46,837 nt of DNA. It comes from a phage. The translations under genes were made by a program, and so were the position numbers. Positions within the stretch are counted from its first letter, which is position 1. Each line of letters opens with the position of its first letter. The stretch lies in sequence record PZ502447.1. One strand, 5' to 3'. This document shows positions 1-46,837 of this stretch, piece after piece. The notes under the pieces were generated by a model. The model saw only the letters and a program-made list of their open reading frames with translations. It did no database searches and had not been told where the DNA came from.

Positions 1-12
1 AGTGCTATCAAT

Positions 13-32
13 AAAAAACCCTCCGAAGAGGG
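13..32 (-). terminator. intrinsic terminator after major tail protein gene
   Basis: Minus-strand hairpin CCCUC-UUCG-GAGGG (19-32) followed by a U6 run (A-run 13-18 on plus strand), directly 3' of the ORF stop at 40-42. Confidence 0.6.
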
Positions 33-39
33 TTTATAT

Positions 40-717
40 TTATGCCAGTTCAGAAGCTACAGAACTCAACCTACCACGGATAGATACCGCGATGGATACC
101 GTTTCGATTTCGTTAACACCAATGCTTGGGGTGTCGTTGAAAGCGATAGTGCCAGACTGGAGACGCATCTCGCTAGCTCGAGGTACGAACAGACGAATAG
201 CAACAACAGTACCAGCTTCGTCATAGTTACGCAGAATCGGATATACCGGGTTGGTGTATTCGTGCGCAAACGTGTAGGTGTTGGTTACCGCAGACTTATA
301 AGTTGGAATCTGCTGCTCACGATCATCAGATAAACACTGGAAGTTAACGAACTGCTGTTCGCCGCCATCAGTGGATACGTCCTGAACACAAGGAACTTCA
401 AACCAAGTAAGAATCTTAACAACTTCACCAGTTAAGCCAGCTGGGAACTTAGTGGTGTTGGAGGTGTCAATACCTTCAACAGTTACGGTTGAACCAGATA
501 CCTCGGTAACGCGAACTTGCTTATCAGCCAGCAGGGTCGAAGCTGAGCTGGTAAATAGCAGGTAATCACCGCGTGCAATATCAGCAACGCTGGACAAAGT
601 TAAAACAGGAGTAACAGCATTGGAAATTGCAGTTACGTCGATAGCAGCTCCCCTAGTGCCTTCTACGAAGACCTGAGTGCCGTTTGATAAATGAGCAATA
701 ATACACCTCCAAATCAA
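40..717 (-). CDS. major tail protein (lambda V-like, assigned by position)
   Basis: 225 aa ORF immediately upstream (wrapping across the window ends) of the G/GT chaperone pair and tape measure gene; followed by a strong terminator. No diagnostic motif recognised. Confidence 0.5.
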   Translation of the reverse strand: MIWRCIIAHLSNGTQVFVEGTRGAAIDVTAISNAVTPVLTLSSVADIARGDYLLFTSSASTLLADKQVRVTEVSGSTVTVEGIDTSNTTKFPAGLTGEVVKILTWFEVPCVQDVSTDGGEQQFVNFQCLSDDREQQIPTYKSAVTNTYTFAHEYTNPVYPILRNYDEAGTVVAIRLFVPRASEMRLQSGTIAFNDTPSIGVNEIETVSIAVSIRGRLSSVASELA

Positions 718-721
718 TGAC

Positions 722-1204
722 TTAAGATACGTGCCTTTCTCGGCTTGCGTGATTTATGTGATAACCAAGTGATACCTCAGCAACAATTCTTGCTTCGCAT
801 GCGGATATGAAACTCTTATAGTGACCAAGACTAATTTTCTTGCCATTATCTGATATCATCGCATGCCAAAGGTTATCACGATTATTGTAGTTTACACCAT
901 TAACGCCTGGGAATGAACGTTTTCTAGTGCCTTGATTCCTTCTATTTTCAGTTGCAGTAACACACCTTAAATTCTCAATGCGATTATCACTTCGATTTCC
1001 GTTTAAGTGATCAATTTGCATGCCTTCAGGAATATCTCCATTATGCATCGTCCAAACAATCCTGTGGATATACATCTTACCAGTCTTTGATACGTAAGTC
1101 TTTACGTATCCGTTACTAGAACCATAACCAGCAGGATTGCCTTTTCCTTTTTTAAAGATTTGACCATCACGATAATCGTAAAGAGAATTCAAGAACTCTT
1201 TCAT
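722..1204 (-). CDS. HNH homing endonuclease (AP2-HNH type)
   Basis: HNH core IDHLNGNRSDNRIENLR; start moved to ATG MKEFL with SD AAGG because the ORF-track start overlaps the upstream gene. AT-rich relative to flanking structural genes. Confidence 0.8.
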   Translation of the reverse strand: MKEFLNSLYDYRDGQIFKKGKGNPAGYGSSNGYVKTYVSKTGKMYIHRIVWTMHNGDIPEGMQIDHLNGNRSDNRIENLRCVTATENRRNQGTRKRSFPGVNGVNYNNRDNLWHAMISDNGKKISLGHYKSFISACEARIVAEVSLGYHINHASRERHVS

Positions 1205-1214
1205 TTGCAACCTT

Positions 1215-1613
1215 TTAGTCAAGACGAACATAGAAACGAACTGGAATAAACCAGCCAGATTTTGACTTCACGACTGGGTGAACTACTCCGCCCTTATAAA
1301 TGTAGCCTGTGTCAAGCATTGTACCATCAAGCATTGATTCTGCCAATTGATTCGCTAATCTCCTTGCGCCATCAACACCATCACCTGGCGAGAAAAAGAC
1401 AGATACCTGAACCATGCCAACATAGTACTTACACTTACGACTTAAGCTGTAGGTTACGGTATCTGCCTCTGTGTAATCGTATTTCAGCCACATACCACCA
1501 TTATTGGGAGGAGAGAAGGCTACGTTTTCATAGGAAATTGGATACCTGACTGGAAACGTTTTAACCAAATCAGTCACAAACCTCCTTGCTGCTAAGGATA
1601 GCTCATACTGCAT
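1215..1613 (-). CDS. tail terminator / tail completion protein (by position)
   Basis: 132 aa ORF between neck proteins and major tail gene; start overlaps the stop of the upstream gene. Confidence 0.4.
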   Translation of the reverse strand: MQYELSLAARRFVTDLVKTFPVRYPISYENVAFSPPNNGGMWLKYDYTEADTVTYSLSRKCKYYVGMVQVSVFFSPGDGVDGARRLANQLAESMLDGTMLDTGYIYKGGVVHPVVKSKSGWFIPVRFYVRLD

Positions 1614-2059
1614 TATCTTTTACTCCTTGCTTCGGCAACTGCCTCTTCGAAGTATCTTCCTAACCTGATATTCACAACGCCAAGGACACCTGCTGGAGCT
1701 TGTCGTGACGCTCCATACTCAAGGTCAGAGGCGTAATCAAGCCTGTTAGTTATGTAGATAACCTTTGTCGCTGGTGAATTAGCCACAGCTCGAGCTTGCC
1801 TTGCCAGATACCTTTTTGTATCTCCACCTGTTTTGTCGTAATCATTCAGAGACTGGGCGGCTGGGGAGTTCGCTGTAATCTGCCAGTTAGCCTTAAACCT
1901 ACCAGTATCAACAGGCGATAAATCAACGATGGCGTTAGCAGCCTTAATTACAGTGCCAGAAACAATATCAGAGAAGTTATCATCAGCTCTATCAATCCAA
2001 TCAGCAATACTATTCGTAAATGTAGCCAACCCACCAATATTTCTAGCCATAGGTAGCAA
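1613..2059 (-). CDS. neck / tail completion protein (HK97 gp10-like, by position and size)
   Basis: 148 aa ORF in the head-tail joining block, translationally coupled to neighbours. Confidence 0.4.
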   Translation of the reverse strand: MLPMARNIGGLATFTNSIADWIDRADDNFSDIVSGTVIKAANAIVDLSPVDTGRFKANWQITANSPAAQSLNDYDKTGGDTKRYLARQARAVANSPATKVIYITNRLDYASDLEYGASRQAPAGVLGVVNIRLGRYFEEAVAEARSKR

Positions 2060-2426
2060 CCCTCCTTAGAATTGGTCTGTAAGCCACTATAGTTCCTGTT
2101 GGTTTGACTGGCCTCGGGTCGACTACAGTGTAAGTTTCATCGTCAACTATAATCCTGTAGCCCTGCAAGATTGGGACTTCAGAAGTGAAAATTCCACGCT
2201 TGTCACCAAACTGGATATATTCGCCATCAATATCTCTGGTTTTAATCTCCCTCACCAGCCCCTTGATTAATGCAGTGCCGCCAGCTACAGGAACCTCAAC
2301 GCCGTCAACAATTTCGACACCACCTTTACCAGTATTCATCGTGAATGTACCATCGCCATCACTAAAGATATTGATGCCCGTGCGCATTAATGATTCTACT
2401 TGGGAGTAATTCATTGGCAACCGCAC
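2043..2426 (-). CDS. head closure / head-tail joining protein (by position)
   Basis: 127 aa ORF in the connector block downstream of the major capsid gene. Confidence 0.4.
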   Translation of the reverse strand: MRLPMNYSQVESLMRTGINIFSDGDGTFTMNTGKGGVEIVDGVEVPVAGGTALIKGLVREIKTRDIDGEYIQFGDKRGIFTSEVPILQGYRIIVDDETYTVVDPRPVKPTGTIVAYRPILRRVATYG

Positions 2427-2821
2427 TCACGCCCAGCGGACGTAATCAAGCCAAATCCGCCGCCTTTCTTGCGCAGGAGATTCCAGTAAAGTCGGCCCCA
2501 CGGCGTAGCTGTCAATGATGATTGAGTTTGCGAGGTGGATTCATAGCTGATAGAAAATTCACCGCTCAGGGAGTAACTTGCCACCTTCTTGCCATAATCA
2601 TCCAGCGACTCATTCTGCTTAAGCGCGCCATCAAGAAAGGCAATGTGCAGAGTGTATAGCGACAGCGCTTTATAAGCATCATCACCAAACTTACCGGTGC
2701 AGATGTATAGCTTAGCTAACTCAAGCCATACGTCCAGCGTTTCATCTGGAATATTCTTAAGAGCAGGAACCAGCGACTTCATAAAGGCTAATGCTTGTTC
2801 GTTCATAAAACCTCCATACAA
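2411..2821 (-). CDS. head-tail adaptor protein (by position)
   Basis: 136 aa ORF, first connector-sized gene after the capsid gene. Confidence 0.4.
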   Translation of the reverse strand: MYGGFMNEQALAFMKSLVPALKNIPDETLDVWLELAKLYICTGKFGDDAYKALSLYTLHIAFLDGALKQNESLDDYGKKVASYSLSGEFSISYESTSQTQSSLTATPWGRLYWNLLRKKGGGFGLITSAGRECGCQ

Positions 2822-2847
2822 AAACGGACGCCTAAGCGCCCATTTGG

Positions 2848-3093
2848 TTATTTATATTCCTGACCAGTCTGAGCTTCGTCAATGGTCTTCGGTTCTTTGC
2901 GTTTTTTCTTACTGTTGATTTCCTGCGCCACTTCTTTAGTTGCCTTGTAGTCACCTTCAATAGTGAGCTTGCCTTCAGCAATCAGGCGCTTAAGTCCATC
3001 ACAAAGTTCATTTGCTTCAATTGTGTCGCCTGGTAAGTATTTGGCACCCTTATAAACGATAAGGCAAGCGCCAGTGTGTTCTAAACGAATCAT
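2848..3093 (-). CDS. hypothetical protein
   Basis: 81 aa ORF with ATG start and GGAG SD, Lys-rich C-terminus; sits between the capsid terminator and connector genes. Confidence 0.5.
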   Translation of the reverse strand: MIRLEHTGACLIVYKGAKYLPGDTIEANELCDGLKRLIAEGKLTIEGDYKATKEVAQEINSKKKRKEPKTIDEAQTGQEYK

Positions 3094-3157
3094 TTTTGTC
3101 TCCTTTGTTTATCTGATTGAGTGATTATAACTCAACAAATCCATTTGGTACAGACGT

Positions 3158-3179
3158 AAAAAAGCCCTCAGAAGAGGGC
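3158..3179 (-). terminator. intrinsic terminator after major capsid gene
   Basis: Minus-strand hairpin GCCCUC-UUCU-GAGGGC followed by a U run (plus-strand A-run 3158-3163), directly 3' of the capsid ORF stop. Confidence 0.6.
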
Positions 3180-3188
3180 CATTTATTA

Positions 3189-4127
3189 CTAGTAGGTAAT
3201 GCCTTTCATTACTGCCATCGTCAGAGGACGATATAAAATCAAACCTGTAGCCTTAGAGGTTACGGGGTACTTAAAGTGCAAGTCCTTAGGTTGACCAGGA
3301 AGCACATTGGTAGCCTCTGGAATCTCGATAGACATATTGAGCGGGTTCTTCTCAAATGCCATGGCAGCCTTACCACCTGCGCCATCGTAGTTATCCAGGA
3401 ACTGAAGATAACGCAGATTGATACCAGAGTTGTTGGTAGCGAACAGCTGAGCGTAACTGATAGAGGTGTTGGGAACCAGCTCTTGCATCAGGCGGCGAGC
3501 GGAAGCAGGCAGCAAAATATCAGTTGCGGTGTGAGTGCCATTAGTCGAAGTCTCGATTGCGTCAATAAGTGCTGTGATATCGGTCATGGCGGCAGCTGCG
3601 GAGTTCCACGTACCAGCAACAACGTTGTTGATGTTAGGATGGTTGAATACGCTAGGAATTCCGTGCGGAGCGGAACCAGACCAAACCAGTTTATCCAGCA
3701 GGTTGTCGTGCGCCTCGAAAGCCAGAGCCTGTTTTCGAGTTGACAGTGATTGACCAGTAGCAGCGCCAGCCTTGATTTCGTCAGTAGAAATCAGGAATGC
3801 GTTACCGAAACGGAACACTTTACCCTGTTTCTCAGTCATGAAAGCATCAACCAGCGGCAGGTCGTCAGAGTAATCAGCGATAATCTGAGCAATACCAACG
3901 CCATTAAATTCTGGATATTCGAAATACTTCGCGTGACCAGGAATTTCATTGGTTACAGGGAAGATATTAACAACGGAGTTGTCCGCATATTCTTTTTCGT
4001 AAGCGCGATTCAGAGTAGCCGCAAGCTGCTTAACGGTCCAGATACCAGCGGCATCAGCTTTCTCTACGCCCATTTGCTCGAGGTGAGCGGTGATTTTTGC
4101 TTGTTCTGCATCAAATTTAATGGCCAT
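3189..4127 (-). CDS. major capsid protein
   Basis: 312 aa ORF with ATG start and AAGGAA SD, flanked by terminators (as expected for a highly expressed gene), downstream of the scaffold gene; composition typical of HK97-fold capsid proteins. Confidence 0.8.
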   Translation of the reverse strand: MAIKFDAEQAKITAHLEQMGVEKADAAGIWTVKQLAATLNRAYEKEYADNSVVNIFPVTNEIPGHAKYFEYPEFNGVGIAQIIADYSDDLPLVDAFMTEKQGKVFRFGNAFLISTDEIKAGAATGQSLSTRKQALAFEAHDNLLDKLVWSGSAPHGIPSVFNHPNINNVVAGTWNSAAAAMTDITALIDAIETSTNGTHTATDILLPASARRLMQELVPNTSISYAQLFATNNSGINLRYLQFLDNYDGAGGKAAMAFEKNPLNMSIEIPEATNVLPGQPKDLHFKYPVTSKATGLILYRPLTMAVMKGITY

Positions 4128-4212
4128 TCTTTATTGTTCCTTTTCAGTTAGGTGTCTACGGATTCATTATACACGAGTTTTTAGCCCACGCAATGGTGTG
4201 GTGGATAGCAAT

Positions 4213-4234
4213 AAAAAAACCTCCCGAAGGAGGC
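4213..4234 (-). terminator. intrinsic terminator
   Basis: Minus-strand hairpin CCUCC-UUCG-GGAGG followed by a U7 run (plus-strand A-run 4213-4219), 3' of ORF 4254..4727. Confidence 0.55.
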
Positions 4235-4253
4235 TTTAATTTAGCTTTGTGAT

Positions 4254-4727
4254 TTACTTCTGTTTAACCTGAACTTCAACCAGGGCGCCATCAACGCTAA
4301 GGTTTTGTGGGTCTGTACCAGTGTTTGCGATGAAACCACCAGCAAAGGCCCAGCCGGTTGCCACGCCATCGGTTGTCACCACACCGTCTGAACTCACTAA
4401 AACAGCAGTGCCAAAGTTAGGCGACGCAGTAAGAGTGGTTCGCATCCAGATTCGTCCGGAGGTGAGAACATTTACCGCTGCTTTCGCTCGGGCTGTGCCA
4501 TCAGGAGTCTCGTAAGAGGATCGAACTACGACACCGAGCGCTGCGTTTGCAGCAATGCCACTTGCAACAACTGATTTATGGCCATCAATCAAAGGTTCAA
4601 GCGTTGAAACTCGAACAGCCGTTCCAACGGGGATTGCCGCTGCGCCGCCAACTACGCAAGCGCCGTCGATGTTGTACAGAGAAGTATCAGAAACCATACC
4701 AGCCAGTGCTGCGGAACGAATTGCCAT
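4254..4727 (-). CDS. putative head decoration / structural protein
   Basis: 157 aa Gly/Ala/Val/Thr-rich ORF between scaffold and major capsid genes; position-based call. Confidence 0.35.
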   Translation of the reverse strand: MAIRSAALAGMVSDTSLYNIDGACVVGGAAAIPVGTAVRVSTLEPLIDGHKSVVASGIAANAALGVVVRSSYETPDGTARAKAAVNVLTSGRIWMRTTLTASPNFGTAVLVSSDGVVTTDGVATGWAFAGGFIANTGTDPQNLSVDGALVEVQVKQK

Positions 4728-4739
4728 GTTTATAACTCC

Positions 4740-5864
4740 TTATTTCTTAATTTTAGCTAAACGAGCACGTGGGTCTAATTTCTTAGGCTCATCGGCGCTG
4801 TCAGATTTGTCGGAAGCAGTAGTTGCTTTACGTACTTCAGCCATTTTATCAGATTCTTTGGCAATGTCGAATGCCGCGTCGATGTATGCGTCAGACTTCT
4901 CACTAACATCAAGACCGGAGACTTCTTTAACGTAAGCAACTTTAATGCCTTTAGCATCCAGGCCATCAGTCTTAACACCAGCTTCAGTGGCTACAGTAAC
5001 CAGAGCGGCAAGTGCTTCAGCGTCAGCTTTGGCAGCTTTGACTGCTTTCTCGATTTCAGCGGGCATTGCGTCTACTTTGGCTTTCAGTGCGTCACGCTCA
5101 GCTTCAATGGTATCAGCTTTAGCTTTGGCGTCATCTGCGTCTTTCTTGATAGTTGCAATGTGTGCGGCAACTTCTGGAGCGATTTCGAACTCCTGAGCGC
5201 CATCCAGTTTAATCTTAACCATTTCTTTAACATCCTCTTTAATAGAATCAACGTTGTCAGTATACGGGTTTTCTTGCTGCCCGTCCATATTTAGCTTAGC
5301 AATTCCAGCCCTACCCCTGAACACCATGGCTAAGTGGTTTACCTTAATGTCTCGCTGGATTGCGTCGAACTCTTGCCAGTCAGGAGGTATGTCGAGCCCC
5401 TGTGTATTGTCACTTCTAAGGACATAATTACCAGTTGCAGGATCACCCCAACCTGGTGTCTCGTCAAGGACTGCCGAGTAACCTACAGATAATTCCTTAG
5501 CGTTACCTGAGCGAGCCTCGTCAATAGCTTCTTGAGAGTATACGACAATTGGCGCAATTACCGTACTTCCTAGAGCCTCAGCTTTACCAGTTACCGAGCC
5601 GACCACCACGTCTTTAGCGTTATCGGAGTTTACAAAGACGTGGTCAAGAGTCATTGGCTTACCCTGGTAACTGCCTAGCGACTCCTCTTTGAAGACTTCT
5701 TCTGCTGGCCTGAACTCTCGAACAGTCGAACCGTCCTCTGTGAAATAAACCTGCACACCAACCCTTGCTACTACTGGCGTATCGACGAGAAAACCATTCT
5801 CGTCAATGGTGGCTTTGAATGTTGCTGTATCAAAGCGATTCTTATACATCCCAATTCTCCTCAC
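4740..5864 (-). CDS. head scaffolding protein (possibly scaffold/protease-like)
   Basis: 374 aa ORF with a long Ala/Lys/Asp/Glu-rich predicted coiled-coil C-terminal half (KAKADTIEAERDALKAKVDA...), between head morphogenesis and capsid genes. Confidence 0.55.
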   Translation of the reverse strand: MRRIGMYKNRFDTATFKATIDENGFLVDTPVVARVGVQVYFTEDGSTVREFRPAEEVFKEESLGSYQGKPMTLDHVFVNSDNAKDVVVGSVTGKAEALGSTVIAPIVVYSQEAIDEARSGNAKELSVGYSAVLDETPGWGDPATGNYVLRSDNTQGLDIPPDWQEFDAIQRDIKVNHLAMVFRGRAGIAKLNMDGQQENPYTDNVDSIKEDVKEMVKIKLDGAQEFEIAPEVAAHIATIKKDADDAKAKADTIEAERDALKAKVDAMPAEIEKAVKAAKADAEALAALVTVATEAGVKTDGLDAKGIKVAYVKEVSGLDVSEKSDAYIDAAFDIAKESDKMAEVRKATTASDKSDSADEPKKLDPRARLAKIKK

Positions 5865-5897
5865 TAAAATCCATCGAATTCATCTTTCATCCTCATG

Positions 5898-6626
5898 TTA
5901 TGACTCCCAATCCGGCACAGCCCAACAACGACAGCCGTATTCCTGACCAGGGAAGAGATCGTTACCGCCCAACCTGAAGCTTAGGCTCTCTTTCTTGAAA
6001 TGGGTCATTCGCTCCCTTTCATCAAGCATGCCGTGCCAAATGTAATGGGTAACACCAGCATCCTCTAGCCTCCTGCGCATGAACGTAGAGTTAATACTGG
6101 ACGTGATGCCTGAGGCTATATTAGCAGTTCTCTTGCGGTAAATCTTGTACCTTTCGTTAATCTTAAGGTAGTCACCACTCTGTATGATTGATGCAGACTG
6201 AATAAAGTCGTCCTTGATATTGTTGAGTAACTTTTCAACGGACTTATTTGATGTGTAAAGCCACTGGTTTAAATCCGGCTGATACCAATCTTCATCTCCA
6301 TTTATACCGTTAAGTCTCAAGTCCATAACTGACTGGACCGAGCCGCCACCAGTCTTGATTGCCAGCACAAGAAACTGCGATGAATTATACCTGTATATTG
6401 ACGCTCCAATTGCCGGAAGTGTAGCTACAACAGAAGCTATAAGCGCTGCTATGATTGCGTCGAGATAATTATCTTCCTGCTCTAGCTCCTCGGCAGTGTC
6501 AATCTTAAGCCGCGTAGCTGATTCTTTCATTGCAGATATTAGCTCAGTTACCGCAACGCTAAGGTTGCGGTTTACCTGATTCTCAATTGTCTGCGGGTAC
6601 TTCCAGCGGGTCTTCACTGGTTTCAT
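5898..6626 (-). CDS. head morphogenesis protein (Mu F-like / SPP1 gp7-like)
   Basis: 242 aa ORF immediately downstream of portal; C-terminal Cys pair GCRCW typical of F-like minor head proteins. The ORF-track start overlaps the portal 3' end, so the true start may be internal. Confidence 0.55.
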   Translation of the reverse strand: MKPVKTRWKYPQTIENQVNRNLSVAVTELISAMKESATRLKIDTAEELEQEDNYLDAIIAALIASVVATLPAIGASIYRYNSSQFLVLAIKTGGGSVQSVMDLRLNGINGDEDWYQPDLNQWLYTSNKSVEKLLNNIKDDFIQSASIIQSGDYLKINERYKIYRKRTANIASGITSSINSTFMRRRLEDAGVTHYIWHGMLDERERMTHFKKESLSFRLGGNDLFPGQEYGCRCWAVPDWES

Positions 6627-7860
6627 TGATTGTTACCTCTGTCTCAATTGAACCTTCACCAATCTTAACCTCAGGGGCTAATGCGCGCAAGGTATCTCGT
6701 GCTTCGTCTGCATCCATCACGCCGTTAGTGATAAGAGCAGTAATTGAATCAACGTTATTCTTCAGTATTTCAGCGCGGTCTTTCTTCGATTCCTGAGCTA
6801 GAGGGTTAAACTCAACTGACCATTCTTGCTCGGTTGTGACGAACGGGATTAAGAACCCAAGAACTGGAAGTAGCTCTTCGTTACGCTTGCGGTCAATCAA
6901 CTTATGGAATGTCTCTAGCGCTGTGTTTTGGCTTGATGACAACCCGCCAACGTTACGACCTTTGAGAATGATTTCATGGATACCGCTCAGAGCAACAATT
7001 CTGTCGAACTTCTTATCGAGGAATCCATCAATCCCACCAATATCCGAGTTAAGAACGCTGTACTCTTCAGCTTCAGCGTCGATACCAATCGCGCGACCAA
7101 CGCCAGAGTTATCATCAACCTGGGCAAGCCTCAACCTGGCCGCACCAAAACCTTCCGCGTCGTCACACAGTTCAGCAAGGCCTTTAGCCTTCCACACCGC
7201 CTGCTGCTTGCGGCGCAATAACTGAGTTGCCAGTTTCTCACACGTCTGATAATCCTTGATTGATTCAAGCAGGTCAGGAACCAGAACGCTAGCACCCCAC
7301 CCGTCATTACCGCGACGCAATGAACTAGGAATCTTCTCGCCATCCATAATGTGAACTCGCGAGTAGTGCACATCATAAAACATGGCGCCACCTTCTGGCG
7401 TGATGCGGTACGTTAATGGCTTACCGAATCGCACATTGCGAGGGTTTTCCTCCTTAGTCTGAACTCTTACCTGGCTACGCTCATAAACGCGAAGTGATTC
7501 AAGTTCCGCGCCTTCACGTACCGGGCTAGTTAGCGCACGATTGTCCTTAACGATAGCCACAATTGCAGAGCCGCCAAATAACCTCGCCCATGACCATGCG
7601 TCAGAGATTGACTCGTTAACCTTCAGGTAATCCCACCTGGACCAGAATTCACCTTCGTCATCAATACCATCGATATGGAAACCTGCGGCGATTGCTGTCT
7701 CCGGTATGGTGTCGACGATGCGGCGTACAATTGAGTTTGATGCGTACAGTGAATCAGCGAAAGGAGGTGTAAGATACGTGTTGCCAAAGTGCCCGTAAAT
7801 CTCGCTACCATCACTGGAGCCACCAAGAAATTGCGTGGCGTATGAATCTGCTTTTACCAT
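6583..7860 (-). CDS. portal protein
   Basis: About 425 aa ORF downstream of the terminase large subunit; start moved to ATG MVKADSY (GGAG SD) because the ORF-track start lies inside the upstream terminator hairpin. Confidence 0.75.
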   Translation of the reverse strand: MVKADSYATQFLGGSSDGSEIYGHFGNTYLTPPFADSLYASNSIVRRIVDTIPETAIAAGFHIDGIDDEGEFWSRWDYLKVNESISDAWSWARLFGGSAIVAIVKDNRALTSPVREGAELESLRVYERSQVRVQTKEENPRNVRFGKPLTYRITPEGGAMFYDVHYSRVHIMDGEKIPSSLRRGNDGWGASVLVPDLLESIKDYQTCEKLATQLLRRKQQAVWKAKGLAELCDDAEGFGAARLRLAQVDDNSGVGRAIGIDAEAEEYSVLNSDIGGIDGFLDKKFDRIVALSGIHEIILKGRNVGGLSSSQNTALETFHKLIDRKRNEELLPVLGFLIPFVTTEQEWSVEFNPLAQESKKDRAEILKNNVDSITALITNGVMDADEARDTLRALAPEVKIGEGSIETEVTINETSEDPLEVPADN

Positions 7861-7872
7861 TTTATTTGCTCC

Positions 7873-7896
7873 AATAAAAAGCCCCATTTAGGGGCT
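7873..7896 (-). terminator. intrinsic terminator after inserted gene
   Basis: Minus-strand hairpin GCCCC-UAAAU-GGGGC followed by a U5 run, 3' of ORF 7919..8272. Confidence 0.55.
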
Positions 7897-7918
7897 TAGT
7901 TTAGCATAGCTTTTATGG

Positions 7919-8272
7919 TTACTCGAATTTTACTTCGAACTTGATTGATGATGTTTTCACTCCATTAAGTGTTAACTGGCGAACCTCCCTTCTGACTTCA
8001 TAAAATGCCTCTTTAGTTACTATGTCTTTGTTGATGAAGTATTTAATCCCAGCCTTTTCAACTTTAAAATTATCACCTTTAACGACAAAATCGGTAGGCT
8101 CTATAACTTCGAAATCATAAACACTAAGATTAATTACGCCCAAATAGCCTTTATCATCCTTAACTTTGACGTATTCATTATTACTTCCAGGCGTTCTTGA
8201 TAAGTCATAAATCTTACCAACGGTAAAATCAAAATAACCAGCTTTTTTATACCCTTTAAATACTGCTTTCAT
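7919..8272 (-). CDS. hypothetical protein (moron-like insert between terminase and portal)
   Basis: 117 aa AT-rich ORF with its own upstream promoter module and downstream terminator; Lys/Val/Phe-rich, predicted beta-rich. Confidence 0.6.
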   Translation of the reverse strand: MKAVFKGYKKAGYFDFTVGKIYDLSRTPGSNNEYVKVKDDKGYLGVINLSVYDFEVIEPTDFVVKGDNFKVEKAGIKYFINKDIVTKEAFYEVRREVRQLTLNGVKTSSIKFEVKFE

Positions 8273-8300
8273 TTTTTACTCCTCTCGTTTTCGTGAAGTA

Positions 8301-8347
8301 ACTATAAGCCATCCTTGGCGGCGCGTCTTTAGCAAAACGTGCTATTT
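8301..8347 (-). promoter_or_regulatory. conserved promoter module (inverted-repeat motif plus -10-like TATAGT)
   Basis: Minus-strand AATAGCACGTTTTGCTAAAGAC, then about 22 nt, then TTATAGT, then leader ACGAAAACGAGAGG, then ATG of 7919..8272; overlaps the terminase large subunit stop. Confidence 0.5.
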
Positions 8348-9913
8348 GATGCCAGCGAGGCGCATCATCCTCGATTTAGGGTCTTCTGCAATGTTCAGTA
8401 CCAGGTTGACAGCCATTGTCAAACAGTCTATCTGGTCATCGTGAACATGTGAATCATCTGCCGTGAATGCCGCAATCTCCGTTAGCAAGCCATTAAGCCA
8501 AGTAGCAGACTCCGGAAGGATTACGTTACCAGCTTTAATCTGCGGCAATGCACTCATTACGCGAGTCAGCTTATCGTTATCCGGAACGTACGGCTCGATA
8601 GGCGTTCGCATAACCCTTCCGGCTGATTGAATCAGGCCAATACCAGAGGCTTTCTTCTCGATGATGATTTTACGAAGGATGCCATCTATCTGATTGGATG
8701 CCCTAGCCATCTTCTCGAAATCCAATAACTCAGCCTCTAGCTCAGGCGCTTCCCATTTACCACGGCGCTGGTCCAACAGGTAAATTTTACCATCCTTATA
8801 GCCCCAGAGTTGCAATACGCTAAAGTCACTGTATGACTTTGTTGTCATTGCGGTATCAAGTGTCATGAATCTGTAGTCGTATTTAGCTGGCGGTCGCAGG
8901 GTGTCACTAATGCGCTGGAACCAGTCTACGTTAATCAGGTTGCCGCCTAGGGCTATTGGCTGTTGAAGGTATTGACTAAGAAACGTGTATGGGTCGGCGT
9001 CCTTCATTGCCATCAAGTCGTGAACTGATTCCTTTGCTGGGAAGTAGCTGTAATACTTCACGCCGTCACGCTCAATGTATTCGCTTGATAGAACGTCATC
9101 AATGAATTGCTGCTTAATCCAGTCAGGAAGAGTGTCGACATAATCCTCAGTAACGAGTGCTGGAACCTTAACTACGTCAAACTTAATCCCCATACCGCCG
9201 GATTCCATAAAATTGCTGGTATCAAGAACGTGCAACCTCTGCTGAACGGCGATAATTGGTGTTTCATGCCCCTTAACGGAACTTGCTCTACGTGAGCGAA
9301 TCGTGTTCTTTAGAAGCATATTAACAGCCTCCCTCCTTACATTACTAAGCGCATCATCTGGCTTCAGCGGGTCATCAAGCATTATGCATCCACTGTAATC
9401 ATCGGTCATGTAACCACCACGTGAACCAGTCACCTGGCCAGCCATTGCCTTAGATATCGATTCAAACCTCACCTTTCCATCTTCATCTAGAACCTGAATT
9501 TCGTCATCCCTACATGTGCCAAACTTGCAAGGCCATAACTCCTGAAACTCCTTTGACTTAATGAGGTCGCGTACTCTCTTTGAGTTTCGCTTAACCAATG
9601 AGTCAGAGAACGACAAACTAAGGTTTCTAACCTTCTTAATCTTGATCATGCTATATACAGGGAAATGTATGCTAAAGAGTTCGGTTTTGGCTGATCCAGG
9701 AGCTACGTTTATGATGGTATCCTTTCTCTTACCCTCAAGAATCTCATCTATGACACGACAAAGGTATTTAGCATGCCAATTCATTTTGAATCTCTCGCCT
9801 TGCGTTATCTGAAAGAAGCACCGCAAGAACCCTTCGAAACTATGCTCAGCGATTGCCTTTATAGCCATCTTTTCAGCGTGAGTTAGTTCATCCCAGACTA
9901 TTAATTCACTCAT
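8342..9913 (-). CDS. terL: terminase large subunit
   Basis: 523 aa; Walker A-like VAPGSAKT near the N-terminus; ATG start 2 nt after the upstream HNH stop; followed by the portal block. Confidence 0.85.
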   Translation of the reverse strand: MSELIVWDELTHAEKMAIKAIAEHSFEGFLRCFFQITQGERFKMNWHAKYLCRVIDEILEGKRKDTIINVAPGSAKTELFSIHFPVYSMIKIKKVRNLSLSFSDSLVKRNSKRVRDLIKSKEFQELWPCKFGTCRDDEIQVLDEDGKVRFESISKAMAGQVTGSRGGYMTDDYSGCIMLDDPLKPDDALSNVRREAVNMLLKNTIRSRRASSVKGHETPIIAVQQRLHVLDTSNFMESGGMGIKFDVVKVPALVTEDYVDTLPDWIKQQFIDDVLSSEYIERDGVKYYSYFPAKESVHDLMAMKDADPYTFLSQYLQQPIALGGNLINVDWFQRISDTLRPPAKYDYRFMTLDTAMTTKSYSDFSVLQLWGYKDGKIYLLDQRRGKWEAPELEAELLDFEKMARASNQIDGILRKIIIEKKASGIGLIQSAGRVMRTPIEPYVPDNDKLTRVMSALPQIKAGNVILPESATWLNGLLTEIAAFTADDSHVHDDQIDCLTMAVNLVLNIAEDPKSRMMRLAGIK

Positions 9914-9915
9914 TG

Positions 9916-10422
9916 TTACGCTCTCGTATTTGGGTAGCCTTTATTTTCAGAGCCATGATTTTCATGATATCCGTTCAATTTGTCATACTGTGACCTTGCC
10001 AATGCAGCCTCCTCTATAGTGTCCTTGTAGCATATGAAGACTGTTTTACCAAACTCCATAGCCTGAACAAGCCATCTATTCTCTCTTTTGCACCAGCTTA
10101 CACCGTTTATTCCGCTTTTATTTCTTGATGATAGTGATCTGTTATTTGAGTTCTCTTTATTGCTTACTAACCTTAGGTTCTCTATTCTATTGTCACTTCT
10201 ATTTTGGTTTATGTGATCTATGTACATGCCTTTAGGGATTGATCCATTGTGCATCTCCCACACCACCCTGTGACACCTGTATGCTTTTTGTCTATACTTT
10301 AGTATCACATAGCCAAATTTATCAACTCTTCCAGCCACCTCTCCAACCTTTGATACATTTGCTACTTTTACCTTTCTTATTAAAAGCCCGTCTCTATATT
10401 CAAAAATATCATGCCAATTCAT
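9916..10422 (-). CDS. HNH homing endonuclease (AP2-HNH type)
   Basis: 168 aa; HNH core IDHINQNRSDNRIENLR; N-terminus MNWHDIFEYRDG shared with the HNH at 28006; strongly AT-rich; inserted between the terminase subunit genes. Confidence 0.85.
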   Translation of the reverse strand: MNWHDIFEYRDGLLIRKVKVANVSKVGEVAGRVDKFGYVILKYRQKAYRCHRVVWEMHNGSIPKGMYIDHINQNRSDNRIENLRLVSNKENSNNRSLSSRNKSGINGVSWCKRENRWLVQAMEFGKTVFICYKDTIEEAALARSQYDKLNGYHENHGSENKGYPNTRA

Positions 10423-10618
10423 ATCGTCACCTCGTTAAGTTAGTGCCAATTATCTCATTGATTGGGCCGATTCCTTTAACAAAAAGTGCTAAATTAGCCA
10501 TAATTTCACCAATCCAACCATCACGCCAATTAAGAATCCAGTTGTGAAGCACATTGACGCTATCATGTAATATCCCAATAAAGCCTTAATAACTTTTATC
10601 ATACCGACCCCTATGTTC

Positions 10619-11143
10619 TTACAGCTTACCAATCACAGACTCAAGCGCTTCCTTCATCGTATCTACGTCGTTAGCTGAAGAGTTGTTGCTGATAGTAATC
10701 TCCTGCGGCTTGTCGATTCCAAGCTCTTTGGAAATCATGCCCGGGTTAACGATGCCAGATGCAGCCAACTGATATTTCTGCTCACGAATCACTGAATCAA
10801 TGAACGCAATCACCTCATCATAACCAGCAGACTTTCGCCATTTCTCGATGGCGCCATGGGTAACACCGCAGTAAAGGCAGAAACCTGTTAGCGTGAAGAC
10901 TCGCGGCTTATGCACCAGGCTCTCGGTCACTACACCCTGGAAGCTAGCCGTCTCAATTGCCTTGATCGCCTGACTCTCTGCCCATGAGAAGTATTTCACA
11001 GCCAGGTCAAATAGCTGCTCTGGTGTCATGATTCGGTTTTTGGCTAGCGTTGTAATGTCTGAGTACTTTTTATTGTACATGGCTTTAAAGTTGCCAGAGC
11101 GGACCTTTTCTTGCGCCTGACTGGTGAAGTTTTCGTCTTTCAT
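10619..11143 (-). CDS. terS: terminase small subunit
   Basis: 174 aa, ATG with GGAGG SD; helix-turn-helix-like segment FTLTGFCLYCGVTHGAIEKW resembling small-terminase DNA-binding domains; located upstream of the terminase large subunit. Confidence 0.6.
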   Translation of the reverse strand: MKDENFTSQAQEKVRSGNFKAMYNKKYSDITTLAKNRIMTPEQLFDLAVKYFSWAESQAIKAIETASFQGVVTESLVHKPRVFTLTGFCLYCGVTHGAIEKWRKSAGYDEVIAFIDSVIREQKYQLAASGIVNPGMISKELGIDKPQEITISNNSSANDVDTMKEALESVIGKL

Positions 11144-11190
11144 TTTGTTACCTCCTTTGTTTAGAGATGCATTATATCATATAGCAAACG

Positions 11191-11214
11191 AAAAAAAGCC
11201 CTCAAGAAGAGGGC
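11191..11214 (-). terminator. intrinsic terminator separating early small-gene block from packaging genes
   Basis: Minus-strand hairpin GCCCUC-loop-GAGGGC followed by a U7 run (plus-strand A-run 11191-11197). Confidence 0.55.
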
Positions 11215-11267
11215 GAAGTATCGAACAACAACGAGAGATATGAAACAAACAGAGAGTAGAACTTCTT

Positions 11268-11456
11268 TTACTTTCGCTCACGAACGTAAGCTACTAGGAA
11301 TTTGTGGTAATCCGGGTCGGCACCAGACATTACCTTAACTTTCGCTACTGCTTCCTCTGAGGACTTAGCAGTAACCGACGCGATAAATTCTTGAGTGCAA
11401 CTTTTGCAACTACGACCCATTAATCGGATTGAAAGCTTAACATCCCAGAGCTGCAT
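11268..11456 (-). CDS. hypothetical protein
   Basis: 62 aa ORF overlapping the stop of the upstream gene; Cys-containing. Confidence 0.4.
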   Translation of the reverse strand: MQLWDVKLSIRLMGRSCKSCTQEFIASVTAKSSEEAVAKVKVMSGADPDYHKFLVAYVRERK

Positions 11457-11649
11457 TTTTTATCTTCCCGCTCTGATTGCTATAGTTTTGAGTTTCTCTT
11501 TCAAGCTCGAGATAACCTTTAATATCCGCGCTAACTGAAACCCCGCCAATCACACCCTTTAAGCATTTATGTTCACGGTCAAGTGTTGCGTTGAATTTTT
11601 GGGAAGTGCCGCTTTCAATATCTTTTACGATGATTGTTACTTTTTTCAT
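11437..11649 (-). CDS. hypothetical protein
   Basis: 70 aa ORF, ATG with GGGGGA SD, immediately downstream of the tRNA. Confidence 0.5.
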   Translation of the reverse strand: MKKVTIIVKDIESGTSQKFNATLDREHKCLKGVIGGVSVSADIKGYLELERETQNYSNQSGKIKNAALGC

Positions 11650-11680
11650 TTAATCCCCCAGGATTATTGGTTTCTTAATT

Positions 11681-11756
11681 TGGTGTTCCGCACTGGACTC
11701 GAACCAGTAACTAAGACTTAGGAGGTCTTTGCGTTATCCTGTTACGCCAGCAGAAC
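11681..11756 (-). tRNA. tRNA-Arg (anticodon CCU)
   Basis: 76 nt on minus strand folds as a cloverleaf: acceptor GUUCUGC/GCGGAAC (one G-U), U8, D-stem GCGU/ACGC with GG in the D-loop, anticodon stem AAGAC/GUCUU, loop CUCCUAA (U33, CCU, A37), T-arm ACUGG-UUCGAGU-CCAGU, discriminator A, encoded CCA. Confidence 0.8.
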
Positions 11757-11944
11757 AAATCCTTGAGTAGCGATTGCGCTATTGAAGGATTGCTGGTTAC
11801 GCTTCCAGCGTCGAGTTTCTCGACCGATTTCGCCATATACGCTGCTTAGTGAGCTATGGACTTTGTGTTGCGCTCCGTGCGCCGTTGCCACTTGGTGGCC
11901 TCGTCTGTCTACAGTTGTTAATGTACCAGCCAGGGTTAGATGTG

Positions 11945-12145
11945 TCAACTTACTCTTTCGAATTTCCCATAATTCTGGTCATACGGGTAGTCAATGCTCA
12001 CCAATTCGCCATTATCGCTGTAGCAGAATACGTGGCCAGTCTTCGATACCTTTTCGACCTGGTAATCGCATCCATCCATGAAGTCATCCGATGCCGCCTT
12101 TGTGCACTTGATAGCATCGCCTTTCTTAATAATTTTATTCATCAA
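11945..12145 (-). CDS. hypothetical protein
   Basis: 66 aa ORF; start overlaps the upstream stop (ATGA). Confidence 0.45.
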   Translation of the reverse strand: MMNKIIKKGDAIKCTKAASDDFMDGCDYQVEKVSKTGHVFCYSDNGELVSIDYPYDQNYGKFERVS

Positions 12146-12348
12146 AACTCCTCAGTTATAAGCATCTTGCCACAATCTTTGCACTCGTAGAACGCACATG
12201 TTTCACCTATTGATACAATTGGTTTTGTTGACTCGTGGTATGCAGAGCTTATCGCCTTAATGTCAAAATCGTTAATGATTGATGTGAACACGTAAATGTA
12301 ATGATGTTTGTGATTATTGTCGTTATCACTCATAAAGGCTATTCCCAT
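12142..12348 (-). CDS. hypothetical protein
   Basis: 68 aa ORF, Cys-rich C-terminus (CAFYECKDCGK); its first 8 codons and RBS are duplicated at 12454-12485. Confidence 0.45.
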   Translation of the reverse strand: MGIAFMSDNDNNHKHHYIYVFTSIINDFDIKAISSAYHESTKPIVSIGETCAFYECKDCGKMLITEEF

Positions 12349-12357
12349 TCTCTAACC

Positions 12358-12473
12358 TAATTCAATGTAAATATGAAGAAAATCATCCCAATTGCCGTAG
12401 CCATAGCCAATCCGATGGCGATCAGAGTTAGTACTAAATCAATGATAATATCACTCATAAAGGCTATTCCCAT
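12358..12473 (-). CDS. small hydrophobic protein (38 aa, predicted membrane)
   Basis: Hand-translated ORF MGIAFMSDIIIDLVLTLIAIGLAMATAIGMIFFIFTLN, below the ORF-track size cutoff; shares its start module with 12142..12348. Confidence 0.35.
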
Positions 12474-12687
12474 TCTCATCATGACCCACACGCCCTCGAC
12501 GATAGCCCGCTATCCACACAAACTTATCACGTGCGATTATCGTGGATACCGGCCCCCATATCTGAGTGATAAGCGCCGCAACAACCTTATCATCTTTCTT
12601 TTTTGCGCCCAATTTGCCGTATTCGTCATTCAGCTTGTCAGCCTGTCGCTTAACTGCGTTAAAGTATGCGTCGTCTAACCCGAACAT
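12451..12687 (-). CDS. hypothetical protein
   Basis: 78 aa ORF, ATG with GAGAGG SD located in a conserved leader downstream of a promoter module. Confidence 0.5.
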   Translation of the reverse strand: MFGLDDAYFNAVKRQADKLNDEYGKLGAKKKDDKVVAALITQIWGPVSTIIARDKFVWIAGYRRGRVGHDENGNSLYE

Positions 12688-12743
12688 TTTCTAACCTCTC
12701 GCTGTTTGATATATAAATTATATGGCATCCATGCCTTTGGTGT

Positions 12744-12884
12744 TTAGCTATTCGTGCTGTTTATTTTATCTTCACGCTCCTTCCATAGATTCATCAGCTC
12801 GAAGTACATCATGGCAACCTCGCCAGTCTTAGCCTCATCCATCATCCGTTTAGCCCACTGGCTTGGTGTTTCGTAGTTATCCAT
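12744..12884 (-). CDS. hypothetical small protein (46 aa)
   Basis: Hand-translated ORF MDNYETPSQWAKRMMDEAKTGEVAMMYFELMNLWKEREDKINSTNS; start overlaps the upstream stop (TAATG). Confidence 0.35.
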   Translation of the reverse strand: MDNYETPSQWAKRMMDEAKTGEVAMMYFELMNLWKEREDKINSTNS

Positions 12885-13045
12885 TAGTAAACAAGAGCCT
12901 CGTGGTTTGCTATGTAAAGCTCCTCATCGTGCTTGTTTTTAATGAAGTACCCATTGCCATCTTCGCTAGGCTCTGCATAGAATACGTCGCCATGCTTTAA
13001 GCGCGCCATATAATCATCCTCACCAATATATACGATCTTAATCAT
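12884..13045 (-). CDS. hypothetical small protein (about 53 aa)
   Basis: Hand-translated ORF MIKIVYIGEDDYMARLKHGDVFYAEPSEDGNGYF...; coupled to the downstream gene. Confidence 0.35.
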   Translation of the reverse strand: MIKIVYIGEDDYMARLKHGDVFYAEPSEDGNGYFIKNKHDEELYIANHEALVY

Positions 13046-13063
13046 GCAATCACCTCACTTAAA

Positions 13064-13198
13064 TTATAGTTCGTTAGAATCGCTTTTAGCGTCATCTACG
13101 GCTGCTGAAATCATGTAAATAATCATGAAGCCCAATAACCAGAGTAACCATGGCAATGCTTCAACCAGAACTTCATCCATCATTAACCCAGTATTCAT
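13064..13198 (-). CDS. small membrane protein (44 aa)
   Basis: Start moved to ATG MNTGL with GAGGA SD downstream of the HNH stop; hydrophobic segment ALPWLLWLLGFMIIYMISAAV. Confidence 0.45.
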   Translation of the reverse strand: MNTGLMMDEVLVEALPWLLWLLGFMIIYMISAAVDDAKSDSNEL

Positions 13199-13208
13199 TT
13201 CTCTATCC

Positions 13209-13631
13209 TCAGATTTTGTTAATTTGCTCAAACTTCTCAAACCAGAAAACAACTGGATCCTCCACTATGGAGATGAGGCCGAACCGCTCTGCCGTGCGAA
13301 AATTCATGCTGCTCTTACGCCCGCGAGCGACTTGAAGAGACACCTGTTCCCTGAACATTTCAAGGGAATAGCAAGTTTTCATGAGGTTGCATGGAGCACA
13401 TGCAGGGTAAAGGTTTTCCATTCGATCAGCTTGTGGTCGATTAAACTCACCTGTCGCCTTCAGCTTGAAAGTTCCTTTCTCCGCTGCCTTCATGCATACC
13501 TCAGATTTACGTAGCACCGGTTCAACATGGTCAGCATGCCAGCCTTTCTCAGGTAGTTCACACCCACAATAAGCGCAGCGACCACCGAACTTGCCCTTCA
13601 ACTCTTCCCTTTGAGATTTGCTTAATTTCAT
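13209..13631 (-). CDS. HNH endonuclease (classic zinc-finger HNH)
   Basis: 140 aa; CAYCGC...HADHVEP...CAPCN motif arrangement of the HNH fold. Confidence 0.75.
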   Translation of the reverse strand: MKLSKSQREELKGKFGGRCAYCGCELPEKGWHADHVEPVLRKSEVCMKAAEKGTFKLKATGEFNRPQADRMENLYPACAPCNLMKTCYSLEMFREQVSLQVARGRKSSMNFRTAERFGLISIVEDPVVFWFEKFEQINKI

Positions 13632-13641
13632 TTTATAAACC

Positions 13642-13821
13642 TTAAATTTTATTCAATTGATCAAGAATCTCGAAAGCCAGTTCTCGAGCTTGCTCTTCAT
13701 TTAAGTGGATAGTATGAACCTTAGGTTCATCATGCAAACCGAAAGCCTGGGCTATGATAAATGTTGTGTAACCATCGAAGTTGTTAGCCTGGAGCTTGGC
13801 GGCTGATTGTCTAAAACGCAT
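13642..13821 (-). CDS. hypothetical protein
   Basis: ORF-track start is TTG; an ATG 2 codons in has a GAGGAA SD and is used here (59 aa). Confidence 0.45.
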   Translation of the reverse strand: MRFRQSAAKLQANNFDGYTTFIIAQAFGLHDEPKVHTIHLNEEQARELAFEILDQLNKI

Positions 13822-13896
13822 CGTCAATTCCTCATCTCGTTTTGATGGGATAAGTATAACAACCTATCCCAATTCATGTTTATCAATTCGTGCTAT

Positions 13897-14040
13897 TTAT
13901 AATTCTTCAACTACTTCGCATCGATGCACGGCACCACCAAGAACATCCATCTGAGCTTTTGCTTCCTTGTAGGATTCATAAACTCGCACGTGCTTAACGC
14001 TGTTAAACTTACCTGTATAGTACGTGTGAACGTAAATCAT
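13897..14040 (-). CDS. hypothetical small protein (47 aa)
   Basis: Hand-translated ORF MIYVHTYYTGKFNSVKHVRVYESYKEAKAQMDVLGGAVHRCEVVEEL; start overlaps the upstream stop. Confidence 0.35.
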   Translation of the reverse strand: MIYVHTYYTGKFNSVKHVRVYESYKEAKAQMDVLGGAVHRCEVVEEL

Positions 14041-14216
14041 TTCTTCACCATGACATGTCTAAAGCTCTCTTTAATGTCATGCATGTAGTAGCATCTAGTT
14101 TCATCATACTTGCCATCAATACTTTTCAGGATGACGCAATTTCCATCAGTGTATTCAATGATGAATCTGTTCAATGTGTGCTTGCTGTAAATCTCATCTC
14201 CTTTTTTATAAATCAT
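14037..14216 (-). CDS. hypothetical small protein (about 58 aa)
   Basis: Hand-translated ORF MIYKKGDEIYSKHTLNRFIIEYTDGNCVILKSIDGKYDETRCYYMHDIKESFRHVMVKK; ATGA overlaps at both ends. Confidence 0.4.
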   Translation of the reverse strand: MIYKKGDEIYSKHTLNRFIIEYTDGNCVILKSIDGKYDETRCYYMHDIKESFRHVMVKK

Positions 14217-14446
14217 TTCTTTGTCGCCTTATCCCAGTTAGTGAGGTAGCCAGCATTCTGGATGCTTAGAGCTTCGTACTGGCGAGATGACTCGAAGTCT
14301 GATACGTCGAATTGCTGGTTGTTGATTTGTGCTCCAGTCTCTTTTACGACACGCATCTGCTCAAAGGTCAGCGTTGAATGCATTTGCTTCATGATGATTG
14401 ATTTAAGGATTGCTGCATCTTTCTCTGACAGGTTAATTGTAATCAT
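14213..14446 (-). CDS. hypothetical protein
   Basis: 77 aa ORF, ATG overlapping the upstream stop (ATGA). Confidence 0.45.
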   Translation of the reverse strand: MITINLSEKDAAILKSIIMKQMHSTLTFEQMRVVKETGAQINNQQFDVSDFESSRQYEALSIQNAGYLTNWDKATKK

Positions 14447-14673
14447 TTCGTTTGTTCCAGGTAAGTTTTCATCTTGTTCAGTGAGTCTATTGCGTCATCA
14501 AGGTCTGTGATAACATCCTTGTGACCTCGTAAACCCATGCAGAGCAGCTTTTTGATTGCATGCTGACATGCTGGGTCTGTAACGTTGAACGCTGATAGCG
14601 TGCGATACACATCAACAACAGCCCGCTCGCCATTAAGCCCAGTAATCTCTCTTTCATATTTGTTCCTATCCAT
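14443..14673 (-). CDS. hypothetical protein
   Basis: 76 aa ORF downstream of a promoter module at 14731-14751. Confidence 0.45.
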   Translation of the reverse strand: MDRNKYEREITGLNGERAVVDVYRTLSAFNVTDPACQHAIKKLLCMGLRGHKDVITDLDDAIDSLNKMKTYLEQTK

Positions 14674-14749
14674 CCCACCCTCTCTTGCTTTGCTTTAATA
14701 AGGCCACTATATCAAATTGCCTTGCGGAAGGTTTAACAATTTGTGCTAT

Positions 14750-14935
14750 TCAAAACTTAACATCAATTATGACTTCAACCATCTCCTGCCCAAGCCGGTA
14801 GGAGTCGCCCCAAAGAAGTAGTCCCATAAACTCATCCTTACTAAAAGTGTTGGCATTTACAGTTCTAAGATAGCCACGATGGATAACAGTATCGCCAATC
14901 TTAACTTCGCTCTTATGTACCATTTTAGTTTTCAT
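14750..14935 (-). CDS. hypothetical protein
   Basis: 61 aa ORF in the leftward early block. Confidence 0.4.
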   Translation of the reverse strand: MKTKMVHKSEVKIGDTVIHRGYLRTVNANTFSKDEFMGLLLWGDSYRLGQEMVEVIIDVKF

Positions 14936-14990
14936 GCTGTTTCTCCAGTTGTCTTATTGAGGCACCCCGCGAGATGCCTTGTAAGATAAC

Positions 14991-15179
14991 TCAGTAGCAG
15001 GTAGCCAGGAAGTCGGCGATACCTTTTGAGGTTGCTTCCGGCATACTACGTACTGCAACATCGTAACCAGCCTCAACCTTTGCAATCGCTGACTCTTCGT
15101 TGTATCCGAACATTGTCAGGATGGTGATTACGTTTTCTTTATTCAGGACTTTAAGTTCTTTAGTGATGCGCTTAGCCAT
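14991..15179 (-). CDS. hypothetical protein
   Basis: 62 aa ORF downstream of a promoter module at 15247-15265. Confidence 0.45.
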   Translation of the reverse strand: MAKRITKELKVLNKENVITILTMFGYNEESAIAKVEAGYDVAVRSMPEATSKGIADFLATCY

Positions 15180-15362
15180 TTTCGTTTTCCTTTGTGCCTC
15201 TCGTTTCGATGAGGTAATTATGCCATCCTTGGCGTCATATCGTTAGGCAAAAAGTGCTATTTCCCACTCAGTAGTAATTTAGCTTTCCGATATAAATCCA
15301 TAGCCACCTCAACCTCATCCTCACTGTACCGCGGATGGTATGGTAGTCTACTACCATACCCA

Positions 15363-15884
15363 CTATTTAGTCTCCTTAATCATTTCTTGGTATGCGTTAA
15401 TCATTGATACTGCACCATTAAGTTCATCACCTTCAAGACCAGCGACGCTTGGTGATAGTTTTAACAATCGAGCCTTGAACCTTTCAATGGTAGCCGCCTC
15501 CTTCTCTTGCTCTGCTTTGCTTCTTGAGCCGGATTTTACAGCGCCAGGAACCAGGCTAAGTGATGCGCAGTATGTCTCACTCTCGCCCTCAAAGTCGGTA
15601 AAACTAAGTGAGAACCTTGAGCGCACGTCAGCCGCCTTAATCTCAGGCATTCGGCTTACGGTGTTTGAAACGTATGACGCTTTTAGTTTTGGCATGTGGT
15701 ATTCACCACCAGGTAGAACCTCCTCACCACTTAGCGATACGAACGTCTCACGACTCATGCCGAAGTATTGACGAGCAATCATGGTCACAGGGACTGTGCA
15801 CACTTTGTCTTCTGACTTGAGCGCCTGACTCGCCATGTATCGAATGATTTCACCCAAACTTACTGCTTCTTTATGTTCTGACAT
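15363..15884 (-). CDS. hypothetical protein (first leftward early gene)
   Basis: 173 aa ORF, ATG with AGGAG SD, first gene transcribed leftward from the large control region. Confidence 0.55.
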   Translation of the reverse strand: MSEHKEAVSLGEIIRYMASQALKSEDKVCTVPVTMIARQYFGMSRETFVSLSGEEVLPGGEYHMPKLKASYVSNTVSRMPEIKAADVRSRFSLSFTDFEGESETYCASLSLVPGAVKSGSRSKAEQEKEAATIERFKARLLKLSPSVAGLEGDELNGAVSMINAYQEMIKETK

Positions 15885-15974
15885 ATTCGTTACTCCTGAT
15901 TGGTTGCTCTTCGTTAAGATGAAACCATGGTATCATGAATATACGCGTTATCAAGTGTTATGTTGTGTTTATAT

Positions 15975-16030
15975 CTGCATTGGTTACGCTTTTTGACCTC
16001 TCAGCCCAGCTATAGCTGGTGTAATTACCC
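15975..16030. repeat. duplicated control-region block 1 (copy A) with perfect palindrome CCAGCTATAGCTGG
   Basis: ATTGGTTACGCTTTTTGAC...GCCCAGCTATAGCTGG; near-identical block at 35223-35280. The 14 bp perfect palindrome is at 16006-16019. Confidence 0.6.
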
Positions 16031-16145
16031 TGTGTAAGATTTTACGCGGATTCGCCGGGGGTATGCATATGTATCTATATAGATAAAATTAGTAGTTTTC
16101 ATAGAAAAACTATCGACCCATCCATACGACCAATCTACACCATAT

Positions 16146-16212
16146 ACATACATATATATAATAATAATAATAATATAGTAAAAGGTTGATATATATAGAT
16201 ATTATTATGTAA
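16146..16212. repeat. duplicated control-region block 2 (copy A) with (TAA)n microsatellite
   Basis: ATATATATAATAATAATAATA...AGTAAAAGGTTGATATATATAGATATT..ATGTAAC; near-identical block at 35404-35468, at the same roughly 120 bp spacing from block 1. Confidence 0.6.
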
Positions 16213-16483
16213 CCATTGCGTAATCTCGCGTGGTAGGCGTGTATGATTCTTCGGAAGCGCACCTCATATACACACCATAACTTCGATAACGTGTATATCC
16301 AAATTGGCTCAGCAAGAATCAAAATCAACTTGTATGGTAGTTCATCCACCATTCATTCACCCCACATCAATCATTGCAAATTCTGCAACAATCAAAAACA
16401 TCATTGCATTCCATGCAATATTGCTATATGTGCAATAATCATGATAATCATTGCAATAGCTGCAACAATAGATAAATCCAACG

Positions 16484-16556
16484 AATAGCACTTTTTGCTA
16501 ATGACAAAAACTGGCGACGAGGCCATAATGAATCCATCAACAACGAGGAGAGAGAT
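16484..16556 (+). promoter_or_regulatory. conserved promoter module for rightward early operon
   Basis: AATAGCACTTTTTGCTAATGAC, then CATAAT, then leader CCATCAACAACGAGGAGAGAG, then ATG at 16557. Confidence 0.55.
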
Positions 16557-16742
16557 ATGAAACTTAAAGACGAAGCATTTGAGCAATTAAAGCAGGAATG
16601 TGCGCTGATTGGATTGAACAGTGACTATACTGATATGGTTTTACGCGGACGCATCGATATCGACCTTGCTAAGCAATTCCAGTCAGATGATGAATATCTG
16701 TGCTGCGATGGCCTCGGCTGCGACGAATGTTTACCATGGTAA
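16557..16742 (+). CDS. hypothetical protein (Cys-rich C-terminus)
   Basis: 61 aa, ATG with GGAGAGAG SD; C-terminal CCDGLGCDEC cluster suggests a metal-binding mini-domain. Confidence 0.5.
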   Translation: MKLKDEAFEQLKQECALIGLNSDYTDMVLRGRIDIDLAKQFQSDDEYLCCDGLGCDECLPW

Positions 16743-16946
16743 GGAGCCGAATAATGAAAGTTAAGTGCTTAAATAATCTTAATGATGGAACCTGGGAATT
16801 CAGTAGTTGAAAGCATTACAGTTATGATGAAATTTATGGTTACGTAGTTGGTGATAACTTCAAGCCAGTTTACTGCTACATTGAAAATGGCCTTGTTATT
16901 GCCGCTGTTAAGCGTCGATTGATTTTTGAAATTTTAGAGGATTAAC

Positions 16947-17150
16947 ATGAAACTTCTTTGCACTAACATAATTAAAGACTTTAACGACGCCTTCAATAAG
17001 GGCTCTGAATACAACGCTACCGAGTTTAAAAATGATATGTGCCTTGTTACCGGCGAACGTCCACACAAGCATCACGACACGTTCCAGGCGCTTAAATGCC
17101 TTGATTACGTAATCATCCACGGCATCGCAACTTTTAAGGTGATTGAATAA
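16947..17150 (+). CDS. hypothetical protein
   Basis: 67 aa ORF with GAGGA SD; stop overlaps the next start (TAATG). Confidence 0.45.
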   Translation: MKLLCTNIIKDFNDAFNKGSEYNATEFKNDMCLVTGERPHKHHDTFQALKCLDYVIIHGIATFKVIE

Positions 17151-17314
17151 TGCTTTTACCATCTGAGATAAACTATTTCGATCTGGAAATAATTAGTGCT
17201 TACAGCGGAAAGGGTTGGCCTTGCGGGGACTGGTTTAACGAGGACCTGCTTGAGTCTCACGAGATTATGTTGAAGGCAATTGAGAAGGCCAGAAAAAATA
17301 GCACTAATTGCTAA
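17150..17314 (+). CDS. hypothetical small protein (54 aa)
   Basis: Hand-translated ORF MLLPSEINYFDLEIISAYSGKGWPCGDWFNEDLLESHEIMLKAIEKARKNSTNC; its stop lies inside the promoter motif. Confidence 0.35.
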   Translation: MLLPSEINYFDLEIISAYSGKGWPCGDWFNEDLLESHEIMLKAIEKARKNSTNC

Positions 17315-17373
17315 AACTCACCGCCACGGATGGCGTATATTTACTCCATCGAAACGAAAGAGAGCAAGAGATC
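17297..17373 (+). promoter_or_regulatory. conserved promoter module
   Basis: AATAGCACTAATTGCTAAAAC, 22 nt, TATATT, then leader CCATCGAAACGAAAGAGAG, then ATG at 17374. Confidence 0.55.
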
Positions 17374-17535
17374 ATGTTCGACAACTTTTATGACGAGATG
17401 GAAGAGGCGGTTCTCAGGGCGTCGCTAGATGGTAAGATTTACGGTTTAGTTCAGAAGTTTGATAAGATTGTTGTGCGTATTGTGCGCAAATCAGTACCAA
17501 ACAAATTCATGTGGACAACTAAGAGATTAAAATAA
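17374..17535 (+). CDS. hypothetical protein
   Basis: 53 aa; the ORF-track start at 17308 is a TTG inside the promoter motif, so start moved to the first ATG after the conserved leader. Confidence 0.45.
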   Translation: MFDNFYDEMEEAVLRASLDGKIYGLVQKFDKIVVRIVRKSVPNKFMWTTKRLK

Positions 17536-17924
17536 TGACTACTACGATAACCAAAAATTTCATTAGCAACGACAACAAGCTATTTAAAGCTCGCGTTAAA
17601 AAGATTCACCAGTGGGTTAACGGTGTCGCTGAGGAAGTTGAATTTGAGCAAATCAAAAAAGACGGCAAATGGATCAACCTGGAAGAACGTGGAAAATACA
17701 TTAAAACCAAAACTCTTTACTGCACAAAGGTTAACCATAAGTCTGGCGTTAAGAAAGACTTCAAAGAAGGTAAGCGATACCAGGTCAACATGCATAGCGG
17801 ACTTGGTCAGTCAGCTGGATACATTTACGATGAAGATGGCAACGCCTGGCAGCTATATCGCAGCGAAGATGTTGGCTTTTATACGTTGTGTGAAACTTAC
17901 CACTTTGAGGCTCAATACAAATGA
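17535..17924 (+). CDS. hypothetical protein
   Basis: 129 aa ORF, ATG overlapping the upstream stop. Confidence 0.5.
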   Translation: MTTTITKNFISNDNKLFKARVKKIHQWVNGVAEEVEFEQIKKDGKWINLEERGKYIKTKTLYCTKVNHKSGVKKDFKEGKRYQVNMHSGLGQSAGYIYDEDGNAWQLYRSEDVGFYTLCETYHFEAQYK

Positions 17925-18091
17925 AATTATACATTGTAAGTGGTTGCACACACTATGATGGAAGCGAAGTGATTGCCGCTTTCGATGAAGAATTCAAAGC
18001 ACAGGAGTTTAAATATAACAAAGAAATATCTTCAGAAAATCACTTTGACTACTACAAGATAGATTGCATCTTACTAAATAGCACTAATTGA
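17921..18091 (+). CDS. hypothetical small protein (56 aa)
   Basis: Hand-translated ORF MKLYIVSGCTHYDGSEVIAAFDEEFKAQEFKYNKEISSENHFDYYKIDCILLNSTN; stop lies inside the promoter motif. Confidence 0.35.
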   Translation: MKLYIVSGCTHYDGSEVIAAFDEEFKAQEFKYNKEISSENHFDYYKIDCILLNSTN

Positions 18092-18150
18092 TAATGCATT
18101 ATAAGCGGCTATTGATATAATGGCCGCTCATAACAACACGGAGAGAAGTA
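18077..18150 (+). promoter_or_regulatory. conserved promoter module
   Basis: AATAGCACTAATTGATAATGC, then TATAAT, then leader CTCATAACAACACGGAGAGAAG, then ATG at 18151. Confidence 0.55.
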
Positions 18151-19734
18151 ATGTTTGATTTCAACGAAGATAAACTATCTGTTGAGCAGGTTATGGCAAT
18201 CGCTGCCAATGACAACCTACCACCGCTTCGCGTGGCTATTAATGCCAATGGCTATCGACAGTCTCAATCGTTCTGGAAAGCACCTGTCGAGATTGATACA
18301 GGTAATGATAAGTATCCAGTAATCTCACTCGGTAATGATATTGATGTTGTTGGTAAGCTATCGGCTAATATCGCTCGCTCGGTTCAGTTCCCTGAGTCGT
18401 CAGCTTACATGCACTTTCTTGGTTGTGTTTCTGCTGCAATGCTTGGGCGTTTTACTGTCGAGTATCATGGAACCCAACAGCCAACATCTTTGTACGTGGT
18501 AACAAGTCAGCCGCCTTCAACTGGTAAATCAGCCATTAACTCGCTATCAATCGCGCCGATGATTGCTGAGACTGAGCGGTTGAATGAAGTACGTAAACGT
18601 GATCGAAAAAAGATTATGGCTAAACTGTCCGCTCTGGCTAAAGAGATGAAGCAGGAGAAATCACCTTCTGAAATGGCTTCACTTTTTGAGGAGAAGGATG
18701 ATTTAGAGGAGAAGCTCGAGAAGCTATGCGATATAGTATTCCCGGTTTCCGATACTACTCCGGAAGGTCTTGCGCGAATCAACAATCGCCAGGGTAATTT
18801 TGCGGTAATCTCTGATGAGGCTACTAGCGTCAACTCACTGTTAGGCATGACTTACGGTGATGGCTCGAAGAAAACGAACAGCGAGCTCGTGCTGAAAGCA
18901 TGGGATGCAGGTAATGTGTCAATTGCCCGTGCGAACGCAGAAAATAACATGAGCTTTGTGGCTATGGGATGCATCTCCGTAATTGCTCAGGATGAAACAA
19001 TCAATGCCATTATGAATGCTGGTGCGCGTGGTATTGGTGTATCTGAGCGTTTCCTTCTGGTGCGCGAAAAGTCATTCCTTGGCGACCGCGTATTTGTTGA
19101 TGCTAATGGTGATTCAACATACGAGGCTATTGATGGCGGCCTGAAAGCGGACTACTTCCGTCTTGTTCATGAGATTATGAATGAAGTAGAGGTTAAGCTA
19201 ACAGTAAGCGCATCATCAATGCGTTACCTTAACCGAGCACGTCAGGAGATGGAGCCTCATCTTGGTGATGGTGGCAAGTATTCTCACACAATGTTGCGCG
19301 GTGCTCTTGGTAAGTTTGATAAGCAAGCAATCCGCATCGCTTCCGTACTTCACGTTATTCGTAACTGGTCCTCACAAACTGGCTCTAGCCCGCAGAAGTC
19401 CAGAGAGATTGAACTGGAGACAATGCAGGAGGCAGTTATGATTTTCAACGAGCTAAGCAAGACGTATTTGTCATCAGCTAGTGCTGCTGGTCATGCTGGT
19501 GACAATGCCGAGATGAACAAGCTGGTTGATATCCTGATTAAGCAGGGCAAGAATGGTAAAGGTGTTGTTGGTGTTCGCTCGTTGTATGAGGCTGCACGCA
19601 AGGTTAAACCTTTTGAAGCTCAGGCTGGAATTATGACTCGCATTAAGGACCACTTGATTCCTATGCTTGATGAGAAAAACTACACATGCCTGATTGGTGA
19701 TAAAATTTACATTAATCCACGATTGCTGGGGTAA
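18151..19734 (+). CDS. P-loop NTPase, possibly replication-associated
   Basis: 527 aa; Walker A-like PPSTGKSA and Walker B-like FAVISDE; largest gene of the rightward early operon. Exact family not recognised. Confidence 0.45.
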   Translation: MFDFNEDKLSVEQVMAIAANDNLPPLRVAINANGYRQSQSFWKAPVEIDTGNDKYPVISLGNDIDVVGKLSANIARSVQFPESSAYMHFLGCVSAAMLGRFTVEYHGTQQPTSLYVVTSQPPSTGKSAINSLSIAPMIAETERLNEVRKRDRKKIMAKLSALAKEMKQEKSPSEMASLFEEKDDLEEKLEKLCDIVFPVSDTTPEGLARINNRQGNFAVISDEATSVNSLLGMTYGDGSKKTNSELVLKAWDAGNVSIARANAENNMSFVAMGCISVIAQDETINAIMNAGARGIGVSERFLLVREKSFLGDRVFVDANGDSTYEAIDGGLKADYFRLVHEIMNEVEVKLTVSASSMRYLNRARQEMEPHLGDGGKYSHTMLRGALGKFDKQAIRIASVLHVIRNWSSQTGSSPQKSREIELETMQEAVMIFNELSKTYLSSASAAGHAGDNAEMNKLVDILIKQGKNGKGVVGVRSLYEAARKVKPFEAQAGIMTRIKDHLIPMLDEKNYTCLIGDKIYINPRLLG

Positions 19735-19737
19735 TTT

Positions 19738-20073
19738 ATGTACCTGCTCGACCTGTATAATTTCTGCGAAGGATACAAGAACTTCAACCGCCAGCACCTG
19801 GCAAGATTCATCTATAAGCACAAGGATTGCGCAAGGATGGCCAAGGCTGCCGGGGTTGATGAAAGGTATTTTGCCTCAAGTTGCTCGAAGGAGTTTATGG
19901 CGAGAATGCTTACGGCTGGGTATCTTGATGGAGTTAATGGAGTGTACTGGTGTAAGGGTTCAATTAAGCGACCATTTCAGTTTGAATTCATGAGCCTTGA
20001 AGGTAGGTCCAGTGATTACGTCAGTGAGATGATGAACATAGCCAACATGAGTGATGACGAATTGTTTGCATAA
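19738..20073 (+). CDS. hypothetical protein
   Basis: 111 aa ORF, last gene of the rightward early operon, followed by a terminator. Confidence 0.5.
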   Translation: MYLLDLYNFCEGYKNFNRQHLARFIYKHKDCARMAKAAGVDERYFASSCSKEFMARMLTAGYLDGVNGVYWCKGSIKRPFQFEFMSLEGRSSDYVSEMMNIANMSDDELFA

Positions 20074-20078
20074 AAATA

Positions 20079-20099
20079 GCCCCATTACGGGGCTTTTTT
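20079..20099. terminator. bidirectional intrinsic terminator between convergent operons
   Basis: Hairpin GCCCC-AUUAC-GGGGC with a T6 run on the plus side and an A-run on the other side; sits between the plus-strand stop at 20073 and the minus-strand stop at 20085. Confidence 0.65.
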
Positions 20100-20471
20100 G
20101 TTTTTCCTGAATATCATTAAGAGCAGAATGATGATGACGCAAAACATGATTCCACTCCCAATCCACGGGATTGCAGACGAATCATTGTTGGTGATTTCAA
20201 TCTTCTCAGCCGTGATTGTTGATGCCTTGATTGAGTTATCAGAAGTCTTTTTACCGCTTGAACTATCAAGAGTGTCAACCTTAGAGTTCTTCACTTCAGC
20301 CTTTGCGCTGGAACTTGAATCAACCTTATTAGTTAGCCCTACTCCAACCTTGTTATTCTCCGCACCTGCTTGAGCGCTAATCTCTGGCTTACTACCAATC
20401 AACCCGGTCAGCGCAGATGTTGCCGAGCAACCAGAAAGTATAATTACCGCAGCAATTAACGCAGCCTTCAT
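20085..20471 (-). CDS. unimolecular spanin (u-spanin, T1 gp11-like)
   Basis: 128 aa; N-terminal lipoprotein signal with lipobox LSGC and a single C-terminal transmembrane helix (IMFCVIIILLLMIF), the architecture described for the T1 u-spanin; last gene of the lysis cassette. Confidence 0.7.
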   Translation of the reverse strand: MKAALIAAVIILSGCSATSALTGLIGSKPEISAQAGAENNKVGVGLTNKVDSSSSAKAEVKNSKVDTLDSSSGKKTSDNSIKASTITAEKIEITNNDSSAIPWIGSGIMFCVIIILLLMIFRKNKKAP

Positions 20472-20953
20472 TTACCCACCCCACTTAAGCATAATTTAAT
20501 CTCCTCGTTGCGCCTGTTAACGAGGCCTTTAACAACTTTTAGCTTGCCATTTACTCGAGCTTTATTCCAGGAGGCGAGAGCATTACAACCCTCTTCAATC
20601 TTGCCCTGATTAATCAGCCTTACTGCCGTTGACTTCCTCATTGCAGCGCCACCAACGTTGTAGCTAAAGCTGATTAACGCCGCCCTTGTCTGTGGAGAGA
20701 TTGGGTAAGTTACTGCATCCTGCACATACTTTCCATGAATCTGGATGTGTTTCTCCAGTAAGTTCCTGCACTCCCTTGCACTGTACTTTTTACCCCACAC
20801 CACATCAGGACCAGTGATACCTGAACAAACCGTAGGAATGCCTGCAATGTCCATGTAAGGCTTGTATTCCACACCTTCTACTAGCTCAATAATCGGAGCT
20901 GCGATGTATATTGCTGCTGCCGTCGCTGCACTAATTACCAGCTTCTGCTTCAT
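20468..20953 (-). CDS. SAR-endolysin (lysozyme, phage 21 R-like)
   Basis: 161 aa; N-terminal Gly/Ala-rich signal-anchor-release helix, then LEGVEYKPYMDIAGIPTVCSG and YNVG motifs matching lambdoid R-type lysozymes. Confidence 0.85.
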   Translation of the reverse strand: MKQKLVISAATAAAIYIAAPIIELVEGVEYKPYMDIAGIPTVCSGITGPDVVWGKKYSARECRNLLEKHIQIHGKYVQDAVTYPISPQTRAALISFSYNVGGAAMRKSTAVRLINQGKIEEGCNALASWNKARVNGKLKVVKGLVNRRNEEIKLCLSGVGK

Positions 20954-21216
20954 TACTTACTCCTAATATTGATAGCTGTTTTTAAATCTCCTAACTCTAG
21001 CGCTTTCCTGATTGCCTGGCTGTCCTTAAACTTCCAATAAGCCCCCCACAAACCGAAAACGATTAGAGCTATAAGACTGATTATTGCGATTGTCATTTGA
21101 CCCGTTGCAGCGCCAGTTACAGCAGCGCCGCCAGTTGATGCCGTAGCGGCGTTAATTACTTCCCTCATTTGATCACCTTTAAATGCTAATTTGTCAATAG
21201 ATAGTGCAAATATCAT
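20953..21216 (-). CDS. holin (pinholin candidate)
   Basis: 87 aa; hydrophobic helix MTIAIISLIALIVFGLWGAYW followed by a charged C-terminus; directly upstream of the SAR-endolysin gene. Confidence 0.6.
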   Translation of the reverse strand: MIFALSIDKLAFKGDQMREVINAATASTGGAAVTGAATGQMTIAIISLIALIVFGLWGAYWKFKDSQAIRKALELGDLKTAINIRSK

Positions 21217-21240
21217 ACATTAGGCGGTGGCAAATTATAA

Positions 21241-21268
21241 GCAAAAAAAGGGGAGCCAAAAGGCCCCC
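21241..21268 (-). terminator. intrinsic terminator
   Basis: Minus-strand GC-rich bulged hairpin GGGGAGCC-AAAA-GGCCCC followed by a U7 run (plus-strand A-run), 3' of the small ORF at 21299..21469. Confidence 0.45.
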
Positions 21269-21298
21269 CGCATGCAAATCTATGTTTTTGATGTGTTA

Positions 21299-21469
21299 AT
21301 CTGCGATAATAAATTCCACCAAAGAGCCATCAATCGGCGCAAGGATGTGAGTCATATCGTCACCGTAAACTTTGTAGTAACCGTCACCTAGAGACTCTGC
21401 GCTGTACGGCTGGTTTTCGGTGAACGGCAGTGTCTTTGAGTTGTTTTTAACGCAGTATAATTTAGTCAT
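21299..21469 (-). CDS. hypothetical small protein (57 aa)
   Basis: Hand-translated ORF MTKLYCVKNNSKTLPFTENQPYSAESLGDGYYKVYGDDMTHILAPIDGSLVEFIIAD with AGAGGA SD; lies between a promoter module and a terminator. Confidence 0.45.
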
Positions 21470-21540
21470 TTTTGAATCCTCTGTTGTTTTCGATGTAGTA
21501 ATTATGCCGGATTACTCCGGCGATTGTTTAGCAATTCGTG
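21470..21540 (-). promoter_or_regulatory. conserved promoter module
   Basis: Minus-strand AATAGCACGAATTGCTAAAC, then CATAAT, then leader CATCGAAAACAACAGAGGA, then ATG of 21299..21469. Confidence 0.55.
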
Positions 21541-22088
21541 CTATTTATTACGTGCATTACCAAAGCAGAGGTTCCATCAATATCACCATCTACAACATGA
21601 ACGTCAATTTCTCTTGCGCAGACACCGCGAATGTAGGAGCGGCTATCTCCATCAAAAGTATAGCCAGGCCTAAAAAGTCTAATCAAAGTAACTTCAACCC
21701 CTGAATCAATGAGAGTATTAATCTCGCTAGCGAAGCCACCATCAGCACAGATATAGCAACCATCACCAAGTGATTGCGCTAGCCTTTTACCGAAAACATC
21801 ATCACCAAAGACTGGCTTCATAACTGACTCACTAATCCAAATCATAAATTCACGAACCGTCATTCCACCAAGAAATTCATGTGGTGATTCTTTGTACTCT
21901 CGGTCATCGTAATTCTTAATAAATTCATCAAACTCATCGCTTGATAGTATTCCTTTTGCAACATTAAACATTGGTGACTTGAATGAAACCTTATCCTTGC
22001 AAATTCCAAGATTAACAATGATATCTGCAACTGTATCTTTTCCAGCACCAGGGGGTGCATTAAGGATGATTAACTTTTTCATTTTCAC
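21528..22088 (-). CDS. deoxynucleoside monophosphate kinase-like P-loop kinase
   Basis: 186 aa; P-loop NAPPGAGKDT and overall resemblance to T4 gp1 dNMP kinase (GKDT..AD, RPG motifs). Could alternatively be a polynucleotide kinase domain. Confidence 0.55.
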   Translation of the reverse strand: MKMKKLIILNAPPGAGKDTVADIIVNLGICKDKVSFKSPMFNVAKGILSSDEFDEFIKNYDDREYKESPHEFLGGMTVREFMIWISESVMKPVFGDDVFGKRLAQSLGDGCYICADGGFASEINTLIDSGVEVTLIRLFRPGYTFDGDSRSYIRGVCAREIDVHVVDGDIDGTSALVMHVINSTNC

Positions 22089-22558
22089 TCTCCGTGAGAT
22101 TCGCAGTCTTTAGGTGGTACTTTATATTCACAAACTGACATTACAGTATATCCGCAATTCCTTAGGTGACTGATAACATTTGGATTATCCTCAAAGATTA
22201 TTACATTTTTCTTATCACCTTTACATAAATCATTTAACCACTTTTCTTTAATTATGTAGTCTTTGCTATTGTCAAATCGACTCCTCATATATATTCCATC
22301 ATACTCAATATCATTACACTGAAGCCATTCAAGCGTCATACATTCGACTTCGTCACTTCTTGAAGTCATGATGTAAACTGGCGATAACTCAGCTAACGCA
22401 TTCATCATGTTTATCATTGGAATTATCGGTGAATCTCCAGAACAGGCTCTATTGTAATCACTCCAACTTGAAGTCAAGTGAAGGTCACTAGATGGTAAGA
22501 GGTGGCTTCTATGTTCATTGTTAGCAATAGTTCCATCAATATCAAACACGTAAATCAT
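22085..22558 (-). CDS. HAD-superfamily phosphatase
   Basis: 157 aa; N-terminal FDIDGT motif (DxDGT, HAD motif I); start overlaps the kinase gene. Confidence 0.6.
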   Translation of the reverse strand: MIYVFDIDGTIANNEHRSHLLPSSDLHLTSSWSDYNRACSGDSPIIPMINMMNALAELSPVYIMTSRSDEVECMTLEWLQCNDIEYDGIYMRSRFDNSKDYIIKEKWLNDLCKGDKKNVIIFEDNPNVISHLRNCGYTVMSVCEYKVPPKDCESHGE

Positions 22559-22632
22559 TACAACTCCTCATCTCGTTATCGTTTATTCATTTTGCCTCAA
22601 TCCTTTGAGGCTTTATTAACAAAAAGTGCTAC

Positions 22633-23769
22633 TTAGAACATCTCAGGGCGACAAATAAATCGACCAACCTCACCAAAACGCTTATGGTAAACGATTACCG
22701 CTGCTTGACGCATTGAGCGCCATCCTCCATTAGCTGAATAGGCATCTGGCGCGCCAAGCTGACCATGAACTTCATCGATACCCAGGTTTGTTTCTGTAAT
22801 TTTCTGACTATGCCAGTGGCCCGAGTGTGTATAGACATATTCGCTGTTACCGAATAGTTTACGAAAGTCTGTAGCCATTACTGTAAGTCGAGTTTCAGCT
22901 TTTCGCATCTGGTGACCATGAGTATAACCAATCAATGTTGAGCCGAAGCTTGTCATCAGCATTGCTGCTGGGCTTACGTCGACAGTAATTCGCTCCTCGT
23001 CTTCATAGAATGCCGCCAATGCTGCACGCAACCAAACCATCCCAGCTTCGTCGTGATTTCCACTTATTACTTTAATATCAATGATTTGGTGCTTCTCAAG
23101 CATCCTTGAAACCGCACGACGCACTGAGCGGATTGCTACGTAAACCAATTTAGCATAGCGACTGTCGCTGTCTAAGATATGTCCTGATGCTGGTGTTTTA
23201 GCCTCTAGAGAGTCGTAATGCAGAAAATCACCCCCCAAAACTAATGTCGCATTTCTTGATTTAGGAGCCTTATCTACAGCATAATCAAAGAAGCTATTCA
23301 TTACCTTCTCTGCTGTTGCAGTGTCGTAGTTTTCACCGCACTCATGCTTATGAGCCATTGCGCCAATGTGAAGGTCGAAAACCGGATACATAGCCATCGT
23401 GTCATCATCAAAATCAATGTCTGGGCACTCACTGGCAACTGCCTTTGGTAAGTCAGAACAAAATGCCTCTCGTGCTTGCTCAAGCAGAATCTCAAGGCGC
23501 TCATTATCAATTGAAGTCTTAACCCAACGCAGCTTCTCATTCCCATCCGCATCAATCATGGTCGAAGTGCCTTTTACCAAGTATCCGTCCGGTACTAGCT
23601 TCTTAATGCCTTCGTTACCATGCCCGAACAAACCACTCTTAGCCAACTTACTGCGACGAATCTCAACGTTACGAATGTTCATACCATACTTCTCTGCAAT
23701 CGCCTTGTTAGTAAGGCCGTTTTTCAGTTCTTCGATCAATTGCTCGTTGGTAATCTTTGCTGCTGCCAT
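22633..23769 (-). CDS. calcineurin-like metallophosphoesterase with N-terminal HTH domain
   Basis: 378 aa; GDFLHYD, GNHDE and GHWH metallophosphoesterase motifs; N-terminal 50 aa resemble a sigma region-4/LuxR-type HTH (LTNKAIAEKYGMNIRNVEIRR). Confidence 0.6.
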   Translation of the reverse strand: MAAAKITNEQLIEELKNGLTNKAIAEKYGMNIRNVEIRRSKLAKSGLFGHGNEGIKKLVPDGYLVKGTSTMIDADGNEKLRWVKTSIDNERLEILLEQAREAFCSDLPKAVASECPDIDFDDDTMAMYPVFDLHIGAMAHKHECGENYDTATAEKVMNSFFDYAVDKAPKSRNATLVLGGDFLHYDSLEAKTPASGHILDSDSRYAKLVYVAIRSVRRAVSRMLEKHQIIDIKVISGNHDEAGMVWLRAALAAFYEDEERITVDVSPAAMLMTSFGSTLIGYTHGHQMRKAETRLTVMATDFRKLFGNSEYVYTHSGHWHSQKITETNLGIDEVHGQLGAPDAYSANGGWRSMRQAAVIVYHKRFGEVGRFICRPEMF

Positions 23770-23850
23770 TTTTAAGTCCTTAGTTCATCACGATAAAATA
23801 TAAGATAGTAAAGCTAACCAGTGGTGCTAATGCTACTAGGGCTACGTACC

Positions 23851-24102
23851 TCATTCAACCTCTTTTAACCAGAAATCCAACAAATCAGCACTAATTGCTA
23901 ATTTTTGGTCCATGTCTGTCATGCACAGATTACCGCACGCTGGAGAGTAGTAAATCTGTACCCATTTACCGTCCTTCGTCTTCGCGTTAACATCCACATA
24001 GTCAGGTGGAAACCAGTCATCAATAGGTATCGCTCTAAACCTGGCTCCGCTACTACCATGCACTAAATCATAATGCTTTGGCTGGAAATCTAATCCAAAC
24101 AT
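23851..24102 (-). CDS. hypothetical protein
   Basis: 83 aa ORF in the leftward middle operon. Confidence 0.4.
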   Translation of the reverse strand: MFGLDFQPKHYDLVHGSSGARFRAIPIDDWFPPDYVDVNAKTKDGKWVQIYYSPACGNLCMTDMDQKLAISADLLDFWLKEVE

Positions 24103-24104
24103 AA

Positions 24105-24347
24105 TTAACCCTTCGTTATCTTAAATTTGAATCCCTTCTCTTTCAGGAACTCATTCGTGTTTATCGTGACGCCAGGTTTAACCCTGAGATACTTGCGCGG
24201 CATTTCATCCATGTACGTAAACTTACCGTTGAAGATGACACTGATATCTTTTATATCGAAGTACTTAGATATCATCTTAATGTCGTCCTGAATGCCAGCC
24301 TCTGCGCAGTGGGCCCAGACTGCGGCCCGTCCTGTTTCAACTATCAT
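24105..24347 (-). CDS. hypothetical protein
   Basis: 80 aa ORF in the leftward middle operon. Confidence 0.4.
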   Translation of the reverse strand: MIVETGRAAVWAHCAEAGIQDDIKMISKYFDIKDISVIFNGKFTYMDEMPRKYLRVKPGVTINTNEFLKEKGFKFKITKG

Positions 24348-24468
24348 AAGCCGTATGCCAATTTCAGATATTCACGAGCGCACATCCATGACCACTCTGA
24401 TTTATTCTTAACCGCATCAATCGCATAAACTTGCGCAATCTCGAACATCTCCTTATCTACGATTTTCA

Positions 24469-24690
24469 TTATTCAAAATCCTCCGGGCAATCTTTTTTCA
24501 TATCTGCGATATCTGCAACCATGCGGTCGCGCCACGTTTCGATATCGGTTCGCAAGTAATCTTCCTCAAAACTGTAATCAAGGCACCAGGCCAAATCCCA
24601 AACATCACCTTTATATCCAGCCTTGTGTAATTCCTGGGCCGCCATCGCCTGAAAGAGTTCCCATTGCTTGTCAAAAGTTAAAATTGCCAT
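24469..24690 (-). CDS. hypothetical protein
   Basis: 73 aa acidic, Trp-rich ORF. Confidence 0.4.
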   Translation of the reverse strand: MAILTFDKQWELFQAMAAQELHKAGYKGDVWDLAWCLDYSFEEDYLRTDIETWRDRMVADIADMKKDCPEDFE

Positions 24691-24695
24691 TACTC

Positions 24696-24890
24696 TTATA
24701 CCTCATCAAATTTTTCGCCGAATTCGTTTTTAACAGTTTCCAGATCATATTTGTAAGTTGGGCTAACTTCGAATGCATATGTGCAGTCTTCAATGTCAAC
24801 CAAAACATAACCATCTTCAGTTACTTGCATCTCGTAGATGTAGCCAGTCTTGCGTGATTCGTAGAATTTACCAGTATAGATAGTAGCCAT
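24696..24890 (-). CDS. hypothetical protein
   Basis: 64 aa ORF directly downstream of a full promoter module and conserved leader. Confidence 0.5.
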   Translation of the reverse strand: MATIYTGKFYESRKTGYIYEMQVTEDGYVLVDIEDCTYAFEVSPTYKYDLETVKNEFGEKFDEV

Positions 24891-24974
24891 TTTCTTTCTC
24901 TCTTTGTGTGTTTCGTTTCGATGAGTTTATAATACACCAACTCACCAATTCGTCTTTAGCAATTCGTGCTATTT
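24891..24974 (-). promoter_or_regulatory. conserved promoter module
   Basis: Minus-strand AATAGCACGAATTGCTAAAGAC, 22 nt, TATTAT, then leader CATCGAAACGAAACACACAAAGAGAG, then ATG at 24890. Confidence 0.55.
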
Positions 24975-25388
24975 TCTTATCATCTCTGCGAATGCCGCAA
25001 GAAAACCCTCTCTTCCATAAGCCACCGCTGCGAAACCGCCTGATTCCCTTACGCTTTTTAGGAATGACTTTTGCTCATTGCTAACTGGGCTTGCTTGCGT
25101 TTTACCAGCCCTCTTTAACTCTATGGCGCCAAATGGATAACCGCCACGCAATGACTCAGGTATCAGAAATAAGCAGTCTGACACACCTTTGAGAAGCCCC
25201 TTGGCTTGGTCTTTTCTTGCTTGACCAATGCTCTTTTTATTTTCGTTAATCGTGTGCCAGTAAACAATCTGCGGATAGTTGTATTTCACCCAATCAGAGC
25301 AGAAGATTTGTTCATCGTCTTCCTTTGGGCATGACTTCACCGGTCCGCCATAGAACTCGAGGTAATCACCTTTGTCTGTGATTTTCAT
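24969..25388 (-). CDS. VRR-NUC domain nuclease
   Basis: 139 aa; PD-(D/E)XK-like core DCLFLIP...GAIELKRAGK...Q typical of VRR-NUC proteins; immediately downstream of the helicase gene, a common phage pairing. Confidence 0.55.
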   Translation of the reverse strand: MKITDKGDYLEFYGGPVKSCPKEDDEQIFCSDWVKYNYPQIVYWHTINENKKSIGQARKDQAKGLLKGVSDCLFLIPESLRGGYPFGAIELKRAGKTQASPVSNEQKSFLKSVRESGGFAAVAYGREGFLAAFAEMIRK

Positions 25389-25389
25389 A

Positions 25390-27384
25390 TCAATCCTCCA
25401 TCGTAAATGATTTGTTGGCGATAATATCTTGCGACTTCTGATTCTTGCGGTGCGTAATCCTTAGCGGCGCACGGAAAAGATGTGCATTTGTCATAATCAT
25501 TTTAGCATTACGCAATCTGCCAATCCTAAAAGCCTCAGTACTGTTCTCGATGTGAGTTGAGCAAAACGCCTTCCATTTGACAGAACAAACACGATGGTCT
25601 GACTCCGGGAAGAATGTTTCATAAGCTCGGAACTTATCTCCACTATGAGCCATTACCTCATATGAAGCAACGATCCCTGACTGGTTTTTTGTCAACCCAA
25701 TCTTGAAGTCATAAACTCTCAACCAGTCCCCTTTCCGATACATTTTTCCAGATAGCTTTGCATTTGGGTCTATCAGCATCTCTCCGCAGCAGCGGCAGTT
25801 CTTTGCTGCAACGTCATTTTTCTCTCCGCAACCTTTCTTAATGATAACTTTCGTCTGCGGGTCCTCAATATCTTCGCAAAGACGGAACTGAAAAAAATGC
25901 TCGCATCGTTTACCGTCAATCACATTATTACAGCGCCGTGCGAAAGGAGAATTCTCATAAGAACATGCTGGGCAAATTCTTGGTTCATCACCCCCTTTCC
26001 TGGATGACTTAAACTTCTGGTCCTGAACCTCTTCTATAATTGGGTCGAAGTAGAGTTCTGCCATATCGTCAAGCGTCCCGGCAAAATCAAGAACAACGTG
26101 GTCCTCTTTTATCATTCCAGCTTCTTTGTGCTTCTTCTTAAGAATTCGCATACCGCGACCAAGCAACTGAATGAGCAACGTTATGCTGCCAACCTTCCTT
26201 AGGATAATGCTTGTATCCCACGGCGGCACGTTGACGCCCGTTGTGAGGCAACCAATCTGAAATATGAATTTATATTCTCCATTTGCCGCCTTATCAAGTA
26301 TCTCTCTGCGTTTTTTTTCACCAGTGGAGTCAGTAACTATCGCCCACGTCACACCATCTGGTAGCGCTGCCGCCGCCTCTTCACAATGCTGCTTTCCGGC
26401 GCAGGTTACCAATGCCGCATTCCTTGTTTCCATGAATTTAGCAGCAAAGCCCATTATCTTTTGGGTCATGGTCTGGTTTTCATGAATCTTCGCAGCCATA
26501 GCGTCCATTTCTTTTTTACTGAAGTCTTTAACTCCATCACTTCCATCTGGAGCAAACTCGCTAAGGTCATAACCCAAATCACCAACCTCGCCGTAAACGG
26601 TCGGAACCACGAACCCCAAGTCAACCAGGTAACTGGTTGGTACTTGCATTACCGTTTTACGCCAGAAACCACGAACATTCGGATTGCTAACTACAATGTG
26701 GTCATTGTTCCGGTAAGGGCTACCAGTTAAACCGAAGATGCGTAGCTCTCGACCATACTTCTCTTTGCAGCGTCTCTTCATCTCAGTAATGATTAGCGTG
26801 TACTGCGCACGACCAGTTCCGAGCAATCCGGTATTCACTCCATCCTTGAAAACCATCTCACCCTTCTTCGTGCTCATCTGCTCGAATGTTTCCTCGTTCT
26901 CTTCAGCTTCTACGATATCCATATGGTCAACCATATGACATTCATCTATCGCAATAACGGCAGGAACATAGTCACCAAGGCCCTTAAACAAGCCGTTAGC
27001 AGCTGTGCCCTCACTAGCCACTATGGTTGGGTAGTAAACTGATTTAACGTTAAGGCCAGCGCAATAGACGCTATTACGGATGCCGAAGTTACGAAGCTCT
27101 TCAGCGTTCTGGCTGATAATTTCTGACTGGCGAGAAAGCACCATGTAAGGAAGCCCAAGCTGTTCCATTCGTTTCCCAATCATGGCGAGTATAATTGTCT
27201 TACCAGCAGACACCGACAGGTCTGCGATGAATGGTGCTTCATACTTGCCAATGGCCTTGCCAATAGCGTCAAATGTCACGCACTGGAATTCGTAAGGCGT
27301 TATGTCTCCAAACTGGTAATCTTTCTGAATCTGTTTAATTTTCTCTTTATCAAAGTTGGCTACTAAGCGCTCTACTGGAAGCAT
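25390..27384 (-). CDS. ATP-dependent SF2 helicase (DExH box) with C-terminal Cys-rich zinc-ribbon region
   Basis: 664 aa; Walker A SVSAGKT, DExH box AIDECH, C-terminal CPAC...C..C and C.CCG clusters. Confidence 0.75.
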   Translation of the reverse strand: MLPVERLVANFDKEKIKQIQKDYQFGDITPYEFQCVTFDAIGKAIGKYEAPFIADLSVSAGKTIILAMIGKRMEQLGLPYMVLSRQSEIISQNAEELRNFGIRNSVYCAGLNVKSVYYPTIVASEGTAANGLFKGLGDYVPAVIAIDECHMVDHMDIVEAEENEETFEQMSTKKGEMVFKDGVNTGLLGTGRAQYTLIITEMKRRCKEKYGRELRIFGLTGSPYRNNDHIVVSNPNVRGFWRKTVMQVPTSYLVDLGFVVPTVYGEVGDLGYDLSEFAPDGSDGVKDFSKKEMDAMAAKIHENQTMTQKIMGFAAKFMETRNAALVTCAGKQHCEEAAAALPDGVTWAIVTDSTGEKKRREILDKAANGEYKFIFQIGCLTTGVNVPPWDTSIILRKVGSITLLIQLLGRGMRILKKKHKEAGMIKEDHVVLDFAGTLDDMAELYFDPIIEEVQDQKFKSSRKGGDEPRICPACSYENSPFARRCNNVIDGKRCEHFFQFRLCEDIEDPQTKVIIKKGCGEKNDVAAKNCRCCGEMLIDPNAKLSGKMYRKGDWLRVYDFKIGLTKNQSGIVASYEVMAHSGDKFRAYETFFPESDHRVCSVKWKAFCSTHIENSTEAFRIGRLRNAKMIMTNAHLFRAPLRITHRKNQKSQDIIANKSFTMED

Positions 27385-27473
27385 TTTAAATATCCCGACA
27401 GTTTGTTAGTTCGTTGCATTGCTGTATAATAACAATTATCGAACCTATTGTTTAACAAAAAATGCTATTGAGG
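27385..27473 (-). promoter_or_regulatory. variant promoter module in divergent region
   Basis: Minus-strand AATAGCATTTTTTGTTAAAC, about 21 nt, TATTATAC, then leader to helicase ATG at 27384; the plus-strand gene at 27481 starts 8 nt beyond the motif. Confidence 0.4.
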
Positions 27474-27480
27474 TAATGAG

Positions 27481-27954
27481 ATGTGTGAAATTGACAAGCG
27501 AACTATCAACGGCAATAACGGAACCATCCGCACGCAAGACAAGAAACAGCGCAAACGACCGTCAGGCTACTACGTATTGAAAGATGAAGTAAAGGCTGGG
27601 CTACGAGCTCGTCTGGAGATGGTTCTTGATTTCTACGGCACGAAGGCCAATATCGCCAAGCAGTTAAATGTATCTCACCAGACTGTAGAGCAATGGTTTG
27701 ATCGCGGGATGATTTCGGCTCGAGGTGCCCAGAGGGCTCACAATGCATACAAGCGAAATAAGGAAGGCTTTAGAGCTACGTTCTGCCGACCAGACCTGCA
27801 ATTCGACGGAAACGGTAAGCCATTAACGCTTAGATGCAAGAAACGCCATATGCTGCGGGTTGTTACAGAAGCTGAACTAGCAACAAAGCCACCATGTCGA
27901 CCATGGCGCAAGAATAAGATTGCCAACGAAGCAGCACGAAAAGCTAAAGATTAA
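27481..27954 (+). CDS. HTH DNA-binding protein (putative transcriptional regulator)
   Basis: 157 aa, ATG with GAGGTAA SD; helix-turn-helix-like segment TKANIAKQLNVSHQTVEQWFDRG; basic N- and C-termini. Confidence 0.5.
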   Translation: MCEIDKRTINGNNGTIRTQDKKQRKRPSGYYVLKDEVKAGLRARLEMVLDFYGTKANIAKQLNVSHQTVEQWFDRGMISARGAQRAHNAYKRNKEGFRATFCRPDLQFDGNGKPLTLRCKKRHMLRVVTEAELATKPPCRPWRKNKIANEAARKAKD

Positions 27955-28005
27955 ATAATTGGATGTGCCATAATCGGTACATCCTTTTTTATTGGGGAGA
28001 AGAAA

Positions 28006-28485
28006 ATGAACTGGCATGATTATTTTTACTATGTAGATGGCAAATTGCATTGGAAGATTAGCACTGCAAGACGTGTTAAGGTTGGCGATGAGTGCAACTC
28101 ACTATCTACATCTGGCTATTACAAAGTGTCTGTTAATGGCTTTAGGACTTATGTACATAGAGTTGTGTGGGAGATGTTTAATGGAGAACTTCAAAATGGC
28201 GACTACATTGATCATATAAACCATAACAAATTAGATAACAGAATAGAAAACCTAAGAGTAACAACAAATCAAGGTAACTCAAGAAATTGCAAGCTTAGCG
28301 TTTTATCAACAACTGGTTATTGTGGAGTAGCAAAGCTAAATCACGGAAAATTTAAGGCTCACATCAAGGTTGACGGTAAGCAGCTACACCTTGGGAACTT
28401 CGATACTCCAGAGCAGGCGTATAAAGTAAGAATTGAAGCAGAGAGAAAATGCAACTTTCACGAAAATCACGGGTTAAGCAAATGA
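28006..28485 (+). CDS. HNH homing endonuclease (AP2-HNH type)
   Basis: 159 aa; IDHINHNKLDNRIENLR HNH core; N-terminus MNWHDYFYYVDGKLHWK paralogous to the HNH at 9916; inserted directly upstream of primase with an ATGA overlap. Confidence 0.85.
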   Translation: MNWHDYFYYVDGKLHWKISTARRVKVGDECNSLSTSGYYKVSVNGFRTYVHRVVWEMFNGELQNGDYIDHINHNKLDNRIENLRVTTNQGNSRNCKLSVLSTTGYCGVAKLNHGKFKAHIKVDGKQLHLGNFDTPEQAYKVRIEAERKCNFHENHGLSK

Positions 28486-29405
28486 ATTACGATAAGAATG
28501 AAGTTATACCTAAGATGGCCGGATTGTGGAAATCATTTTATGCAAAGGAACTTGGTTGGAATGATAGACACCTAAGTAAGAAGCACGGACCATGCCCATA
28601 CTGCTTTGGCACTGACAGATTCAGATTTACCGACGAAATAGGCAGTGAAAAAGGGAATGGCGCGGCAGTTTGTTCGAAATGCGGAAGTGACTCCGGTATA
28701 GGATGGGTCATGAAGTGCACTGGATCGTCCTTCGCAGATTCAGTAAATTTGCTTGGTGACTGGCTGAACTTAACACCAATTGAGGTTATAGTTAAAGCAA
28801 ACAAGCAAGCATCAAGAACCCAGCTCTACAAAATGGGCGCCCAGATTGACCACGAAAGATGTTTAGAGATTATGGAAAGAACAGAAAGAGTAGAATCAAC
28901 TCCACTCAGTATATACGAGGGTATCTATAGCGAATTTGGTTTTGATGTTGGCAGGACGAAATCAGGCGAACTAATACACGCAGTACCGTGCTTTATGGCT
29001 TATAGTGACGGCATATCAGATGATATGTGCAATGTAATGTTTATCAATGAAGATGGAGATGTTAGCTATGCTGCAAAAGATTATACTCGCCAGTCTGTTT
29101 CTATTATTGGCACCTTTAAAGATGATGAGTACGCTTATCTGGTCGATAATTGGATTGATGGTGTTCGCGTTCATCTTGCTACTGGAAATCGCTGCGTGCT
29201 TGTTTGCCACTCCAGCTACAACATGGAAATGGTTGCTTATGCGCTTATGAACTACAAGTTACGCGTCGCTTGTACTCGCAACTCTTTTGATTTACTTGCC
29301 GTTGCTGACGATCGCAATCTTGATATTGTAATTCCAAATGATGGTAATTTTTTCAAGTCAGGCATAAGAAAGAGAATATACAAGGCAAACGAATTACTAG
29401 ACTAA
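28482..29405 (+). CDS. DNA primase (zinc-finger type)
   Basis: CxxC...CxxC zinc-binding motif (CPYCFG...CSKCGS) near the N-terminus. Start placed at ATG MNYDKNEV overlapping the HNH stop; the ORF track starts it 33 nt earlier. Confidence 0.55.
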   Translation: MNYDKNEVIPKMAGLWKSFYAKELGWNDRHLSKKHGPCPYCFGTDRFRFTDEIGSEKGNGAAVCSKCGSDSGIGWVMKCTGSSFADSVNLLGDWLNLTPIEVIVKANKQASRTQLYKMGAQIDHERCLEIMERTERVESTPLSIYEGIYSEFGFDVGRTKSGELIHAVPCFMAYSDGISDDMCNVMFINEDGDVSYAAKDYTRQSVSIIGTFKDDEYAYLVDNWIDGVRVHLATGNRCVLVCHSSYNMEMVAYALMNYKLRVACTRNSFDLLAVADDRNLDIVIPNDGNFFKSGIRKRIYKANELLD

Positions 29406-29426
29406 CCTCCTTCGGGAGGTTTTTTT
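29406..29426 (+). terminator. intrinsic terminator after primase
   Basis: Hairpin CCUCC-UUCG-GGAGG followed by a U7 run, immediately after the primase stop. Confidence 0.65.
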
Positions 29427-29492
29427 ATACCTGAAAGATGATACAATCCACTTTAGCAATTAGTGCTACTTTACAAATGGAGACTTTACACA

Positions 29493-32021
29493 ATGGCAAT
29501 TTATGACTTAGGAACAGCGTCGCTAGCCGCAAATGGCGAGGTTACTGGCGTCGGGACAACATGGAAAGCACCACTTACACTGATTCGTGTAGGTGCAACC
29601 ATTATTTTTAAAACCAGTCCACTTAAAATTTATACCATCTCTGAAATCATCAGCGACACTCAGATTAATGTTTACAACCCTAATTCTGAAACTGTTCCTG
29701 CCGGAACTGGTTACGCGATTCTTGCTCACGATGGCATTACCGTTCAGGGTTTAGCTCAGGATGTTGCTGAGACTCTGCGTTACTATCAGTCAAAGGAGAC
29801 TTCTATTGAAAGTTTGCTGCAATTTATCGGGCAAGATAATTTCGATTGGCCTCGCTTCGAGCAATTAGCAAACCAATCAGTAACAGGGGCTGCCGAGTCT
29901 TTAGCTAGCCAGATTGCTGCCGCAGAGAGCGCCGCTACTGCCGTTAGCGCAAGGGATACAACCACATCAGCGAGAGATGCTACTATTGAGGCAATTAATA
30001 GTGCTGGTGATGCTGGCACAATGGTAACTCTTGCCAATATGGGTATCGGTGGCTCGCTTACACCTCAGTTGACAGAACTTGACTGGAATACGTTTGATTT
30101 CAAATCAGGAGCTAGATACCTATGCCAAAAGTCAGCAATGATCAACGCTCCAGAGGTGATAAATATAACCTACTCCGATAGCACGCTTTGTGCGATTGAG
30201 GTTAAGTCAGCAAGGGGGATTACTGGTGTTAAGAACATACAAGTGTCAGCATCAACCGGATCCGATAATACGTACAGGGTGATTGATTTAACTCAGACTG
30301 GCACGGCACCAAACAAAACTTACTATTCAAGAGAGGCTCTTTATGTCGCATCAGGAAGTCAGGTTGGCGGCGCTAGCGCCCAGCGAGTAAGAGGCTTGCT
30401 TGATGTTTACTCAAAAAATGAGACTTTTCAAAAATCATTGAATTTATCTGATGTTGCAGATAAAGGATTGGCAAGAACCAACCTTGATGTTTACTCAAAG
30501 GGTGAGGTGTCATCAATTTTAAATACAGATTCAAAAAGCACATCAAGCTATAACGGATCAATACCTTCAGCAATAGAGGCTGCTGGTAATGGTGGCTCAG
30601 TAGTTATAAGCCCAGGAACTTATGAGAGTAATAACTACTATTTTGCTGGCAGGAACATATCAGGCTCTGGATACAATACTGTAATAAGTGTTAAACCTTT
30701 TGAAACCGGACTCACCTCAACGCTATCGGTTCCGCACTGGAGGCAAAAGCATTTATCCGATTTACAGTTTACAGGGACGACAATACAAGCAAATAACGGT
30801 TTTCAATTCCCAGATGACCCTTATGCCGGTAGGGTTGTTATGGATAGGTTGTACTTTAATGACCTGGATGTTGGCATAAGGAAAAATGCTGGCAACATTG
30901 GAAATACCTACAGAAACGTAAGTATTAGAAATGCGAATTACGGGTATCGAGCCAAAGCTCATGACGAAATGCATATAGGAGCGGACACTTTATACGGGTA
31001 CCACTCAGATACAATCTCTCAATATTCAGTAATGCTAGATGCGACAAGCACAAGTAGCGCAAAGAACCCTGGCGCTGGAGGAATTGGTGGGTGGTGGATT
31101 AGGGATTCAATAATGGAGGCCTCTGCTGGCGGCGGTATAAGGTTAAAGAATAAACCTGGAGATTGCCCAACATCACCTTGCGGATTGTCTAACGTATGGT
31201 TTGAAGCGATAGCAACTGGGGGGGCAATTAACGTAGGTGATGGAGCTGAGCTACCAAGGGTTTTGAAGCTTATTGATACGTCTGTTTTCTTTGCTGAGCA
31301 CTCCTACATTAATAACATTGAGTTGTCTAACTCAAGCCTTGTTACTTACGGTTGCAGGTTTGATAACGCTGATGGGCATCAAGATTTCTCTCTTGATTCG
31401 AACAGTATTATTTTTGCTAAGGATGCATACCTGAATGGCTCTTCAACATCAAACGTTATAGTTGAGTCACTGGTATCACAGACAGCCAAGATAACGGGTA
31501 CATCTGACTTATCTGTTAGAGGATATGTTACTAAGGGTCGAGTTTTTAATCCCGATTCCGGAACTGTTTTAGTCAGGAGGCCTTTTGGTACTGGTGGGAA
31601 CAACTTTGGTGGAACAGGGTCGGCAAGTGAAGGTTCTGATACAAGGGGTATACACTCGCAATCATCTGGATACTACGAATTGGCTGGTGCGGCTAATTAC
31701 GAATTGATAAATGGTGGCTTTAATATAACTTCCGGCAAATGGTATGCTTGGGGTATTTCTGCAAACAGGATTCAAGGCGGTGCTGATGGTATTATAAACA
31801 TTTTTGGTAGCGCATCATTAGGCCGTGTGTTTACTGAGGGTGGTAAGTGGGTTCATACATTTGGAGTTGGTCAGGCTTCGGTTTCTGGCGTTGCAAACCT
31901 TAACATTAACCTCAATGGATTAACTGGTATGGTATTAAGCCTTGCTGATTATTTTGTTGTAGAATTTGATAATCAAAGGGACGCCTTGATATTTGCAAAC
32001 TCAAGAGTTTCTCTTGCATAA
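29493..32021 (+). CDS. tail fibre / tailspike protein with probable beta-helix domain
   Basis: About 842 aa from ATG MAIYDLG (GGAGAC SD); Gly/Asn/Ser/Thr-rich with repetitive N-x-x-I/V segments typical of right-handed beta-helix fibres; Ala-rich coiled segment near the N-terminus. Confidence 0.6.
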   Translation: MAIYDLGTASLAANGEVTGVGTTWKAPLTLIRVGATIIFKTSPLKIYTISEIISDTQINVYNPNSETVPAGTGYAILAHDGITVQGLAQDVAETLRYYQSKETSIESLLQFIGQDNFDWPRFEQLANQSVTGAAESLASQIAAAESAATAVSARDTTTSARDATIEAINSAGDAGTMVTLANMGIGGSLTPQLTELDWNTFDFKSGARYLCQKSAMINAPEVINITYSDSTLCAIEVKSARGITGVKNIQVSASTGSDNTYRVIDLTQTGTAPNKTYYSREALYVASGSQVGGASAQRVRGLLDVYSKNETFQKSLNLSDVADKGLARTNLDVYSKGEVSSILNTDSKSTSSYNGSIPSAIEAAGNGGSVVISPGTYESNNYYFAGRNISGSGYNTVISVKPFETGLTSTLSVPHWRQKHLSDLQFTGTTIQANNGFQFPDDPYAGRVVMDRLYFNDLDVGIRKNAGNIGNTYRNVSIRNANYGYRAKAHDEMHIGADTLYGYHSDTISQYSVMLDATSTSSAKNPGAGGIGGWWIRDSIMEASAGGGIRLKNKPGDCPTSPCGLSNVWFEAIATGGAINVGDGAELPRVLKLIDTSVFFAEHSYINNIELSNSSLVTYGCRFDNADGHQDFSLDSNSIIFAKDAYLNGSSTSNVIVESLVSQTAKITGTSDLSVRGYVTKGRVFNPDSGTVLVRRPFGTGGNNFGGTGSASEGSDTRGIHSQSSGYYELAGAANYELINGGFNITSGKWYAWGISANRIQGGADGIINIFGSASLGRVFTEGGKWVHTFGVGQASVSGVANLNINLNGLTGMVLSLADYFVVEFDNQRDALIFANSRVSLA

Positions 32022-32026
32022 AAAAA

Positions 32027-32050
32027 GCCCCGAAAGGGGCTTTATCTTTT
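32027..32050. terminator. bidirectional intrinsic terminator
   Basis: Hairpin GCCCC-GAAA-GGGGC flanked by an A-run upstream and a T-run downstream; between the plus-strand stop at 32021 and the minus-strand stop at 32052. Confidence 0.65.
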
Positions 32051-32051
32051 A

Positions 32052-32537
32052 TCAGTAGTAAAGATGTTCCGCTTGCTTTCTTGCCTTTAATGCGGACTCA
32101 AACGTTTCGAATCGTCCTAGATGTATTTTTCTACCGTTTACAGTTATGGACGCATCGTATTTTCCCTTATTAAAATGTACACCACCGCACCCCGTCTTAT
32201 TGTTTACTCTTACACCTAAATTGTGCATGTTGCCTGTTCTGTTGGTTTTCAGTAGGTTTGCGTAGGCATTATTTGCTCTATTCCTGTCAATATGGTCAAT
32301 TTCAATATCACCACTCAAAGAACCTTCAACGAAGGCAACCGCAAGCCTGTGAGCTTGGAATCGCTCTCCGTTGATGTTTATGCCTATGTATCCATTCCTA
32401 AGCGAACCTGAATTCGAACCTACATCTACACGCCGCGATGTGGGAATAATCCATGAAAAGATCCCTGATTCTGTACCGTAGGATAGGTGACGCATTGCTG
32501 CGTCAACCACATCTTTTGTTATGTCTTTGTATTTCAT
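32052..32537 (-). CDS. HNH homing endonuclease
   Basis: 161 aa; IDHIDRNRANN HNH core and NKTGCGGVHFNKGKYDASITVNGRKIHLGRFETFESA AP2-like tail. Confidence 0.8.
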   Translation of the reverse strand: MKYKDITKDVVDAAMRHLSYGTESGIFSWIIPTSRRVDVGSNSGSLRNGYIGININGERFQAHRLAVAFVEGSLSGDIEIDHIDRNRANNAYANLLKTNRTGNMHNLGVRVNNKTGCGGVHFNKGKYDASITVNGRKIHLGRFETFESALKARKQAEHLYY

Positions 32538-32540
32538 GCG

Positions 32541-32969
<429 letters not shown>

Positions 32970-32981
32970 ATTATTTCTCTC

Positions 32982-32996
32982 TTAATGCTGGGGCCG
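32982..32996 (-). other. intercistronic UUCG-tetraloop hairpin
   Basis: Minus-strand GGGGC-UUCG-GCCCC between the Erf stop and the SSB start, with no U tract; the same hairpin with the same TAATT(T)AA context recurs at 42825-42839. Confidence 0.55.
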
Positions 32997-33009
32997 AAGC
33001 CCCGTTAAA

Positions 33010-33660
33010 TTAGAATGTATCGATTTCTTGAGATTGCACTTCAACTTTTTCTTCTTGAACAGACTTTTGTGCAACCTGCTTAGGTTTTGCTGGGTTAAAG
33101 CCATTAGTTGCATTGGCCTGAATCTCTGCCTTGCGCTCGATAATGTGAGGCTCAAGCACTAACCAGCCGGCTGAATCAAGTGACTGCTTCGCCTCTTTGT
33201 AAACATCACGGAGGTCATCAAGAGTACTGCACTTAGCCAAGTCTTTCTTGAATGAGTTGATGCCTTTAACTGCTAACTGACCATCATCATCTGCCTGGCT
33301 TAAACCTAACGCCGCTGTGATTGCGTAACGGCGAGCGTATGTAAGTGATGACCCATAACCTTGAGCATCTTGCTTACTGATTGGGACTATGGTCAGGAAA
33401 CTAACCCACTCTCCAGATTCTGCATGGTAAACTGTTGTTTCAACCTTAATACGAGTGCTTACATCATCATCAATCATCGACTGAAACATCACCAGTCCGC
33501 TATCAGCCAATCCTGGCTCTACAGCTGCTAAAACATCATCTAAAGTAGCGTACTTATTCTTGAGGTGTGAGTTCTGCTTAGACTTTTCAGCCTTAGCAAA
33601 CTTTGATTTAGCCTCGAATAACGCCTTCAATACTTGCTTGTTTTGCTCAGAAGTTTTCAT
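33010..33660 (-). CDS. erf: Erf-family single-strand annealing protein
   Basis: About 216 aa from ATG MKTSEQ (GGGGA SD; the ORF-track start is a GTG inside the promoter -10). Erf-like core ATLDDVLAAVEPGLADSGL. Confidence 0.7.
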   Translation of the reverse strand: MKTSEQNKQVLKALFEAKSKFAKAEKSKQNSHLKNKYATLDDVLAAVEPGLADSGLVMFQSMIDDDVSTRIKVETTVYHAESGEWVSFLTIVPISKQDAQGYGSSLTYARRYAITAALGLSQADDDGQLAVKGINSFKKDLAKCSTLDDLRDVYKEAKQSLDSAGWLVLEPHIIERKAEIQANATNGFNPAKPKQVAQKSVQEEKVEVQSQEIDTF

Positions 33661-33737
33661 TCCCCATCTCTCTTTCGTTTCGATGGGGTAATGATACCCC
33701 ACCTGTTAATTTTGTCTTTAGCAATTAGTGCTATTTT
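33661..33737 (-). promoter_or_regulatory. conserved promoter module for recombination genes
   Basis: Minus-strand AATAGCACTAATTGCTAAAGAC, 22 nt, TATCAT, then leader CCCATCGAAACGAAAGAGAG, then ATG of erf; overlaps the exonuclease 3' end. Confidence 0.55.
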
Positions 33738-34702
33738 AGAAGTTCTTGATACTGCTTACTTACCCACTCAGGAATCATCAAATCTTGCTCTGTAATCCCA
33801 TTACTATATCCAGGCCAAACATCAAGCTCCTTACACTGCTTGTATGTTGCCAGCGCCTCACAATATTGTAAGCGCCCAATGCGAAGTTGCTCATCTGTAA
33901 GCGTGTAGCACATAGGTAAGTATGGCTCAGTTTTCTCCTGCGCCAGGAGTCGAACCACAACCTTACGCTTCTCGCTAAATGCCTTCACGAACAAGTCACG
34001 CTGAAGGCTCATTTTGCACAGGTATCCATGGTCATAAGCTGACTTGCCAAATCCTCTCGGGCTTGCGTCCGCCGTCGTCTTGTAGTCAGTAATGAAAACC
34101 ACGCCATCAACAACATCCACGTGATCAAGCCTAACCTTAACACCACACCCAAGAATCTCACCAAAGATTGATAGCTCTTTCTGTGCTGTTGGTGAGTTAA
34201 TAATCGCATCGTAAGCTGGGATATTAGTCAGAACCTCGCGCATTGAGATTACCTTATCGTAATCTTTCGCAGTAACGAGCTCTTTGCCACTAATCAACGC
34301 CTCAGCGCTCTCCTGCTGCTCAATTAACCATTTAACAGGCCAATCCTCACCACACTTATACATCATCTCTACAAGCTCGTTATAACCCTTCCCTGACGTG
34401 CCTGAAACTCCAACTTTTTTAAGCGCTGCGGATAAAGCCGTTTGGCTAGTAATCAATCCTTCCACTTCGTCAAAGTCAGTAGCTCGCATGTATGTTGAGT
34501 CAAACACCTCGCGCTCTAGCATCATGCAGTGACTTAGTGTGCCAAACTTAAGTGCTGCGCTAGAGTTATTGCGCTGCTTAAACTTCCATTTAGCTGGTGA
34601 GGTAGCAAGAATCTCAGCCAGTGAAGAGCCAGAGATATGGTCTTGCTCTTCGTGATAGGATTCATTTGTTAGCTCGTCGTTCGTATAAACTTTAAATGTC
34701 AT
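33731..34702 (-). CDS. PD-(D/E)XK exonuclease (recombination exonuclease)
   Basis: 323 aa; nuclease core around VVFITDYKT (D..DYK); upstream partner of erf and ssb in one leftward operon. Confidence 0.65.
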   Translation of the reverse strand: MTFKVYTNDELTNESYHEEQDHISGSSLAEILATSPAKWKFKQRNNSSAALKFGTLSHCMMLEREVFDSTYMRATDFDEVEGLITSQTALSAALKKVGVSGTSGKGYNELVEMMYKCGEDWPVKWLIEQQESAEALISGKELVTAKDYDKVISMREVLTNIPAYDAIINSPTAQKELSIFGEILGCGVKVRLDHVDVVDGVVFITDYKTTADASPRGFGKSAYDHGYLCKMSLQRDLFVKAFSEKRKVVVRLLAQEKTEPYLPMCYTLTDEQLRIGRLQYCEALATYKQCKELDVWPGYSNGITEQDLMIPEWVSKQYQELLK

Positions 34703-34705
34703 GGT

Positions 34706-34900
34706 TCAATCCTTAATTTTAACAATCTTAATAGCTTTCAAATCTTCTTCAGTGAAGTATCCTGTCAGCAACTCCTTGGCCTCTTCCTTTGTCTCGAATT
34801 GGTCGGCTTCAGATTTGTTGGTAGTGTATCCGGCTGGGCCACCAAAGTAGCAATCGCCGAACAGTGCGTTGTTTTTCTCTTTAATTATGAAGTATGGCAT
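34706..34900 (-). CDS. hypothetical protein
   Basis: 64 aa ORF upstream of the exonuclease gene. Confidence 0.4.
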   Translation of the reverse strand: MPYFIIKEKNNALFGDCYFGGPAGYTTNKSEADQFETKEEAKELLTGYFTEEDLKAIKIVKIKD

Positions 34901-34904
34901 GATT

Positions 34905-35090
34905 TTATCCCTTAATGACTTTGATGTGTTCTGATGTTGTCTTTTCTATCCTTGCGCCAGTTTTCTCCCATTGTTTACCGTATGATAATTCGCAAAATCT
35001 AAAAGCCATGTCATACGTAAGGAATATAGCGATAGGTGAATACGTTGGTAGTATTACTGTATGCGCTTTCAATTTATCAGGCATTTTCAT
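34905..35090 (-). CDS. hypothetical protein
   Basis: 61 aa ORF, first gene leftward from control region B; upstream CATCATT plus leader GCATCGAAAGAAAAC. Confidence 0.45.
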   Translation of the reverse strand: MKMPDKLKAHTVILPTYSPIAIFLTYDMAFRFCELSYGKQWEKTGARIEKTTSEHIKVIKG

Positions 35091-35222
35091 TACTCTATCT
35101 CTCTACGGTTGTTTTCTTTCGATGCGTTAATGATGCCGCACGCAAGACACACAGTCCAATTGGTATCACCGATTAATTAATCAAGTATACGCGTATAAAT
35201 CCGTAACTACGTGTAGACATTT

Positions 35223-35280
35223 CTATTGGTTACGTTTTTCACTGCCTTAGCCCAGCTATAGCTCAATGTAAATGGTGCGT
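35223..35280. repeat. duplicated control-region block 1 (copy B)
   Basis: ATTGGTTACGTTTTTCAC...GCCCAGCTATAGCT, matching 15975-16030 (the palindrome is partly degenerate here). Confidence 0.6.
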
Positions 35281-35403
35281 ATATCGTGTATACCGATCTT
35301 GGCGGATGGTGCATAGGTATGGGTGCCGCGCAATACTGTATAAAATCACATGATATAAAAATTATAACCGGAACACTCAAGAACAGTAGTTACATGATAT
35401 ACA

Positions 35404-35468
35404 CAGTAATATATATAATAATAATAATAAGAGTAAAAGGTTGATATATATAGATATTTTAATGTAAC
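35404..35468. repeat. duplicated control-region block 2 (copy B) with (TAA)n microsatellite
   Basis: ATATATAATAATAATAATAAGAGTAAAAGGTTGATATATATAGATATTTTAATGTAAC, matching 16146-16212. Confidence 0.6.
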
Positions 35469-35554
35469 TATGGCGTATCAAGGCGTAACTAGGCGTATAC
35501 GATTTCCCGCGGATGCATATGGTATACATCGAGTTACATCGGTTACGTGTAACC

Positions 35555-35640
35555 AATAGCACGAATAGCTAAAGACAAAGATTATAGATGATGTATGATT
35601 ACTCCATCGAAACGAAATGCTCATTATAAGGAACAAGAAA
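35555..35640 (+). promoter_or_regulatory. conserved promoter module for rightward lipoprotein operon
   Basis: AATAGCACGAATAGCTAAAGAC, 22 nt, TATGAT, then leader CCATCGAAACGAAA, then AAGGAA SD and ATG at 35641. Confidence 0.55.
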
Positions 35641-35886
35641 ATGACTAACTTAATCAAACTTTCAATCATCGCCGCAGCAGCAATCATGATGGTAGGTTGT
35701 TCTTCTGCTCCGCGACCAGACGGATGGTGTGCAACGCAAGCAAACGGCGTGTGCGTGGCTAAATGGGAAAATGGTGTGGTTGTACCGTCTGGTGAAGTTG
35801 ATGTGCGATACGCTGGTATTGAGAGCAAGGCTGGCGGCGGTTACGGTGGCTCTGTTGCTGACCATGGGTCTAAGGAGTGGAAATAA
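35641..35886 (+). CDS. small lipoprotein, candidate Cor-like superinfection exclusion protein
   Basis: 81 aa from ATG MTNLIK (AAGGAA SD); signal peptide ending in lipobox-like MVGC; Gly-rich mature part; located beside the J/receptor-recognition region as cor genes are in related phages. Confidence 0.5.
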
Positions 35887-36848
35887 TGCCTCAAGGAATA
35901 TTGATTGACCTTAATGATGGAAGGCCACCTATGGAAATAACGGCAGGATTAAGAGCGCCCGCTGTGACTGGCTCAATAAATACAAATGGACTTTCGACGC
36001 CAGCATCATCATGGGATTTTGGTTTAACCATGTCCCCAGGCTCAACAGCATTCTGCCTTCCAACAAAGGCTGTGCACGTTGACGCTTATGATGTTGTACC
36101 TGAAGTTTATTATATGAACGGGTTCCAGAAGGTAAATGACGGAACTGGCAGGATAAAACTTAGTAACTTCAATGGCGCAAGAGGTCGTATAATTGACTTT
36201 GCTGGCAATTGCTTTGAGATACTAGCTGCTTCATCCTCTTCAAGCCCGGGCATACTTGTTGAGAACTCAACTGACTTCCTGGCAATTTCAAGTAATTCGC
36301 GGTTAATGTCTGCGGCGTGGGTTGGTGGAATACAGGTTAACGGCGCCGCCTCACTACCAGTCAGTGGGATTCCATTTGGTAAATGGGATAACCCAAACGT
36401 TTCTCTGGAGAGCGACGGTAATACAATTTGGTGCCGCAACATAAACTACAGCGGCATAGATGACGTTGCAGCAAGTACTTACGTACAGTTAGTGATATTC
36501 AGGAATGACCCTCCAGTAGCTGGCCCAGGACTCACAATGTCTAATAGTTCTGGACAGATTGTTTTTTCAAGCGTCAGGCGACCGTTCGTGCTTGGTGGCT
36601 TTATACAAATAACCAATGGTTTCCAGTCAATAAATGGAGGGTTCTTCCCACTGCTCAGGTGCGGCGCTACAACAAGAGTTACTGGAGGGTATAACAACTT
36701 AAGGTACAAGGGAATATGCATGTCTGGTGGTGCCGTAAGGGCAGTTCCAGGCACTGTGATAGGGAACTACTCAACGCAGACGGGAGCCCAATTCCCATTC
36801 GACACAAACATATCAATGGCTCTACCATTCATACCAAACTTCTACTAA
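35877..36848 (+). CDS. hypothetical protein, candidate receptor-binding / tail-tip accessory protein
   Basis: 323 aa Gly/Asn/Ser-rich ORF translationally coupled to the lipoprotein gene and convergent with J. The function is inferred from position only. Confidence 0.35.
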
Positions 36849-36855
36849 AAGAAAA

Positions 36856-36871
36856 GGCCCCGAAAGGGGCC
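36856..36871. terminator. bidirectional terminator hairpin between convergent genes
   Basis: GGCCCC-GAAA-GGGGCC; the minus-strand side is followed by UUUUCUUUU (3' of J); the plus side has a weaker T tract. Confidence 0.55.
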
Positions 36872-36878
36872 TAATCAT

Positions 36879-39800
36879 TTACCACACTCCAACTACAACC
36901 CTTCCACCATTCGGTAAATTAACTGTAATTCCATTATTGTTAATCTGAACAGTGTTGTTGGTTCCGTTAAACGCAAAGTTGCCGTTACTTGCGTACAGAC
37001 TACCCCTTACAGTTGCATTGTTAAGTTCCGCACTGCCTGACTTATCAATGGCCCAACCCTGAGAACCAGCCACGTAGTTATTAGATTGAATCCGGTTACC
37101 AATCTTCGCGTTAGTGATTGAACCATCCTGAATCACTGCGCTTTGAATGAATACCTGATTACCTTCAACTACGAAAGGCAATGACCACTGACCGGATCCA
37201 GAGCTAATGCCGTTACTGATTGCGAACCTGTTAGCATCGAAAATGAACTGACTACGAACGTTGCCACCAGATCCGGTTAGTTCCATGCTCATCCCTGAAT
37301 TGTACTCAACCCCATTGTAAGTAAGACCCAGCTTAATGCCGTACTGCGCACCAATTGAATCAGCTGTAACGTAAGTATCCAGCTTCTCATTTAAAGCAGC
37401 TTCATTCTCACCGAGCCTTGCAGATAAAGCAGTGTCCGCAGTGGTCCTTGCTTGCGTTTCTTCCGCTAGCGCCGTATCAATCCTTGTCAACGAAGCCACA
37501 ATCTCATCATCAATCTGCGCTTTAAGCTGCGTCAGAGCCTCTACGCGAGCCATTTCTTCGTCGGCGATAAGATTCACAGCCTGAACAAATTCGGCCTTCC
37601 TCTTGCCGTTTTCCTTCGTCATTCTACGCACGTCACCATCATTAGCCAGGGCGTTCTCAATTATTGATTCCGCTTGCGCCTGAATAGCTCCGTTTGACTC
37701 AATGGCATTCTGTTGGAGATACTTGAACCCATCTGAGTTTTCTATATCAACCTTAATATCACCAATGATTGACGACACATCATCGCTTGCCATACCCCTT
37801 ACAAAATCAGTCCATGGTGAGACGTTACCAATCTTGTCAATCAGTCGCGCCCTGTACCAGATAACCTTTCCTGCCGGTAATGTAGTGTGCCAATACTCGT
37901 AACCCGGGTAAGGAACTAGCGTTAACAAACTGGCGTTCTCTGGTGAGTAAGTACCATCACCATTGTCGGCTACTTGCTGCAATTCAGTGTATGACGTATC
38001 GGCTGAGTTTTCAGGGAAACCCCACTTAACCCTAATGCCAAATATTTCATCATCTGAAGCTGTGATTACCGTAGGCTCAGACGGCGTTCCAATTTTACCA
38101 GTTAGGCTTGCTGAAACAATGTCAGACCATGCGGATACGTTTTCAGTATCAGAAACAGCCCTCACGCGAACCTGATAAATACCAGCATAAATACCTTCAA
38201 TATCAACTTCTGTGTTTGCTGTGCGCGGTACGTTAATCCAGTTTCCGTTCTCCTTACGCCACTGTACCGTGTAAGTCTTGGCGTACTGAACTTTGTCCCA
38301 GGTGATTACCATTGTTTCAACTGATAAACCCTGCACAACCTTGCTGTAGCTGCTCACCTGAACATTTTCTGGGGCAAGTAGCGTGTCAGGTTCAACGATT
38401 GACGATGGCCTATCCTGAATGTTTACGCCGTAATCAATTTCGTCGTATTTATTCGGGTCGTACTCGACTGCCGTAATGCTGTAACCGAACGCATCGTCTC
38501 CATCGCTGTCTGCTTTTTGAATCCCGGTCACAACATATTGCTGAAGAGCAAGATTTTCCTTATCAATCGCAAATACTGTGTCAGGCTGAGGAGTAAAGCT
38601 AAACGCTGTATTAAGTTGCAGCGTCATACCATCTTCAGATACAGATGCAATGGTCCTGTACTCTGGCATTCCATCAGGCTTGTTTATTAGAATCCTGTCG
38701 CCAGCAGTAGCATCAATCTTAAATGGCACAAAAACTTGCAACCCACTTACTGACTCGATACGACCAGAAAGGTTAAGGGTGTAGTTGCTAGACCATGCCT
38801 GGTCATTAACTGCAATAACCTCACCAATCATTGGAATCATACCTTCCAGACCAGTAGTGAAACTAATAGTCTCGCTGCGAATGTTCGTCTTTAATAACCA
38901 GCGCCCGCGGCGGTTTGCCTCACTCCTGCGAGTACATCCAATAGCTGTAAGGTCGACCGGGTTGTAACCAAAACGCCTTGTTGCCTCTAACTCGAATACT
39001 GGCTCAACATCCTGTTGGTATGAGTTTTCAACGTCATCAAACTGAACGTTGGCAACCGTGTAAAGTGACTTATCGCTACCAAATGTACGGTTGAACAATC
39101 CATCAACAACGTTGTCATTGGTGAATACGTACGATGGTTGACGCGGCTTATCGACAACAATCCCTATCTGCTCGCCGTCATAGAATGTCAGCCCACGGAA
39201 GATAGAGCAAATATCACGGATTACCTGATATGCTTCAACTTTCTGCTGAATGACAACATCACACAGGTAGCGCGGCTCAACTCCACCCTTACCATCTGGA
39301 ACCATCTGGTCACAGAATTGCGCCGCCTCATACAGACCCCACTTATCAATAGTAATGCCAAGCTCTCGCTGGTCAAGTCCGTAACGCTGATTCGTCACCA
39401 AGTCGTAAAGAACCCACGCCGGGTTATTGGAATACGCCATCTTAAAGGTGCCGTTCCAGGTTCCGCTGTAAGTCCTTGTCTCTGGGTTGTAGTTAGTTGG
39501 AACGCGAATCAACTTCCACTTCTTCTTGATTGAAATCGTCGGGATTCCGTTAGGGAAGAGGTCAGAACTGAACTCAACGTAAACCAGCGCTGTAAGTGGG
39601 TAGCGGAATTTAGCATCAATTACTTCCTGATAGGTCGTAATTTGCATGTCGTTAACCAGCGTCGAACTTTCTGAATCTGCCGTGATCTTACGAACCCTCA
39701 CCAACGCACTCGAGAACTCAGCAGGAAGGTTAACCCTGATACTTCTGTCGTACCCGCTAGTTGTCTTGCCATTAGCTACTCCGCGCGTGTACTCAGTGTA

Positions 39801-40304
39801 TGTAGCGCCATCAACGGACAGGTCAATCGCATACTCGCAAGTGGTACCGTTAAGATCTCCGTTACTTTCCTGATTAATCAGACGAGGCCAAAACAGCTTA
39901 ACCCTAATTGCTGATAGCTGGGTGTTATTAACAGCAATGATGTAAGGAGTTGAGTTTTTAATCTCCCTGTTCACTTGCACTTCCGAGTTAGCACCCTCTA
40001 GCCCGGCAATGTAATCCTGACTCTGTGTGCCAGGGCGAAACTCTGCCGTTACACCCTCGTAGTTGTATGTGCCATTCTGGTTCTGTACAGGAACGTCAGC
40101 AAGGTAAAGGTCCTTTAGGGAGAATGAGCTATCAACCTCACCATCAGAAACAGCTAGCAAAACCTTAACCTTGTTTACGGATATCAGGTTATCAGGCTGC
40201 TCTACAGGTTGGTGCTGCTTTGGCTGTCCGCCCTTACTTCCATAAATCTTAATTTCTTCCGCCATATCACATAGCTCCGCATTTGTTTTGACCATTTGTG
40301 CCAT
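36879..40304 (-). CDS. central tail fibre / host specificity protein (lambda J-like)
   Basis: 1141 aa; segment NYNPETRTYSGTWNGTFKMAYSNNPAWVLYDLVTNQRYGL...DKWGLYEAAQFCDQMVPDGKGGVEPRY closely parallels the conserved region of lambda J. The first ATG lacks an SD, so the true start may be the internal ATG MAEEIK (40265) with a GGAG SD. Confidence 0.85.
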   Translation of the reverse strand: MAQMVKTNAELCDMAEEIKIYGSKGGQPKQHQPVEQPDNLISVNKVKVLLAVSDGEVDSSFSLKDLYLADVPVQNQNGTYNYEGVTAEFRPGTQSQDYIAGLEGANSEVQVNREIKNSTPYIIAVNNTQLSAIRVKLFWPRLINQESNGDLNGTTCEYAIDLSVDGATYTEYTRGVANGKTTSGYDRSIRVNLPAEFSSALVRVRKITADSESSTLVNDMQITTYQEVIDAKFRYPLTALVYVEFSSDLFPNGIPTISIKKKWKLIRVPTNYNPETRTYSGTWNGTFKMAYSNNPAWVLYDLVTNQRYGLDQRELGITIDKWGLYEAAQFCDQMVPDGKGGVEPRYLCDVVIQQKVEAYQVIRDICSIFRGLTFYDGEQIGIVVDKPRQPSYVFTNDNVVDGLFNRTFGSDKSLYTVANVQFDDVENSYQQDVEPVFELEATRRFGYNPVDLTAIGCTRRSEANRRGRWLLKTNIRSETISFTTGLEGMIPMIGEVIAVNDQAWSSNYTLNLSGRIESVSGLQVFVPFKIDATAGDRILINKPDGMPEYRTIASVSEDGMTLQLNTAFSFTPQPDTVFAIDKENLALQQYVVTGIQKADSDGDDAFGYSITAVEYDPNKYDEIDYGVNIQDRPSSIVEPDTLLAPENVQVSSYSKVVQGLSVETMVITWDKVQYAKTYTVQWRKENGNWINVPRTANTEVDIEGIYAGIYQVRVRAVSDTENVSAWSDIVSASLTGKIGTPSEPTVITASDDEIFGIRVKWGFPENSADTSYTELQQVADNGDGTYSPENASLLTLVPYPGYEYWHTTLPAGKVIWYRARLIDKIGNVSPWTDFVRGMASDDVSSIIGDIKVDIENSDGFKYLQQNAIESNGAIQAQAESIIENALANDGDVRRMTKENGKRKAEFVQAVNLIADEEMARVEALTQLKAQIDDEIVASLTRIDTALAEETQARTTADTALSARLGENEAALNEKLDTYVTADSIGAQYGIKLGLTYNGVEYNSGMSMELTGSGGNVRSQFIFDANRFAISNGISSGSGQWSLPFVVEGNQVFIQSAVIQDGSITNAKIGNRIQSNNYVAGSQGWAIDKSGSAELNNATVRGSLYASNGNFAFNGTNNTVQINNNGITVNLPNGGRVVVGVW

Positions 40305-40314
40305 TCTACACTAA

Positions 40315-40338
40315 ATAAAAAACCCGCACTAGGCGGGT
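40315..40338 (-). terminator. terminator-like hairpin between I and J
   Basis: Minus-strand hairpin CCCGC-loop-GCGGG followed by a U-rich run (plus-strand A-run 40315-40322); likely partial, since I and J are normally co-transcribed. Confidence 0.4.
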
Positions 40339-40344
40339 CTTAAT

Positions 40345-40920
40345 TTAAGCGATATCTTCTGAGTAACTCCCAGCACTAAATACAGAGCCGCCAACACTTC
40401 GATAACCGTATGGCAAACATATTGGGTATCCAGCAGCTACAGTGTTAACAGCCGACCCGAATGCGTATGAAGCCCTGTTTTGCGCAGACTCCTGCGTCTT
40501 TAATCCAGTTGCTTGTGGGGAAAGTAACTGAGCTACACCGCCAGCAGCCAGTGAGATACCAGCACCAAGAACAGCGGTTGCAATACCACCAGTAAGGAAG
40601 AAGCTAGCACCAATGAGCGCCGCACCTAGTACTGTCTGGAATAACCCTCCGCTTTTTCTTCCTTGAGGTATTGGCATAATACGAATCTCACCAACTGCCT
40701 TAAAATCCTTGATACGATGTTCATTAAGGTTCTTCCCGTCAGCAAATATTGCGAACCTAGTCCTTTGTCCAGCATGGCTTTGCATGAACTCTTTAAATGC
40801 TGGAATGTTTACCGATAATGCTCGAAGTGCTTCCGGTACAGACTCCACGCACAACTCATGGACTTTCCCGTACCTTCTGCCAAGTGACAAGCCCAGCTTA
40901 ACCTTAATCAGTCTCTGCAT
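40345..40920 (-). CDS. tail assembly protein (lambda I-like)
   Basis: Ubiquitin-like N-terminal half and Gly/Ala-rich hydrophobic C-terminal half; start moved to the internal ATG MQRLIK to remove a long overlap with K. Confidence 0.6.
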   Translation of the reverse strand: MQRLIKVKLGLSLGRRYGKVHELCVESVPEALRALSVNIPAFKEFMQSHAGQRTRFAIFADGKNLNEHRIKDFKAVGEIRIMPIPQGRKSGGLFQTVLGAALIGASFFLTGGIATAVLGAGISLAAGGVAQLLSPQATGLKTQESAQNRASYAFGSAVNTVAAGYPICLPYGYRSVGGSVFSAGSYSEDIA

Positions 40921-41662
40921 TGTAATTTGCTCCTTCTGGTAAATCTTTGTGGCGAACGATTCGAACGGTACGCTCACGCCAGTAATCACTATAGGTATCC
41001 ACTTTACTCATCTTGCCGTAAAGATGGTGCAAGAACTTATTGTCTCCAATGTAGATTCCTGCGTGGTTTGTGGCCTCACTTTGAATCTGCATCATAATCA
41101 TGGAGCCAACTGGAATATCATCAGTTTCGACTAGCTCAAATCCTTCCTTAATCCAGTTGTCATCATAGATATTTTCTCCATACTCCTTGTTCCACCATGG
41201 GTAATTAACGCGGTAGTCAGCCAGTTTGACGCCGTGCTTTGCGTGGAATGACATTATCAATCCCCAGCAATCGAAGCTACCCAAACCCCACGGTCTTCCT
41301 GCTAGCGGCATATCAACTGGTTCAAGGATTCGCAGATCTCCTTCCGGGTAACTAACGATGACATATGGAATCTCGCACTCATTGCAACTGCATATGTCTG
41401 CCGGGCTAGGCCTTGTAGTTGCACCATCTCCAGTGTGTGAGTGAGCTACGTAAACAATTGACTCGCTGTAGCCAAGATTAAAGACAATATTCATGTACTC
41501 ACTGGCGTCAAGAATGAACTCATTTTCAGGGTCTTTCGATGCGTTGGTGATTCTATGGTATTTTTGTGCCATGCCTTTTTGGGTGACTACGCCGCAGCAC
41601 TCGTTTGGGTAATCCTCTTTTGCGTGGCGCATGATTTCTAGTTTAACTTTTGGTGTAAGCAT
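40904..41662 (-). CDS. tail tip assembly protein (lambda K-like, MPN/JAMM plus NlpC/P60 domains)
   Basis: JAMM-like motif HSHTGDGATTRPSPAD in the N-terminal half and a Cys/His NlpC/P60-like half; start moved to ATG MLTPKVK to remove the overlap with L. Confidence 0.75.
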   Translation of the reverse strand: MLTPKVKLEIMRHAKEDYPNECCGVVTQKGMAQKYHRITNASKDPENEFILDASEYMNIVFNLGYSESIVYVAHSHTGDGATTRPSPADICSCNECEIPYVIVSYPEGDLRILEPVDMPLAGRPWGLGSFDCWGLIMSFHAKHGVKLADYRVNYPWWNKEYGENIYDDNWIKEGFELVETDDIPVGSMIMMQIQSEATNHAGIYIGDNKFLHHLYGKMSKVDTYSDYWRERTVRIVRHKDLPEGANYNAETD

Positions 41663-41672
41663 TTTAGACTCC

Positions 41673-42428
41673 TTAGTTCTGGTTATTCTTGGCTTGCAAG
41701 CTAGCGGAGGCACAACCTCCAAATGATAGCTGGTTGTTTTCACCAAACCTTAACTTACATGCATCAACAGTTCCGGCGCAGAAATCCAGGCCAGGGTCAT
41801 CAACCGGATTATTGTCTTTATCAAAGTATCGATTCCCGGCATAATCACAACCGTTACCACTACGATACCAGCCACGAGAAGCCCAATGGCATACTGACTG
41901 GACTAACCTCGCAGGAATATAAATACCATCCATGTCAATTGGACTAGATAGCTCAAAAGAAGCAGTTTTGTAGTCAACCTGCTTTGGTCGCTCAATAAAG
42001 TAAACCATCTTACGATAATCGCCATCTGCAATGCTGCCATCCTCATTGATATTATCCTTGATGGTAACCCAGATTGTCACCTTAGCCTGAACCATACCAT
42101 TATACTGACGGATTAGCGCTGAAACAGCCTGGTCAACGTTTGATAGAATTAGCGTGAGTTTGTTTGCTTTGCCGTCAGAAGTTAGGTTAATTCCGCTAAT
42201 ACCGAATGGCCTTGCTCCATATTCTTCACCACGAAATGTAATTGTCTTGGCTGGCAGTGGCTGGCCAGAGGATTGTGATTGCATGATTTCTTCAGGCGTG
42301 TATGAGATGTTCTCACCATGGAACCTGTAAACCCTTGCGCCAAACTTACTGCCGTCAACCTCAATAAGCGTAACCACCTCACCAGGGAAAAGTGATTGAA
42401 GCTGGTTCTCAAACTTTACACTTGCCAT
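41673..42428 (-). CDS. minor tail protein (lambda L-like)
   Basis: 251 aa; C-terminal Cys cluster (C..C...C...C) as in L-family tail tip proteins; sits between M and K. Confidence 0.65.
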   Translation of the reverse strand: MASVKFENQLQSLFPGEVVTLIEVDGSKFGARVYRFHGENISYTPEEIMQSQSSGQPLPAKTITFRGEEYGARPFGISGINLTSDGKANKLTLILSNVDQAVSALIRQYNGMVQAKVTIWVTIKDNINEDGSIADGDYRKMVYFIERPKQVDYKTASFELSSPIDMDGIYIPARLVQSVCHWASRGWYRSGNGCDYAGNRYFDKDNNPVDDPGLDFCAGTVDACKLRFGENNQLSFGGCASASLQAKNNQN

Positions 42429-42466
42429 ATTCTCTCCAATAAAAAAAGGCCCACATGAGCCTTAGT

Positions 42467-42814
42467 TTAACTCATTGACGTGAAAACTTCAGTAAATTGC
42501 ATACTAACAGTCTGAACTTCTTTTGTGCTCGGAGAGACGCTAATGCTATCCTGCTGAATAACAAAAAGTTTTAGCTCACCCTGCGGCGTAGTCCATGCGA
42601 AAGGTTTTACGATATGGTCAAAGCAGAAGTTCATTACTGCCTCCCACTCACGACCAACGTAGCTAACCGTGTAAGTCCTTTTGTTTGTCCTGTACCCACC
42701 AGTTCCACGCTGCTGGAATCCATTCCCAAATGATACAACTCTGACGTTATTCTGGTTTGAGAATGATAATCCAGCCTGAACGTTCAAGCACCAATTAAAA
42801 GTTTGCAATGCCAT
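42467..42814 (-). CDS. minor tail protein (lambda M-like)
   Basis: 115 aa ORF immediately downstream of the tape measure gene. Confidence 0.6.
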   Translation of the reverse strand: MALQTFNWCLNVQAGLSFSNQNNVRVVSFGNGFQQRGTGGYRTNKRTYTVSYVGREWEAVMNFCFDHIVKPFAWTTPQGELKLFVIQQDSISVSPSTKEVQTVSMQFTEVFTSMS

Positions 42815-42824
42815 TTAAAATCCT

Positions 42825-42839
42825 TAGGGGCCGAAGCCC
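42825..42839 (-). other. intercistronic UUCG-tetraloop hairpin
   Basis: Minus-strand GGGGC-UUCG-GCCCC between the tape measure stop and the M start; duplicate of the element at 32982-32996. Confidence 0.55.
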
Positions 42840-42845
42840 CATTAA

Positions 42846-45818
42846 TTAGTTGTAACCGCGCAAGAACTGATACGCTCTGCCACCCTGTTGGAATGATTTG
42901 CTGATTTCCTCAGCCACGATAACCTTAACTCCAGATTCTATCGCCTTAGCATCATTTCCGCCACCGATTCCAGAGTTTACGTTAACCGTCACACCACCAA
43001 CACTGACATTAGTACCGCCGACAACCCCACCATTAGCATAACCAGATGGCCCACCAACAGCACCTCCATTTGCATAACCGCGCATCAGCTTGTACAGATT
43101 CTTAACACCAATCCTGCTTGTAGCCTCTTTTGTGAATACAAACTCACCACGGTGAACAGTCCCAGCAGGTTGATATTTCCCGCCATCACCAGTATAACCT
43201 CCGCCAGCAAAACCAAGCGCACTACCAATTGAACCAATAGCGCCGCCAGTACCACCAAAACTACTCAGACTTGACTCAATGGCCTTAACAATTAAGAGTT
43301 GAGTCGCAATCCTGGCAATCTGTTTCAGGATCTCAACGGTAAAACTCCTGAAGTCTGCCGTGCCAGTTGTTACAAGGCTGGTGATCTGCTCGGTAATTCC
43401 GGTAAAGACGGAAGTGGTCAATTCACCAGCGATAGAGAATGCATCTGTCGCGCTCTCTGCCCAATTAGCGAAGGATGATTGCACACCAGCAAGCCAGTTT
43501 TCACGTAGCGCATCCTCTTGAGCATAGAAATTACGCCTGGCTTCTAGTAATGCCTGAAAATCAGTATCATCTACAGAACCACCTTTGTTTACCTGATTGG
43601 ATTGAAGTGCCTGAAGCTCTTTTGCTCTTTGCTTCTCCCTGTCAGATAAATTAGCAGCAAGTGAAAAATTATTTGCTTCATTTGTAATCTGCACAGTCTT
43701 CTTAAGGTTGTCATCAAGTAACTTGTTTGACCTCTCCTGAAGCACAATCTGGTCACCAAGTTCAGCCTTCTGTTTAGCCTGTTCAAGAATGATATTCTTC
43801 TGCGCAAGTAGCTTAGCCTGTGATTTTGTAAGCGTACCATCCGCTTGTCTTTGTTCAAGTATTGCAAACTTCGCTTCTTCCTGGAATAACTGCTTTCTTT
43901 CATTGCTTATTACATCATTTATCGTTCTGTGCTCTTGTAAGACCTTTAACTGAGCCTGAAGTGCAAGAACGCCAGATTCATAAGATAAAGTTAAATCCCT
44001 TTCTTCTTTTACAGCCTTTTTCCTCTCACTCCTTGCTTTCTTTATCGCATCATACTCATCGGCAAGAGCCTTCTTCCTTGCTGCAAACTCCTTATCGGTT
44101 GATGCATTATTGCCGCTAAGGTTGGTGTTATTGTTGTTCTCGACATAACCAAGCTCACCCTTCCTGATTCTCGCATCTCGCTCAGCTATGCTTTTTGCTA
44201 ACTCCTCATTTTGCTTCTTAGCTGCATCAACAATCTTTTGCTGCTCAGCGATTGCTTCATTGCCTAAATCGCCAAGTCCAGGTATTGACTGAAGTGTCTT
44301 GGTTGCTGCTATTGCAAACTCGCCCAATAGGATATCGCCGGAGTTTATTAACGACCTTATCTGCTCAATAGTCCCAGCAACAACGTCAGTTATTAAGTTA
44401 AGCGCCCCAAGCGTCCTTTTGCTTATATCATCCCAAATCTCACTTACAAACTTCCTGAAGCTATTCCATGCGCTCTCAAGAGGGTTAAGGCTTAGTGCTA
44501 CGTCTGCTAGCCTGTTTTCCATAACGTTAGCGAATAGCTCAGTAGCTGCGGTTACAGCCTCTGTTTCTCCAGCCGTCTTCCTGATATTCTCAATGTATTT
44601 CAATTGCCCAGACTGAAGGAAGTTGAACTGCTTATCGAGTGCAATCAGACCTTGAATTGGGTCATTTGTAATCTGATCAAAGTATCCAAGAATAGTTTTC
44701 GAGTCTGTTGATGTTACAGTTGCCCATTGTGCTGTCGCCTTGGTTATCTTATCTATCTGCGTAAGAGTCAGATTACCGTTTGCTACCAGGCTGTTAGCTA
44801 TCTCCTGGATAAGTCCGCGCGTGGCTAGTGTTGAACTCTCAATTCCATCAACAACCTGATTTATCTGCGCTGTCGACGTGATAGTTGAGTTGCCAACCAA
44901 TGTTATCGTTGATGCTAGTCCGCGAGTGTTCTTGTCAGCCTGATAAGCAGCAACACCAAGAGCGCCGAGGGCCAAGCCCAAAGTCCCAACAACTGCCGTT
45001 AATGGGTTAATGGCTGCCAGTGCGAACCTTGCGGTGTTAGCAATACCACCAAAGCTATCCTTAATCTGCCCACCCTGCTGAATTGCAATGAGCCAGATTG
45101 GGATGCCGCCAGCAAGAGATGTTCCGATATCTGTAATCTGAGCTGGTAGCTGTCGTATTGCTTGCTTGTACTGACCGGCGCTTAAACCTGACTTAACAAA
45201 AGCGGAGCTTTGCTTCTGTAACTGAACAGCAGATGCCTCGGCGGCCTTGCCAATCCTGTCGATAATCGGTGCCGCTTGGTCACTAACTCCGAGTTGAGCA
45301 GCCTTAAGTTGAAGTAGTTCAGTCCTTGTAAGGCTTGCTGCATTCGCCTCGTTCTCAAGAGATTGAATGAACTTTTGCGCGGCTGCTGTTGCCTTTTCTT
45401 TATCTATTGATGCCTGTAGTGCAGCTCGCCCTTCCTCGCTAAGAGCTGCTTTAGACCTGTTTAGCTTATTTATTTGAGTTTCAATAACAGAGCCAAGCCG
45501 GAAGAACTCATCATCAGGAACTATTCCAGATTCAAACGCCTTGTCTAATTCAGTTGCTGCTTTCTGAAGCTTCTGGAATTTAGCGGCAGTTGGGTCTATG
45601 ACTTGTTGAAGTGATGCGAAAGATTTGCGCTGCTCCTCAAGCTGCCTTGCGGTGTCCCTTGCTTGAGTCTTGGCTACAAGTTCGGCGTTGACGAAGCTAT
45701 TAATGCCTGTTGCAGCTTGCTCGTTTGCTTGCCTGAATTTCTGTAAGGATTGCGTACCCTTATCGACCTGAGCTACGTCGACGGCTAGCGTGATACCAGC
45801 AATTTCGTTAGTTGCCAT
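42846..45818 (-). CDS. tail tape measure protein
   Basis: 990 aa, largely alpha-helical/coiled-coil composition (Ala/Gln/Leu/Lys/Glu-rich) with a Gly-rich C-terminal region; preceded by the G/GT chaperone pair. Confidence 0.85.
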   Translation of the reverse strand: MATNEIAGITLAVDVAQVDKGTQSLQKFRQANEQAATGINSFVNAELVAKTQARDTARQLEEQRKSFASLQQVIDPTAAKFQKLQKAATELDKAFESGIVPDDEFFRLGSVIETQINKLNRSKAALSEEGRAALQASIDKEKATAAAQKFIQSLENEANAASLTRTELLQLKAAQLGVSDQAAPIIDRIGKAAEASAVQLQKQSSAFVKSGLSAGQYKQAIRQLPAQITDIGTSLAGGIPIWLIAIQQGGQIKDSFGGIANTARFALAAINPLTAVVGTLGLALGALGVAAYQADKNTRGLASTITLVGNSTITSTAQINQVVDGIESSTLATRGLIQEIANSLVANGNLTLTQIDKITKATAQWATVTSTDSKTILGYFDQITNDPIQGLIALDKQFNFLQSGQLKYIENIRKTAGETEAVTAATELFANVMENRLADVALSLNPLESAWNSFRKFVSEIWDDISKRTLGALNLITDVVAGTIEQIRSLINSGDILLGEFAIAATKTLQSIPGLGDLGNEAIAEQQKIVDAAKKQNEELAKSIAERDARIRKGELGYVENNNNTNLSGNNASTDKEFAARKKALADEYDAIKKARSERKKAVKEERDLTLSYESGVLALQAQLKVLQEHRTINDVISNERKQLFQEEAKFAILEQRQADGTLTKSQAKLLAQKNIILEQAKQKAELGDQIVLQERSNKLLDDNLKKTVQITNEANNFSLAANLSDREKQRAKELQALQSNQVNKGGSVDDTDFQALLEARRNFYAQEDALRENWLAGVQSSFANWAESATDAFSIAGELTTSVFTGITEQITSLVTTGTADFRSFTVEILKQIARIATQLLIVKAIESSLSSFGGTGGAIGSIGSALGFAGGGYTGDGGKYQPAGTVHRGEFVFTKEATSRIGVKNLYKLMRGYANGGAVGGPSGYANGGVVGGTNVSVGGVTVNVNSGIGGGNDAKAIESGVKVIVAEEISKSFQQGGRAYQFLRGYN

Positions 45819-45832
45819 GTTGTCTCCATAAT

Positions 45833-45856
45833 AAAAAAGCCACCCCGAAGGATGGC
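45833..45856 (-). terminator. terminator-like hairpin upstream of tape measure start
   Basis: Minus-strand GCCAUCC-UUCG-GGGUGGC (one G-U) followed by a U6 run; overlaps the GT stop codon. Confidence 0.45.
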
Positions 45857-46107
45857 TATTTCTTGGCGTTCATCATATCTAAGGCTTTAGCCTCAAGTAT
45901 TCTGATGTCGTTAAGTACCATTTCGTCATCATCTATTTTATAGACTTTGAACAAGAATGGAAGGCAATTATAATCAAGGCCTGTGGCACCGCAAGCCCCT
46001 ACTCGCCATTGAGTTGACATGGCACAGTACACATCCCAGCTTTGCATCATTGTTTCATCGAAGTATAACTCTTCAGGCTCATCACCTTCATAATCGGAAC
46101 GTTTCAT
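45856..46107 (-). CDS. tail assembly chaperone, T segment (expressed as G-T fusion by -1 frameshift)
   Basis: 83 aa ORF in the -1 frame relative to G; the frame entered after slippage at 46173-46179 runs without a stop into this ORF. Confidence 0.65.
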   Translation of the reverse strand: MKRSDYEGDEPEELYFDETMMQSWDVYCAMSTQWRVGACGATGLDYNCLPFLFKVYKIDDDEMVLNDIRILEAKALDMMNAKK

Positions 46108-46169
46108 TCCGATAGCTTCGAGTTCAGCATCCGTTGGCGGTGACTGGTATTGTAAGTATACTGCGCGTT

Positions 46170-46484
46170 TTAGTTTTTTACTCGCTGACCTGCTAGCGCT
46201 TTCATGTAGCTATCCATCAGTGATGGAACGGCACCAGGGAAAAGGTTGGCAAACTCATCTACGTTCTCATCGGTAAATGGTTCTTCTAAATCCCAGTCAG
46301 AGCAGATTTCGTTAATCAATTCTTTAGTGCTGAAGTTTTCACGATTAAGAATCTCCTGAAGTTCAGATGATTTCTTGTGCTTAACTGTTAGTACCACCTC
46401 TGCATCTTCACCATTCGCTAACTGAAACTTAACCGGAAGTTTAAAGTCAGGCAGCGCCTTAAGTGAAAGTTTAAATTTTGCCAT
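46170..46484 (-). CDS. tail assembly chaperone (lambda G-like)
   Basis: 104 aa acidic protein immediately upstream of the tape measure region; ends ...GQRVKN with slippery heptamer A_AAA_AAC spanning the last two codons. Confidence 0.7.
   Translation of the reverse strand: MAKFKLSLKALPDFKLPVKFQLANGEDAEVVLTVKHKKSSELQEILNRENFSTKELINEICSDWDLEEPFTDENVDEFANLFPGAVPSLMDSYMKALAGQRVKN
46173..46179 (-). other. programmed -1 ribosomal frameshift slippery site (A_AAA_AAC)
   Basis: Heptamer AAAAAAC in X_XXY_YYZ register at codons K-N just before the G stop; the -1 frame continues ...KKLKRAVYLQYQSPPTDAELEAIG and merges with ORF 45856..46107. Confidence 0.7.
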
Positions 46485-46519
46485 CTCGTTATCTCCTTTG
46501 TTTGTGTTGAATGATTATA

Positions 46520-46768
46520 TTACTTTGATTCGTTTTTTACAATGTTGTGAGCAACTTCGGTGCACACTTCACGACCATAGTGCAGAATCTGGTTTGTCTT
46601 ATCGCCAGCTACTTTTTCACAATGCGAGTATGCACTATTAAATTCATGTTCATACTTTATTGCATCAGAGTTTGCGGTTTCGCCACCAGTTGGGTTAACA
46701 ATCTGAATTGCCAGGTAGAAAGCACCAAGAGCAGCAGCAAGTTTGATGATGTTTTTAACGTTGTTCAT
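46520..46768 (-). CDS. hypothetical small membrane/secreted protein
   Basis: 82 aa with N-terminal hydrophobic helix IIKLAAALGAFYLAIQIV; has its own promoter module and sits between the major tail and chaperone genes. Confidence 0.5.
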   Translation of the reverse strand: MNNVKNIIKLAAALGAFYLAIQIVNPTGGETANSDAIKYEHEFNSAYSHCEKVAGDKTNQILHYGREVCTEVAHNIVKNESK

Positions 46769-46783
46769 TTCACTAATATCTCA

Positions 46784-46837
46784 TTTCGTTTCGATGAATG
46801 AACTATACAGCAATCCGCGATTTGGTCTTTAACAAAA
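46784..46837 (-). promoter_or_regulatory. conserved promoter module spanning the window junction
   Basis: Leader CATCGAAACGAAATGAGA at 46784-46800 and TATAGT at 46801-46807; the upstream motif GTCTTTAACAAAAAGTGCTATCAAT is split between 46825-46837 and 1-12. Confidence 0.5.

Follow-up and report, generated by a model that had tools for sequence, protein, structure and literature searches.

The origins of SaPIs and of phage lambda adjoin or sit within the gene for their initiator. The alpha helicase of P4 is of the SF3 type, and in SPP1 a dedicated protein, G38P, binds the origins, the loader is separate and the helicase is of the DnaB type. The Reps of SaPIs are initiator-helicases that load themselves; one class is MCM-like (SF6), and through a C-terminal winged helix they read iterons of 5-6 nucleotides (nt), which number 6-12 per origin and flank a central AT-rich region, two or more on either side, in opposite directions (PMC9371898). 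The record of P4 annotates repeats of the octamer TGTTCACC in both ori and crr, and SPP1 has two origins, oriL and oriR, located 32 kb apart (PMC3561973). Among the seven classical T phages is T1, whose relatives often contaminate laboratories and are also candidates for therapy. The published analyses of TLS (PMC11447400) and SU57 found no replication origin. Here we describe a pair of origin-like elements of ~200 bp that, together with a predicted winged-helix, MCM-like helicase, bears on the unlocated origin of the T1 family. The core sequence strings of these elements are absent from the literature that we searched; the T1 and Rtp genome papers lay outside this search, and an earlier mention is possible.

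The window (the whole 46,837-nt stretch of phage DNA analysed here, record PZ502447.1) was placed by megablast in the Drexlerviridae, subfamily Braunvirinae (Rtp-like coliphages), and Escherichia phages ES and AN_ECEAS are 99% identical to it around the first of the two regions. This region, region A (15885-16556, 672 bp), separates divergent open reading frames (ORFs) at 15363-15884 (minus strand), which is the DUF7174 gene, and 16557-16742 (plus strand), the side on which a rightward operon of small ORFs runs into the DUF3987 'helicase' gene (18151-19734). Region B (35091-35616) lies between a leftward recombination operon, also named the exoVIII-Erf-SSB operon (exonuclease VIII, 33731-34702; Erf, 33010-33702), and a rightward lipoprotein gene (35617-35886). 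On the family map, region A corresponds to the junction of the conventional T1 and Rtp genome ends, the untranslated region in which pac has been placed, and region B to the gap from cor/lipoprotein to exoVIII. The ~19 kb between them holds the helicase, primase, lysis and recombination genes. The only match of an Rfam scan over the whole window is a tRNA.

Regions A and B share one non-coding element, present as two direct copies at 16141-16341 and 35394-35579. An earlier note on this DNA had described two near-identical blocks with a spacing of about 120 bp, and the similarity is indeed beyond chance: BLASTN aligns 82 nt with 87.8% identity (block 2, E=2.5e-23) and 40 nt with 85% identity (block 1, E=3.3e-7), the two blocks being collinear, on the same strand and 115-143 bp apart. 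Moreover, 17 copies from other phages, with the window and its near twin excluded, were made into an nhmmer profile, which matches the plus strand of the window at exactly two sites, 35394-35579 (E=1e-50) and 16141-16341 (E=2e-42). A global alignment of the two regions reveals collinear shared islands over ~350-400 bp, more than two blocks, including TATACGCGT (15940-15948 in A and 35186-35194 in B); the longest exact common run is ~27 nt. Further details of that note are borne out by the sequence, namely the gap of ~670 bp between the divergent operons, CCAGCTATAGCTGG at 16006-16019, (TAA)5 at 16159-16173 and 35416-35430, and AGTAAAAGGTTGATATATATAGATATT in both copies.

An alignment of 8 copies, followed by inspection of 21 unique copies, established the anatomy of the element (in window orientation). 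From left to right, it consists of ACAYGMTATACA, TATATA(TAA)n, AGTAAAAGGTTGATATATATAGATATT, TGTAAC, three GCGTA units, a small inverted repeat of the TTCCGCGGAA type, and GTATAC/GTTAC units. The left-flank motif ACAYGMTATACA was recognized by visual inspection in Braunvirinae, T1 and TLS, and (TAA)n comprises 4 to 7 units among the copies. The three GCGTA units, which have a 9-11 bp period, are constant, and this phased layout on the right is retained in the 21 unique copies despite spacers that differ between phages. In copy A, the left flank (16134-16151) is TCTACACCATATACATAC, a degenerate ACAYGMTATACA; the core (16152-16208, ~90% A+T) contains (TAA)5 and GGTTGATATATATAGATATT; the right phased repeats (16209-16245, plus strand) are GTAACC and then three GCGT(A/G) units at 9-11 bp spacing; and the distal right flank (16246-16300) comprises an inverted repeat, CTTC-G-GAAG, within 16246-16259, followed by ATATACACA...AACGTGTATATCC (16266-16300), which aligns with TTTCCGCGGA and GTATAC/GTTAC in other copies. 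In copy B, the left flank GTTACATGATATACACAG (35389-35406, minus strand) is the innermost repeat and is directed away from the core; the core (35407-35463, ~89% A+T) again contains (TAA)5 and GGTTGATATATATAGATATT; GTAACT and then GGCGTATCAA, GGCGTAACTA and GGCGTATACG follow on the right with a 10-bp period (35464-35501, plus strand); and the distal right flank (35502-35554) is formed by ATTTCCCGCGGATG (35502-35515) and GGTATACATCGAGTTACATCGGTTACGTGTAACC (35521-35554). A LexA-like half box is located at 35334-35351.

Block 1 is non-coding in copy A (15979-16019), where it consists of ATTGGTTACGC, a GCGTAAC-type repeat, 16 nt and AGCCCAGCTATAGCTGG, with the palindrome at 16006-16019; in copy B (35225-35263), it consists of ATTGGTTACGT, 14 nt and AGCCCAGCTATAGCT, a 10-bp palindrome. 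The 14-bp palindrome of the earlier note is perfect in copy A, but copy B and the relatives keep just a 10-bp core, AGCTATAGCT. Block 1 is found in region A of Rtp and JulesPiccard but not of IME542, which also lacks the palindrome there, and a palindromic operator does not hold up as a conserved feature. In copy B, block 1 falls where a degenerate rtp46-like gene has its leader and first codons: the segment 35093-35293, block 1 included, is the leader and degenerate 5' half of a gene that is intact in relatives, and by tblastn its minus strand (35293-35093) is homologous to the N-terminal half of their rtp46-like protein. The window's version of this half is interrupted by a stop at 35207 and followed by a 180-nt insert carrying ORF 34905-35090, and the C-terminal half of the gene survives as 34706-34900. 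In relatives, block 1 directly precedes the rtp46-like start codon, and the similarity to copy A reaches the first eight codons, where copy A has no ORF. The mechanical ORFs inside both regions are broken in relatives, but the left part of region B is not simply ORF-free, because it carries this gene remnant.

The pair is established as a family-wide feature. We calculated nearest-neighbour duplex stability in 60-bp windows for seven genomes: the window, Rtp, IME542 and JulesPiccard (Braunvirinae), T1 (Tunavirinae), TLS (Tempevirinae) and KP36 (Klebsiella Webervirus). In the window, 16148-16208 has the least stable duplex (z 5.6), 35407-35467 comes second (z 5.2) and the next segment is at z 3.4, and in all seven genomes the two least stable stretches are the two cores (z 5.0-6.0, compared with 3.4-4.8 for the third). 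Their positions are constant, one in the pac-proximal untranslated region by the DUF7174 gene and the other upstream of exoVIII/recE. Within a single genome, A and B align over 123 nt at 83% identity in Rtp, 116 nt at 84% in IME542, 90 nt at 86% in JulesPiccard, 88 nt at 78% in T1, 37 nt at 84% in TLS and 132 nt at 86% in KP36 (E=1e-35). Both copies are kept in every Drexlerviridae clade tested. In five of nine IMG/VR contigs, a 20-mer of the core has two exact matches that share a strand, and the copies are therefore direct repeats in those five genomes as well. That both copies lie exactly where transcription switches strand, as previously noted, is true of the window but not of TLS (tspJ then recE) or KP36 (primase then exoVIII), in which the genes on either side of element B lie on one strand; element B therefore tracks a position upstream of the recombination operon rather than divergence.

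Conservation is higher in element B than in the genes for capsid and terminase. The segment 35381-35555 is 87-89% identical to its counterparts in Rtp, IME542 and JulesPiccard, which represent three other genera, compared with a genome mean of ~76%, 80-84% for the major capsid gene, 70-80% for the terminase large subunit and 80-86% for helicases; for element A, the identity is 79-84%. A 176-nt element B query retrieved 135 phage records at 80% coverage or more, most with 87-97% identity, and in many phages the megablast match is confined to the element, the flanking genes being unmatched. In a test for concerted evolution, A and B of TLS align with 57 bits, compared with at most 50 for any cross-clade pair, which is suggestive, and T1 is ambiguous; concerted evolution is therefore not claimed.

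The cores are flanked by short repeats that are lineage-specific and rare or absent elsewhere in the genome, as revealed by unbiased k-mer counts in regions A and B versus the remaining genome sequence (with the AT core masked for the four Braunvirinae genomes). In KP36, 13 of the 19 genomic GTAAGAT sites fall in the two regions, compared with 0.44 expected, forming arrays with ~10-bp spacing to the left and right of the core, and element B alone has 10 such sites in a mirror arrangement. T1 has six TGTWACA sites in the two regions and none elsewhere in its 48.8 kb, and TLS has four of its eight TGTTCAC sites there. Across the four Braunvirinae genomes, GTATACA occurs 12 times in regions A and B and five times elsewhere (130-fold enrichment), and ATGTAAC is 61-fold enriched. 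In the lineage of the window, the repeats are short and degenerate: around core B, GTTAC is located at -18 and GTAAC at +7 and +28, together with three GCGTA units and GTATAC, the left side being sparse, and copy A has few repeats on its left, degenerate ones. In 9 of the 14 elements, the nearest left repeat points left and the nearest right repeat points right, an arrangement that matches the hallmark of SaPI origins (PMC9371898).

Neither element gives a coding or RNA signal. No conserved ORF was found in the cores, the mechanical ORFs of A and B show stops or frame breaks in relatives and only noise-level Pfam matches, and the Rfam scan of the window returned nothing in either region. RNAalifold on the 21 unique copies (270 columns) yielded -4.3 and -1.9 kcal/mol for the two strands and no conserved structure; this negligible consensus energy on both strands indicates that there is no structured RNA. 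A one-mismatch search for DnaA boxes (TTWTNCACA) found 69 in the window versus 115 expected, with three per region and none clustered by the cores, and this rarity gives no support for a DnaA-type origin. We accordingly rejected a DnaA-dependent origin, as neither core has a box cluster beside it. The resemblance of (TAA)n to the DnaA-trio consensus is only formal. Cumulative GC/AT skew tracks only the coding strand and the direction of transcription, and is therefore uninformative on origins.

The window encodes a candidate for a protein that acts on these elements. The DUF3987 protein (18151-19734, plus strand) is predicted to be an AAA+ helicase of the MCM-like kind whose C-terminus forms a winged helix (residues ~446-527). 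The model was made from 31 homologues (pLDDT 89, pTM 0.87), and across their alignment the residues of Walker A (G125-K126-S127) and Walker B (D281-E282) do not vary. The winged helix is the most divergent DUF3987 domain between clades with different repeats (35-56% identity, versus 58-78% for the AAA+ core), which is weakly suggestive of repeat reading. From this model, we infer that the DUF3987 protein is a candidate initiator that would read the repeats via its winged helix. A candidate partner of the helicase is the primase (28449-29405, plus strand), whose Zn-ribbon is of the primase-helicase type and is 41% identical to residues 28-81 of P4 alpha (E=9e-11). In a BLASTP comparison of P4 alpha with the window proteins, this Zn-ribbon alone matches, and the similarity of the DUF3987 protein is not beyond chance. 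Alternatively, the repeats could be read by a Cro-like HTH protein (27481-27954), which has sub-threshold Pfam matches and no significant match in the PDB, or by the DUF7174 protein (15363-15884), whose model is winged-helix-like. The elements do not lie beside the helicase or primase gene, an observation that speaks against an origin: the DUF3987 gene belongs to the operon that starts at element A, which is 1.6 kb upstream, and element B is ~15 kb away.

We favour, at even confidence, the reading that an MCM-like self-loading helicase is served by the two elements, which would be twin replication origins or an origin and another cis site that is also required. Each element would consist of an easily melted AT-rich core of ~57 bp between lineage-specific short repeats acting as iterons. 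The DUF3987 helicase would recognize the repeats through its C-terminal winged helix and assemble on both sides of the core, which would then melt and allow the helicase to self-load, and the Zn-ribbon primase and the host polymerase would begin bidirectional synthesis. Repeat binding by the winged helix, core melting and origin activity are what we infer from the comparative analysis as a whole. The origin reading is supported by the combination of cores that are the least stable duplexes of the genome, oriented repeats, conservation of the pair and an encoded candidate initiator-helicase. In addition, the variation of (TAA)n between 4 and 7 units fits an unwinding element and would not be tolerated in a fixed promoter spacer, and P4 ori/crr together with SPP1 oriL/oriR provides a precedent for two cis sites. 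The earlier note had left the choice between an origin and a promoter or regulator hub; comparative anatomy supports the former, and the latter is weakened by the mediocre, non-conserved sigma-70 matches in the cores.

The main rival is nonetheless such an early-transcription control hub, a possible though rather unlikely reading in which the elements are the operator/enhancer regions of the DUF7174 and exoVIII-Erf-SSB early operons. An early DNA-binding protein, either the Cro-like HTH protein or DUF7174, would bind the repeats and switch early transcription off or on, like lambda OL/OR, with the AT-rich core acting as an UP-element or promoter region. Both elements lie upstream of early operons, reading leftward in window orientation in every genome, and a transcriptional role therefore fits their position equally well. 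The Cro-like HTH protein would be an encoded reader, and the repeats hardly occur outside the two regions, a trait of lambda operators too. In the records of two relatives, promoters are annotated in silico within the core, and region A contains a strong predicted leftward promoter of the DUF7174 operon (15927-15954, minus strand), a TG-extended sigma-70-like TTGATA-16-TACCAT that scores 11.4 and ranks among the eight best of the window; the shared island TATACGCGT overlaps it, and the Rtp counterpart of the promoter is TTGATA-16-TAATAT. However, this sole strong promoter of region A is located ~200 bp outside the core. Sigma-70 consensus and position weight matrix (PWM) scans found no conserved strong promoter in the cores, where the best PWM scores are 8.2-8.4, in a window with 125 sites scoring 8 or more, and differ in strand and position between A and B. 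Furthermore, 200-330 bp separate the cores from the gene starts, and the number of TAA units varies. An operator also needs neither extreme duplex instability nor outward repeats on both sides of a core.

The rightward genes, moreover, have their own adjacent promoters associated with a 21-nt intergenic repeat, aaATAGCACnnnTTGnTAAAA, which is found at the right edge of each region (16485-16505 and 35556-35576), directly upstream of these genes. The window has 10 copies of this repeat, always along the direction of transcription and ~60-80 nt before a start codon; in T1-like phages, its function has been described as unknown (PMC11447400). Like A and B, this Drexlerviridae repeat is conserved and non-coding, but it is a separate element, without an AT core and outside the pair.

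A packaging or recombination role, with the elements as pac-related sites or recombination hot spots, is suggested by the position of copy A, ~250 bp from the conventional genome end, and by that of copy B, which abuts the recombination genes; we consider it very unlikely. Several deposited records begin or end within region A, position 1 of T1 is a few hundred bp from core A, and the SU57 authors put pac in this untranslated region. However, four ATTGCA-N5-TGCAAY palindromes (16372-16466), present in region A only and near the T1/Rtp record ends, fit pac better, and copy B has none of them. Older restriction mapping of T1 is reported to indicate a single pac site, which also counts against packaging. 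The suggestion that the two copies mediate recombination finds no support, given an exact run of ~27 nt and given that deletion between the direct copies would be lethal, with the loss of ~19 kb that includes the helicase, primase, lysis and recombination genes. Least probable of all, and very nearly dismissed, is that the elements encode a small non-coding RNA or a leader peptide, or are what remains, without function, of an old segmental duplication: the Rfam scan is empty there and folding of the 270-column consensus yields only about -4 kcal/mol for either strand; a mini-ORF (TTG ATA TAT ATA GAT ATT (T/A)TN ATG TAA) is readable in the core but lacks usable ribosome-binding spacing; and the homology does take in the apparent start of the neighbouring gene at block 1, as a segmental duplication would, but conservation exceeds that of core genes and the pair is kept in every clade tested.

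If the origin reading is true, a lytic coliphage family would join the self-loading initiator-helicase systems, which include SaPIs, SCCmec and P4; if the transcriptional rival is true, the elements would be master switches of early transcription. A bolder extension, unlikely as a whole, is that a conserved origin pair exists in all Drexlerviridae, including T1, along with a self-loading, MCM-like helicase, and that the winged helix of this helicase evolves in step with the lineage-specific repeats. The copies might then be paired or looped over the 19 kb, as in P4 ori-crr, and so tie replication initiation to the early operons and the nearby pac site, and (TAA)n might serve as the single-strand landing track of the AAA+ ring.

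A comparison with lambda OL/OR highlights a shared layout of two related clusters of repeated protein-binding sites (putative here) heading early operons. However, the lambda sites are 17-bp pseudo-palindromes overlapping promoters, whereas the present elements have an AT core of ~57 bp, repeats of 5-7 nt and no conserved overlapping promoter. The elements do not fit a lambda-type OL/OR region with operators that overlap conserved promoters, as the cores and their immediate surroundings lack a promoter that is both conserved and well scoring, and the best one in region A is 200 bp away. SPP1 is likewise a lytic siphovirus with headful (pac) packaging and two distant origins, but neither its sites nor its proteins are homologous to those described here.

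Like the present pair, P4 ori and crr are two separate cis sites in which a shared short repeat, found in either orientation, surrounds AT-rich DNA. In TLS, the repeat TGTTCAC(G) is almost identical to P4 TGTTCACC, and the primase Zn-ribbons are homologous. By contrast, the repeats of the window are GTAAC, GTATAC and GCGTA rather than TGTTCACC, TGTTCAC being found in TLS only. Furthermore, P4 alpha is one fused polypeptide to which the window helicase has no similarity by BLASTP, and crr is a tandem 120-bp duplication rather than a second full copy of the origin.

SaPI origins share with the present elements an AT-rich centre, predicted here to melt easily, and resemble them in short repeats of 5-7 nt that flank it in opposite directions, an arrangement that is clear in KP36 element B, whereas in the window the left side is sparse and in copy A degenerate; in both systems an AAA+ helicase with a C-terminal winged helix (predicted here) is encoded, with the primase as a separate or fused partner in SaPIs. 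The SaPI origin is single and directly downstream of rep, whereas here two copies lie 19 kb apart and neither adjoins the helicase gene; the repeats have no sequence homology, and the systems, a Gram-positive satellite and a lytic coliphage, are compared here by sequence and model. We do not file the elements in the SaPI or P4 family, because they are not adjacent to the helicase gene, their repeats are unlike those of P4, the helicase is not alpha-like and their function is a prediction. Collectively, these comparisons suggest that each copy is an origin-like element that belongs to neither family and probably works like a SaPI or P4 origin.

The 21-nt repeat ATAGCACnnnTTGCTAAAGAC occurs ten times in the window (21-mers at 8325, 12740, 13876, 16485, 17298, 21524, 24952, 29449, 33714 and 35556) versus 0.07 expected, and all ten copies point in the same direction as local transcription. 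Its layout, a −35-like AAGACA, 16–17 nt and a −10-like TATnAT preceded by a TAGCA-N5-TGCTA palindrome, reads as a putative sigma-70 promoter; downstream of most copies come a variable hairpin and the leader CATCGAAACGAAA. The repeat is listed as an open question in the paper on phage TLS (PMC11447400). Near-identical GC-rich hairpin terminators (4211–4233 and 29406–29428; 32022–32054 and 36852–36884; for example, AAAAAACCTCCCGAAGGAGG and AAAAAGCCCCGAAAGGGGC) recur at several operon ends, some of them facing both ways.

Four palindromic units of the form ATTGCA-N5-TGCAA(Y) (CATTGCAAATTCTGCAAC, CATTGCATTCCATGCAAT, TATTGCTATATGTGCAAT and CATTGCAATAGCTGCAAC; 16372–16466) are confined to region A, the non-coding gap that holds element A, and show 81–89% conservation. 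The T1 and Rtp records have their conventional ends close to these units, and a by-eye reading found resembling units in T1 and KP36 as well. The four units are possible pac or small-terminase binding sites.

Element B, the direct copy of element A upstream of the recombination operon, is accompanied by a LexA-like site, TACTGTATAAAATCACAT (35334–35351), in which the left half of the LexA box (TACTGTATA) is perfect and the right half is defective (ACAT for ACAG). This half box is kept in the counterparts of element B in relatives, upstream of the same operon. An rtp46-like gene, which is a single open reading frame (ORF) of about 115–130 aa in the relatives Rtp, IME542 and JulesPiccard, is broken in the window (34706–35293, minus strand): a stop at 35207 interrupts the degenerate N-terminal half, and the C-terminal half survives as a separate 64-aa ORF. 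A 180-nt insert in the gene contains its own ORF (34905–35090; 61 aa), which is without any family match, and the leader-like CATCGAAAG.

Elsewhere, the perfect 29-nt direct repeat TATCACTCATAAAGGCTATTCCCATTCTC (12324–12352 and 12449–12477, 125 bp apart) lies at the 5′ ends of two neighbouring small minus-strand ORFs, and these adjacent genes appear to have an identical start region in common. A 127-nt inverted repeat with 72% complementarity has one arm (28156–28282) inside an HNH_3 endonuclease ORF (28006–28485) and the other (10146–10272) overlapping ORF 9916–10422; if the latter also encodes an HNH endonuclease, the arms would represent paralogous homing-endonuclease genes on opposite strands. 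A tRNA gene lies at 11684–11756 on the minus strand (Rfam score of 58.9 bits). JulesPiccard has an annotated tRNA-Arg (AGA) amid small early ORFs, and a putative tRNA-Arg gene was reported in the SU57 paper.

Structure modelling of the DUF3987 protein (18151–19734), whose sole annotation is 'DNA helicase / DUF3987', gives an MCM-like AAA+ helicase of the pre-sensor-II-insert type with a predicted C-terminal winged helix; the protein is kept across the phage family. An MCM-like helicase with a C-terminal winged helix is unusual in a lytic coliphage.

What the first reader, a model, noticed from the sequence alone, without database searches (positions are those of the whole stretch)
18151..19734. 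527 aa P-loop protein as the main product of the rightward early operon
This is the largest early gene, with Walker A (PPSTGKSA) and Walker B (FAVISDE) motifs but no recognisable helicase motifs III to VI on inspection. It could be a replication initiator or loader, or a defence or anti-defence ATPase; its family is not evident by eye.
Basis: partly seen in the sequence, partly recalled or inferred. Interest (0 to 1): 0.4.

Follow-up and report, generated by a model that had tools for sequence, protein, structure and literature searches.

The report
MCM-like DUF3987 helicase of T1-like phage
The 527-residue P-loop protein is the conserved DUF3987 (MCM-like AAA+) DNA helicase of T1-like coliphages, most likely the phage's own replication-fork helicase, so it is an ordinary member of an already described family and not a new kind of ATPase.

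Summary
The ORF (18151-19734, +, 527 aa) and its Walker motifs are real. The window is a T1-like (Drexlerviridae, Rtp/TR1-related) coliphage, not a lambdoid one. The protein matches Pfam DUF3987 (E=2e-40) and PHROG 2373 "DNA helicase" (E=5e-254), and is an orthologue of T1 ST9 and Rtp rtp67. About 900 phage genomes hold a full-length copy.

Relatives occur fused to DnaG-type or AEP primases. In Vibrio phage pYD38-B the gene directly precedes the same primase family. The window's other helicase is RadD-like (a repair type), and no DNA polymerase is encoded.

Best reading: a ring-forming replicative helicase that works with the phage primase and the host polymerase. The family was already predicted to be SF6 replicative helicases (Kazlauskas 2016), and one member has been shown to unwind DNA 5'->3' (2025). 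No biochemistry or genetics exists for this clade. The defence-ATPase reading has no support. Low novelty, modest interest.

The parts
18151..19734 (+). CDS, 527 aa: DUF3987 / MCM-like AAA+ helicase (orthologue of T1 ST9 and Rtp rtp67)
   Evidence: ORF; PF13148, E=2e-40, 139.6 bits against a cut-off of 27, residues 81-433; PHROG 2373 'DNA helicase', E=5e-254; orthologues; structure model and fold matches
18077..18121 (+). Promoter-like element directly upstream of the gene: one copy of the phage-wide repeat AATAGCACTAATTGATAA (18077-18094), then an extended -10 TGATATAAT (18113-18121)
   Evidence: (D2). The repeat family is described for phage TLS (PMC11447400). Function untested.
18140..18145 (+). 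Shine-Dalgarno GGAGAG, 5 nt before the ATG
   Evidence: read directly from the sequence
18151..18444 (+). N-terminal all-helical region (about residues 1-98). It is retained in primase-fused relatives, and its first ~64 residues are replaced by a DnaB N-terminal domain in P0191. There is no OB or Zn collar.
   Evidence: DSSP helices 11-21, 25-33, 36-41, 66-78, 82-97; fusions. A primase-docking role is inference.
18508..18531 (+). Walker A / P-loop QPPSTGKS (residues 120-127); K126 is invariant
   Evidence: K126 256/256
18532..18723 (+). Long charged helical hairpin inserted after the Walker A helix (about residues 128-191). Its length varies across the family (33-94 residues between K126 and T203).
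   Evidence: helices 124-166 and 172-191; length distribution
18754..18768 (+). Family-specific TTPEG motif (T203 254/256, E205 253/256); role unknown
18799..18822 (+). Walker B FAVISDEA (residues 217-224). E223 is invariant. D222 is variable (D 161, A 58, S 29 of 256).
18913..18960 (+). Beta-hairpin just before strand beta-4 (residues 255-270), with R260 at its tip: candidate pre-sensor-1 hairpin / DNA-contacting pore loop
   Evidence: strands 255-258 and 267-270; R260 255/256. Assignment by analogy with MCM is inference.
18976..18996 (+). Sensor-1 region SVIAQDE (residues 276-282) at the end of beta-4; Q280 is 253/256
19039..19053 (+). VSERF (residues 297-301): arginine-finger candidate, resembling the MCM 'SRF' motif; R300 is invariant
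   Evidence: R300 256/256. The comparison with the MCM motif rests on established knowledge.
19291..19323 (+). Lid-domain motif MLRGALGKFDK (residues 381-391). K388 is invariant and R383 is 218/256: sensor-2 candidates.
   Evidence: assignment is inference
19501..19713 (+). C-terminal winged-helix domain (about residues 451-521)
19738..20073 (+). Co-transcribed 111-aa ORF (PHROG 2794, unknown function; T1 ST10 homologue at 54% identity), 3 nt after the helicase stop
   Evidence: Not detectably conserved next to the helicase in phage Koroua.
20078..20101 (.). Bidirectional intrinsic terminator (AGCCCCATTACGGGGCT plus T-run) that closes the + cluster and the convergent lysis cassette
28449..29405 (+). 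Presumed partner: stand-alone primase (Zn ribbon of the primase-helicase type; PHROG 510), 8.7 kb from the helicase
   Evidence: The same PHROG sits 3 nt downstream of the DUF3987 gene in Vibrio phage pYD38-B.
25390..27384 (-). Second helicase of the phage: SF2, RadD-like (repair/recombination type), usually annotated as 'the' DNA helicase in T1-like genome papers
   Evidence: E=5.7e-32 to RadD 6jde_B; how the literature treats it
32541..32969 (-). Phage SSB (PHROG 44), part of the replication/recombination set together with Erf (33010-33702) and a PDDEXK exonuclease (33731-34702)

Best explanation
The gene encodes the DUF3987-family helicase of a T1-like phage: an AAA+ ATPase with an MCM-like core and a C-terminal winged-helix domain.

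Proposed mechanism. It assembles into a ring, presumably a hexamer. ATP is bound by the P-loop (K126) and hydrolysed with E223 as catalytic base. R300 of the neighbouring subunit acts as the arginine finger. A hairpin carrying the invariant R260 contacts DNA in the central channel, so that the ring translocates on one strand and unwinds the phage duplex. It works with the separately encoded Zn-ribbon primase and the phage SSB. Because the phage has no DNA polymerase gene, it would feed the host DNA polymerase III. The winged helix and/or the small N-terminal helical domain would mediate origin or fork loading and primase docking.

Shown here: family membership, the AAA+/MCM-like fold, conservation of the catalytic residues, the winged helix, fusion and adjacency to primases in relatives, the core-gene distribution, and the absence of a polymerase gene.

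Inferred: ring formation, helicase activity of this particular protein, polarity (5'->3' if it behaves like AgaPH), which residues contact DNA, the partnership with the host polymerase, and self-loading.
For: - Family: PF13148, E=2e-40, far above the cut-off; PHROG 2373 'DNA helicase'. All 38 aligned homologues match PF13148.
- Catalytic residues: K126, E223, R300 and K388 are invariant in 256 relatives; R260 is 255/256 and Q280 253/256. Motif spacings are tightly conserved.
- Primase association: P0157 is a DnaG CHC2 Zn-ribbon fused to a full-length homologue (E=7e-142). P0191 is a DnaB N-terminal domain fused to DUF3987. P0246 is a BT4734-like AEP fused to DUF3987. In phage pYD38-B the order is helicase, PHROG 510 primase, one unknown gene, PHROG 16 SF2 helicase, exonuclease VIII, one unknown gene, SSB, in a single block. 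BFVD neighbours are primase fusions.
- No competing fork helicase: the window's other helicase is RadD-like, and no DNA polymerase is present (PMC11447400).
- Core gene: 904 phage records hold a full-length copy, with a genus distribution that parallels the primase.
- Literature: DUF3987 was predicted to be SF6 replicative helicases with a C-terminal wHTH (PMC4889955). The PriCT-DUF3987 protein AgaPH unwinds 5'->3', and Walker A and B mutants are inactive (PMC11724360).
Against: - There are no biochemical or genetic data for any Drexlerviridae orthologue. The only characterised family member (AgaPH) could not be compared directly, because no sequence or accession was available.
- In this window the gene is 8.7 kb from the primase, in a cluster of small unknown genes next to the lysis cassette, and not in the replication/recombination block.
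- There is no sequence-level match to Pfam MCM. The N-terminal OB/Zn collar of MCM is absent and no helix-2 insert is apparent.
- The Walker B Asp is Ala or Ser in 87 of 256 relatives, which is unusual for an active AAA+ motor.
- Oligomeric state, polarity and partner contacts are untested.
- I found no data on whether T1-like phages still need host DnaB.
- The link to phage N4 dns (gp43) is only sub-threshold.
Confidence: 0.65

Rival explanations
1. Initiator-type, self-loading origin-melting helicase only. The protein recognises and opens the phage origin through its winged helix, as P4 alpha or the SaPI Rep proteins do, but fork progression is then carried by host DnaB.
For: A C-terminal winged-helix domain is present in essentially every relative. 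Self-loading AAA+ initiator-helicases are the norm in mobile elements (PMC9371898). The gene lies next to the AT-rich, repeat-bearing divergent region at 15.9-16.5 kb, where the pac site is annotated in TR1.
Against: No iterons were found in or next to the gene beyond the genome-wide promoter-like repeat. A translocation-competent motor set (Arg finger, hairpin Arg) is strictly conserved. Fusion to primases argues for a role at the moving fork. The two roles do not exclude each other.
Confidence: 0.15
2. Recombination or repair motor: a ring-shaped branch-migration or fork-restart helicase, like ComM of the same AAA+ clade, that serves T1's recombination-dependent concatemer formation and not origin-dependent replication.
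Confidence: 0.1
3. Defence or counter-defence ATPase, or a non-helicase AAA+ remodeller (MoxR/RavA- or BrxL-like), that acts on host or rival-phage targets.
Against: There is no PADLOC match at E<=0.1. The gene is core and single-copy in about 900 related phages and is not a variable accessory gene. Relatives show primase fusions and adjacency. MCM hits clearly outrank RavA and BrxL.
Confidence: 0.05

Closest known systems
DUF3987 (PF13148) helicases, including AgaPH, the PriCT-DUF3987 helicase of a Seonamhaeicola mobile element (PMC11724360)
   Same: Same Pfam family. Walker A and Walker B with the catalytic Glu are conserved. Three-part layout of N-terminal domain, DUF3987 core and small C-terminal domain. 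Functional association with a primase. AgaPH is an ATP/dATP-dependent 5'->3' helicase that elutes as an oligomer.
   Different: AgaPH has an N-terminal PriCT domain and pairs with an AEP prim-pol encoded next to it. The phage protein has a short helical N-terminus, and its presumed partner is a Zn-ribbon primase encoded 8.7 kb away.
MCM helicases (SF6; archaeal MCM and eukaryotic MCM2-7/8/9)
   Different: No sequence-level match to PF00493. No N-terminal OB-fold or Zn collar, and no evident helix-2 insert. Instead, a long helical hairpin follows the P-loop helix. The Walker B Asp is not conserved. The characterised DUF3987 member moves 5'->3', opposite to MCM.
Self-loading AAA+ primase-helicases of mobile elements: satellite phage P4 alpha protein, SaPI Rep/PriRep, SCCmec Cch
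   Different: P4 alpha and PriRep5 are SF3 helicases fused to their primase. Here the helicase is MCM-like and is split from the primase. Origin binding by the winged helix is not shown here.
T7 gp4 / DnaB (SF4, RecA-fold replicative helicases)
   Same: Presumed functional analogue: a ring helicase that works with a Zn-ribbon primase at the fork. One relative (P0191) even carries a DnaB N-terminal domain.
   Different: A different fold class (AAA+, not RecA). No DnaB or gp4 structures are among the top matches.

Membership tests
DUF3987 (Pfam PF13148) helicase family | Profile match above the curated gathering score over the whole domain | tested here: met
   139.6 bits against a cut-off of 27, E=2e-40, residues 81-433 on profile positions 3-352 of 364. 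All 38 aligned homologues match.
DUF3987 (Pfam PF13148) helicase family | Conserved Walker A (GxxxxGK[ST], with variation) and Walker B catalytic Glu | tested here: met
   K126 and E223 are 256/256 and S/T127 is 256/256. The Asp before the Glu is variable (D 161, A 58, S 29).
DUF3987 (Pfam PF13148) helicase family | [quoted passage not shown] | tested here: met
DUF3987 (Pfam PF13148) helicase family | Fusion to, or adjacency with, an AEP or DnaG-type primase | tested here: inconclusive
   Not adjacent in this window (primase at 28449-29405). Met in relatives: P0157, P0191 and P0246 are fusions, and the genes are adjacent in phage pYD38-B.
DUF3987 (Pfam PF13148) helicase family | ATP-dependent DNA unwinding (5'->3' in AgaPH) | not testable with these tools
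   Known only for AgaPH (PMC11724360). Needs purified protein.
MCM family proper (Pfam PF00493; SF6) | Sequence-profile match to the MCM AAA+ domain | tested here: not met
   No PF00493 hit at E<=1 for the protein, or at E<=10 for any of 38 homologues. No MCM chain was found by phmmer or hmmsearch against PDB sequences.
MCM family proper (Pfam PF00493; SF6) | AAA+ core fold closest to MCM | tested here: met
MCM family proper (Pfam PF00493; SF6) | N-terminal OB-fold / zinc-binding DNA collar | tested here: not met
MCM family proper (Pfam PF00493; SF6) | Arginine finger in an 'SRF' motif, plus a pre-sensor-1 beta-hairpin | tested here: inconclusive
   'SERF' has an invariant R300. A hairpin at 255-270 with R260 (255/256) lies just before beta-4. 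The positions fit, but no residue-level superposition was available.
MCM family proper (Pfam PF00493; SF6) | Helix-2 insert hairpin | tested here: not met
   DSSP shows an uninterrupted helix 204-214 between beta-2 and Walker B. The large insert (helices 124-191) follows the P-loop helix instead.
MCM family proper (Pfam PF00493; SF6) | Hexamer or double-hexamer ring; 3'->5' translocation | not testable with these tools
   No multimer modelling or biochemistry was available.
SF4 DnaB / T7 gp4-like replicative helicases | RecA-fold ATPase core with the DnaB_C profile | tested here: not met
   No DnaB_C Pfam hit. The fold matches are AAA+ proteins, not RecA-fold helicases.
SF3 viral helicases (P4 alpha, D5, E1, SaPI PriRep) | SF3-type AAA+ core as the best structural match | tested here: not met
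Known anti-phage defence ATPases (PADLOC-DB) | Match to any defence-system protein profile | tested here: not met
   No families at E<=0.1.

The most novel reading that the evidence does not exclude
T1-like phages, which encode no DNA polymerase, run a hybrid replisome. In it, an MCM-like (archaeo-eukaryotic-type AAA+) ring helicase replaces DnaB, loading itself through its own winged helix and translocating 5'->3' like AgaPH. It directly couples a phage Zn-ribbon primase to the host Pol III holoenzyme. The RadD-like SF2 protein that current T1-like genome papers call 'the' replicative helicase would then be only a recombination or repair accessory.
Probability: 0.4. Interest if true: 0.5.

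Novelty: already known. Interest (0 to 1): 0.22.

Why it matters
This settles an unclear call. The protein is neither a mystery ATPase nor a defence gene. It is the family-typical helicase of Drexlerviridae, already labelled "DNA helicase" in RefSeq and PHROGs.

The useful residue is a correction of emphasis. Genome papers on T1-like phages (TLS, TR1) assign fork unwinding to the SF2 helicase next to the primase, and they leave this gene as "DUF3987" or "hypothetical". The evidence here shows that the SF2 protein is RadD-like, and that the DUF3987 protein is the only ring-helicase candidate.

If this is confirmed, T1, a classical phage with almost no replication biochemistry, would offer a simple and genetically tractable system. 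It could be used to study how an MCM-like motor cooperates with a bacterial Pol III replisome.

Tried and rejected
- Sequence searches against PDB chains, with the single protein and with the family profile, found nothing meaningful. Only structure comparison revealed the MCM relationship.
- GC skew across the window simply follows the coding strand and gives no origin signal.
- A repeat search in and around the gene found no iterons. The only significant repeat is the genome-wide promoter-like 18-21-mer.
- The link to phage N4 dns (gp43): Pfam DUF3987 scores only 24.2 bits, below the cut-off of 27, and my clade profile does not align significantly. I did not use it as evidence.
- Is the downstream 111-aa ORF a universal partner or loader? 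It is conserved in T1 but not detectably in phage Koroua, and it is absent in pYD38-B, where the primase follows the helicase. I dropped the idea.
- The original T1 and Rtp genome papers, and data on T1's dependence on host dna genes, are not held in the library. The tempting equation of ST9 with the classical DNA-negative T1 gene 1 or 2 therefore could not be checked, and I do not claim it.
- The papers on defence sensing and escape do not implicate this helicase.
- No AgaPH accession or sequence could be obtained.
- The sigma-70 promoter scan is not enriched over shuffles, 12 found against 14.9 expected, so it gives no support for 'early' timing.

Full report
**Observation.** The ORF is exactly as described: 18151..19734 on the + strand, ATG start, 527 codons. 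A GGAGAG Shine-Dalgarno sequence lies 5 nt upstream. PPSTGKSA occupies residues 121-128 and FAVISDE residues 217-223. It is the largest gene of a co-directional + strand cluster of eight or nine ORFs (about 16557-20073). The cluster ends in a bidirectional intrinsic terminator at 20078-20094, shared with the convergent lysis cassette of spanin, endolysin and holin.

**What the window is.** It is not a lambdoid genome. Megablast places it among T1-like Drexlerviridae coliphages: Escherichia phages ES and AN_ECEAS at 94% identity, and TR1 (Braunvirinae) at 87%; the helicase protein is 91.5% identical to that of Rtp. T1 has the same local arrangement: a terminal cluster of small genes ST1-ST8, then ST9 (522 aa, RefSeq "DNA helicase"), ST10, a terminator and convergent lysis genes. 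"Rightward early operon" is therefore borrowed vocabulary, and early timing was not tested. The sigma-70 scan is not enriched over shuffles. The gene is also preceded by its own copy of a phage-wide promoter-like repeat and a perfect extended -10 element.

**Family.** Pfam assigns residues 81-433 to DUF3987 (PF13148; 139.6 bits against a cut-off of 27). PHROGs assigns the whole protein to phrog_2373 "DNA helicase" (E=5e-254). tblastn finds it in 923 phage records, 904 of them full length and almost all T1-like phages of enterobacteria. An exhaustive profile search finds 6027 relatives at E<=1e-3. There is no hit to any defence-system profile.

**Structure.** An AlphaFold2 model built on 38 homologues is confident (mean pLDDT 88.9, pTM 0.87).
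- The top 29 Foldseek hits are also all MCM.
- The N-terminal ~98 residues are a small helical region, not an MCM-type OB/Zn collar.
- No helix-2 insert is seen. Instead, a long charged helical hairpin (about residues 128-191) follows the P-loop helix. Its length varies across the family, from 33 to 94 residues between K126 and T203, while all other motif spacings are nearly fixed.

**Motifs.** Conservation across 256 full-length relatives:

| Residue | Assignment | Conservation |
|---|---|---|
| K126 | Walker A | 256/256 |
| E223 | Walker B catalytic Glu | 256/256 |
| R300 | "SERF" motif, resembling the MCM "SRF" arginine finger | 256/256 |
| K388 | lid domain | 256/256 |
| R260 | tip of the hairpin before beta-4 | 255/256 |
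| Q280 | sensor-1 position | 253/256 |
| D222 | Walker B Asp | D 161, A 58, S 29 |

The variable Asp gives a family-specific S-[D/A/S]-E motif. SF1/SF2 motifs III-VI are absent simply because this is an AAA+ protein.

**Association with primases.**
- The closest fused relative, P0157 (869 aa), has a DnaG-type CHC2 zinc ribbon in front of a full-length homologue (query residues 10-522, E=7e-142).
- P0191 has a DnaB N-terminal domain in place of the first ~64 residues.
- P0246 has a BT4734-like AEP primase.
- BFVD neighbours include prim-pol, NrS-1-like and TOPRIM/twinkle fusions.
- In the distant Vibrio phage pYD38-B (27% identity) the gene is followed 3 nt later by a primase of the same PHROG (510) as the window's primase. 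Next come one unknown gene, an SF2 helicase of the same PHROG (16) as the window's, exonuclease VIII, another unknown gene, and SSB.

The three genes that are dispersed in T1-like phages thus form one contiguous replication module elsewhere.

**The rest of the replication set.** The window encodes:
- a Zn-ribbon primase (28449-29405)
- an SF2 helicase (25390-27384) that is clearly RadD-like (E=5.7e-32 to E. coli RadD)
- SSB, Erf, a PDDEXK exonuclease and a repair exonuclease
- polynucleotide and dNMP kinases

It encodes no DNA polymerase, in agreement with PMC11447400. RadD-type proteins are repair and recombination accessories, not ring-shaped fork helicases (established knowledge). That leaves the DUF3987 protein as the only candidate replicative helicase. 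Genome papers on T1-like phages nevertheless assign that role to the SF2 protein, and they leave this gene as "DUF3987" or "hypothetical". A 2026 paper recovered a "DNA helicase" in T1-like phages only through structure-based annotation.

**What is already known.**
- Kazlauskas et al. 2016 classified phage DUF3987 proteins as divergent SF6 (MCM-related) helicases with a C-terminal wHTH. They found them often fused to or next to primases, and predicted that they are replicative helicases. Their 2018 paper repeats the prediction.
- In 2025 the PriCT-DUF3987 protein AgaPH was shown to be an ATP/dATP-dependent 5'->3' helicase. Its Walker A and B mutants are inactive, and it binds its cognate prim-pol.

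My results reproduce this classification independently for the T1-like clade and add nothing categorically new.

**Most likely mechanism (confidence about 0.65).** A ring, presumably a hexamer, hydrolyses ATP at subunit interfaces using K126, E223 and R300 in trans. It grips DNA with the R260 hairpin and unwinds the phage duplex for the phage primase, SSB and host Pol III. The winged helix and N-terminal helices would serve loading and primase docking. Family, fold, motif conservation, primase association and gene inventory are shown. Ring formation, activity, polarity and partners are inferred.

**Rivals.**
- An initiation-only, self-loading origin opener (0.15). This is not exclusive of the main reading.
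- A ComM-like recombination motor (0.10).
- A defence ATPase or chaperone-type AAA+ (0.05).

**Caveats.**
- There are no experimental data for this clade.
- The gene is not adjacent to the primase in this phage.
- There is no sequence-level MCM match.
- The Walker B Asp is variable.
- The link to N4 dns is only sub-threshold.
- I could not retrieve the T1 genetics or host-dependence literature.

**Verdict.** The feature is an already known kind of gene, annotated as a helicase in reference databases. Interest is low. The residual value is the testable idea of an MCM-like helicase driving a bacterial Pol III replisome in a classical phage.

Noticed in passing
window 8329-8346, 12744-12761, 13880-13897, 14733-14750, 16484-16501, 17297-17314, 18077-18094, 21528-21545, 23884-23901, 24956-24973, 29453-29470, 33718-33735, 35555-35572: A dispersed 18-nt motif, AATAGCAC[T/G]AATTG[C/A]TAA, occurs 13 times in the window against 0.16 expected and 18 times in T1 against 0.11 expected. 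It sits at gene junctions and mostly follows the direction of transcription. In about 11 of the 13 window copies it is followed 21-22 nt later by a -10-like hexamer; about half of those also carry a conserved leader...CATCGAAACGAAAGAGAG..., before the next ATG. The repeat itself is described for phage TLS with its function listed as an open question (PMC11447400). The fixed-distance -10 and the leader suggest a phage-specific promoter class with an overlong spacer, perhaps dependent on the MerR-like regulator at 27481-27954.
   Followed up: partly
window 17535-17924 (+): This 129-aa ORF of unknown function (PHROG 2684; T1 ST7 homologue) has a homologue in the T1-like phage SECphi27 (40% identity, E=5e-25). 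That homologue is the only 128-aa ATG-ORF found in the first 50 kb of SECphi27, and it also lies just upstream of the helicase. A 128-aa protein of unknown function from SECphi27 was reported as the determinant for escape from, and toxicity with, Mokosh type I (bioRxiv 10.1101/2022.08.27.505566). The correspondence is probable but was not verified against that paper's tables.
   Followed up: partly
window 15900-16550: An AT-rich divergent intergenic region contains (TATA)n-type imperfect palindromes at 16060-16210. It also holds a tandem 46-47-nt repeat (16373-16465) carrying six ATTGCA/TGCAAT hexamers in 85 bp, against about 0.08 expected from the window-wide density. The ORFs over it look non-coding. 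The homologous place in phage TR1 is annotated as the pac site. It could be pac, an operator or an origin.
   Followed up: partly
window 25390-27384 (-): The 664-aa SF2 helicase next to the primase, commonly described as the replication helicase of T1-like phages, is clearly RadD-like (E=5.7e-32 to E. coli RadD). A recombination, repair or fork-processing role is more plausible.
   Followed up: partly
window 28006-28485 (+) and 28449-29405 (+): An HNH endonuclease ORF overlaps the first 37 nt of the primase ORF as listed. TR1 annotates a shorter, 307-aa primase that starts after the HNH gene. The true primase start may therefore be downstream of 28449. Several other HNH genes are scattered through the replication region (13209-13631, 32052-32537).
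   Followed up: no
phage collection hits H27, H43, H105 (MG065688, MG065663, MG065673) and H16 (PP134917): About 21 records named 'Campylobacter phage' (host C. jejuni) and one 'Pseudomonas phage PsgS01F' carry T1-like coliphage sequence. The helicase is up to 92.8% identical at protein level, and about 80% at DNA level for PsgS01F. This looks like contaminating T1-like coliphages or mis-assigned hosts.
   Followed up: no
window 18814-18816 (codon D222) and relatives P0100, P0105, P0119, P0120: The canonical Walker B aspartate is replaced by Ala or Ser in 87 of 256 family members, while the following Glu is invariant. The strand after it also ends in a conserved Q-D-E (residues 280-282). D281 may take over Mg2+ coordination in those members. 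This is untested.
   Followed up: partly

Follow-up and report, generated by a model that had tools for sequence, protein, structure and literature searches.

What kind of lysis system does this phage DNA encode at positions 20085-21216, and does its small holin open pinholes or large holes? A sequence-only reading of the locus had proposed a lysis cassette with these limits, consisting of a holin, a SAR-type lysozyme and a unimolecular spanin (u-spanin). We analyzed it in the context of the window, i.e., the whole 46,837-nucleotide stretch of record PZ502447.1. In the ORF list of the window the proposed limits correspond exactly to three consecutive ORFs, coding for 87 aa (20953-21216), 161 aa (20468-20953) and 128 aa (20085-20471), all on the minus strand, which the earlier reading had left unstated. 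The features of the locus are as follows.

20078..20094, both strands: bidirectional intrinsic-terminator-like hairpin AGCCCC-ATTAC-GGGGCT (terminator scan)
20085..20471, minus strand: putative unimolecular spanin, T1 gp11 homologue, 128 aa (PHROG 1804 'Rz-like spanin', E=2e-46)
20468..20953, minus strand: endolysin, GH24 (T4-type) lysozyme, 161 aa (Pfam Phage_lysozyme PF00959, E=4e-35)
20953..21168, minus strand: holin, T1 gp13 homologue, 71 aa from the conserved start (PHROG 2877)
21169..21216, minus strand: in-frame upstream extension of the holin ORF, 16 codons, carrying AAGGTG (21179-21174) and an invariant TTGACA (21197-21192)
21240..21269, minus strand: terminator-like hairpin GGGGGGCC-TTTT-GGCTCCCC followed by T7, between the DUF7244 gene and the holin gene (terminator scan)
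21296..21469, minus strand: DUF7244 (SH3-clan) protein, 57 aa, T1 gp14 homologue (PF23896, E=4.7e-28, full length)

Very probably the cassette serves a T1-like siphophage (Drexlerviridae, Braunvirinae) as its late lysis operon, in which a holin, a SAR lysozyme and a u-spanin would act in three successive steps.

Gene order, translational coupling and operon boundaries

Profile matches of all three cassette proteins are far above chance. The genes are translationally coupled: the holin stop codon overlaps the endolysin start codon in the sequence TAATG, the endolysin stop overlaps the spanin start in the sequence ATGA, and Shine-Dalgarno (SD) sequences precede all three starts, that of the holin in its 71-aa form. 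The proposed order of holin, SAR-type lysozyme and u-spanin is backed by homology to and synteny with T1 gp13, gp12 and gp11. In T1 (NC_005833, 42878-43982) the order is the same, the proteins have 71, 162 and 133 aa compared with 71, 161 and 128 aa here, and each of them is homologous to its counterpart (55% identity to gp13, 47% to gp12 and 37%, over full length, to gp11). The arrangement around the T1 genes is also similar. On one side a terminator overlaps the spanin end, and beyond it lie a gp10-like gene in convergent orientation and a helicase gene; on the other side are a gp14 (DUF7244) gene and a terminator. Further upstream the two phages differ: beyond the DUF7244 gene we find one kinase-like gene that falls into no recognised family and another gene of the polynucleotide kinase/phosphatase type, whereas T1 has an HNH endonuclease gene. 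The solved structures closest to the endolysin, phage 21 R and RrrD, also speak for reading the cassette as holin, SAR lysozyme and u-spanin. As published for the T1gp11 spanin family, every member except two is encoded together with a pinholin and a SAR endolysin in one cassette (PMC6139136).

The terminator-like hairpin at 20078..20094 overlaps the last spanin codons and has a T run next to it on either strand; the lysis operon and the plus-strand gene that converges on it would both end here. A terminator is annotated at the equivalent place in T1, where it overlaps the end of gene 11, and in SU57. The upstream hairpin at 21240..21269 is kept in Braunvirinae relatives, while T1 has a different hairpin with a T run there. 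Between this upstream terminator and the holin gene, a consensus scan combined with alignment detected no convincing sigma-70 promoter. A TATAAT at about 21234-21239, noted on manual reading, was set aside as a promoter for having no usable -35 element. The invariant TTGACA was set aside as a -35 element: no usable -10 element lies at 16-18 nt from it, and the transcription start would fall inside the coding region. A minimum-energy RNA fold hiding the holin SD, with GGUG paired to an upstream CCACC, found no support, its z-score being only -1.8 and the CCACC being unconserved in relatives.

The holin and the type of hole

The 87-aa ORF matches PHROG 2877 ('holin') with E=6e-36, with the profile spanning only residues 17-87, and it has no match to any Pfam holin family. 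The protein is 93% identical to the SU57 holin. The ATG at 21216, from which the length of 87 aa had been claimed, has no SD sequence and is poorly conserved: in an alignment of eight related phages, six have ATT or ATC at this position, and AN_ECEAS is the only one of the eight with an ATG. The 16-codon extension is, moreover, broken in relatives by an in-frame stop (phiA2-1) or a 5-nt indel (SU57, Rtp). The downstream ATG at 21168 is preceded by the AAGGTG ribosome-binding site, and this position is ATG or GTG in all 29 Drexlerviridae-type cassettes examined. The claimed length has to be given up: judging from start-site conservation, the holin is almost certainly a protein of 71 aa starting at ATG 21168, and the extension is probably an untranslated leader. 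Both an 87-aa holin and a dual-start holin/antiholin pair were ruled out on account of the SD-less, unconserved ATG together with the stop and frameshift in relatives.

After its first Met the 71-aa holin has no second Met before residue 25. Its residues 4-21 (nt 21106-21159) are very weakly hydrophobic, with 78% G/A/S/T, a Kyte-Doolittle value of 0.99 and a summed Hessa dG of +6.2. Residues 25-45 (nt 21034-21096) form a strong transmembrane helix (summed Hessa dG -2.0), and the C-terminal tail is basic. With hydrophobicity this low, the first segment may fail to enter the membrane at all. It contains, however, GG and AATGQ motifs that are invariant across Tunavirinae, Braunvirinae and others, which argues that the segment has a function.

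The label 'pinholin' fits this hydrophobicity profile and the published annotation, and draws on topology-like features and on the assignment of T1-family holins to class II pinholins (PMC11447400, PMC6139136, PMC13164509). The phage 21-type holins S21 68 and EssD offer a comparison. EssD, from prophage DLP12, also has 71 aa, and the holins share a weak first and a stronger second hydrophobic segment, a basic C-terminal tail and a gene directly upstream of that of a SAR endolysin. The first segments of the holin and EssD have dG values of +6.2 and +6.5, respectively, and the second ones of -2.0 and +0.5. The holin differs from S21 68 and EssD in its loop of about 3 residues between the segments and in having no dual-start motif. 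A BLASTP comparison with EssD aligned just 33 residues, all in the second helix, and at E=0.05 was not significant. With no match to a Pfam holin family either, sequence kinship to phage 21-type pinholins was rejected; the holin stands outside the S21 family and is at most a functional analogue of phage 21 S.

That phage 21-type holins have no sequence similarity to this protein, and that only one of its segments has a negative insertion energy, are points in favor of a conventional single-helix holin (N-out, C-in) that makes large holes, with the rest of the cassette as described. The T1 RefSeq record likewise gives a single transmembrane domain for gp13. A SAR endolysin would still be freed in this case, since any holin triggering depolarises the membrane. 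The presence of a SAR endolysin alone does not predict a pinholin, because P1 Lyz, which is a SAR endolysin, works with a large-hole holin. The spanin allows for either type as well: in the u-spanin phages whose endolysin could be identified, it is of the SAR type in 29 and canonical in 17, and according to Kongari et al. u-spanins function with either holin-endolysin type (PMC6139136). A large-hole holin is harder to reconcile with the G/A/S/T-rich N-terminal segment, whose invariant motifs are kept across subfamilies and whose hydrophobicity matches that of EssD TMD1, and with the pinholin annotation of the family in all three publications cited above. In the literature searched, we found no experimental report on the hole size of T1-family holins. 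We consider a large-hole holin unlikely, if the best of the alternatives, and infer that the holin probably forms pinholes.

The small gene upstream of the holin lies outside the limits of the earlier reading (20085-21216). Its product matches the DUF7244 profile with 97.5 bits, compared with a gathering cut-off of 27, and is 40% identical to T1 gp14 and 79-86% identical to the Rtp and SU57 proteins. The gene adjoins the holin gene in 24 of the 29 Drexlerviridae-type cassettes, and the protein has no hydrophobic N-terminus or export signal. This SH3-like gene has been proposed to be an accessory of the Drexlerviridae lysis module (PMC13164509). The published proposal for the protein is cell-wall binding. 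A different role, as a fourth lysis component acting in the cytoplasm, e.g., by binding the conserved basic C-terminal tail of the holin and tuning lysis timing, seems to us rather improbable. In its favor are the lack of an export signal and, if the holin is indeed a pinholin, the barrier that small holes would set to the passage of a folded protein into the periplasm ahead of lysis.

The endolysin and the spanin

Searches against solved structures gave phage 21 R (3HDE, E=5e-27; also 3HDF) and DLP12 RrrD (4ZPU, E=1e-27) as the best matches to the endolysin, which is 43% identical to RrrD. No residue of the catalytic triad E26-x8-D35-x5-T41 (codons at 20876-20878, 20849-20851 and 20831-20833, respectively) varies when the endolysin is aligned with T1 gp12 and RrrD, or across 27 distinct relatives. 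E26, D35 and T41 occupy the positions of the RrrD/R21 triad. The earlier description of the motifs as lambdoid R-like is correct in the sense of the phage 21 R / T4 lysozyme type and incorrect for lambda R, which is a transglycosylase.

The endolysin begins with MKQK followed by LVISAATAAAIYIAAPII (residues 5-22, nt 20888-20941). This segment is 50% G/A/S/T, contains no Cys and has a summed Hessa dG of +1.2. The corresponding segment of RrrD has a dG of +0.3 and 61% G/A/S/T, while true anchors have values of -4.2 (spanin) and -2.0 (second helix of the holin). Phage 21 R and RrrD share with the endolysin the GH24 fold family, the E-x8-D-x5-T triad and a Cys-free, G/A/S/T-rich anchor of similar hydrophobicity. 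They differ from it in that the linker between anchor and catalytic Glu is 6 residues shorter here and in the partner proteins, which in this phage are an unrelated holin and a u-spanin (DLP12 has the two-component spanin RzpD/RzoD). N-terminal anchor and triad thus agree with the claimed SAR-type lysozyme and match R21-type SAR endolysins, named class II in a 2026 preprint (10.64898/2026.09.09.750462); by this match, the SAR helix would remain uncleaved and be released from the membrane.

The endolysin could instead carry an ordinary Sec signal peptide, be soluble in the periplasm after cleavage and be restrained otherwise than by tethering. MKQK makes a classic n-region, the Ala-rich stretch after it an h-region, and possible A-x-A sites are present. 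The Braunvirinae phage endolysin 57_3Lys, which differs from ours at one position in the first 20 residues and has the same E26, D35 and T41, bears indirectly on the matter: its near-identical N-terminus was called a signal peptide by SignalP 6.0, and azide blocked the lysis that it causes in cells without a holin (preprint 10.64898/2026.09.09.750462). The azide sensitivity shows export and is equally compatible with a SAR anchor and with a cleaved signal. What speaks against cleavage is the lack of a polar c-region, the hydrophobic stretch being followed directly by Pro20 and then by the catalytic Glu26, and the HMMER alignment to phage 21 R, which reaches into the N-terminal segment (query 11-24). 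Sun et al. are reported to have found in 2009 that R21 keeps this segment, which on refolding becomes part of the active enzyme. Premature lysis would, in addition, be expected from a periplasmic lysozyme that is constitutively active. We regard a cleaved signal as very improbable and keep to a predicted SAR endolysin.

The third protein has both elements of the single-gene spanin that had been claimed. Its lipoprotein signal, judged by pattern and hydrophobicity, occupies residues 1-15 (MKAALIAAVIILSGC, then S) with the lipobox LSGC at residues 12-15 (nt 20427-20438), identical in T1; Cys15 is followed by Ser, and not Asp, at +2. The C-terminal segment WIGSGIMFCVIIILLLMIF (residues 103-121, nt 20109-20165) is strongly hydrophobic, with a Kyte-Doolittle value of about 2.7 (2.74) and a summed Hessa dG of -3.9 to -4.2, and is followed by the tail RKNKKAP. 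The periplasmic domain in between has about 87 residues and no Cys between Cys15 and the helix. In 84 of 88 related loci L[ST]GC is followed by Ser, the other four being variants (LYGC, ICGC) or parser errors; all 88 proteins end in a hydrophobic segment and a basic tail, and a periplasmic Cys occurs in none, two parser errors set aside. A lipobox, a C-terminal helix and the absence of periplasmic Cys, as found in the 88 loci, are the published properties of u-spanins (PMC6139136). The signal peptide is 7 residues shorter than that of T1 gp11.

The T1 gp11 family was delimited at 40% identity over 40% of length (Kongari et al. 2018). The direct pair with T1 gp11 (37%) is just under this threshold, and identity to the Rtp and SU57 proteins, themselves gp11 homologues, is 75-78%. 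Membership of the spanin in the family holds through linkage to these other members. T1 gp11 complements lambda RzRz1 (PMC6139136). The alternative-frame ORFs of the cassette, read by eye, contain no Cys preceded by a lipobox, and a hidden two-component spanin with an embedded Rz1-like ORF was rejected. That the 128-aa protein is another phage lipoprotein, e.g., one for superinfection exclusion like T5 Llp or Cor, as records calling homologues just 'lipoprotein', 'hypothetical protein' or 'putative membrane protein' would allow, is scarcely credible given the complementation by the homologous T1 gp11, the constant position as the final cassette gene, coupled by the ATGA overlap to the endolysin and followed by the terminator, and the pairing of an inner-membrane helix with an outer-membrane lipoprotein signal in 88 of 88 loci, a pair that an exclusion lipoprotein does not need.

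A proposed three-step lysis model and the relatives of the cassette

With a pinholin, a SAR endolysin and a u-spanin, lysis would proceed in three steps, one per layer of the cell envelope. The 71-aa holin would first build up in the inner membrane. If it behaves like the phage 21 pinholin, the weakly hydrophobic segment at its N-terminus would exit the bilayer, and the strong second helix would oligomerise into small holes, collapsing the membrane potential at a programmed time. The 161-aa lysozyme would have been exported by Sec during the latent period and kept tethered and inactive by its uncleaved N-terminal SAR helix. Depolarisation would free this helix, the enzyme would refold like phage 21 R, and its E26/D35/T41 site would degrade the peptidoglycan. 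In the third step the u-spanin would act, lipoylated on Cys15 and with its C-terminal helix remaining in the inner membrane. Because of Ser at +2 the lipid end is predicted to be sorted to the outer membrane, so each molecule would run through the mesh of peptidoglycan. With this mesh degraded, the u-spanin may be able to collapse or to oligomerise and would disrupt the outer membrane, fusion of the two membranes being the probable route.

The T1-like assignment proposed earlier is valid for the family: the most similar records belong to the Drexlerviridae, subfamily Braunvirinae, while T1 itself is a member of the Tunavirinae. Over the whole cassette, AN_ECEAS (PP944860) and ES (OR466728) are 97.1% identical to our phage in nucleotide sequence; elsewhere they are less close, a 25-kb query aligning over 70% of its length at 92% identity. 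The spanin, endolysin and holin of Escherichia phage AN_ECEAS are 100%, 99% and 96% identical to those described here. The upstream ATG is common to both phages, and the AN_ECEAS holin gene is annotated as 264 nt. Klebsiella phages of about 43 kb (e.g., NTUH-K2044-K1-1), presumably KP34-like podophages, have a homologous spanin with 47-51% identity, L[ST]GC, Ser at +2 and a C-terminal helix. They differ in gene order, with the spanin first and, after about 270 nt, an endolysin that is 27-34% identical, and have no homologue of the holin or of the DUF7244 protein.

The u-spanin architecture had been described as rare. It is, in fact, universal in T1-like phages, and homologues of the spanin occur in 1126 phage records; the core lysis module is present in 508 of 522 Drexlerviridae (PMC13164509). 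The cassette is the standard three-gene lysis module of T1-like coliphages, already well documented and ordinary. It confirms that the window comes from a T1-like (Drexlerviridae, Braunvirinae) phage, and its significance lies in little beyond correct annotation. The records of the closest relatives should be amended at three points: the holin starts at the conserved internal ATG and has 71 aa; the product of the gene after the endolysin, given as a mere 'hypothetical protein' in ES and AN_ECEAS, is the predicted u-spanin; and the small gene upstream of the holin is the accessory gene for the SH3-like DUF7244 protein.

Organization of the lysis cassette

Three consecutive minus-strand ORFs in the window have limits identical to those of the holin, endolysin and spanin genes proposed in the sequence-only reading. 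The observation was confirmed and its interpretation supported, with four corrections, which concern the length of the holin, the rarity of the spanin architecture, the pinholin status and a fourth gene.

Features of the cassette and its surroundings (window positions)
20078-20094, both strands: bidirectional terminator-like hairpin at the end of the operon, facing a convergent plus-strand gene
20085-20471, minus: spanin gene (ORF, 128 aa)
20468-20953, minus: endolysin gene (ORF, 161 aa)
20953-21216, minus: holin ORF (longest ORF, 87 aa)
21250-21269: terminator-like hairpin ahead of the holin, between it and the DUF7244 gene
21296-21469, minus: DUF7244 (SH3-clan) gene, 57 aa, T1 gp14 homologue (E=4.7e-28), outside the coordinates of the sequence-only reading
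21528-22088, minus: P-loop kinase-like ORF, 186 aa, no Pfam match, labelled ATPase in relatives
22085-22558, minus: PNKP-type HAD phosphatase, 157 aa, like the kinase-like ORF upstream of the DUF7244 gene

The holin stop and endolysin start overlap in TAATG, and the endolysin stop and spanin start in ATGA. At 44.4% G+C, the cassette is level with the window (43.9%).

Spanin and endolysin

The 128-aa protein matched PHROG 1804 'Rz-like spanin' (E=2e-46). As judged by lipobox pattern and hydrophobicity, it carries both the lipoprotein signal and the C-terminal helix ascribed to it earlier: the N-terminus, MKAALIAAVIILSGC followed by S, has the same lipobox as T1, with Ser at +2, and the C-terminus is WIGSGIMFCVIIILLLMIF-RKNKKAP (Kyte-Doolittle 2.7, summed Hessa dG about -4). 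The comparison set of 88 loci comprised 80 fetched related viral loci and annotated phages. A C-terminal hydrophobic segment with a basic tail was present in 88/88, and L[ST]GC-S in 84, the other four being variants (LYGC, ICGC) or parsing errors; parsing errors set aside, no periplasmic cysteine was found in the 88. The non-canonical lipoboxes LYGC and ICGC, standing in place of LSGC in L016 and L074, may represent functional variants or stem from errors in sequencing. A lipobox, a C-terminal TM segment and no periplasmic Cys are u-spanin properties listed by Kongari et al. (PMC6139136), who found complementation of lambda RzRz1 by T1 gp11 and whose largest u-spanin family is that of gp11. 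The architecture, earlier called rare, is not rare in this lineage: tblastn homologues occur in 1126 phage records, and a 2026 survey reports an exonuclease-holin-endolysin-spanin module in 508/522 Drexlerviridae (PMC13164509).

Spanin homologues with 47-51% identity (56% in L087, over a shorter match) were also detected in ~43-kb Klebsiella-phage-like contigs (L020, L022-L065, L067-L071, L073, L075-L077, L081, L082 and L085-L087; match mostly at 2501-2875). There the spanin comes first, followed by a ~270-nt gap and an endolysin only distantly related to the one here, and no homologue of the present holin was found in the set. This combination of a related spanin with different surroundings shows that the spanin gene has moved between unrelated lysis cassettes.

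The 161-aa protein matched Pfam Phage_lysozyme (E=4e-35). Its best solved relatives were RrrD, the SAR endolysin of prophage DLP12 (4ZPU, E=1e-27), and then phage 21 R (3HDE/3HDF, E=5e-27); the latter alignment reached into the N-terminal hydrophobic segment. The catalytic triad of R21 and RrrD aligns with E26, D35 and T41 (E-x8-D-x5-T), which are invariant in 27 distinct relatives. Residues 5-22 (LVISAATAAAIYIAAPII) are 50% G/A/S/T, without Cys. Their summed insertion energy of +1.2 is close to that of the RrrD SAR helix (+0.3) and far from those of true anchors of the same cassette (-4.2 and -2.0).

The endolysin 57_3Lys of a Braunvirinae phage has the same E26/D35/T41 and differs at one position in its first 20 residues. 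Expressed alone, it lysed cells, and azide blocked lysis (2026 preprint, 10.64898/2026.09.09.750462), which shows holin-independent, Sec-dependent export and is compatible with either a retained SAR anchor or a cleaved signal peptide. SignalP calls the near-identical N-terminal segment of 57_3Lys a signal peptide; however, the R21 homology continues through the anchor segment, a polar c-region is absent, and Pro20 and Glu26 come straight after the hydrophobic stretch. For these reasons cleavage is much less likely, and a SAR anchor, as predicted from sequence, much the more likely.

Holin and upstream genes

The holin ORF matched PHROG 2877 'holin' (E=6e-36). The 87 aa stated earlier are the longest ORF rather than the likely protein. 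No ribosome-binding site lies ahead of the ATG at 21216, this codon is ATT/ATC in 6/8 aligned related phages, and the upstream extension contains an in-frame stop in phiA2-1 and a 5-nt indel in SU57 and Rtp. The ATG at 21168 has AAGGTG ahead of it, lies where T1 gp13 and the PHROG profile begin, and has an ATG or GTG equivalent in 29/29 Drexlerviridae-type cassettes examined. We therefore take the holin to be 71 aa long. A Shine-Dalgarno-like sequence precedes all three starts of the cassette. GenBank holin CDS lengths are discordant (216, 264 and 294 nt). A perfect TTGACA (21192-21197, minus), 23 nt 5' of the holin ATG, is invariant in 8/8 aligned Braunvirinae relatives; no usable -10 hexamer was found 16-18 nt after it, and it may be a promoter element, an operator or a chance occurrence.

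The first segment of the 71-aa holin (residues 4-21, 78% G/A/S/T) is very weak (dG +6.2) and the second (residues 25-45) strong (dG -2.0). EssD, the phage 21-type holin of DLP12, also has 71 aa, its segments scoring +6.5 and +0.5. GG and AATGQ motifs in the first segment are invariant across subfamilies, which suggests that this segment has a function. Three papers label T1-family holins as pinholins (PMC6139136, PMC11447400, PMC13164509); against this, the T1 RefSeq record for gp13 says 'single transmembrane domain', and the literature searched contained no hole-size experiment for T1-family holins. From the EssD-like profile and the annotation we infer, reasonably, that the holin probably works like a pinholin, whereas its placement in the family of S21, the phage 21 pinholin, fails, since its sequence is not significantly similar to that of EssD and matches no Pfam holin family.

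The lysis module includes a fourth gene, DUF7244, directly upstream of the holin beyond the terminator-like hairpin and beside the holin in 24/29 Drexlerviridae-type cassettes examined. A recent proposal makes DUF7244 a standalone SH3 accessory in the lysis module of Drexlerviridae, where it would bind the cell wall (PMC13164509). The 57-aa protein lacks an export signal, which is hard to square with such a role should the holin form pinholes and nothing larger. Just seven Drexlerviridae genomes combine kinases with SH3 (PMC13164509), so the arrangement here is a minority one.

Relatives of the cassette and of the phage

Cassette DNA is 97.1% identical to that of Escherichia phages ES and AN_ECEAS and 77-88% identical to that of other Braunvirinae (TR1, CY1, IME542, SU57, Rtp etc.), in several of whose records the trio is labelled holin, SAR endolysin/lysozyme and u-spanin. 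In the two closest GenBank records, AN_ECEAS (L001 3186-3572) and ES (OR466728), the u-spanin is a mere 'hypothetical protein', and the ES cassette bears a 'tail tip protein' label under the matched stretch. These labels are errors in public annotation.

Against window positions 10001-35000, ES and AN_ECEAS show 92% identity over only 70% of the 25-kb query, and Christensenvirus members and phiA2-1 (no genus assigned) 83-85% over ~55%. The phage probably represents a species of its own, in a Braunvirinae genus that has yet to be named.

The T1-like assignment made earlier holds at family level. Holin, endolysin and spanin are 55, 47 and 37% identical to the products of T1 (NC_005833) genes 13, 12 and 11, and the neighbourhood is syntenic: a gp14 homologue and a terminator upstream, a terminator overlapping the spanin end, and a gp10-like convergent gene and a DUF3987 helicase downstream. 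As a module the cassette was known before: deposited phages carry a nearly identical one, and the T1 prototype, to which it is homologous, has been studied by experiment.

Follow-up and report, generated by a model that had tools for sequence, protein, structure and literature searches.

What do three neighbouring, co-oriented genes encoding an HTH-fused metallophosphoesterase (MPE), a HAD phosphatase and a P-loop kinase do for an Rtp/T1-like coliphage of the Drexlerviridae? They lie in the window, by which we mean the whole 46,837-nt stretch analysed (PZ502447.1). An earlier note on this DNA had read them as a split polynucleotide kinase-phosphatase for nucleic-acid end-healing, with nucleotide-pool remodelling as the alternative. 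Our analysis supports the alternative: the gene set probably serves deoxynucleotide supply and DNA turnover and is not an end-healing enzyme in parts.

Gene organization

The ORF listing of the window bore out the three co-oriented minus-strand ORFs of the earlier note, limits and motifs included, and profile searches placed them in phrog_704 (MPE, 1e-148), phrog_415 (HAD protein, 2.5e-47) and phrog_139 (kinase, 3e-43). All features described here are on the minus strand. The MPE gene (22633..23769, 378 aa) is the orthologue of rtp61 in Rtp and gp16 in T1; it is followed by a gene for a stand-alone HAD phosphatase of the PNKP/Dmp clade (22085..22558, 157 aa), by the gene for the dNMP kinase (DNK; 21528..22082, 184 aa from its ATG) and by a 57-aa ORF (21296..21469). 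The latter matches phrog_4788 (1.6e-29), is orthologous to Rtp rtp62 and T1 gp14, is syntenic in Rtp, Rao1 and SU57, and is the last gene in the transcription unit. Only ~2 nt separate the HAD and kinase genes, which are apparently translationally coupled, whereas 74 nt (22559..22632) lie between the MPE and HAD genes and hold an 18-nt hairpin (22594-22611) and a GAGGAG ribosome-binding site.

MPE, HAD protein and kinase are predicted from this layout to share one transcription unit directly 5' of the lysis genes. A GC-rich, terminator-like hairpin with a T-run (21250..21269) splits the unit, 57-aa ORF included, from the lysis cassette, which starts with the holin gene. Promoter-like sites were no commoner in the region than in shuffled sequence (11 versus 11.2), so we draw no promoter inference. 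As the MPE gene always precedes lysis genes, we considered whether it might belong to the lysis module; this was rejected because the protein is a cytoplasmic nuclease-type enzyme, because the terminator-like site intervenes before the holin gene and because in other phages the gene is located in replication/recombination modules.

Searches of the PDB with the three single sequences returned noise or P-loop matches only, so that profiles and structure models were needed, and no NCBIfam model scored above threshold.

The P-loop protein is a predicted dNMP kinase

The mechanically called kinase ORF spans 21528-22088 (186 aa) and begins with GTG at 22088. The true start is most likely the ATG at 22082, which gives 184 aa, because it is preceded by a GGAGAG Shine-Dalgarno sequence, lies 2 nt past the HAD stop codon and yields the MKKLIIL N-terminus with which the Rao1 protein and all 184-aa homologues begin. 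The P-loop reads GAGKDT, with its lysine at position 15 from the ATG; G16 and K17 (numbering of the mechanical ORF) are invariant in 25 homologues.

The reference family of dNMP kinases, PHROG 139, includes T4 gp1, T5 DNK and R1DNK, the gp58 product of Rao1. The window kinase shares 83% identity and 92% positives with R1DNK over 183 aa, including the P-loop lysine K15, and the two phages have a common gene order of MPE, HAD, kinase, small ORF and holin. Its fold is that of an NMP kinase, the nearest being T4 gp1 dNMP kinase, as the earlier note had noticed, although the two proteins are only 18% identical and the window kinase is shorter (184 aa versus 240 residues in the 1dek chain). In vitro, R1DNK phosphorylates dAMP, dGMP, dCMP and dTMP to dNDPs, so that its acceptor group is a phosphate, not a hydroxyl; deletion of dnk from Rao1 lowers dATP and lets the phage escape Kongming at no measurable fitness cost, and the K15A substitution inactivates R1DNK and abolishes its effect (bioRxiv 10.1101/2024.12.20.629578). 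By orthology to R1DNK, we infer that the window kinase is a phage dNMP kinase. Consistent with this, family members without the two partners are found among genes of nucleotide metabolism: phage nomo has one in a cluster with RNR and ThyA, and Aeromonas phage 4_4572 has one clustered with RNR plus a deoxyribosyltransferase.

These data bear directly on the end-healing proposal, in which the HAD protein would strip 3'-phosphates, the P-loop protein would phosphorylate the 5'-OH of host-cut tRNA or DNA, the MPE would trim ends or open 2',3'-cyclic phosphates, and a ligase would seal. The window kinase is no counterpart of the T4 Pnkp N-domain, the P-loop module that phosphorylates 5'-OH polynucleotide ends; with 83% identity to R1DNK it falls in a nucleotide-kinase family, and the polynucleotide-kinase reading of the earlier note was dropped. 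The orthologue uses a phosphate acceptor by direct assay, is dispensable to Rao1 without fitness cost and, where its relatives stand alone, keeps the company of RNR and ThyA genes. No ligase was found among window ORFs of at least 110 aa, nor do the annotations of the relatives IME542, SU57 and Rtp list one, which leaves the last step of the scheme without an enzyme in the window, although in Erwinia phage S2 the gene next after the trio encodes a DNA ligase. E. coli RtcB ligates a 5'-OH end to one that bears a 3'-phosphate or a 2',3'-cyclic phosphate, and removal of 3'-phosphates would therefore hinder rather than help host-mediated tRNA repair. There is precedent for pairing these activities, since Clostridium thermocellum Pnkp has both a kinase and an MPE phosphatase; the nuclease-like fold of the window MPE and the ancestry of the HAD protein, considered below, also speak for end-healing. 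Taken together with the presence of a demonstrated 5'-dNMP phosphatase, T5 Dmp, in the HAD PHROG, the evidence makes a split end-healing enzyme very improbable.

Two literature leads were set aside: a paper on retron Eco2, seemingly linking Drexlerviridae to a polynucleotide kinase, holds only a methods mention, and JSS1_004, an anti-Dnd 'kinase', is an unrelated T7 gp0.7-like protein kinase.

The HAD protein belongs to the PNKP-type phosphatases

The HAD protein begins MIYVFDIDGT and scores 54.6 bits against Pfam PF25109 (HAD_PNKP), above the cut-off of 27.6. With a HAD profile, the only PDB matches were PNKP phosphatase domains, namely those of Pnkp1 (1.8e-17) and T4 Pnkp (8e-12). The catalytic residues D6, D8, R17, R67, D100, K104 and D124 are conserved. 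By these matches the protein falls within the PNKP-type phosphatase clade, as a member that lacks the kinase. The gene is often labelled 'polynucleotide kinase' in databases. That label, carried by hundreds of phage records, is misleading, as the HAD protein lacks a kinase domain and shares its PHROG with a proven 5'-dNMPase.

Which phosphate the enzyme would remove is less easily read, because two characterized relatives point in different directions. The first is the group of 3'-phosphatase domains of T4 Pnkp (PseT) and Capnocytophaga Pnkp1 (PF25109, PHROG 505). The window protein shares their motifs I-IV and the family-specific Arg at +11 from the nucleophile, and D6, D8, R17, D100, K104 and D124 correspond to T4 D165, D167, R176, D254, K258 and D278. 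Compared with T4 Pnkp, E123 replaces D277, an additional conserved insert (LHLTxSW-x2-(F/Y)N-x-A) separates motif I from motif II, and neither a fused or adjacent polynucleotide 5'-kinase domain nor a partner ligase is present. True homology to these domains with intact catalytic residues is an argument for end-healing, and the A4 profile of the HAD family (HMMER) likewise favours T4 Pnkp over T5 Dmp (45.5 versus 18.7 bits).

The second relative is T5 Dmp, itself a full-length match to phrog_415 (3.6e-57). The hhalign alignment of the two proteins (probability 87%) spans 143 columns and takes in every motif (DxDGT, HR, N-x-A-C-x-x-D, T-x-R, KD-x3-K and DD), but HMMER similarity is weak (18.7 bits) and BLASTP finds only 56 residues at E 6e-4. 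Dmp also co-occurs with a phage dNMP kinase and shares an operon with a metallo-phosphatase. On the other hand it is longer (244 aa versus 157 aa), carrying additional inserts and an extended C-terminus, and it is expressed before the T5 kinase, whereas the gene layout suggests that the window HAD protein and kinase are co-expressed. Dmp is a demonstrated 5'-dNMP phosphatase. In the Kongming study, its homologues are reported to accompany phage dNMP kinases and to block Kongming; Rao1 infection raises dAMP 2-3 fold, and Rao1 is Kongming-sensitive unless rescued by T5 Dmp in trans (bioRxiv 10.1101/2024.12.20.629578).

The HAD protein might be a Dmp-type 5'-deoxynucleotidase serving as a built-in counter-measure to its own kinase, draining dAMP or a non-canonical dNMP (dIMP, dUMP) and so avoiding Kongming-like dITP signalling or wrong bases in DNA. 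Membership of PHROG 415 with Dmp, the alignment over all motifs and the published association of Dmp homologues with phage dNMP kinases and Kongming blockade fit this proposal, as do the tight linkage of HAD and kinase genes described below and the exchange of HAD alleles at this position between close phages: the window and Rao1 HAD proteins are only 42% identical whereas their kinases are 83% identical, a pattern that would be compatible with arms-race turnover. Rao1, however, carries a HAD homologue that gives no Kongming protection; dAMP accumulates in its infections and T5 Dmp is needed for rescue, for which reason a strong Dmp-like role is unlikely. A HAD protein acting as a general 5'-dNMPase would moreover compete with the co-expressed kinase for one substrate, a waste that T5 avoids by separating both enzymes in time, and the HAD profile matches the T4 3'-phosphatase domain better than it does Dmp. 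We therefore regard the built-in counter-measure as quite unlikely. The more likely substrates would be 3'-phosphates (3'-dNMP, pdNp and 3'-phosphorylated DNA ends), selective 5'-dNMPase editing of the pool being the less likely role.

The HTH-MPE resembles DNA nucleases

The MPE catalytic core (22636..23409, residues ~121-378) was delimited by fold matches and conserved metal-ligand motifs, namely DLH (132-134), GGDFLHYD (179-186), GNHDE (237-241), THGH (282-285) and GHWH (317-320). The ligands correspond to D132-x-H134, G180-D181(-x-x-H184), G237-N238-H239-D240, H284 and G317-H318-x-H320; among 40 diverse homologues D132, H134, D181, N238, H239, H284 and H320 never vary and H318 hardly does. 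The window protein scores 17.4 bits against Pfam Metallophos, below the cut-off of 21.5, and just 8 of the 40 family members match that model at E up to 0.01.

An N-terminal HTH unit (23638..23748, residues ~8-44) was assigned from helices in the AF2 model and family profile matches. The model shows three helices (8-16, 21-28 and 32-44; pLDDT ~90) followed by a low-confidence linker (residues 45-60). On the window protein alone, HTH matches are weak (HTH_24, E 0.12; GerE, 0.16; FixJ HTH, 0.004), so that the DNA-binding assignment of the earlier note would not have stood on this protein by itself. It gains support from the orthologues, with family members matching Sigma70_r4_2 (1.5e-9) and GerE (2.4e-8), the Erwinia phage S2 orthologue scoring 26.3 bits against GerE (cut-off 23.5), and the family profile retrieving GerE (1fse, E 0.013), RhlR and NarL from the PDB. 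Since orthologues score significantly and three helices are modelled here, we take the HTH to be very probably genuine. The fusion, which the earlier note called unusual, is in fact very common, given 2038 phage records and 4593 clusters at 50% identity.

We compared the MPE with the nuclease-type enzymes Mre11, SbcD, PolD DP1 and Pseudomonas putida nuclease MPE/PdeM. The closest folds to the model are the PolD-DP1, SbcD and Mre11 nucleases, although sequence similarity of these enzyme families to the window family is marginal (E 0.3-0.9). The window MPE differs from these in that the HTH, a beta-hairpin and a helix replace the usual capping domain, and its family carries a conserved TPASGH-x-LD-x-D-x-R insert after motif II. 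A fold search of BFVD returned uncharacterised viral MPEs only, some auto-named 'DNA polymerase II small subunit'; the usual database names are 'DNA repair exonuclease' or 'phosphoesterase'. No Rad50/SbcC-type ATPase partner was found in the relatives' annotation or the scanned window ORFs, and we did not find the MPE named in the literature on escape mutants or T1 host-DNA degradation. Elsewhere the gene neighbours Sak4-like and PD-(D/E)XK exonuclease genes, or polymerase and primase-helicase genes. The protein is thus inferred to be a DNA nuclease of the Mre11/SbcD/PolD-DP1 type that depends on Mn/Mg and is tethered to DNA by its HTH.

T5 offers an analogy. Its A1 protein, a predicted metallo-phosphatase encoded in an operon with Dmp, is both required and sufficient to degrade host DNA and is said to resemble DSB-repair and proofreading nucleases (bioRxiv 10.64898/2026.04.02.716235). 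A1 has a separate DNA-binding partner, A2, and lies upstream of dmp in the same orientation, an arrangement comparable to an HTH and MPE followed by a HAD gene. The likeness is one of analogy only: A1 is a 556-aa pre-early protein of PHROG 1745, as opposed to PHROG 704 for the window MPE, and with an hhalign probability of 17% over 29 columns we discarded homology between the two.

Linkage and distribution of the three genes

The HAD and kinase genes travel together. Within 5 kb and on the same strand, a HAD gene lies upstream of the kinase in 69 of 80 kinase-centred loci and a kinase downstream of the HAD gene in 73 of 79 HAD-centred loci, that is, in 86-92% of the sampled loci, although these counts are dominated by related Drexlerviridae and the loci are not phylogenetically independent. 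An MPE gene is also present in 25 of the kinase-centred and 36 of the HAD-centred linked loci.

The MPE, by comparison, is a core gene of T1-like phages; in the KanT1 study it is persistent (508/522 genomes), while two 'kinase' genes occur in some phages only, mostly those without the shell-SH3 gene (PMC13164509). The HAD-kinase pair forms an accessory cassette of ~1.1 kb that is gained and lost as one unit: it is absent from IME542 and from Rtp, whose MPE is 89% identical to that of the window, and in T1 it lies far from the MPE gene. Jersey-like Salmonella phages apparently have the MPE without HAD or kinase genes. In the window the cassette is flanked on both sides by repeated spacer units, the MPE-HAD spacer being similar to the one 3' of the kinase gene and to the only spacer present in Rtp.

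One could accordingly hold that the adjacency is meaningless, with the MPE a core replication/recombination nuclease and the HAD-kinase pair an unrelated mobile cassette at a permissive spacer. Each of the features just described would be expected then, from the repeated spacers and the absence from Rtp and IME542 to the distant T1 pair and the persistence of the MPE in the KanT1 genomes, as would the larger number of MPE records than of kinase or HAD records (~1450-1500 each). What this account explains poorly is recurrence. The MPE-HAD-kinase order is found in three unrelated groups (sipho-, podo- and myoviruses), with the whole trio in order in Erwinia podophage S2 and Yersinia myophage YenM_27, and in Aeromonas podophage ZPAH7 an MPE of another family (phrog_221) occupies the same position. 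The ZPAH7 protein was rejected as a homologue of the window MPE (no significant BLASTP match; hhalign probability 0.25%). Such recurrence is hard to obtain by chance, though horizontal transfer of the whole block could yield it, and we consider meaningless adjacency possible but somewhat unlikely. The MPE nonetheless appears to have a job independent of the other two proteins, as ~2000 genomes carry it, many of them apparently without the pair.

A possible route from DNA to dNTPs

Under the preferred reading, deoxynucleotide supply with DNA turnover, the kinase would, as has been shown for its Rao1 orthologue, convert dAMP, dGMP, dCMP and dTMP to dNDPs, which host NDK would turn into dNTPs for phage replication; as a side effect the phage should trigger Kongming (KomABC) immunity. 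The HAD protein would act as a Mg-dependent phosphomonoesterase on deoxynucleotide phosphomonoesters, and by removing 3'-phosphates it could let breakdown products enter the 5'-dNMP pool. The HTH-MPE would process DNA in replication, in recombination or in the degradation of host DNA, and might supply some of the dNMPs.

A bolder version, which we offer tentatively and think unlikely, is that MPE, HAD protein and kinase constitute a portable 'DNA-to-dNTP' cassette assembled repeatedly by different phage families, in which an HTH-tethered nuclease frees host-DNA nucleotides, the phosphatase edits the phosphomonoesters entering the pool and the kinase commits them to dNTPs. ZPAH7 would then have assembled it with a non-homologous MPE, and T5 would have it as separate A1/A2, Dmp and DNK. 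Were this true, the rapidly swapped HAD alleles would tune the visibility of the phage to nucleotide-sensing immunity such as Kongming.

The module is ordinary and widely annotated, and nothing indicates a new kind of system. Establishing the function of the MPE and the choice of the HAD protein between 3'- and 5'-phosphates would clarify nucleotide supply in small virulent phages that have no polymerase. The neighbouring gene annotated 'ATPase' or 'hypothetical' is in all likelihood a dNMP kinase, an enzyme with a known role as Kongming trigger; phages carrying the cassette are therefore predicted to be Kongming-sensitive, which matters when choosing phages for therapeutic or industrial use.

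Organization of the three genes

By DNA similarity, PZ502447.1 belongs to a T1-like coliphage (Drexlerviridae, Braunvirinae). An ORF listing confirmed the three minus-strand genes described in the earlier note, at their coordinates and with all of the quoted motifs: an HTH-fused metallophosphoesterase (MPE; 22633–23769; phrog_704, “DNA repair exonuclease”, 1e-148) whose protein is 89% identical to Rtp rtp61, a stand-alone HAD phosphatase (22085–22558; phrog_415, “polynucleotide kinase”, 2.5e-47) and a kinase (ORF 21528–22088; phrog_139, “dNMP kinase”, 3e-43). The most probable start codon of the kinase is the ATG at 22082, which yields a protein of 184 aa, has a GGAGAG ribosome-binding site and lies 2 nt past the HAD stop. 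The trio closes a block of replication genes (helicase, VRR-NUC and small ORFs), with holin, endolysin and spanin genes directly downstream. Because a strong terminator-like hairpin (21269–21250, minus strand) lies 3' of the small ORF that follows the kinase, the trio and this ORF look like a single transcription unit separate from lysis. The small ORF (21296–21469, minus strand; 57 aa, phrog_4788) is a conserved orthologue of T1 gp14 and Rtp rtp62 that is always found between the MPE gene (or the HAD–kinase cassette) and the holin gene.

The kinase and HAD phosphatase

A PDB search using the kinase sequence alone returned only P-loop matches. Judged from sequence, the decisive evidence on the kinase is 83% identity over 183 residues to the dNMP kinase R1DNK (Rao1 gp58), which places it firmly in an NMP-kinase family, an assignment that the earlier note had itself set against its polynucleotide kinase reading. 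R1DNK phosphorylates dAMP, dGMP, dCMP and dTMP, is inactivated by K15A and triggers the Kongming defence; its deletion lowers dATP with no measurable fitness cost (Zeng et al., bioRxiv 10.1101/2024.12.20.629578). In Kongming, KomA deaminates dAMP or dADP, and the phage kinase together with host NDK then yields dITP, which activates the KomBC NADase (bioRxiv 10.1101/2024.12.20.629578). Stand-alone relatives of the kinase in large phages neighbour RNR, ThyA and deoxyribosyltransferase genes.

The HAD protein passes Pfam PF25109 (HAD_PNKP) with 54.6 bits against a cut-off of 27.6, and the only PDB matches of a profile built from 16 diverse phage homologues are Pnkp1 (1.8e-17) and the phosphatase domain of T4 Pnkp (8e-12). 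Residues D6, D8, R17 and D100 align with T4 Pnkp D165, D167, R176 and D254, and K104, E123 and D124 with K258, D277 and D278. The common label “polynucleotide kinase” is wrong for this protein, which lacks a kinase domain. T5 Dmp, the classical deoxynucleoside-5'-monophosphatase, is likewise assigned to PHROG 415 by a full-length match (3.6e-57) and aligns with the HAD profile at an hhalign probability of 87% across 143 columns covering every HAD motif, whereas HMMER prefers T4 Pnkp to T5 Dmp for this family (45.5 vs 18.7 bits); the clade therefore leaves 3'-phosphatase versus 5'-dNMPase undecided. Indirect evidence from Rao1 speaks against a strong Dmp-like activity. The corresponding slot of that phage encodes a 42%-identical HAD homologue. 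Nevertheless, Rao1 infection raises dAMP, the phage is Kongming-sensitive, and T5 Dmp in trans rescues it (bioRxiv 10.1101/2024.12.20.629578). A 3'-phosphatase role is somewhat favoured over that of a selective 5'-nucleotidase.

T5 Dmp itself (T5 record, 124–858) matches no Pfam family at E up to 0.01; it is clearly a HAD enzyme (WDLDGT, nucleophile D22), and the PHROG 415 label is wrong for it too. In the RB49-like T-even relatives ELT3 and GEC-3S, the gene beside nrdB (ribonucleotide reductase) encodes a stand-alone HAD protein with 41.5% identity to that of the window, which points to a setting of nucleotide metabolism, not repair.

The HTH-metallophosphoesterase

The HTH-phosphoesterase fusion, previously regarded as unusual, proved to be common: an exhaustive search recovered 4593 clusters at 50% identity (E up to 0.001; 946 below 1e-30), and tblastn found the protein in 2038 phage records. 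The dimetal ligands are all invariant or nearly so among 40 diverse homologues. An AF2 model (pLDDT 89) consists of an N-terminal three-helix unit, a floppy linker, a beta-hairpin plus helix, and the MPE core. The HTH match is sub-threshold in the window protein alone and significant in orthologues and with the family profile. Remote homologues adjoin genes for a Sak4-like ATPase and a PD-(D/E)XK exonuclease, or for a polymerase and a primase-helicase; the best inference is a putative DNA nuclease.

Linkage of the three genes

HAD and kinase form a tight pair and the link to MPE is looser but recurrent, as indicated by locus counts and by the distribution of the genes among phages. In IMG/VR samples, mostly Drexlerviridae, HAD lies upstream of the kinase in 69 of 80 kinase-centred loci (MPE adjacent in 25), and the kinase lies downstream of HAD in 73 of 79 HAD-centred loci (MPE adjacent in 36). 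Rtp and IME542 lack HAD and kinase genes here: the small ORF and the holin gene come straight after the MPE gene. The MPE–lysis block occurs in 508/522 Drexlerviridae, and the two “kinase” genes lie directly 3' of MPE mainly in phages without the SH3 gene (KanT1 study, PMC13164509). The order MPE–HAD–kinase recurs in Erwinia podophage S2 and Yersinia myophage YenM_27, and in Aeromonas podophage ZPAH7 an unrelated MPE (phrog_221) fills the same slot. In the T7-like S2 (vB_EamP-S2, 2216–5533), 5'-3' exonuclease and endonuclease genes precede the trio and a DNA ligase gene follows it; the trio is therefore embedded there in a class II DNA-metabolism block.

Two spacer copies flank the ~1.1-kb cassette (22559–22632 and 21470–21527), where Rtp has one. 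Both resemble the lone MPE/rtp62 spacer of Rtp (4138–4210) and share its layout: stop, TAGCAC, TTG, a 16–18 nt hairpin, A(T/A)AAT, GAGGA, ATG. The hairpins differ in sequence and are constant in position, with no T-run following on the transcribed strand. The spacer looks like a repeated boundary unit for recombinational gain or loss of the cassette. Relative to Rao1 (HAD at 2233–2781), identity is 72% for MPE, 83% for the kinase and only 42% for HAD; the middle gene has thus undergone mosaic replacement, and the one slot holds two divergent HAD alleles, of 157 and 182 aa.

Proposed role

The earlier note offered two readings, of which nucleotide-pool remodelling, in the form of nucleotide supply, is the best supported: the R1DNK orthologue makes dNDPs, and kinase relatives sit among RNR/ThyA genes. 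The kinase would commit dNMPs to dNTP synthesis, as shown for the orthologue; the HAD protein would act on deoxynucleotide phosphomonoesters, and MPE may serve as a DNA nuclease in replication, recombination or host-DNA turnover. The other reading, in which the trio heals nucleic-acid ends as a split polynucleotide kinase-phosphatase, is disfavoured because the kinase chemistry is dNMP phosphorylation, no ligase was found among the window ORFs of 110 aa or more, the Rao1 kinase is dispensable, and host RtcB requires a 3'-phosphate, which the HAD protein would strip.

For nucleotide supply, the T5 pre-early operon, which contains A1 and Dmp, is an instructive analogy; the DNA-binding protein A2 is separate (bioRxiv 10.64898/2026.04.02.716235; T5 gene map). 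A1 is predicted to be a metallo-phosphatase and resembles nucleases of DSB repair and proofreading; host DNA degradation requires it, and it alone suffices (bioRxiv 10.64898/2026.04.02.716235). Homology between A1 and the window MPE is not detectable. The trio is genuine, an ordinary module that is widely annotated, with one component already characterised in a near-identical phage and two common ones of predicted function.

Elsewhere in the window, a tRNA-Arg gene (anticodon CCT; 11681–11756, minus strand) immediately precedes the small-terminase gene, read in that gene's direction of transcription. There are three HNH homing-endonuclease ORFs (13209–13631, minus; 28006–28485, plus; 32052–32537, minus), two of which share PHROG 99 and are inserted beside the primase and SSB genes.

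Follow-up and report, generated by a model that had tools for sequence, protein, structure and literature searches.

A Cro-like regulator gene at a predicted divergent promoter switch of a T1-like phage, and candidate readers of the genome-wide dyad repeat

Laboratories often meet T1-like phages as contaminants, and these phages are frequent candidates for therapy. To our knowledge, their transcription programme is essentially undescribed. Published genome papers offer a handful of sigma-70 promoters and an unexplained 21-nt repeat. In other systems, class II activation combined with autoregulation is familiar from lambda cI at PRM/OR2, from CRP and FNR at -41.5, and from Mor and C of phage Mu. 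Middle promoters of phage T4 carry the MotA box, (t/a)(t/a)TGCTT(t/c)A, a non-dyad element with its centre at about -30, and MotA needs the co-factor AsiA.

The repeat of T1-like phages was described in the 2024 re-annotation of phage TLS, which recorded 18 intergenic copies of a 21-nt direct repeat, aaATAGCACnnnTTGnTAAAA, and only three sigma-70 promoters (German et al., PMC11447400). The same repeat was noted also in T1, Rtp and Rogue1, and a stoperator, an enhancer-binding site and a UP-element-like sequence were proposed as its possible roles (PMC11447400).

The window analysed here, sequence record PZ502447.1 (46,837 bp), is a complete, circularly permuted T1-like siphophage genome (Drexlerviridae, Braunvirinae). 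An earlier note on this DNA had drawn attention to a helix-turn-helix protein encoded beside the helicase promoter, proposing it as an autoregulator and as a candidate for the factor that recognises a genome-wide inverted repeat. What kind of protein is it, and does it read the repeat?

The regulator gene and its promoters

The regulator gene lies in a region with 90% identity to Escherichia phage phiA2-1 and 80-88% identity to Rtp-like, Guelphvirus and Christensenvirus phages. The features of the locus, in which "dyad" denotes a copy of the genome-wide repeat, are the following:

25390..27384, minus strand: ATP-dependent helicase gene, 664 aa (Helicase_C and phrog_16 matches; synteny with annotated relatives)
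27403..27430, plus strand: P_reg, a sigma-70-type promoter, TTGTTA-16-TATAAT, 10/12 match
27426..27454, minus strand: core of P_hel, TAAACA-17-TGtTATTAT, with the -10 at 27431..27426
27445..27472, minus strand: dyad copy with core TAGCATTTTTTGTTA at 27467..27453 (PWM 27.3 bits)
27470..27473, plus strand: Shine-Dalgarno GAGG of the regulator gene, read from the sequence and adjoining the dyad
27481..27954, plus strand: regulator gene, 157 aa, with an ATG start and Shine-Dalgarno GAGG
27927..27954, plus strand: second dyad copy, core 27932-27946 (PWM 20.2 bits), over the last codons and stop codon of the regulator gene
27961..27990, plus strand: terminator hairpin and T-run from a terminator scan (hairpin 27961-27984, -16.1 kcal/mol)
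28006..28485, plus strand: HNH homing endonuclease gene between the regulator and primase genes (HNH_3 3e-18, phrog_99)
28482..29405, plus strand: DNA primase gene (Zn_Ribbon_Prim, phrog_510; 307-aa orthologues), whose start is probably the second Met of the listed ORF 28449-29405

As the earlier note had described, the regulator and helicase genes are divergent; they lie on opposite strands across a spacer of 96 bp, and their promoters overlap. The regulator ATG stands 8 nt past the promoter motif, which is the dyad at 27445-27472 (core 27453-27467), with its GAGG 8-11 nt 5' of the ATG. The motif is indeed oriented leftward to the helicase gene: TATTAT (27431..27426) follows 21 nt on, ahead of the helicase start at 27384. 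What that note had overlooked is P_reg, the overlap of the two -10 hexamers (27431..27426 for P_hel, 27425-27430 for P_reg) and the dyad over the regulator stop codon. With transcription start sites placed about 7 nt past the -10 hexamer, P_reg would start at about 27437 and P_hel at about 27419; the dyad at 27445-27472 would then be centred at about -42 of P_hel and lie at about +16 to +31 of P_reg. P_reg is of a rare kind in this genome, where the only intergenic dyad-free promoters matching at 10/12 positions or more are those at 27403 (+) and 16134 (+).

At the other end of the regulator gene, the loop of the terminator holds CATAAT (27969-27974), the -10 of the HNH/primase dyad promoter, 22 nt from the dyad core. 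Regulator transcripts are predicted to end in this hairpin, and HNH/primase transcripts to begin inside it. Because it has a canonical sigma-70 promoter and a terminator of its own, the regulator gene reads as an insulated monocistronic unit with a promoter unlike those of its neighbours. Both flanking operons, helicase to the left and HNH/primase to the right, start from dyad promoters, and for the helicase gene, which heads a leftward replication operon, the dyad promoter is the only evident one.

This layout is conserved across the family. The gene order helicase (-), regulator (+), primase (+) is found in this genome and in EC3a, SU57, IME542, T1, KLPN1, AAS23, L008 and L009, and an equivalent of P_reg is present in EC3a, SU57, T1, KLPN1, AAS23, L008 and L009. 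In T1, KLPN1 and AAS23, the regulator gene is bracketed by the leftward 5' dyad and the rightward stop-codon dyad, the latter having the same place and orientation in these three phages and in TLS (DR10). The leftward dyad is kept in L008 and L009, with a weak 12.2-bit rightward match near the stop codon in L009 and none in L008. TLS gp57 is flanked likewise by DR11, DR10, P57 and T57, and its promoter, annotated as P57, is one of the three sigma-70 promoters set against 18 repeats (PMC11447400). In T1, KLPN1, AAS23 and TLS alike, the regulator has its own canonical promoter, the leftward dyad inside its 5' leader serves the helicase promoter, the -10 is shared, and the stop-codon dyad for the next operon is followed by a terminator hairpin. 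The regulator's own promoter and the leader dyad are also kept in two very divergent metagenomic relatives. When the helicase-regulator spacers of nine phages were aligned, the dyad was the only block of invariant columns, and the shared TATAATA block was exact in seven of the nine. No phage-specific operators were found in this spacer; what is conserved there is the dyad and the shared -10 only.

Several other features of the genome deserve mention. The site of the HNH gene at 28006 is empty in SU57, T1 and KLPN1. This gene is one of four encoding HNH homing endonucleases (9916-10422, 13209-13631, 28006-28485 and 32052-32537), and it and the gene at 9916 are paralogues (a 127-nt match, 72%, repeat I1). 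A tRNA-Arg gene (anticodon CCT; 11681-11756, minus strand) lies inside the early-gene block, and EC3a has a tRNA-Arg (TCT) at the equivalent place. Two divergent control regions, 15885-16245 and 35091-35450, are paralogous (about 360 nt, 71% identical) and sit where the direction of transcription flips; within each, an AT-rich block of 87 nt includes an (ATA)n run and TTGATATATATAGATATT. Their probable counterparts are the TLS early promoters P01 and P51, replication origins, or both.

The regulator protein family

The earlier note's reading of the protein itself also holds. It is 157 aa long and basic (pI 10.31; 36 K+R against 16 D+E), its helix-turn-helix is of the Cro/cI kind, and none of the homologues found is clearly non-regulatory. 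An N-terminal basic arm (aa 5-27) precedes a Cro/YdaS-type HTH domain (aa 35-105), in which helix 3 spans aa 65-74; the rest consists of a small beta/loop element (aa 106-128) and a C-terminal helix, which is variable. A longer N-terminus is ruled out by an in-frame stop at 27469-27471. Many homologues have an extra RIAxSTGE segment ahead of the DKRxxNGNNG arm, a segment missing here and in close relatives.

The regulator belongs to phrog_2856 (E 4.7e-82, aa 1-157 on profile positions 8-165 of 165), and its counterparts are CPTT1_056 in T1 and gp57 in TLS. "Transcriptional regulator" is the existing annotation of homologues in many phage records. Homologues were found by tblastn in 825 phage records, at least 80% of the query being covered in 789 of these; nearly all are Drexlerviridae-sized genomes, from phages of Klebsiella, Escherichia, Shigella and Salmonella. 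An exhaustive profile search among 1.8 billion representatives yielded about 16 clusters of full-length regulators.

By fold, the closest relatives are Cro repressors, and the protein has the all-alpha five-helix Cro fold. Pfam gave HTH matches below the gathering thresholds only, namely P22_Cro (PF14549; 6e-5, 23.2 bits against a cut-off of 30.2) and YdaS_toxin (PF15943; 5e-4, 20.3 bits against 30), and matches to PF14549/PF15943 are precomputed for some homologues. Fold searches of BFVD and PDB returned family members and generic Cro/XRE proteins only, with no match of tested function in a lytic phage. The RPDL motif that follows helix 4 is a feature of this fold, since short Cro/YdaS-like relatives have it too. 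What is specific to the family is the invariant N-terminal arm, together with the variable C-terminal tail. In the arm, which is basic and predicted to be unstructured, D5, R7, N10, G11, N12, R17 and R24 are identical in all 38 of 38 sequences. It has no relatives in PDB or Pfam, the sole match, to cytochrome c6 (E 0.8), being due to chance.

PHROG scans of the 40 non-structural ORFs revealed no second protein of transcription regulation, and the sole "transcriptional regulator" in the RefSeq annotations of the relatives EC3a and IME542 is the homologue of this protein. The regulator is thereby predicted to be the only transcription factor of the genome. That it is a real, conserved regulatory protein of a DNA-binding type is near certain, and it likely acts at the divergent P_reg/P_hel switch.

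The dyad repeat and its candidate readers

The dyad has the 21-bp consensus AAATAGCAC-nnn-TTGCTAAA. It is near-palindromic, (T/A)TAGCA-N5-TGCTA(A/T), and its half-sites are 10 bp, or one helical turn, apart. The genome-wide inverted repeat asserted in the earlier note is real: a PWM built from 15 oriented copies, with a threshold of at least 10 bits, gave 19 matches in the genome and 0-4 in shuffled sequence. Joining the genome ends (46784-46837 and 1-12) yields a further copy, the 18th (ATTGATAGCACTTTTTGTTAAAGACCAA, minus strand, 24.8 bits), in the position of a promoter for the tail-gene block; because the joined ends rebuild this copy, the genome is taken to be complete and circularly permuted.

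Dyad copies stand at a fixed distance from -10-like hexamers. Among 85 strong copies in 8 genomes, such a hexamer lies 22 nt past the dyad core in 59 and 23 nt past it in 13, whereas random positions gave a flat distribution. This spacing fits a dyad centred near -42 of dyad promoters, the geometry of a class II activator, with start sites estimated from the hexamers. The class comprises 18 promoters genome-wide, with poor -35 hexamers (mostly AAnAnn; a few, such as ATGACA and TAAACA, are better), and they head genes of all classes, small and presumably early ones as well as structural operons. On their 3' side, a conserved leader, CATCGAAACGA, is followed by a ribosome-binding site and a start codon, and this leader is also found in T1, KLPN1 and AAS23.

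Three further observations concern these promoters. First, the leader begins with CATCGAAACGA(A/G)AG past the -10 of most of them (e.g. 24890-24935, 33660-33700 and 17335-17365), and it could be a signal for promoter escape, stability or translation. Second, the -10 of nearly every dyad promoter lies within, or is bracketed by, a short inverted repeat of variable sequence, for example at 33690-33705 (GGGGTATCATTACCCC), 13850-13872 and 18100-18125. These are not ordinary terminators, since most have no T-run; they might act in read-through RNA, in processing or stability, or on DNA. Third, one dyad copy is reversed:

29446..29473, minus strand: reversed dyad copy with no gene 3' of it, 20 nt before the tailspike ATG (29493)

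It lies just 3' of a plus-strand TACAAT, in an operator-like position, and the same inverted arrangement ahead of a gene occurs in T1 (L004 13912-13939) and in the metagenomic locus L009 (5068-5095).

Several familiar readings of the dyad were rejected. Its TTGCTA would not serve as a -35 hexamer, as the spacer would be 22 nt. The sigma-54 promoter consensus is TGGCAC-N5-TTGCW, with GG at -24 and GC at -12, 11 nt apart. The dyad, TAGCAC-N3-TTGC, has AG in place of GG and a spacing 2 nt short, and it stands, in addition, at a constant distance from a sigma-70 -10. The UP element has an A/T-rich consensus, but the conserved positions of the dyad are G/C. IHF, Fis, CRP and FNR, judged by their consensus sequences, do not fit either. 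Only E. coli Lrp was kept as a possible lead. Its SELEX consensus is yAGhAwATTwTdCTr (PMC5554404), and in a comparison made after the fact the dyad matches it at 11-12 of 15 positions, with agreement at all outer palindromic positions and mostly mismatches in the central A/T core, so that the likeness at sequence level is a partial one.

We regard it as quite possible, though short of probable, that the regulator itself recognises the genome-wide dyad, activates the dyad promoters and represses its own synthesis. This reading of the sequence is based on the odd-one-out promoter of the regulator gene, its insulation, the dyads on either flank and the lack of another candidate. In such a circuit, host RNA polymerase alone would make the regulator first. 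The regulator would then bind the dyad as a dimer and, placed at -42, would help polymerase onto the dyad promoters in the fashion of a class II activator. P_reg would be shut off by dyad-bound regulator at +16 to +31 together with polymerase recruited to the overlapping P_hel. The divergent layout, which the earlier note had taken as typical of autoregulation, would thus result in autoregulation provided that the regulator binds the dyad.

The greatest difficulty for this hypothesis lies in the recognition helix. Where an operator is fixed, the recognition helix is normally fixed as well, yet no positions of the regulator vary more than the exposed ones of helix 3 (H66, 3.77 bits; E70, 3.26; Q71, 2.77; Q67, 2.68). 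Helix 3 reads SHQTVEQW here, TPQAVEEW in EC3a, SNQTVQGW in T1, SIQVVQQW in KLPN1 and SKQTINAW in AAS23; farther out, TLS-type proteins have NLKTVWGW, and the most divergent members have KRHRVARW and NPLEYREM. All phages with these differing sequences have one and the same dyad. A hypervariable helix 3 beside an invariant dyad is the opposite of what readout by helix 3 predicts. No co-variation between dyad and helix 3 was found across this genome, EC3a, IME542, T1, KLPN1, AAS23, TLS and two divergent metagenomic relatives, and the comparison speaks against helix-3 readout because the dyad never changes. If the regulator does bind the dyad specifically, the N-terminal arm would have to contribute, the classical recognition helix being too variable. 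Two further points count against the hypothesis. Dyad promoters are found on all gene classes, so that no obvious temporal division results, and some of them, such as P_hel with its extended -10 and 4/6 -35, look usable without help. In the literature on T1, Rtp, Webervirus, Drexlerviridae transcription and escape mutants, we found neither a link between the regulator and the repeat nor any description of the repeat besides the TLS paper (PMC11447400).

This leaves three options: the arm may give specificity with the HTH as a scaffold, the regulator may bind something other than the dyad, or a conserved host protein may read the dyad. The first can be carried to a bolder conclusion, that the regulator is the master transcription factor of the T1 family, its arm (DKRxxNGNNGTxRGxD..R) reading the dyad to turn about 18 promoters on and its own promoter off. 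We advance this version with some doubt.

An equally doubtful reading is that the regulator is a local Cro-like repressor or autoregulator, which binds DNA with low specificity or only close to early sigma-70 promoters, its own among them, and that the dyad is read by a conserved host protein (e.g. Lrp or another enterobacterial regulator) or serves as an intrinsic element for polymerase contact. A variable recognition helix facing an invariant dyad fits another binder, and in fold it is Cro repressors that come nearest to the regulator. Phages of Escherichia, Klebsiella and Pantoea all have the dyad unchanged, as expected of a target read by a conserved host protein, and the outer halves of the Lrp consensus match its core. 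The TLS authors, for their part, proposed UP-element-like, enhancer-binding or stoperator roles for the repeat (PMC11447400). Against this explanation, no phage-specific operator that tracks helix 3 was found in the spacer, where the dyad and the -10 alone are conserved; the conserved G/C positions of the dyad are unlike the A/T-rich UP element; and the Lrp consensus offers no reason for the strong conservation of CAC and TTG. More generally, a host factor leaves unexplained why the regulator gene alone is insulated and has a canonical promoter.

It is improbable that the regulator is instead a replication accessory that marks the origin, or that loads or bridges the helicase and primase, with the arm contacting these two or host replication proteins. 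All lineages strictly keep its gene at this place, with the helicase gene on one side and the primase gene on the other; the invariance of the arm hints at a protein partner that is itself invariant; and no origin-binding protein has been identified in the T1 family (PMC11447400). However, the 96-bp spacer contains neither iterons nor AT-rich unwinding elements, AT-rich repeated regions lie elsewhere (16136-16222 and 35391-35477), and the regulator gene, instead of being co-expressed with the two replication operons, is insulated from each in its transcription.

Least likely of all, and speculative, is an antiterminator acting on RNA or on elongating polymerase, with a basic arm like the arginine-rich motif of lambda N or loaded at dyad promoters like lambda Q, for read-through of many intrinsic terminators inside operons: some 20 intergenic terminators within co-directional gene blocks of T1-like genomes, the conserved leader CATCGAAACGA with a variable hairpin around the -10 at dyad promoters, and a basic, predicted unstructured, invariant arm would suit it, but the hairpins vary in sequence between promoters and lie mostly 5' of the estimated start, and the protein has no similarity to N or Q.

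Either answer would matter. If the regulator reads the dyad, one small gene would control almost every promoter of the family, which would explain its "missing promoters"; this would provide a simple handle for engineering or shutting down T1-like phages and a compact activator/promoter pair for synthetic biology. If the reading is done by the arm, a classical but neglected T-phage would have its first defined regulatory circuit, and a Cro scaffold would be seen to recognise DNA in a new way. If the regulator does not read the dyad, a repeat that stays invariant from one host genus to the next suggests a conserved host factor on which the whole family depends. In any case, an invariant DNA element paired with a hypervariable recognition helix is a concrete and testable puzzle.

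Comparison with known systems

The regulator gene family with its annotation and the repeat are already public. The literature searched does not mention a link between regulator and dyad, a geometry of the class II type, a switch with a shared -10, an insulated regulator gene or the contrast between arm and helix.

Among known proteins, the all-alpha Cro/YdaS group (P22 Cro, Xfaso-1 Cro and N15 Cro) lacks the 25-residue N-terminal arm and the C-terminal extension of the regulator. In contrast to P22 Cro and YdaS, the regulator comes from a strictly lytic phage and has no repressor partner, and its recognition helix is not conserved within its own family.

The T4 MotA box is similar in that a phage element replaces a proper -35 ahead of a normal sigma-70 -10 in a lytic phage, and the right half of the dyad, TTGCTAAA, resembles it. 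Unlike the MotA box, with its position at about -30 and its lack of dyad symmetry, the repeat here is a dyad with a predicted centre near -42, and no MotA or AsiA homologues were seen in PHROG scans of the ORFs of this genome.

As in the class II systems, a dyad site with a predicted centre near -42 overlies a mostly weak -35, a small phage HTH protein is the candidate binder, and a single occupied site would switch one promoter on and the divergent one off. The regulator differs from them in having no sequence relationship to Mor/C, to CRP or to the activation patch of cI, and the locus differs in that here the two -10 hexamers themselves overlap.

The nearest description is that of TLS, whose repeat, aaATAGCACnnnTTGnTAAAA, is the same element as the dyad and whose gp57 is a homologue of the regulator (PMC11447400). 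That paper left the role of the repeat open and drew no connection to gp57 (PMC11447400). New relative to it are the fixed 22-nt spacing, the palindromic reading of the repeat and the shared -10 switch.

Follow-up and report, generated by a model that had tools for sequence, protein, structure and literature searches.

The lateral tail fibres of Drexlerviridae are encoded between the primase/helicase and recombination genes, with only the 5' end of the gene conserved (PMC8594841, S1C Fig), and the use of O-antigen by these fibres has, according to the BASEL authors, never been directly demonstrated (PMC8594841). In DpK2, the depolymerase of phage RAD2, the N-terminal domain includes an extended triple-helix bundle. 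Such a domain is the tail tether in the general scheme for depolymerase receptor-binding proteins (RBPs), and DpK2 matches the appendages of ~18 nm that RAD2 virions bear (PMC8552709). A further set of tailspikes, those of LM33_P1 (Kayfunavirus), ES17 (Kuravirus) and the Golestan/phiEc3 type, is homologous to the protein described here over the whole length of the head, although their anchors are entirely different (T7-type, PF18668 TSP1/Gp66-type and P22 head-binding). LM33_P1 has an O25b:H4 ST131 strain as its host and is said, in work from 2016 by Dufour, to depend on O25b LPS. Literature searches on the structure and enzymology of its tailspike returned citations only and yielded neither structural nor enzymatic data. 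On a glycan array ES17-TFP bound heparan sulfate; the same study reports no bacterial substrate for it (PMC7885116).

The DNA analysed here (the window, being the whole 46,837 nucleotides of record PZ502447.1) is, judged from its sequence, that of a Drexlerviridae, Braunvirinae, Rtp-like coliphage, and it shares 91.5% identity with phages ES and AN_ECEAS (Drexlerviridae, Braunvirinae). The features around the gene of interest, together with the more distant genes that bear on it, are these:

27481-27954: HTH protein, candidate repeat-binding protein
28449-29405, plus strand: primase (Zn_Ribbon_Prim), upstream neighbour of the fibre gene
29480-29483, plus strand: Shine-Dalgarno GGAG, read from the sequence and conserved in the alignment of relatives
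29493-32021, plus strand: probable lateral tail fibre / tailspike gene, 842 aa plus stop codon, ATG start
downstream of the fibre gene, minus strand: an HNH gene, then an SSB-like gene
33010-33702, minus strand: ERF, downstream of the fibre gene
33731-34702, minus strand: PDDEXK exonuclease, downstream of the fibre gene
35877-36848: DUF6453 protein, the RBP-locus gene, a J-tip-associated receptor-binding protein
36879-40304: J-like central fibre, separate from the 842-aa fibre gene

With primase on one side and the ERF, exonuclease and SSB genes on the other, the fibre gene occupies the position that comparison of relatives finds kept for the lateral fibre throughout Drexlerviridae. The initial annotation had placed it between the primase and a recombination module and had set it apart from the J-like central fibre, and both statements hold. 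All PHROG matches are to 'tail fiber protein' families (E 3.6e-163 and 2.5e-134). The locus resembles the BASEL Drexlerviridae lateral fibre locus (PMC8594841) in its position, in its conserved extreme 5' end followed by a hypervariable rest, and in being encoded away from the J-like central fibre and the RBP locus; nothing essential differs, the locus in the window being a single gene. Two HNH homing-endonuclease insertions flank it, and the closest relatives are without them. The fibres of ES (OR466728) and AN_ECEAS (PP944860) share its locus, architecture and length (844 vs 842 aa). For this T1-like siphovirus (Drexlerviridae, Braunvirinae) the gene very probably supplies the lateral (side) tail fibre, with the build of a tailspike. 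Locus, anchor and modular exchange have already been described for T1-like phages, and current understanding is unchanged by the present case.

In the program's listing the open reading frame extends over 29463-32021 on the plus strand, opening at an upstream GTG. This longer start at 29463 was discarded, as the MAIY/MALY methionine is the first residue in homologues and in solved structures; from the ATG at 29493 the protein begins MAIYDLGTASL, aligns from residue 1 onward with the solved depolymerases 7vyv and 7lzj, and agrees with the annotated starts in AN_ECEAS and G8. The 842-aa plus-strand frame first proposed, running from ATG to stop, is real. Its product had been called rich in Gly, Asn, Ser and Thr, and so it is: G 10.9%, S 10.8%, T 8.1% and N 6.9% together make 36.7%, the top value among the 17 ORFs of the window longer than 200 aa.

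Along the protein the following parts can be distinguished:

29493-29945, plus strand: aa 1-151, putative virion-anchor domain and then the start of a long helix (homology to 7vyv, 7vz3 and 7lzj)
29946-30383, plus strand: aa 152-297, exchangeable middle alpha/beta knob-like domain
30384-30488, plus strand: aa 298-332, conserved linker (VRGLLDVYSKNETFQKSLNLSDVADK..ARTNL) with the recombination breakpoint inside it (identity profile)
30489-31649, plus strand: aa 333-719 (boundaries approximate), predicted right-handed parallel beta-helix (AF2 model, Foldseek)
31650-32018, plus strand: aa 720-842 (boundary approximate), predicted C-terminal beta-sandwich domain (AF2 model)

Residues 1-181 match the N-termini of 7vyv, 7vz3 and 7lzj with E 1e-34, and tblastn finds the anchor in 901 phage records, T1 among them, as well as a weak match of aa 3-98 to the HK633 and HK446 side tail fibre proteins (33-35% identity, E 1e-8 to 1e-10). 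Across the family the extreme N-terminus is conserved and the remainder hypervariable, as is characteristic of the Drexlerviridae lateral tail fibre. Confidence in the AF2 monomer model is low over the first 180 residues; in this model a long helix spans aa 119-170 and is compatible with the triple-helix bundle of DpK2. The conserved N-terminal ~150 residues presumably form the virion anchor, and homology to DpK2 and Depo32 suggests that the protein is present in the virion. Depo32 (phage GH-K3, PDB 7vyv/7vz3) and DpK2 (phage RAD2, PDB 7lzj), both from phages which we take to be T1-like weberviruses, share with the fibre a homologous anchor, matching folds and a common plan of anchor with helix bundle, beta-helix and C-terminal domain. 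In contrast their heads have no detectable sequence similarity to that of the fibre, with 9-12% identity in structural alignments, and the Klebsiella K2 capsule on which they act is a very unlikely substrate for the window fibre.

Beyond the anchor the gene changes its affinities. The head (aa 333-842) is 96% identical to those of ES and AN_ECEAS, identity to the same two fibres falling to about 35% in the middle domain (aa 152-297), whereas the 5' third of the gene, comprising anchor and middle domain, is about 100% identical to phage vB_Ec-G8, a phage that carries an unrelated head. A sliding identity profile places a tract of ~900 bp that is ~100% identical to G8 within flanks of 92-97% identity, and similarity changes from G8-like to AN_ECEAS-like at aa 316-336. 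Since the 5' third is G8-identical and the head ES/AN_ECEAS-like, the allele is, on these identity profiles, a recent mosaic in which a G8-type anchor and knob are joined to an ES/AN_ECEAS-type head. At the DNA level the 5' ~1 kb of the gene is common to 85 phage records and the head is found in only 2; phages with the same anchor bear unrelated heads. That modular exchange lends support to the initial suggestion of a host-range determinant. The same head family is found on Kayfunavirus (LM33_P1), Kuravirus (ES17), Kagunavirus (Golestan, phiEc3/4) and P22-type head-binding anchors; to LM33_P1 and ES17 tailspikes the homology is full length, with 45-47% identity across 98% of aa 345-842 (E 1e-123 to 1e-126), and for the head family HMMER gives E about 1e-125 to 1e-132. 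A clean three-way mosaic with its breakpoint in a 35-residue linker, and a head family seen on at least four other anchor types, amount to a textbook map of the places at which receptor-binding modules can be exchanged.

Details of the head come from a structure predicted as a monomer (AF2), with pLDDT about 90 across aa 350-838. A beta-helix had been proposed from the letters, with structure prediction as the suggested check, and the central domain of the model is indeed a right-handed parallel beta-helix for which Foldseek returns phage tailspikes: K2-2 TSP, CBA120 TSP4, Depo32, Sf6 TSP and DpK2, at E 2e-9 to 2e-6. The nearest folds are enzymes, namely tailspike endoglycosidases, lyases and epimerases. 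The C-terminal domain is made of long antiparallel strands (pLDDT about 90), and jelly-roll CBM matches from Foldseek (CBM22, CBM16 and CBM4, 130-165 aligned columns) would seem to belong to it. A Pfam scan gave no family in the whole protein or in the head alone, and no C-terminal Peptidase_S74 domain, the intramolecular chaperone that marks fibres of the L-shaped T5 pb1 type and of the endosialidase type. Some other proteins with the same anchor region carry PF13884. A profile of the head family searched against the PDB found no solved structure related to the head itself, the matches being only to N-terminal anchors of other family members (TSP1-N, P22 head-binding). Because there is neither a Pfam domain nor a solved sequence relative of the head, no catalytic residues or mechanism can be transferred to it; likewise glycan specificity is not transferable from LM33_P1 or ES17, from which it may differ, because identity is only 45-47%. 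Nine acidic residues of the helix (D498, D538, E542, E571, D595, E602, D624, D627 and D635) are kept in at least 95% of divergent head-family members, without match to characterised active sites.

From these pieces a working scheme can be proposed. The N-terminal ~150 residues would dock the fibre on the tail tip, presumably as a homotrimer, with a shaft made of the helical bundle, the knob-like domain and the conserved linker, and the C-terminal 510 residues would form a pectin-lyase-like beta-helix plus beta-sandwich. To judge by the predicted fold, this beta-helix body would bind glycan and probably cleave it: the head may recognise a polysaccharide of the host surface, the likeliest target being a specific O-antigen, and binding and cleavage would let the virion pass the glycan layer and reach the outer membrane, where the DUF6453 RBP (35877-36848) would engage the terminal protein receptor. 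Specificity modules would be swapped by recombination within the conserved anchor and linker sequences. Which E. coli surface glycan the phage can approach, and hence which strains, very probably depends on the head, a matter of relevance to the choosing or engineering of therapeutic phages.

Enzymatic activity and glycan target are inferred in this scheme, and rival readings exist for both. The beta-helix head could bind glycan without catalysis, as a reversible adhesin concentrating virions on the cell or in mucus; such a role would suit the lack of a catalytic motif or of a Pfam hydrolase/lyase family in the fibre, the ES17 homologue (47% identical) which was only shown to bind heparan sulfate with depolymerase activity not detected (PMC7885116), and the many O-antigen-dependent phages that use non-enzymatic fibres (2025 BASEL paper). 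However the conservation of the nine acidic helix residues among divergent family members, and the enzymes that are the nearest folds, make a non-catalytic head unlikely. About equally unlikely is a capsule depolymerase directed at a K-antigen, colanic acid or another exopolysaccharide rather than at O-antigen, since the closest head family includes LM33_P1 with its O25b:H4 ST131 host, and is also carried on P22-type head-binding anchors typical of O-antigen tailspikes.

That the spike might instead be the essential terminal RBP, itself triggering irreversible adsorption and DNA ejection in place of serving as an accessory primary-receptor fibre, takes its appeal from O-antigen-dependent siphoviruses of which some may use one tailspike for both recognition steps (2025 BASEL paper). 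In the single-tailspike siphoviruses, however, the spike gene lies directly downstream of gpJ, whereas the window keeps a J-like fibre (36879-40304) and a DUF6453 gene apart from the spike, an arrangement of J-like fibre and RBP locus that in Drexlerviridae goes with porin or LptD as terminal receptor (PMC8594841); a terminal role is accordingly quite improbable. A soluble, non-structural polysaccharide enzyme outside the virion, for which the distance of the gene from the tail cluster and its replication and recombination neighbours would speak, is hardly credible given an N-terminal domain homologous to DpK2, whose dimensions fit the RAD2 tail appendages, the weak similarity of the anchor to lambdoid side tail fibre proteins, and a gene position conserved for the lateral fibre across Drexlerviridae.

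The lateral fibre reading being retained, the only mildly new point about the gene is regulatory, namely a family-wide extended -10 with a reversed 21-nt repeat downstream of it. The elements concerned are:

29404-29421, plus strand: Rho-independent terminator of the primase transcript, AACCTCCTTCGGGAGGTT then T7, -12.1 kcal/mol, z -2.9
29439-29447, plus strand: extended -10 TGATACAAT, without recognisable -35, read from the sequence, just upstream of the repeat
29449-29469, minus strand: copy of the 21-nt T1-like intergenic repeat, aaATAGCACnnnTTGnTAAA, with palindromic core TAGCA-N5-TGCTA at 29454-29468
32024-32043, both strands: bidirectional terminator, serving both the fibre gene and the minus-strand genes that converge on it

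Both flanking terminators claimed for the gene are real: the upstream stem and T-run are conserved in 8 relatives, and the downstream hairpin has the form of a terminator on either strand (-15.1 and -14.7 kcal/mol, z about -4). A scan with the sigma-70 -35/-10 consensus found no promoter ahead of the fibre gene; the extended -10 was recognised by reading the sequence and comparing relatives, each of the 14 relatives compared, T1, KP36, vojen and phiJLA23 included, having TGnTAnnAT at the corresponding place, and it is probably the promoter. The gene had been said to lack the usual -10 and leader, which is right in that the canonical order of repeat, -10 and leader is absent, but the gene does have its own conserved extended -10. 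It thus appears to be an autonomous transcription unit, made up of terminator, extended -10, reversed repeat, Shine-Dalgarno, gene and bidirectional terminator.

The repeat copy noted ahead of the gene was confirmed, with its core TAGCAATTAGTGCTA at 29454-29468, and its consensus agrees with aaATAGCACnnnTTGnTAAAA, the T1-like 21-nt intergenic repeat reported from phage TLS (PMC11447400). Allowing one mismatch, TAGCA-N5-TGCTA occurs 15 times, vs 2.2 expected by chance. Elsewhere the canonical arrangement is repeat, 22-23 nt, -10 and a CATCGAAACGA leader. In contrast to that TLS-type order, the fibre copy starts 39 nt ahead of the ATG, is reversed relative to the gene and lies downstream rather than upstream of the -10, and a reversed copy is present in 11 of the 14 relatives. 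A hairpin in the 5'-UTR RNA was rejected and a DNA site preferred, because its fold (-4.2 kcal/mol, z +0.67) does not surpass those of shuffled sequence and because in the relative 12469I one stem pair is broken without compensation. It is conceivable, if rather doubtful, that the repeat is an operator for a dimeric phage protein, with the HTH protein at 27481-27954 as candidate, that would activate most phage promoters, binding the repeat centred near -42 at about 15 others, and repress or delay the side-fibre gene. Were that so, the repeat, which the TLS authors leave among their open questions, would acquire a function that experiments could test. The reversed copy begins about where transcription from the extended -10 should start.

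The fibre gene at 29493-32021 (+) is a standard and well-documented component of T1-like phages, and its close homologues are already deposited as tail fibre proteins. It occupies exactly the lateral tail fibre locus of the Drexlerviridae, between the primase/helicase and the recombination genes, where conservation of the main gene is confined to its extreme 5' end (PMC8594841, S1C Fig). The surrounding 24 kb is 91.5% identical to Escherichia phages ES (OR466728) and AN_ECEAS (PP944860) and 77-85% identical to other Braunvirinae-like Drexlerviridae, and all functionally annotated PHROG matches of the protein are to 'tail fiber protein' families. The initial annotation is borne out in its placing of the gene on the plus strand between primase and recombination genes, its flanking terminators, and its distinctness from the J-like central fibre. 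Downstream on the opposite strand lie genes for an HNH endonuclease, an SSB-like protein, an ERF recombinase and a PDDEXK exonuclease.

Features of the fibre region and the central fibre locus
28449-29405, primase with Zn-ribbon domain, upstream of the fibre gene
29404-29421, stable terminator hairpin followed by seven T (-12.1 kcal/mol, z -2.9)
29463..32021, +, longest reading of the fibre frame in the ORF listing
32024-32043, stable terminator hairpin, terminator-like in both strands (about -15 kcal/mol, z about -4)
35877-36848, DUF6453 gene, adjoining the J-like fibre in the small-siphovirus receptor-binding-protein locus and separate from the fibre gene
36879-40304, J-like central fibre, separate from the fibre gene

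The start is the ATG at 29493, preceded by GGAG, and gives 842 residues beginning MAIYDLGTASL; from residue 1 onward these align with the solved Klebsiella phage tailspikes Depo32 (7vyv) and DpK2 (7lzj) and with the annotated starts in AN_ECEAS and vB_Ec-G8 (G8). The protein was described as long and rich in Gly, Asn, Ser and Thr, and at 36.7% for these four it indeed ranks first among the 17 window ORFs above 200 aa.

Alignment with AN_ECEAS and G8, together with a sliding DNA identity profile, defines four modules: an anchor (aa 1-151), a knob-like part (aa 152-297), a conserved linker (aa 298-332; VRGLLDVYSK...NLSDVADK..ARTNL) and a head (aa 333-842). The anchor is conserved among the three phages and occurs in 901 records of phages of Escherichia, Klebsiella, Shigella, Salmonella and further hosts, T1 itself included; it resembles lambdoid side tail fibre proteins weakly, and its similarity to the Depo32 and DpK2 N-termini reaches E 1e-34. 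The cryo-EM structure of DpK2 shows a triple-helix bundle within the N-terminal domain, then a beta-helix at the centre and a further domain at the C-terminus, and the protein forms virion appendages of roughly 18 nm (PMC8552709). That the fibre protein is instead a soluble enzyme is scarcely credible with such an anchor.

The head is 96% identical to those of ES and AN_ECEAS and unrelated to that of G8. A Pfam search matched no family in the fibre protein, and a sequence search for solved structures returned none related to the head. The proposed beta-helix of tailspike or depolymerase type is upheld by an AlphaFold2 model from 63 sequences (pLDDT about 90 over aa 350-838) in which many short strands precede a beta-sandwich; for this model Foldseek against the PDB returns K2-2 TSP, CBA120 TSP4, Depo32, Sf6 TSP and DpK2 at probability 1.0. 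Jelly-roll carbohydrate-binding modules of 130-165 residues are also returned and presumably correspond to the C-terminal domain. Within the helix nine acidic residues reach at least 95% conservation among homologues only about 45% identical, which fits an active site without proving one.

At the DNA level 85 phage records match the gene's first 1 kb and only two match the head. At the protein level, full-length relatives of the head with 45-47% identity turn up in Kayfunavirus LM33_P1 (host an O25b:H4 ST131 strain), in the tail fibre protein of Kuravirus ES17, in Kagunavirus-like siphoviruses (Golestan, phiEc3/4) and in many proteins of 640-660 aa whose N-termini are of the P22 head-binding (PF09008), TSP1/Gp66 (PF18668) or T7 (PF03906) type. 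Conversely, proteins with the same Drexlerviridae anchor bear other head types (PF12708, PF13229, PF27114, PF13884). Over a roughly 900-bp tract (29540-30440) identity to G8 is about 100%, against 92-97% in the flanks, and the switch from G8 to AN_ECEAS similarity falls inside the linker at aa 316-336, the mark of a recent recombination event. The primase-fibre segment is flanked by two HNH_3 endonuclease genes, 28006-28485 (+) and 32052-32537 (-), which share 41% identity; AN_ECEAS and G8 have no such gene at either position. Both have the appearance of homing-endonuclease insertions and might help the fibre region to be exchanged.

The earlier interpretation, a side tail fibre or polysaccharide-degrading spike likely to determine host range, is supported. 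The protein would form a trimeric spike anchored N-terminally at the tail tip, its beta-helix binding a specific surface polysaccharide and probably cleaving it, most likely O-antigen because of the company kept by the head family; this would give the virion access to the outer membrane, and there the receptor-binding protein at the J tip would engage the terminal receptor. According to the BASEL authors, an O-antigen-type role has never been directly shown for Drexlerviridae (PMC8594841), and the role is therefore drawn from homology and architecture. A head that binds glycan without cleaving it is improbable; in favour of that reading, glycan arrays showed the ES17 protein to bind heparan sulfate (PMC7885116), and against it stand the conserved acidic residues, which would suit cleavage. 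Capsule rather than O-antigen as the target is unlikely to a similar degree, the head family's company pointing to O-antigen. It is very unlikely that this spike is the sole terminal receptor-binding protein in a phage that carries a separate J-like fibre. The practical value lies in mapped swap points and a small regulatory lead on a 21-nt repeat.

The inverted-repeat motif reported before the gene is real: TAGCA-N5-TGCTA occurs 15 times in the window against 2.2 expected, and makes up the core of a 21-nt repeat, aaATAGCACnnnTTGnTAAAA (also written aaATAGCACnnnTTGnTAAA), described in phage TLS, said to occur in T1 and Rtp too, and of a function listed as an open question (PMC11447400). There are 16 good copies, 15 of them oriented with transcription and followed 61-84 nt downstream by an ATG-initiated ORF. 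Most of these have a -10-like hexamer 22-23 nt after the repeat, and several also the leader CATCGAAACGA, then a Shine-Dalgarno sequence and ATG.

Example copies of the 21-nt repeat and the predicted promoter elements of the fibre gene
8325-8345, -, repeat copy
17298-17318, +, repeat copy
24952-24972, -, repeat copy
33714-33734, -, repeat copy
29439-29447, extended -10 TGATACAAT before the fibre gene
29449-29469, sixteenth repeat copy, reversed relative to the fibre gene, starting 39 nt before its ATG and without the leader

The fibre gene was said to lack the usual -10 and leader; the leader is indeed absent but an extended -10 exists, and TGnTAnnAT is kept at the equivalent place in 14/14 relatives (spanning Braunvirinae, Nouzillyvirus, Tunavirinae (T1), Rogunavirinae, Tempevirinae and Webervirus), 11 of which also have the reversed repeat. 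The predicted transcription start lies about where that repeat begins. The RNA fold of the 5'-UTR is no better than that of shuffled sequence, which favours reading the repeat as a DNA site over an RNA structure; here it may repress or delay the gene, or have no effect. Its palindromic core suggests a dimeric binding protein, for which a small protein (27481-27954, +) is a candidate; it has weak Cro/HTH matches below Pfam cut-offs and is annotated as a transcriptional regulator in G8.

In the copies oriented with transcription, the centre of the repeat is about 42 nt ahead of the inferred start, where class II activators typically have their sites, and the stretch separating repeat from leader frequently forms a stem that varies in sequence from copy to copy. 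On the minus strand TATAAA (29424-29429) lies 24 nt after the reversed repeat, and so a transcript antisense to the primase 3' end is possible. Two AT-rich intergenic segments, 15965-16222 and 35211-35477 (repeat families D5 and D10; 74-76% identical), each lie just upstream of a plus-strand repeat copy where transcription diverges. The SSB-like protein (32541-32969, -), for which a Pfam search gave no match, has 16 consecutive glutamines encoded by a trinucleotide-repeat tract, then further Q-rich sequence, and ends in an acidic DIPF tail. Elsewhere a perfect 29-nt direct repeat (family D19) occupies 12324-12352 and 12449-12477, at a spacing of 125 nt.
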